In this document: positions 1 to 10,925 of the stretch, piece after piece | Position numbering within the stretch: the stretch's first letter is position 1 | Layout: each line of letters begins with the position of its first letter | Source: an uncultured archaeon | GTDB taxonomy: Archaea; Asgardarchaeota; Lokiarchaeia; Sigyniarchaeales; Promethearchaeaceae | Assembly: GCA_964426185.1 (NCBI GenBank) | Contig: CAYRPF010000038.1 | Location: 1 to 10,925, forward strand | Direction of reading: 5' to 3' | DNA length: 10,925 nucleotides | Translations under genes and position numbers: made by a program | Notes under the pieces: model-generated | What the model saw: only the letters and a program-made list of their open reading frames with translations | Told to the model about the DNA's origin: nothing | Database searches by the model: none

Positions 1-140
1 TATATCAAATAACAAATTAATTTCCTCCTAAATTTTTTTTGTTCTTCTTAAAATTCTTTATTCTAACGCTACTAATATTCAGAAGAAAATGATTAGGAAG
101 AAATAATTTTGAAAGAAAAAATCTTAAAATTCCAATTTTG

Positions 141-183
141 AAGAAGAAAGAAAAAAAAGGAAAATGTAATAATATATTTTTCC
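141..183 (-). terminator. Probable tuf terminator: short hairpin followed by an oligo-T/pyrimidine tract
   Basis: Minus strand, ~50 nt after the tuf stop: GGAAAA...TTTTCC (6-bp stem, 178-183 with 159-164) followed by TTTTTTTTCTTTCTTCTT. Oligo-T tracts are the usual archaeal termination signal. Confidence 0.6.
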
Positions 184-232
184 CGATACTTCAACTAATT
201 AAATTAATTGACAGTTAATTAAAGTTAAATGA

Positions 233-1543
233 TTAAGCGCCCTTTTCGATGGCTAACACAACACCAACGGACACTGTTCGACCCATATCTCGCACTGCAA
301 TTCGACCAATCTCTGGAAAGTCCTTGAATTTTTCTAAGGGGAATTTCTTGATTGGTTGCAACTTAACAATTGCAGCATCACCCTTCTTGATGAATTGAGG
401 ATTATCTTCTAATACTTGACCAGTCTTACCGTCGAGTTTCTTGGATAATTCCACAAATTTACAAGCAATTTGGGCGGTGTGGGAGTGAACTACTGGAGTA
501 TAACCTAAAGCTAAAGCGGTTGGGTGCCAAATTACGATAATTTGAGCGGTGATGGTATCTTTGGGAGTTACCACAGTACAAGGTGATTTAGCATCTGCCA
601 CCACGCATCCCCGATAAACATCTTTCATGGTAATACCTCGGATGTTGAATCCAACGTTATCACCTGGCTGGGCTTGTTGTAAAGCTTCGTGGTGCATTTC
701 GATGGAGCGTAATTCACCTTTAAAATTGGTTGGAGCTACGTCTACTTGCATTCCAACTTTCATCAGTCCGGTTTCGATTCGACCAACAGGTACCACTCCA
801 GCACCTTTAATTTTATAAACATCTTGCACTGGTAAGCGTAAAGGTTTGTCAACAGGTTTTTCTGGAACAGGTAAATTGTCTAAGGCTTCCAATAAGGTTG
901 GACCTTTCCACCATTTCATGTTTTCGGATGGTTCAGCTAAGTTATCACCAACGAAAGCAGATACGGGTAAGAAGGTTACATCTTTTTCGGTGTTGTATCC
1001 TACTACTTTTAATAAATTCTCGATTTCAGCTTTTACTTCGTTGTATCGTTCTTCGGAATAATTTACCGAAGCATCGTCCATTTTATTAATAGCTAAAATA
1101 ATTTTCTTGACACCTAAGGTCTTAGCTAAGAAAGCATGTTCACGACCCTGACCGTTGTCTGAAATGGCTGCAGCAAATTCGCTGGTCTTGGCAGAAAATA
1201 CTAAAATTGCTGCATCTGCTTGACTGGCACCAGTAATCATGTTCTTAACGAAATCAGCATGTCCTGGAGCATCAATAATGGTAAAGTATTTGGATTTTGT
1301 TTCAAATTTACGGAAGGCTAAATCAATGGTAATACCACGTTTGCGCTCTTCGGCTAATCGGTCCATAAAGTATGCAAATTTCCACGATTCACGATCTAAG
1401 TCCTTAGCCATCTTCTCCATTTCACGGGCTTCACGATCAGATACGGCACCGGCTTTAATGAGCAAATGGCCCATCAGGGTGCTCTTTCCATTGTCGATAT
1501 GGCCTATAATGACCAGATTCATATGTTCCTTTTCTTTGGGCAT
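233..1543 (-). CDS. tuf: Translation elongation factor 1-alpha (aEF1A)
   Basis: 436 aa. G1 [9 protein letters not shown], G2 [9 protein letters not shown], G3 [19 protein letters not shown], G4 NKMD, G5 SAFVGDN. Domain II/III signatures [54 protein letters not shown] and GR-AVRDMG-TV-VG. SD-like GTGAT 5 nt before the ATG. Confidence 0.98.
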   Translation of the reverse strand: [436 protein letters not shown]

Positions 1544-1584
1544 GTTAAATCACATAAATATGTTTTCACTTCGCTGAGGGGACT

Positions 1585-1660
1585 TTCTGACAGAAGTGTC
1601 ATTAAAAATCGTTCTCGAGCAAGTATGATGAGAAAGTGTTCCATTTCATTAAAAAGTTTG
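1585..1660 (-). promoter_or_regulatory. Candidate tuf promoter region: two TATA-like TTTTTAAT boxes and a palindrome
   Basis: Minus strand has TTTTTAATGA twice (TTTTTAAT at 1608-1601 and 1655-1648), each followed by ACACTT(T)CT. The palindrome TTCTG-A-CAGAA (1585-1595) lies just downstream of the proximal box. Confidence 0.4.
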
Positions 1661-1861
1661 TATCGCAATACTTACGTAATAAATTATAGAAATTATCCAT
1701 TTTAAGATAGAATAGTAATACTTTTAGGCAAGGAATTAGGTAATTCTGTCCTAAATTAAGTAAGCATTGTAATCAGAGAATTTTTTGAGTTTTAGTTATT
1801 TTTTCGCTTAGTTAGTTAGGGGCACCTTCAGTAATGCTTAATTTTATACTTTTTAATAAGA

Positions 1862-1884
1862 CAACTGCTCTTTTTGAGCAGTTG
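1862..1884. repeat. Perfect 9-bp inverted repeat CAACTGCTC-TTTTT-GAGCAGTTG (terminator hairpin or operator)
   Basis: Read directly from the sequence. It lies ~80 nt past the stop of the RHH gene and ~320 nt upstream of tuf. Confidence 0.7.
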
Positions 1885-1962
1885 CGTGGCGCTTTTCAAG
1901 CAAAAGAAGAATTCCACTAATTAAATCTCTACCCAAATGAATAATATCATTCCTTCATTATA

Positions 1963-2694
1963 TCAAAAAAAGCGATCATGCTTTTCATAGGTTATATATT
2001 CATCATGCCATGTTCTGAAAATTTTTTCTTCATTTTCCAGCTGTTGTAAGAGTTGTCGAATTAAAGATTTATCGATAGGGGTAAACAAATCAACAATTTC
2101 ATCGTATGAAGTTTGTCCTAAGCGGTGAATTATATTATATAGAATTTCCTTAATAACATTTAACTGAGGTTTTTGAATTGATTTTATTTGAAATTGAATT
2201 TCAGGTGAGAAATAAGCATGCATTGCTTGACGAATAAGAGTGGAGCGCGTATAGAAATTTTGTTCAGCAAATACATCCCATTCAGCCAATTCTTTTGAAT
2301 CAACTCGAAATGTAAAAGCAATTAATGCTGGATTTCTATTAGAATTTCTTTTTGAATTTTTATCTAAATTATTATTTGAGTTTTTGTTTGGATTTTTTCT
2401 TAAGTTTTTGCTTAAATTATTATTTATTTCTTTTTCTGTATTATTTTCTTCCTTTTTATCGAAAATTGAATTTTTTTTTAATTGAGTCTCAATTGATGAA
2501 ATAAAGCTTGAAATCGTGGATTCATGACTGTATATGGAATATGGATTGAGAAATAATGAAATTGCATGAGTGATAATTTGTCCGATAGGTCGATTTTGGG
2601 TTCGGGCAAAAGTTTCCCACAAGAATTTTTCGTTCGGGGTGATCCGAATTCCTACAACACGTGTTGGCACATAATTAACAAGGGTAAAAATCAC
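1963..2694 (-). CDS. Putative DNA-binding protein: two ribbon-helix-helix (CopG/MetJ-like) units, Asn/Lys-rich linker, C-terminal winged helix
   Basis: RHH1 TRVVGIRITPNEKFLWETFARTQNRPIGQIITHAISLFL aligns with RHH2 LIAFTFRVDSKELAEWDVFAEQNFYTRSTLIRQAMHAYF (alternating beta strand plus two helices). C-terminal EILYNIIHRLGQTSYDEIVDLF..IDKSLIRQLLQQLENEEKIFR fits a wHTH. The true start may be the GTG at 2670 (MPTRVVGIR). Confidence 0.7.
   Translation of the reverse strand: MIFTLVNYVPTRVVGIRITPNEKFLWETFARTQNRPIGQIITHAISLFLNPYSIYSHESTISSFISSIETQLKKNSIFDKKEENNTEKEINNNLSKNLRKNPNKNSNNNLDKNSKRNSNRNPALIAFTFRVDSKELAEWDVFAEQNFYTRSTLIRQAMHAYFSPEIQFQIKSIQKPQLNVIKEILYNIIHRLGQTSYDEIVDLFTPIDKSLIRQLLQQLENEEKIFRTWHDEYITYEKHDRFF
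2329..2424 (-). repeat. Degenerate in-frame 2 x 48-nt duplication encoding the Asn-rich linker
   Basis: NNNLSKNLRKNPNKNS / NNNLDKNSKRNSNRNP. Both DNA copies begin AATAATAATTTA, and Asn recurs every 4 residues. Confidence 0.65.
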
Positions 2695-2767
2695 TTAAAA
2701 TTTGGTAAAGACGTCCGATTTTATCGATATATGATCAAAAAAAGTTCCATAATTTTAATATTAATAA

Positions 2768-4939
2768 GTGATTAATAATAATAAGGGAAGGGAGCCTAAA
2801 ATGATGTGGGAATTTCGCGATCTTGAAAAAATCCGCCAATTGTTAGTGCATGGCAGATACAATGAGGCTCTCCAAAATATTATCCTTTACAAGCGTAAAA
2901 TGAAACTTTCAGTAGAAGAAGAAATAAAGGCCGAATTGCTTCATATAGAAATTTTGTTTCGAGCCGGCTTTTTGCAAGATATTGCGCCGAAACTGGATTT
3001 TTTATCGAAGAATTCAGAATTGGCGAATAACATGGAACTATACTTAGAATGGATGGTTCTCAATGCCCGTTATAACCAAGAAATTGGAAAATTAGCATCT
3101 GCAAAACCCTTTTTAAAACAAGCACATGAAATTGTTCTCACTTCTTTTCAGCCTAAATCTGCCAAAGTAGAGAAGCTTACCAAGGAAGAAAAGTCTACAA
3201 AAGAGAATATTATTGATAATTTTGCCAATCAGAAAGAAAGTAAAAACCAAATTTCCCCTCTCCCTTTTATTTTTCAAAAAATCCTTTTTCTGGAAGGAAT
3301 TCAACATTGGTATGAGGGTAACATAGAAGAAGCCCTCCAAAAACTTGAAGATGTGCTTCAAATTATTCCTAAAAACAGCCATTCAGGGCAATATATCCAA
3401 ATTTTAACTTATTACGGCATGATTTTATGTGAAAATGGGGATTATACCCGCGGAATCAGTCATTTACAGCATGCTTTAGAACTTGAGCGTGATTTGGGAG
3501 ATAAAGTTGCTCTTGCTCAAATTTTGGGTCAATTAGGACGCATTACACACCTTCAAGGTCATTTAGATGAAGCATTGAAATACTTACAAGAATCTATTTT
3601 TATCTGGGAAAATTTGGGTGATTTTTCGCAGATTCGCTTTAATTTAGCCGATATCGGCACTATCTATCGCCAGAAAGGGGATTATCATCAAGCATTGAAT
3701 TATATTAAAAGAAGTTTAGTTATAGCAGAACGAATTGGAAATCCTAATGAATTATCTCGATTTTTACTGGAATTAATTCGAATTTACCTTGAAATGAATG
3801 CCATAGAAAATGCAGAAATTGCATTAGCTCGTCTATTTCAACTGCAAACTATGATTTCCAATAAAAAAATTGAATTGCGCTACCGTTTGGCTAATGCATT
3901 GATCTTGAAACAAAAAGGACGGGCACGAAATTTATTTCAAGCTCAAAGTTTATTCACCTCGATCACTGAAGAGCCATTAGTGGAAGAAGAGATTACTCAA
4001 ATTGCATTACTCAATCTGTGTGAGTTGCTTTTAGTTGAATTACGCTTAAATGACGATGCGAGCCTATATGAAGAACTGGAAAAAGTCATTGAAAAACTGC
4101 AGAATGAAGCCGAAAAGCAGGGTTCGCATTTGCTTTATGCTGAAACTTACTTATTAAAAGCTAAATTGCTTTTGCTTCGGTTGAACATTTCTGAAGCCAG
4201 ACATTGCTTAAACCAAGCCCAAACCTACGCTGAACAAAGCGGACTTTTACGCGTTGCTATGAAAATTAGTGAGGAACATGATAAATTAGTTGCTCAACAG
4301 CAAATTTGGAATTCTTATCAGCTGTCAGAGGTTCCTTTGCAAAAACGGGCAGAACTTGCCGAGATCGAGAATTATATGCGAAATATTGTTCATGAAAAGG
4401 GATTTGATACTCCCCAGATGATAAATGAAATTCCAGTTGCTTTCATCCTACTAAATTTAAAGGGAACGGTATTGTATTTCAAAGTTTTTACTTCTTACTG
4501 GAATTTTGATAAAGATATGTTAGCAGGCTTTCTATCAGCCTTTGATATGATGAGTGATGAAGTTTTTTCTCAAACTTTGGAGCGCGCCAAATTTGGAAAT
4601 TTTAATGTAATCGTTCAAAAAATCCAGTCGTTTATGTTGGGATATGTTTATCAAGGGCCTTCATTTTTTGCCCAGAAGAAAATGCAAACTTTAGGTCAAG
4701 AATTCACCGAAAATAAGGTGCTTTTAGAGGAATTAGATAATTTAACAGAAAGCAAAGATTCTTTAGAATCAGTAAATTTGAAAGATGGATTAATTCCGGT
4801 TGAAACAGTCAATTCGACAAAAAACGATATGCAAAAGACACCTTCATATATAAAATATCTCAATGAATTATGTGAATGCATTTTAATTCCCGAATATTCT
4901 AATCCTGCCAAAAAGGCAACACTTCCAGAAAATTCATAA
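2768..4939 (+). CDS. Tetratricopeptide-repeat protein with C-terminal longin-like domain (paralog 1)
   Basis: ~40-aa TPR units (YYGMILCENGDYTRGISHLQHAL; LGRITHLQGHLDEALKYLQES; IGTIYRQKGDYHQALNYIKRSL) and a helical middle region. From ~4430 a bb-a-bbb-a pattern follows: AFILLNLKGTVLYFKVF..DKDMLAGFLSAFDMMSDEVF..LERAKFGNFNVIVQKIQSFMLGYVYQG. A more likely start is ATG 2801, after GGGAG. Confidence 0.8.
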   Translation: MINNNKGREPKMMWEFRDLEKIRQLLVHGRYNEALQNIILYKRKMKLSVEEEIKAELLHIEILFRAGFLQDIAPKLDFLSKNSELANNMELYLEWMVLNARYNQEIGKLASAKPFLKQAHEIVLTSFQPKSAKVEKLTKEEKSTKENIIDNFANQKESKNQISPLPFIFQKILFLEGIQHWYEGNIEEALQKLEDVLQIIPKNSHSGQYIQILTYYGMILCENGDYTRGISHLQHALELERDLGDKVALAQILGQLGRITHLQGHLDEALKYLQESIFIWENLGDFSQIRFNLADIGTIYRQKGDYHQALNYIKRSLVIAERIGNPNELSRFLLELIRIYLEMNAIENAEIALARLFQLQTMISNKKIELRYRLANALILKQKGRARNLFQAQSLFTSITEEPLVEEEITQIALLNLCELLLVELRLNDDASLYEELEKVIEKLQNEAEKQGSHLLYAETYLLKAKLLLLRLNISEARHCLNQAQTYAEQSGLLRVAMKISEEHDKLVAQQQIWNSYQLSEVPLQKRAELAEIENYMRNIVHEKGFDTPQMINEIPVAFILLNLKGTVLYFKVFTSYWNFDKDMLAGFLSAFDMMSDEVFSQTLERAKFGNFNVIVQKIQSFMLGYVYQGPSFFAQKKMQTLGQEFTENKVLLEELDNLTESKDSLESVNLKDGLIPVETVNSTKNDMQKTPSYIKYLNELCECILIPEYSNPAKKATLPENS

Positions 4940-5069
4940 TTATCCACATTTTACCTGCGTGTGAAGATCAATTTAAATAATGCCATCTCTTTTTCAAATT
5001 GTGCAATTTTGATTTAAACTCACATTCTGTATATACAAAATTGTCAAATAACTGAATTGGATAACCTTC

Positions 5070-7130
5070 ATGTCAATTCCACCCAACTTACAAAATAATC
5101 AATCATCGGTAAATGGATCTGAGAAGAGATCAGATGCTATAGGGGACGGTATGTCAAATAGAGTTTCAGAAAATGTTTCCGAAAAAGTACTCGAGAAAAC
5201 CCTATGTTTATTAGAAGAAATTACCTTTGCTCTCGATCGAGGCCAATTTCCCACCGCTAGAACACTTCTGGCTGAAGTAGACGATATTCCTATTCTCTCT
5301 CGAGAATGTGTACTCCGAGTCCAATTAGCTAAAGTTAGGTTATATTGTTATGAAGAGAAATTTAATGAGGGTCTGAAATTAGCTGATGAAGCATATTTAC
5401 AAGCTTTAGAAATTGCTCAATATCAGATAGCAATTCAGATAGGGGTGAAATTGGCCGATATTCATTCCAGGATGGGAAAAGTTCAGATCAGTCAGGATCT
5501 TTTAGACGATTTGAATATTTTAAATGACGCCCATTTTTCCCAAGATACTGAAATTCATTCCAAATTAAAAAGTGATATTTTATTTATGGTCTCTGCCAAC
5601 CAATGGCACACTGGGCAATTACAAGATTCATTAAATACAATCTTAGAATGTATTGAATTAAGAAGGAAGTATGCATCCGAAGTCGCTCTTGCTAATGCAA
5701 TTGCATTTGAAGGTATGATCTATTGCGAATTGGGGCAAATTCCTAAAGGAATATCATTTCTCAAAGAAGCCTTGGTTTGTCAAAAAAAATTGAATAATCT
5801 TCATTATTTATCAATTCTCTTCAATAATTTAGGTTGGGTATTTCGACTTAAAGGAGATTTAATTAAGGCACAACGTTACTTACAAGAGAGTGTGAAAATT
5901 CGGAAAGAAATTGGTAATATCTTAAATTGTCGGATTGAATTTGCAAATTTAGGGGTAATTGAGCATCAAATGGGAAATCTCGCTCAAGCAAAAAAACACC
6001 TATTTGAAGCATTAGAGTTGGGAAAAAAAGTAGGTAACCCGGTTGAAATTGCGGTATTTCTCTTTTATCTGATTCGATTACTCTTAGATCAAAATAAAAC
6101 GGCGGAAGCGAAAAAAAACATTGATACACTTCAAGAATTAAGCGAACTAACAGGTAATGAGAAAATATCCCAACGATATTTATTAAGTTATGCACTCTAC
6201 TTGATGAAAAATCCACGGGTGAAAAACCTTTATAGGGCTCAGAATATGTTTAGGGAGATCGCCCAGAAAGCTATCGTAAAACATGAATTGACGGTGGAAG
6301 CGCTGATTCATTTGTGCGATTTGCTCATATTTGAATTAAAAATTTCTAATGATCCAGAAATTATGGAAGAAATTAACGATATTTTGGCAAAGCTGTTAAA
6401 TATTGCTAAAGAAATTCGCTCATATTATTTATGGTGTGAAATTAACTTTTTGAGAGCAAAATTGGCCTTGATGAATTTAGATGTGCTCAAAGCCCGTAAA
6501 TTGTTCAGCCAAGCTCAAATTATTGCTCAAGAACAAGGTTTACAACAATTAGCCATACGAATTTCTAATGAACATGATCAATTACTAGAGCAAGAAAAGA
6601 TATGGGAGCAATTTCAAGCTGCACCGCCTGATTATTATAAACGTACTGAATTGGCCCGAATAAATGACAATATTCAGCGAATAAAGAGGCAAGGCATAGT
6701 AGAATCAGTTTATGTTGAGCCTGAAGAACCTGTCATGTTTGTAATTATGAATGAAACGGGACCAAACCTCTATACTCATGCATTTACTGCTGGTTTAAAT
6801 TTTAATGAACAATTATTCGGGGGTATTTTATCCGCGTTTGAAGCTTTTAGCACTGAAATTTTTAAAGGAGTCTTAGAAAGGGCAAAATTCGGAGACTATA
6901 AGGTATTGGTGAAAACTATTTCCCCCTTTTTAGTATGTTATATATATAAAGGGCCCTCATATTTTGCACAGGAAAATTTCATTAAATCATTGGATATGAT
7001 TCAGAATCAGCGAGAAATATGGGAAATTTTGATAGACGCTACTAAAAATGGTAATCTTATTTCTTCCCACCGAATTCCAGAGTTGACTAAAGAACTTGAG
7101 AAAATTTTCCATAATTCAAAAAGATTTTAG
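5070..7130 (+). CDS. Tetratricopeptide-repeat protein with C-terminal longin-like domain (paralog 2)
   Basis: Collinear with paralog 1 (GMIxCExG, YLQES, GNPxE, ALxxLCxLLxxEL, ISxEHDxL, RxELAxI, LERAKFG, YxGPSxFAQ). The longin-like part starts at ~6729: MFVIMNETGPNLYTHAF..NEQLFGGILSAFEAFSTEIF. Alternative start ATG 5151. TATA-like TGTATATACA at 5028-5037. Confidence 0.8.
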   Translation: MSIPPNLQNNQSSVNGSEKRSDAIGDGMSNRVSENVSEKVLEKTLCLLEEITFALDRGQFPTARTLLAEVDDIPILSRECVLRVQLAKVRLYCYEEKFNEGLKLADEAYLQALEIAQYQIAIQIGVKLADIHSRMGKVQISQDLLDDLNILNDAHFSQDTEIHSKLKSDILFMVSANQWHTGQLQDSLNTILECIELRRKYASEVALANAIAFEGMIYCELGQIPKGISFLKEALVCQKKLNNLHYLSILFNNLGWVFRLKGDLIKAQRYLQESVKIRKEIGNILNCRIEFANLGVIEHQMGNLAQAKKHLFEALELGKKVGNPVEIAVFLFYLIRLLLDQNKTAEAKKNIDTLQELSELTGNEKISQRYLLSYALYLMKNPRVKNLYRAQNMFREIAQKAIVKHELTVEALIHLCDLLIFELKISNDPEIMEEINDILAKLLNIAKEIRSYYLWCEINFLRAKLALMNLDVLKARKLFSQAQIIAQEQGLQQLAIRISNEHDQLLEQEKIWEQFQAAPPDYYKRTELARINDNIQRIKRQGIVESVYVEPEEPVMFVIMNETGPNLYTHAFTAGLNFNEQLFGGILSAFEAFSTEIFKGVLERAKFGDYKVLVKTISPFLVCYIYKGPSYFAQENFIKSLDMIQNQREIWEILIDATKNGNLISSHRIPELTKELEKIFHNSKRF

Positions 7131-7152
7131 GCAAAATCACATTTCTTAACCC

Positions 7153-7779
7153 ATGAAATTTTTCTGCCCTCAGTTGATGGATAATCCACAAGATACTGAT
7201 AAAGAAACTTTCTTAGCGTTAATGCTGAAAAAACGCCCAGAATATGCTGTACTATGGGATGTAACTGGAGATGATGTGATAGAATTTAATCGTCGAGTTT
7301 GGGTAACTCAGTACGTGGTCATTGAAGGGCAAACAATCTATTATTCTCAAGCCCGACATTATGCTACCCGTGCTAAAGCACTTTTCGGGATTGATAAAAT
7401 TGTTTATGTGGAATCGGATGAAGAATGGCGTGAATACCTTCCCACTAGTGATAGATTTAAAAAAATCAAGTTTTATGCCCCTGGAGTGGTAGGTGAACCT
7501 AGTGAAATCGCATTAGAAGACTTTATTAATAAAATGCTTAAAATACGGCCCCCATTTGCAGTGTTGTGGGATGTTTCATTCACAGATATAGAATATATTT
7601 CTTCTCGGGTTTATGTTACCAGCTATATGCCCGTGATAGATGACACTATTTATTATTCTTTCGGAAAGCATTTCGCATATTTAGCCCAGAAGAAATTCAG
7701 CATCCCCAAACGTCAGAAAATTTCAATCCAAGAACCTGCTTTTCTCAAAGAAGAAATCCCGATTTCGGAAACTGCATGA
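7153..7779 (+). CDS. Hypothetical protein built from two ~65-aa tandem repeat domains
   Basis: Residues 18-82 and 122-186 align without gaps at 30/65 identities by hand count (MLKxRPxxAVLWDV...RVxVTxY...TIYYS...HxA..A...FxIxK). Starts 22 nt after the TPR2 stop. Alternative start ATG 7177. Confidence 0.75.
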   Translation: MKFFCPQLMDNPQDTDKETFLALMLKKRPEYAVLWDVTGDDVIEFNRRVWVTQYVVIEGQTIYYSQARHYATRAKALFGIDKIVYVESDEEWREYLPTSDRFKKIKFYAPGVVGEPSEIALEDFINKMLKIRPPFAVLWDVSFTDIEYISSRVYVTSYMPVIDDTIYYSFGKHFAYLAQKKFSIPKRQKISIQEPAFLKEEIPISETA

Positions 7780-7795
7780 AAAACAATGGAAAATT

Positions 7796-8317
7796 TCAAG
7801 AAAAATCCAAAGAAGGATCACATCCCTCTTTTAATACTCCAATTTTAATTAAATAATCTAAAATAATTTGGCAAATGTCATTATCAAACGTTTCGTAGAT
7901 CGCTTTATTATTCTTCTTTTGGGTAATTGGCTCTTTAAATTTCTCATAAAATAAATCTAATCCACGTTGGGCTTCTTCTTCTAAATAATCTTTCACCATA
8001 TTTGGGCGGAAAAACAAAGTTAAAATTAAATTATGTCTCTGAACGATACTAAGTTCTATATTTAGTCCACCAATGAAGATGCGATTGATATGCCCTACAT
8101 TTTCTTCTCCAAACATGGCTAGAGCCGCAATGAACTGTGAAATAAGTTCCATTTTAATTTCAGGATCAACTTGGATATTATAGAGCACATCTCCCGTGTT
8201 GCGTGAAACTACAAGGCCTAAAACATATTTTTTCAAGATTTTTTCAATTATTTCACATTGATTCTCAGGAATATTTGCTCTAAATCGATTAAAAATTATT
8301 ACGGATCCATTATCCAT
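7796..8317 (-). CDS. Stand-alone longin-like domain protein
   Basis: Pattern b1 VLGLVVS, G-turn, b2 VLYNIQV, a1 MELISQFIAALAMFGEE, b3-b5 INRIFIG/IELSIVQR/LILTLFFR, a2 YLEEEAQRGLDLFYEKF, a3 YETFDNDICQIILDY. This matches longin topology (sedlin/AP-sigma/Mon1-like). It starts 25 nt after the GTPase stop on the same strand. Confidence 0.7.
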   Translation of the reverse strand: MDNGSVIIFNRFRANIPENQCEIIEKILKKYVLGLVVSRNTGDVLYNIQVDPEIKMELISQFIAALAMFGEENVGHINRIFIGGLNIELSIVQRHNLILTLFFRPNMVKDYLEEEAQRGLDLFYEKFKEPITQKKNNKAIYETFDNDICQIILDYLIKIGVLKEGCDPSLDFS

Positions 8318-8342
8318 TATTAGTGCATTCCTTTCTTTATAA

Positions 8343-9296
8343 TTACTGTAATCCTTCTTCTATCTTAAATATCTCTATTGCCAGTTTATAGAACATGTCT
8401 TGAATGTTTTCTCCAGTTTTAGCAGAGCATTCCATAAATAAAAAGCCATGCTCCATTGCAAATTTCAAACCCTCATCACGACTGACTTGACGTTCCAAAT
8501 CTATTTTGTTTCCCACCAATAGTGTAGGCACCTTGCCGCAGTTGTCCTCCAATTCTTGTATCCACTTTGAGAGATTTTCGAACGACAGCCGATTACTAAC
8601 ATCATAGCACAATAAAGCACCTCGAGCATCTCGATAATACATCCCTCTTATTTTATCGTAAAGAGATTGACCCGCTGCGTCCCAAACATTTATTTTGGCG
8701 GTAAATCGATAATTCCCCCCGAATAAAATATCACTGGATATGTATTGACCTTTAATTTCTTTACTCCCGAAGTCAACCCCCAGGGTAGTTTTCAAGTCTT
8801 TTTTGAAATAATCATCGGTAAATCGGACTTTTATGGCTGTTTTTCCTACTGCAGTATCTCCAATTTCAATGATTTTCCAAGAATAATTGTTACGAATTAA
8901 TGCTCTGGCTTCCGTTTCTGCCCAAATTTTAATAGCTGGCCCTGAAATTAAATTTGGTTCCATTTCATCAATATTTGCTAATTTTACTAAATAACCTAAA
9001 TCGTAAGGATTTGTAGCCATTAGTTTTAAAGCATTTTGATTTATTTCTTGGATCTTACCACTGCATGGAGAGTTTAAAGTCGTTATTCCTGTATTTGTTG
9101 TAATTGCGATAAAGGGTTCACCGATTTTTAAATCATTCTCTGAAAGCCATTTTAATTCGATTGGATTTCTAAGAAATGCATAGCCAATTTGATCTAAACC
9201 AATGATTTTTTTTACTGGATCGACATAAACATGCTGATATTTCGTGTAAAAAAGATGATCTGGAATATTGAATCTTCCATCTGCAATTATAACCAT
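8343..9296 (-). CDS. Fusion of an N-terminal glycine-cleavage-H-like (lipoyl-carrier fold, Lys-less) domain and a C-terminal Rab-like small GTPase
   Basis: GcvH-like part: IPDHLFYTKYQHVYV..IGLDQIGYAFL..GEPFIAITTNTGITTLNSPCSGKIQEIN..NPYDLGYLVKL. Rab part: G1 GDTAVGKT, G2/RabF1 TTLGVDF, KINVW-DAAGQ, YYRDA, LCYDVS, SFENLSKWIQEL, GNKID, ECSAKTG. Start moved from 9431 to ATG 9296 (317 aa) because GcvH similarity begins just after it and a TATA box sits 22-29 nt upstream. Confidence 0.88.
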   Translation of the reverse strand: MVIIADGRFNIPDHLFYTKYQHVYVDPVKKIIGLDQIGYAFLRNPIELKWLSENDLKIGEPFIAITTNTGITTLNSPCSGKIQEINQNALKLMATNPYDLGYLVKLANIDEMEPNLISGPAIKIWAETEARALIRNNYSWKIIEIGDTAVGKTAIKVRFTDDYFKKDLKTTLGVDFGSKEIKGQYISSDILFGGNYRFTAKINVWDAAGQSLYDKIRGMYYRDARGALLCYDVSNRLSFENLSKWIQELEDNCGKVPTLLVGNKIDLERQVSRDEGLKFAMEHGFLFMECSAKTGENIQDMFYKLAIEIFKIEEGLQ

Positions 9297-9317
9297 GTTA
9301 TATAGATGGATGTTTGG

Positions 9318-9337
9318 TTTTATAACTGTTTGCTTTC
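9318..9337 (-). promoter_or_regulatory. TATA box with purine-rich BRE-like element for the GcvH-Rab gene
   Basis: Minus strand AAGCAAACAG-TTATAAAA. The TATA (9325-9318) is 22-29 nt from ATG 9296, the spacing expected for a leaderless archaeal transcript. Confidence 0.6.
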
Positions 9338-9431
9338 TTGTTTCGATTTTCAGACAAATCATTCGCATTTGTCTTGGGCTTATTAAATGATAGGTGATAA
9401 ATGTCAACATATATATAGGAAAAAGAAACAT

Positions 9432-9457
9432 AAGTATTTAATTACCGAAAAATACTT
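9432..9457 (+). promoter_or_regulatory. Probable hdrCB promoter (TATTTAAT) overlapped by an 8-bp inverted repeat
   Basis: AAGTATTT-N10-AAATACTT. TATTTAAT (9435-9442) lies ~30-38 nt upstream of the hdrC ATG. Confidence 0.5.
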
Positions 9458-9472
9458 CTGGGGAATTTTAAC

Positions 9473-9991
9473 ATGGCGCCTTATTCTAATTTAATTCAAT
9501 TCAATACCAACTTGGTGGATGAAATTGCTCTGGACGATGACCTCGCAAAAATTAAAGCTTGCATATCATGTGGGCAATGTTCAGCTAGTTGTCCGAGCGG
9601 TAGTTTCACCGCGTTGAGAACCCGTGCAGTAATTCGAAAAGCCCTATTTGGAGTACATAAGGTTTTAGAGGATCCCGATATTTGGCTGTGCAGCACTTGC
9701 TTTAATTGCTTGGAGCATTGTCCCCGAACTATTCCTGTGACAGAAATAATTTTAAAGCTAAGGCAAATGGCGGTACGGCAAGGACATTTGATTGATCCGT
9801 TGAAAGGGGTGATAAACAACCTTATTCATAAAGGTCACGCCGTTCCCCTTGATTCAAAATGGAGTCAACTTCGACTAAAATTGGGTTTAGATGCTCTACC
9901 ACCTACGATTTCAAAATACCCTGAAGTAATGAAAGAAATAACTGATATTCTTTCTGCAATACGATTTACAACGCGTATTCCATTCCGTTAA
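9473..9991 (+). CDS. hdrC: Heterodisulfide reductase subunit C (2x[4Fe-4S])
   Basis: CISCGQCSASCPSG and IWLCSTCFNCLEHCPR ferredoxin motifs, followed by GHAVP and LRLKLGL..LPPT motifs typical of HdrC. Directly upstream of hdrB. Confidence 0.93.
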   Translation: MAPYSNLIQFNTNLVDEIALDDDLAKIKACISCGQCSASCPSGSFTALRTRAVIRKALFGVHKVLEDPDIWLCSTCFNCLEHCPRTIPVTEIILKLRQMAVRQGHLIDPLKGVINNLIHKGHAVPLDSKWSQLRLKLGLDALPPTISKYPEVMKEITDILSAIRFTTRIPFR

Positions 9992-10012
9992 TATCAATTC
10001 AAGTGATAAATT

Positions 10013-10925
10013 ATGAGAGAAGAATCCGAAACTCAAACTCCAACGGAGCAATCACCCAATTTGTCCTATTCCCTATTCTTGGGCTGTGTGATTCCCAACC
10101 GCTATCCTATGATTGAAAAAGCTTCTCGTACTTTATTTGAACATCTAAATATTAATATTAAGGAAATGAAAGGAGCTTCTTGCTGTCCCGCTCCTGGAGT
10201 CTTTCGCTCCGTGGATAAAGCACTTTGGTTGTCAATTGGTGCTCGGAATATTTCACTGGCTGAGGCGCTGCAAGCAGATATTATCAGTCTATGCAATGGT
10301 TGTTATGGCACCCTTTATGAAGTAAACCATCAAATCAAGCACAATCCTGAGTTAAATGACCGAATTAATAGCGTGTTGCAGAAAGTGGGAAAGTCCTTTA
10401 AAGGATCTGTGGCGGTGAAGCAAATTGTGGAAGTTTTGTATTATGATTACAAGATCGAAAATCTGCGTAAATTTATAACTAATCCATTGGGTTTACGCGT
10501 AGCTGTTCATTACGGTTGCCATTTACTTAAACCTACCACCGTAAAGAATTTTCCAGATAATCCCGATGATCCACATTTCTTTGATGAGTTGGTAGAAATT
10601 ACTGGTTCTACTTCTGTTGATTACCAACACAAACAAATGTGCTGCGGTGCCGGAGGTTCTTTACGAACGGGGGCAAAAGAAAGCAGTTTGAAATTTACAT
10701 TAACTAAATTACGGAGCATGAGAAGGGCTGGGGTAGATTGCATAGTAACTTGTTGCCCATTCTGTCAACTTCAATTTGATTTGGGGCAATTGGAGTTGGC
10801 CAACGAGTTGGATCCCGATGAAGAACCTTTTAACATTCCCGTTTTGTATATCAGTCAACTGCTTGGATTAGCCATGGGAATAAGCCCTGCAGAGTTGGGT
10901 ATGATCAAACCAGTGGATATGAAGG
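10013..10925 (+). CDS. hdrB: Heterodisulfide reductase subunit B (two CCG domains), truncated by the window end
   Basis: Not in the ORF track. My translation from ATG 10013 is open to the edge: YSLFLGCVIPNRYP..GASCCPAPGVFRS..ARNISLAE..CNGCYGTL..VAVHYGCHLLKP..MCCGAGG..CPFCQLQFDLGQ..IPVLYISQLLGLAMG. SD-like GTGAT 5 nt before the ATG. Confidence 0.96.
   Translation, partial: MREESETQTPTEQSPNLSYSLFLGCVIPNRYPMIEKASRTLFEHLNINIKEMKGASCCPAPGVFRSVDKALWLSIGARNISLAEALQADIISLCNGCYGTLYEVNHQIKHNPELNDRINSVLQKVGKSFKGSVAVKQIVEVLYYDYKIENLRKFITNPLGLRVAVHYGCHLLKPTTVKNFPDNPDDPHFFDELVEITGSTSVDYQHKQMCCGAGGSLRTGAKESSLKFTLTKLRSMRRAGVDCIVTCCPFCQLQFDLGQLELANELDPDEEPFNIPVLYISQLLGLAMGISPAELGMIKPVDMK

Follow-up and report, generated by a model that had tools for sequence, protein, structure and literature searches.

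The window analysed here, a stretch of 10 925 nucleotides from an uncultured archaeon of the Promethearchaeaceae (contig CAYRPF010000038.1), carries a gene in which a GcvH-like domain is fused to a Rab-like GTPase. We read its product as a conserved Asgard GTP switch with a regulator encoded downstream and with a cofactor-less H-domain used for docking, possibly to an Hdr/CCG enzyme, a reading to which we assign a probability of about 0.55. The gene represents paralogue lineage A of an Asgard family in which a lysine-less domain derived from GcvH/LbpA stands before a non-prenylated Rab-like GTPase, and according to this proposal the protein would act as a GTP/GDP switch. Its regulator would be the longin/roadblock-like product of the gene 25 bp downstream, for which a contact with both switches and with the interswitch strands is predicted, while the H-domain, lying outside the partner interface, would dock without a cofactor and thereby replace a lipid anchor. 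The most likely docking target would be an Hdr/CCG-type redox enzyme, which is the weakest step of the proposal.

The gene occupies positions 8343–9296 of the minus strand and codes for 317 aa plus the stop codon (P0001). The longest open frame on this strand (8343–9431) extends beyond the start that we chose, the ATG at 9296, which gives the product of 317 aa and was selected because homologues begin at a conserved MV(I/T)IADGR, with M1 and V2 of this element kept in at least 95 % of 104 family members. Reading the sequence upstream, we found that a TTATAAAA box ends approximately 22 nt before this ATG, a spacing that would fit a leaderless archaeal transcript. Both the ORF list and the translation bear out the initial annotation in that a single uninterrupted ORF unites the GcvH-like domain with the small GTPase.

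The GTPase domain comprises residues 137–317 (8346–8888, minus strand) and matches the Pfam Ras family (PF00071) with an E value of 2.1e-47. Its nearest solved relatives by sequence, as determined with phmmer against the PDB, are Rab18, Rab2B/2A, the Thorarchaeota Rab 7ezb and Rab8A. An AlphaFold2 model of the full protein, built from a 124-row alignment, reached a mean pLDDT of 89.6 and a pTM of 0.60, and the arrangement of the two domains is not fixed by the model. When the modelled G domain was used in structure searches, it superimposed on Rab3C with a Z score of 28.1 (rmsd 1.5 Å, 169 residues aligned), followed by Rab27a (Z 27.1) and Rab9A (Z 26.6), and Foldseek returned Rab8a with a TM score of 0.9 by target length, so that the closest PDB relatives of this domain are Rabs both by sequence and by structure, with Z scores of 26–28 and rmsd values of 1.3–1.6 Å over 165–174 residues.

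The characteristic elements of a small GTPase, G1 (GDTAVGKT), the switch-I TT, G3 (WDAAGQ), G4 (NKID) and G5 (SAK), together with the catalytic glutamine Q210, are near-invariant in the 104 members, suggesting a domain that is catalytically intact as far as motifs can tell, those for GTP binding and those for hydrolysis all being conserved. The protein shares G1–G5 and the catalytic glutamine with eukaryotic Rabs and with 7ezb, and has RabF-like motifs as well. The RabF1–F5 definition is reportedly that of Pereira-Leal and Seabra; by this definition, LGVDF, KINVW, YYRDA and LCYDVS resemble RabF1, F2, F4 and F5, and RabF3 is weak. What separates the fused family from the Rabs is the 136-aa N-terminal domain, an insertion of approximately nine residues in the β2–β3 (interswitch) hairpin, and the lack of prenylation cysteines. 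The insertion, at residues ~183–198 (8703–8750, minus strand), appears as a gap in the phmmer alignments to Rab18 and Rab2B and contains the residues with the minimum pLDDT of the model (190–192). As for prenylation, none of the 104 members has a cysteine within the last 12 residues and, therefore, none has a C-terminal prenylation motif; for the window protein, both the absence of the motif and the completeness of the small GTPase had been noted before and are upheld here. Four divergent fused members (P0019, P0020, P0024 and P0028) present degenerate GTPase motifs in which the catalytic glutamine is replaced, DxxG being altered in two of them and NKxD reading TKND in one; these four may be pseudo-GTPases.

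Separated by a 25-bp gap and on the same strand as the GTPase gene lies a gene for a longin/roadblock-like protein of 173 aa (7796–8317, minus strand), which is conserved downstream in related loci and which we consider a candidate regulator. Homologues of 159–175 aa are encoded after the lineage-A genes of Harpocratesius, Lokiarchaeum, Promethearchaeum and additional MAGs, and in most of the lineage-A loci examined, across four genera, the homologue is located directly downstream. In two Promethearchaeum MAGs the partner gene is tandemly duplicated downstream of the fused GTPase (L024, 6875–7910; L026, 8148–9195). Neither the protein nor its profile gave a significant sequence match in Pfam or in the PDB, and the Atlas model of the protein has as structural neighbours the clusters Fuz_longin_1, 'Roadblock/LAMTOR2' and V4R, with TM scores of 0.60–0.77.

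To this order of genes corresponds a predicted complex. The GTPase and the downstream protein obtained a score of 0.71, as compared with 0.00 for the best control; this score was attained by 58 of 80 solved complexes and by 2 of 110 mismatched pairs, rates that apply only roughly because alignments made in this analysis were used. At least 81 % of contacts were common to the runs, and the partner had a pLDDT of 74 or more. The predicted contact falls on the G domain, at residues 134–141, 162–178, 201–205 and 216–225, that is, on switches I and II and the interswitch strands between them, and leaves the H-domain outside the interface. This face is the usual regulator face. Complexes of GTPases with longin/roadblock proteins have already been solved, so the success of the prediction may reflect likeness to them. 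A small GTPase with a roadblock/longin regulator is found in MglA–MglB and in Rag–Ragulator, which resemble the present case in that a roadblock/longin-like gene comes after that of the small GTPase and in that the predicted contact covers the switch regions, and differ from it in that no roadblock or longin model of Pfam recognizes the partner described here.

Divergent from the GTPase gene are two genes of the plus strand: an hdrC-like 4Fe–4S dicluster gene (9473–9991), recognized by the Pfam models Fer4_8/Fer4_17 and by an HdrC HMM built here (336 bits), and an hdrB-like gene with two CCG domains (10013–10924; PF02754 CCG, 1.9e-34), which runs off the end of the window. Related loci carry an hdrC-hdrB-hdrA-flpD(mvhD)-ferredoxin block in which the hdrA product measures 660–700 aa. 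Among 30 loci evaluated with HMMs built here, all lineage-A loci of sufficient length showed the hdr block beside the fused gene. The hdr genes diverge from the GTPase gene in Harpocratesius and Lokiarchaeum, while in Promethearchaeum they are co-directional and upstream, indicating that the adjacency survived an inversion. A fused member from another family (G130) is divergent from the gene of a single-CCG protein and lies 2.3 kb from hdrC-hdrB, and the two best stand-alone lysine-bearing relatives (P0029 and P0031) adjoin hdrB, one of them within an hdrC-hdrB-gcvH-like row; among 20 Asgard stand-alone loci of the P0031 type, only 4 had hdr genes within 6 kb. The genomes examined each contain 14–26 matches to the CCG domain, which we read as ~8–13 genes and from which we estimate the chance of a random adjacency to be on the order of 1 %. 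Since lineage A and its nearest lysine-bearing stand-alone relatives adjoin hdrB/hdrC, we propose an Hdr/CCG enzyme as the docking target, which is plausible, if still rather doubtful.

In the loci examined, hdr neighbours were absent from lineage B, which presents an rtcB/SIS context, from Helarchaeota-type members and from other distant members. The Hdr neighbourhood is thus not family-wide, and the adjacency could be synteny inherited within one family. This distribution would speak for a different explanation, in which the H-domain is a generic interaction, oligomerization or intramolecular regulatory module with no link to Hdr, comparable in its role to the roadblock or longin domains fused to other Asgard GTPases, and the hdr genes are simply part of a gene order inherited within the Promethearchaeaceae. 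A generic role would also agree with the AlphaFold2 model, in which the C-terminal helix of the H-domain (residues 121–134) passes almost straight into β1 of the G domain, and with the many kinds of domain to which the GTPases of Promethearchaeum syntrophicum MK-D1 are fused (Tran et al., 2024; PMC10933270). Against it stand the persistence of the Hdr adjacency through the inversion between genera, its recurrence in a different arrangement in another family, and the hdrB neighbours of the nearest stand-alone relatives. We consider the generic explanation less probable than the docking proposal.

The docking proposal in its most specific form would make the H-domain a copy, serving as a decoy or for docking, of a lipoate-binding protein associated with Hdr; the copy would bind the HdrB/CCG subunit, in which case the switch and its regulator would control, or be positioned by, an electron-bifurcating heterodisulfide-reductase-type complex; in this form we regard it as unlikely. 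The nearest known parallel is LbpA, a GcvH-like lipoate-binding protein that is described as required by sHdr sulfur oxidation and as always accompanying hdr-like genes and TusA/DsrE transferases (Cao et al., 2018; PMC6067878). Like LbpA, the fused H-domain belongs to a GcvH-like protein encoded beside hdrB/hdrC, and TusA/DsrE/DsrH genes occur next to the MK-D1 cluster, as is described for sHdr–LbpA systems. In the MK-D1 locus (L012, 92–1912, minus strand), genes for TusA, two DsrE, DsrH and DrsE_2 are found immediately upstream of the hdrCBA-flpD-fer4-GTPase-longin row. The two cases differ in several respects. LbpA needs its lipoyl lysine, while the fused H-domain has none; dependence on LbpA is established (PMC6067878) for the sHdr type, with its hdrC1B1A-hyp-hdrC2B2 neighbours, while the genes found here are of the HdrABC–MvhD type, with a long HdrA followed by flpD-fer4. 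Genes for lipoate ligase were not found in the locus.

The origin of the H-domain is best seen from its family. The N-terminal domain comprises residues 1–136 (8889–9296, minus strand) and, when evaluated alone, reached the GCV_H model (PF01597) with an E value of 0.0027 and 18.0 bits, below the cut-off of 22.2 bits. Thirteen of 14 family N-domains matched GCV_H independently, the best of them at 6.2e-7, and a relative in locus L039 obtained 31.9 bits. When a profile of the family N-domains was compared with the PDB, the 13 best chains were 12 GcvH and one lipoyl-domain E2, with E values starting at 2.4e-4. Searched against 1.8 billion representatives, the profile retrieved, after the family itself, stand-alone proteins of 140–155 aa from an E value of 5e-13 onwards, and these are bona fide GcvH, with GCV_H matches of 1e-24 to 1e-36. 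In agreement with this, the AlphaFold2 model presents a β-rich topology at residues 11–130, with a pLDDT of ~90, followed by the C-terminal helix, and language-model features place the domain among GCV_H clusters (0.87), which we treat as a lead only. Structure searches with the full model against the PDB (Foldseek included), the Atlas and viral structures returned GTPases only, the lists having been filled by the G domain, and they bear on that domain, not on whether the N-domain is a barrel-sandwich hybrid.

The domain shares with GcvH a fold-level sequence signature that includes the C-terminal helix as well as YxxxH, SPxSG and Y..G. Taken together, profile comparisons show the N-domain to be homologous to GcvH, as the initial annotation had assigned it. 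Substitution rates show, moreover, that the domain is under constraint, with no sign of decay: dN/dS is ~0.21 with respect to the closest orthologue, the only pair used because dS is saturated in the others and, at 0.88, is near saturation in this one. The dN of the N-domain is approximately twice that of the G domain.

The domain differs from GcvH in its cofactor site, a point absent from the initial annotation. In the HMM alignment to GcvH chains, Thr69 (codon 9090–9092), located within the former lipoyl hairpin ITTNTGITTL (residues 65–74; 9075–9104, minus strand), aligns with the lipoyl lysine. Across the 104 members this column contains N in 25, R in 18, Q in 15, S in 12, K in 12, I in 5, T in 4, A in 3 and other residues in 10, while the hairpin around it is well conserved (G70 in 100, T73 in 92, L74 in 95 and P77 in 103). 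The 12 lysine-bearing members are scattered across the family, and in the tree the fused members nearest to stand-alone GcvH have Asn or His at this position, indicating that the loss of the lysine is old. The gene is not adjacent to gcvT or gcvP; a gcvT-gcvH-gcvP operon is located on a different contig of the same genome, and its GcvH retains the lysine (IESSKA). Given this early loss and the canonical GcvH elsewhere in the genome, the fused domain represents an extra, cofactor-less paralogue. A working lipoyl carrier was rejected on the lysine counts. With the lysine lost, the domain would not function in carrying lipoate; the fusion to a GTPase and a long stem branch further distinguish it from GcvH.

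That the domain still carries a cofactor, lipoyl or another acyl group, at least in the Lys-bearing members, and that the GTPase is coupled to a lipoate-dependent reaction, would find a basis in those 12 members and in the strong conservation of the hairpin. The Thr in the window protein, the Asn or His of the members nearest to stand-alone GcvH, the scatter of the lysines and the lysine-bearing GcvH of the operon all argue against it, and we hold this role to be very improbable. The loss of the lysine and the recurrent Hdr/CCG neighbours are compatible with a targeting, interaction, sensor or metabolic-coupling module, as was suggested when the fusion was first noticed.

A further gene of the same genome also combines GcvH with another domain. 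Located on contig 15 (L002, 1471–2367, minus strand), among genes for small Cys-rich proteins and a 4Fe–4S protein, it codes for a 298-aa protein with a DGC domain (PF08859) and a lysine-bearing GcvH domain (PF01597, 110 bits), being another unusual GcvH architecture in this genome.

The fusion itself is real and conserved. When the G domain was used as a query, more than 100 clusters of 312–328 aa preceded any single-domain GTPase, and the score fell in a step, from an E value of 1.8e-52 to one of 7.8e-35, at the first stand-alone Rab-like protein. Fused members are encoded in the closed genomes of the cultured P. syntrophicum MK-D1 and Lokiarchaeum ossiferum and in records named Helarchaeota, Hodarchaeota, Sigynarchaeota and Lokiarchaeia. 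A narrow N-domain profile (E 1e-20) detected the family in at least 14 of 400 Asgard genomes, a count that understates its range because distant members score below the limit of that profile. The junction is also spanned, with more than 95 % identity, by Logan contigs of two further public runs (X2, 8854–9216; X5, 8866–9016), and no single Logan contig covers the entire gene. An artefact of assembly or gene calling that united two separate genes is practically negligible as an explanation, since nothing was found in its favour beyond the fragmented assembly (155 contigs) from which the window comes, and the uninterrupted frame, the same architecture in closed genomes and in more than 100 independent clusters, and the two contigs that span 8885–8925 speak against it; a chimera of the assembly was rejected on this conservation and on these contigs.

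The genome to which the window belongs carries two paralogues, the window gene, of lineage A, and a second one on contig 11. The latter (L003, 1351–2373, plus strand) has a probable GTG start and the hairpin ITTETS and is located directly after rtcB, and its Harpocratesius orthologues retain the rtcB/SIS context (L010, L021 and L032). To place the family with respect to GcvH, we built a tree from 33 rows of fused N-domains and 38 rows of stand-alone GcvH-like proteins. Of the stand-alone rows, 35 fell on one side of a branch of length 1.29 with an SH-aLRT of 100, and all the fused rows on the other; the remaining three stand-alone rows, which are long-branched and of doubtful identity, attached elsewhere without support. 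This topology is consistent with one origin of the fused family followed by fast change.

The architecture is not new. Tran et al. (2024; Commun Biol 7:273; PMC10933270), who surveyed MK-D1 for its 74 small GTPases, tagged WP_147662223.1 and WP_147661646.1 as 'GCVHG' in a supplementary alignment, and these two proteins (our P0172 and P0213) are orthologues of the window protein and of its paralogue, respectively. They present the same two domains in 317 and 318 aa, with GTPase domains 75 % and 66 % identical to that of the window protein, and WP_147662223.1, the lineage-A orthologue, has the same hdr and longin-like neighbours, although the hdr cluster is co-directional and upstream in MK-D1, while that of the window is divergent. 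The survey gives the domain label only and does not deal with the lysine, the partner or the gene context, and its main text does not discuss the GCVHG proteins (PMC10933270); full-text literature searches found no other treatment of an Asgard fusion of GcvH with a small GTPase. The initial annotation, which knew of no characterized GcvH–Rab architecture, therefore holds as regards characterization, none having been found, while prior description, which it listed among its grounds for refutation, applies in part, since the 2024 supplement labels the MK-D1 orthologues. The present analysis adds the predicted contact of the partner on the switch face, the Hdr adjacency in two orientations, and the hdrB/hdrC genes beside the stand-alone relatives.

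The remainder of the window contains several other genes. Two paralogous TPR proteins of 723 and 686 aa (2768–4939 and 5070–7130, both plus strand) have a C-terminal domain of ~80 aa in common, with 46 % identity and no Pfam match; its β-β-α pattern recalls roadblock/longin, and a comparison with the downstream-partner family by hhalign was not significant (probability 1.8 %). A pair of TPR genes is found in synteny in the Harpocratesius locus L006. The gene at 7153–7779 (plus strand) codes for a 208-aa protein with two internal repeats of ~95 aa (…AVLWDV…IYYS…) and no Pfam match, and a 196-aa gene occupies the equivalent position in L006. An ordinary elongation factor gene of the EF-1-alpha/aEF1A type, with GTP_EFTU plus D2, D3 and C-terminal domains, is located at 233–1543 (minus strand).

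Asgard archaea encode dozens of eukaryote-like small GTPases, which lack the lipid anchors by which eukaryotic Rabs are attached to membranes. The fused family would be a concrete case in which the anchor has been replaced by a recycled metabolic carrier fold, with both a candidate regulator gene and a candidate target complex. Since the family is present in the cultured P. syntrophicum MK-D1 and L. ossiferum, pull-downs and localization are feasible. If the H-domain were indeed a docking copy that brings the switch to a heterodisulfide-reductase-type complex, small-GTPase regulation would act on core energy metabolism, not on membrane traffic, in the closest archaeal relatives of eukaryotes. 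Should the link to Hdr hold, some Asgard GTPases that look 'trafficking-like' would in fact regulate redox metabolism, which would temper the inferences drawn from them about an archaeal endomembrane system.

Follow-up and report, generated by a model that had tools for sequence, protein, structure and literature searches.

Asgard archaea encode many eukaryote-like small GTPases, the cellular roles of which are almost entirely unknown. These GTPases do without the lipid anchors of eukaryotic Rabs, and the domains added to them are therefore the best clue to the site of their action. One such addition is encoded in the window considered here, that is, the whole 10,925-nt stretch of contig CAYRPF010000038.1 (assembly GCA_964426185.1, an uncultured archaeon of the Promethearchaeaceae). 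Its gene joins a GcvH-like domain to a Rab-like GTPase, and the lysine to which GcvH owes its lipoyl group is replaced. What does a carrier domain without its cofactor site do on a GTP switch?

The fusion gene and its start codon

The features of the fusion gene are as follows, in coordinates of the window.

8343–9296, minus strand: GcvH-like/Rab-like fusion gene, 317 amino acids plus stop, probable start ATG at 9296 (from the open reading frame and the starts of orthologues)
8883–9296, minus strand: N-terminal GcvH-fold domain, residues 1–138 (model pLDDT 93; Foldseek; profile against PDB GcvH, E 2.4e-4)
8346–8882, minus strand: Rab-like GTPase domain (PF00071, E 2.1e-47, 161 bits; G1–G5 motifs; no C-terminal Cys)
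9057–9122, minus strand: hairpin matching the lipoyl-lysine hairpin, GEPFIAITTNTGITTLNSPCSG, with conserved flanks and a variable tip
9099–9101, minus strand: Thr (ACA) at the conserved Glu position, Lys minus 3 (Glu in 24 of 26 stand-alone relatives versus 1 of 47 fused sequences)
9090–9092, minus strand: Thr (ACA) at the lipoyl-lysine position, domain residue 69 (Lys in all 26 stand-alone relatives; entropy of 2.98 bits in the fused clade)

Counted from its first ATG (9431, minus strand), the open reading frame would encode 362 amino acids, the ATG at 9296 being M46 of that frame. The 45 extra residues (9297–9431, minus strand) are absent in every orthologue, and a start at 9431 would leave just 41 nt ahead of hdrC. 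All of the about 30 orthologues begin with MV(I/T)IADGR; 13 database orthologues are about 316 amino acids long, and 23 further genomic copies without exception show this beginning. Because the orthologues share it, the true start is almost certainly the second ATG, at 9296. Counted from there, the Thr equivalent to the lipoyl-lysine is residue 69, and the annotation of the long frame should be shortened accordingly.

A GcvH fold with its hairpin in register

The curated models place the isolated domain below their cut-offs: PF01597 (GCV_H) gives 18.0 bits against 22.2, NF002270 19.1 against 117 and TIGR00527 17.8 against 115.85, while the PF01597 cut-off is passed by some orthologues (P0010, 29.7 bits). 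The relationship emerges from four independent results. A phmmer search of the PDB matches the pea H-protein at E 0.019, with VESVK aligned to ITTNT. A profile of 14 N-terminal domains has 13 GcvH chains as its top PDB matches, the best being M. tuberculosis GcvH (E 2.4e-4), in the same register. Aligned by MAFFT with the operon GcvH of the same genome, the domain runs gapless across the hairpin (NIESSK-AVGEV-APVSG versus AITTNT-GITTL-SPCSG).

The fourth result is the structure model. In a full-length AlphaFold run the G domain was modelled poorly (pTM 0.49, with Foldseek matches to Rabs only), and the N-terminal domain was therefore folded alone, giving a pLDDT of 93 from an alignment in which genuine GcvH proteins were included. 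Another model, made solely from members of the family, shows the same secondary structure, with pLDDT of 81–96 over the GcvH part. The best 22 Foldseek matches of the domain model in the PDB are all GcvH or GcvH-L, and the pea H-protein superposes on it with a TM score of 0.73–0.76 and an rmsd of 2.8 Å. GcvH-L is reportedly itself a lipoylated, ADP-ribosylated carrier. The predicted fold is that of GcvH, a barrel-sandwich hybrid with the extra GcvH elements. Because the four results concur, the gapless register can be regarded as fixed, and the domain is what the first-pass annotation had taken it for: GcvH-like, aligned without gaps and with Thr at the Lys site.

The hairpin itself is read directly from the codons. 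Translation of 9122–9057 on the minus strand yields GEPFIAITTNTGITTLNSPCSG, and the turn codons ACA ACA AAT ACA spell T-T-N-T where canonical GcvH has E-S-V-K, the last of them (9092–9090) being the Thr at the Lys position, as had been claimed. There is no lysine within the hairpin tip of the window protein that could stand in as a neighbour, the closest ones lying 12 residues to either side of the turn. Besides the fold and the register, the domain retains H22, P77, G80, N86, Y98 and G101 of GcvH, and has in common with a subgroup of Asgard stand-alone GcvH proteins a C-terminal LIxG...W helix. It differs from GcvH in having lost the lipoyl-Lys and two conserved Glu, in scoring below the curated cut-offs and in being joined to a GTPase.

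Abandonment of the lipoylation site across the family

Is the loss peculiar to one sequence? We pooled sequences from protein databases, from 400 genomes of the same phylum and from extra regions, aligned them all to one profile and compared 47 distinct sequences of the fused clade with 26 distinct stand-alone relatives of 140–170 amino acids. The Lys column holds Lys in every stand-alone relative; among the fused sequences it holds Asn (10), Gln (8), Lys (8), Ser (7), Arg (5), Ala (3), Thr (2), His (2) and others, and with an entropy of 2.98 bits it ranks 12th in variability among 138 columns. The Glu three positions before it, present in 24 of the 26 stand-alone relatives, has given way to Thr (22), Ala (7), Ser (6) and others, and persists once; a second carrier-conserved Glu (column 84) is lost in the fused clade too. 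Glu and Lys never occur together in the fused sequences (Lys alone 8, Glu 1), and the ExxK signature is accordingly found in 0 of 47, so that the loss proposed from the single sequence proves to be conserved in its orthologues. The window domain cannot be lipoylated at the canonical site, which the fused family as a whole has abandoned, although to judge from their residues the 8 of 47 members with Lys at the tip may be.

The fused clade has acquired a conservation pattern of its own. G7, R8, P45, P61, T67, G70, T72, T73 and C78 are conserved in it without counterpart in the carriers, and they cluster along the N-terminal strand and round the hairpin that once bore the cofactor. The conserved threonines (domain positions 67, 72 and 73) are residues of the flanking strands: position 67 is Thr or Ser in 41 of 47 sequences, position 73 is Thr in 38 and position 78 is Cys in 37. 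The earlier suggestion that the Thr at the Lys position might serve another modification, such as phosphorylation, is unlikely to hold because that position is variable, with at least eight residue types occupying it.

The same genome keeps a conventional lipoate system. A gcvT-gcvH-gcvPA operon lies on another contig (contig 63), its GcvH bearing ESSK, and an LplA-type lipoate ligase is encoded as well, on contig 8. A second GcvH-Rab paralogue, with the hairpin ITTETSITT, is found on contig 11.

Origin, selection and distribution

In the maximum-likelihood tree all fused domains fall on one side of a single branch (SH-aLRT 98; 99.6 with the hairpin-tip columns removed), together with three truncated entries that belong with them. 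Among relatives that bear the Lys, the closest are stand-alone carriers of the GcvH type from archaea, many of them encoded beside lipoate ligase genes: a ligase gene adjoins the carrier in 7 of 16 Asgard loci, and one carrier gene has a lipoate-protein ligase gene on one side and a radical-SAM gene on the other. By their scores the stand-alone relatives are true GcvH proteins: of three that were scanned, two (P0029, P0031) reach about 126 bits on NF002270, the cut-off of which is 117. Within the fused clade at least five changes between Lys and other residues are scattered over the tree, and the deepest branches (L026, L027, L051) have no Lys, L051 having kept the Glu with His at the Lys position. 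Deep branches without Lys and scattered tips with it fit a loss around the origin of the fusion, after which the position drifted freely.

The N-terminal domain is not decaying. Its dN/dS, from pairs in which dS is not saturated, is 0.07–0.20, which indicates purifying selection. It is less conserved than the G domain both in mean column identity (57% versus 66%) and in identity to the closest orthologue (75% versus 88%). Sequencing error and pseudogene are ruled out, since the same state is common to 47 distinct sequences under purifying selection; the view that the domain was truly repurposed stands.

Of the 400 genomes of the phylum, 14 carry the fused form, at 24 places in all (counted at more than 110 bits with open reading frames of 293–364 amino acids). 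Within the family to which the window belongs, 11 of 14 genomes have it, each with one to three paralogues; in three further families of the class it occurs in a single genome each. The N-terminal domain has been kept by all paralogues, in at least four families. When 1.8 billion representatives were searched exhaustively with HMMER, only 22 matches reached E ≤ 0.001, and those that carry a name are all archaeal. Named relatives come from Candidatus Harpocratesius and from ‘Promethearchaeota archaeon’ records, and RefSeq and GenBank annotate the fused proteins as ‘GTP-binding protein’ only.

The GTPase half

The G domain is an intact GTPase of the Ras superfamily, its G1 (GDTAVGKT), G3 (WDAAGQ, with the switch II Gln), G4 (NKID) and G5 (SAK) motifs all in place. 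Its Rab-like character is suggested by the ranking of matches, which runs Thor-Rab, Rab18, Rab2, Rab11: the best PDB sequence match is the Thorarchaeota Rab 7EZB, and this protein and eukaryotic Rab1/2/8/11 are the best G-domain matches, at E of about 1e-42. The C-terminal Cys prenylation motif of eukaryotic Rabs is absent from the window protein, which ends in KIEEGLQ; Thor-Rab likewise has no C-terminal prenylation cysteines, and the same is reported for Asgard Rabs. The window protein departs from Thor-Rab and the eukaryotic Rabs in its added N-terminal domain and in a longer interswitch hairpin.

The two halves appear closely joined, as the last helix of the GcvH domain passes directly into strand 1 of the GTPase with no flexible linker (from the sequence and the domain model). 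A complex prediction between them, with an ipSAE of 0.01, is evidence neither way.

The interswitch β2–β3 hairpin (8640–8760, minus strand; KGQYISSDILFGGNYRF) is about 10–12 residues longer than in Rabs. In a divergent fused subgroup of metagenome proteins (P0019, P0020, P0023, P0026) the switch II Gln is replaced by Asn, Ser or Thr, and P0020 has lost the DxxG motif as well (WEIVTQ); by their motifs, these proteins may be pseudo-GTPases.

A partner gene and Hdr neighbours

The fusion gene lies outside the gcv operon and not beside lipoate ligase, differing in this from GcvH genes; its neighbours are the following.

7796–8317, minus strand: downstream partner gene, 173 amino acids, 25 nt after the GTPase stop, with homologues directly downstream of the fused gene elsewhere
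9473–10924, plus strand: hdrC and hdrB (3′ end of hdrB cut off), divergent, 176 nt from the fusion start; Fer4 families for HdrC

In nine other loci, which come from several genera (L007, L014, L017, L018, L020–L023, L048), a homologue of the partner immediately follows the fused gene. The 173-aa protein itself has no sequence match in Pfam or the PDB, profile search included.

Divergent hdrCB genes flank the fused gene in the window and in L007, L014 and L018, the CCG domain being present in the hdrB orthologue of L007. In another genus (L020, L021, L022, L048), hdrA-flpD-fer4 run co-directionally just upstream, with 43 nt between the end of the fer4 gene and the fused gene. The paralogue group of the window thus adjoins HdrABC/MvhD genes in three genera and two different gene orders, and by gene order the link outlasts a rearrangement in this group only, with the caveat that synteny among relatives is shared by descent. 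In the second paralogue group, which includes the contig 11 copy of the same genome, the partner gene is absent and no Hdr genes lie nearby, and both are missing in the distant fused members L008 and L009. The Hdr link is for this reason limited to one subgroup, and Hdr adjacency as a universal feature is ruled out.

Relation to known systems

The architecture has been labelled before. Tran et al. 2024 (Commun Biol 7:273; PMC10933270) include WP_147661646.1-GCVHG and WP_147662223.1-GCVHG in their supplement, among the small GTPases of Promethearchaeum syntrophicum MK-D1; the main text makes no mention of GCVH, lipoyl or glycine cleavage. The label denotes the same architecture, a GcvH domain plus a G domain, and the two rows in the supplementary Rab alignment share with the window protein KTAIKVRFTDDYFKQDLKT, P-loops of the form GDTAVGKT or GDSA-GKT and the same long interswitch insert, the identity being approximate in this machine-read text. 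These shared stretches place the window protein in a GCVH-G architecture homologous to the MK-D1 pair. Beyond the label, Tran et al. describe neither the Lys loss nor the extent of the family, and neither the partner gene nor the nearby Hdr genes. The architecture is therefore already catalogued, and the Lys loss and function are undescribed in the literature searched, which yielded metabolic papers only for GcvH with Asgard GTPases and nothing relevant for lysine-less GcvH or Abitram.

A GcvH-fold protein encoded beside heterodisulfide-reductase-type genes recalls the LbpA proteins, which bind lipoate in sulfur-oxidising sHdr systems (Cao et al. 2018, PMC6067878). LbpA has a strictly conserved lipoyl-Lys and works with sHdr, while the fused family has lost the Lys; LbpA has two conserved Cys near its termini, while the only conserved Cys of the fused domain is at position 78; and the neighbourhood of LbpA comprises sHdr, sLpl(AB) and LipS, while here it comprises HdrABC with FlpD/MvhD and a hydrogenase small subunit. 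Use of a GcvH-derived protein outside glycine cleavage has parallels in ABITRAM/Simiate (FAM206A) and in GcvH-L of Streptococcus pyogenes (5A35), the latter being among the fold matches of the window domain.

Possible role of the fused domain

What could be the role of such a domain on a GTPase? We hypothesize that it derived from archaeal stand-alone GcvH-type carriers and that the lipoyl-Lys, the Glu at Lys minus 3 and the second conserved Glu were lost at or near the time of fusion, so that lipoate would no longer be carried. The degenerate domain has been kept by purifying selection and has gained conserved residues of its own; it would serve for docking to proteins or for targeting, joined to the G domain without a flexible linker. 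Where or when this module engages its target would depend on whether the G domain holds GTP or GDP, a state that the downstream partner probably helps to set. We consider it probable that the domain carries no lipoate and acts as such a docking or targeting module on an intact Rab-like GTP switch, the 173-aa protein being a likely regulator. The most plausible target, though a weakly supported one, would be the HdrABC/MvhD-type complex encoded next door, or else an enzyme that formerly recognised a carrier of the GcvH type. The full proposal that the pseudo-carrier docks on an electron-bifurcating complex of the HdrABC/MvhD type or another former carrier-binding enzyme, under control of the GTPase and its partner, is tentative and, taken as a whole, rather unlikely. 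Were it true, an Asgard small GTPase would regulate or localise a complex of energy metabolism instead of acting in membrane traffic. A carrier fold that is selected without its cofactor site, with partner and Hdr genes in one subgroup, leads to the testable idea of a Rab-like switch acting on metabolism; and the family offers a clear case of a carrier domain turned pseudo-carrier.

Another possibility is that the unmodified domain still binds lipoate-protein ligase or the P, T or L proteins of glycine cleavage, bringing lipoylation or glycine cleavage under GTPase control. Both an LplA-type ligase and a gcvTHP operon are available in the genome, the domain keeps the PxSG motif and the Gly 11 residues past the Lys site, and the nearest relatives are ligase-adjacent carriers. 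Such a decoy is improbable, however, given that the Glu at Lys minus 3, a ligase contact in the E. coli LplA-GcvH complex (as cited in bioRxiv 10.64898/2026.10.01.755906), is replaced here. Further conserved acidic positions are replaced as well; the net charge is −3 versus −14 in the genome's own very acidic GcvH, which is the only informative contrast, as fused and stand-alone domains overlap in pI and net charge. Nor do the fused genes adjoin gcv or lpl genes in any of the loci examined. The domain could also remain a carrier, with a cofactor or a regulatory modification on another residue (a conserved hairpin Thr, Cys78 or a flanking Lys), and the strong conservation of the hairpin flanks at T67, T73 and C78 would suit this. 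Yet it is the tip, the part exposed in GcvH, that varies; Thr is common in β strands; position 78 is otherwise Val or Ile, and Val, Ile or Leu in stand-alone relatives, which fits a buried hydrophobic site; and no conserved gene for a modifying enzyme was found near the fused genes in the loci examined. We regard a relocated modification as hardly likely.

We give as little credence to an inert relic or solubility tag that leaves everything to the G domain: the lower conservation of the N-terminal domain relative to the G domain agrees with it, but the low dN/dS, the invariant residues peculiar to the fused clade and the retention of the domain in every paralogue of at least four families do not. 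The first-pass annotation had also raised an actin-tethered Rab by analogy with ABITRAM. According to PMC3859600 and PMC3986562, Simiate is GcvH-related (about 20% identity) and binds actin, and a similar binder could tether the Rab-like GTPase to Asgard actin. This idea finds no support here and is very improbable: the named matches of the exhaustive search are archaeal, as are the nearest relatives in the tree of fused and stand-alone domains, which are carriers; no search recovered ABITRAM, which is eukaryote-only and absent from archaea according to PMC3859600; and the neighbourhood of the fusion gene holds no gene for actin or an actin regulator. The docking module thus remains the reading that we prefer.

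Further observations on the loci

In G135, a closed single-contig genome of the same genus, only the contig-11-type paralogue was found, and the Hdr-adjacent group seems absent. Two GcvH-Rab paralogues stand head to head in L017 (G138 contig 500; 356–1324, minus strand, and 1498–2451, plus strand), the second being followed by a partner of the 173-aa type. In L020 and L021, both of one genus, the partner gene is present as two tandem copies after the fused gene (2462–2992 and 2952–3413, plus strand). TusA genes lie within 2–8 kb of the distant fused genes of L008 (13635–14152, with DsrE too) and L009 (2161–2397); these sulfur-carrier genes recall sHdr/LbpA neighbourhoods, and their proximity may be due to chance.

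The genome also encodes, in L002 (G000 contig 15; 1471–2367, minus strand), a 298-aa protein with a Cys-rich N-terminal region and a GcvH domain with intact ESSK, its gene being clustered with those for small Cys-rich proteins and for one 4Fe-4S protein. This is a second GcvH fusion of the genome and, by its motif, a probably lipoylatable one. Beyond the partner gene, the window (2768–7779) encodes two TPR proteins with a common C-terminal domain and a 208-aa protein with an internal repeat; all three are kept in the closest orthologous locus (L007, 9553–14741), beside the fused gene and its partner.
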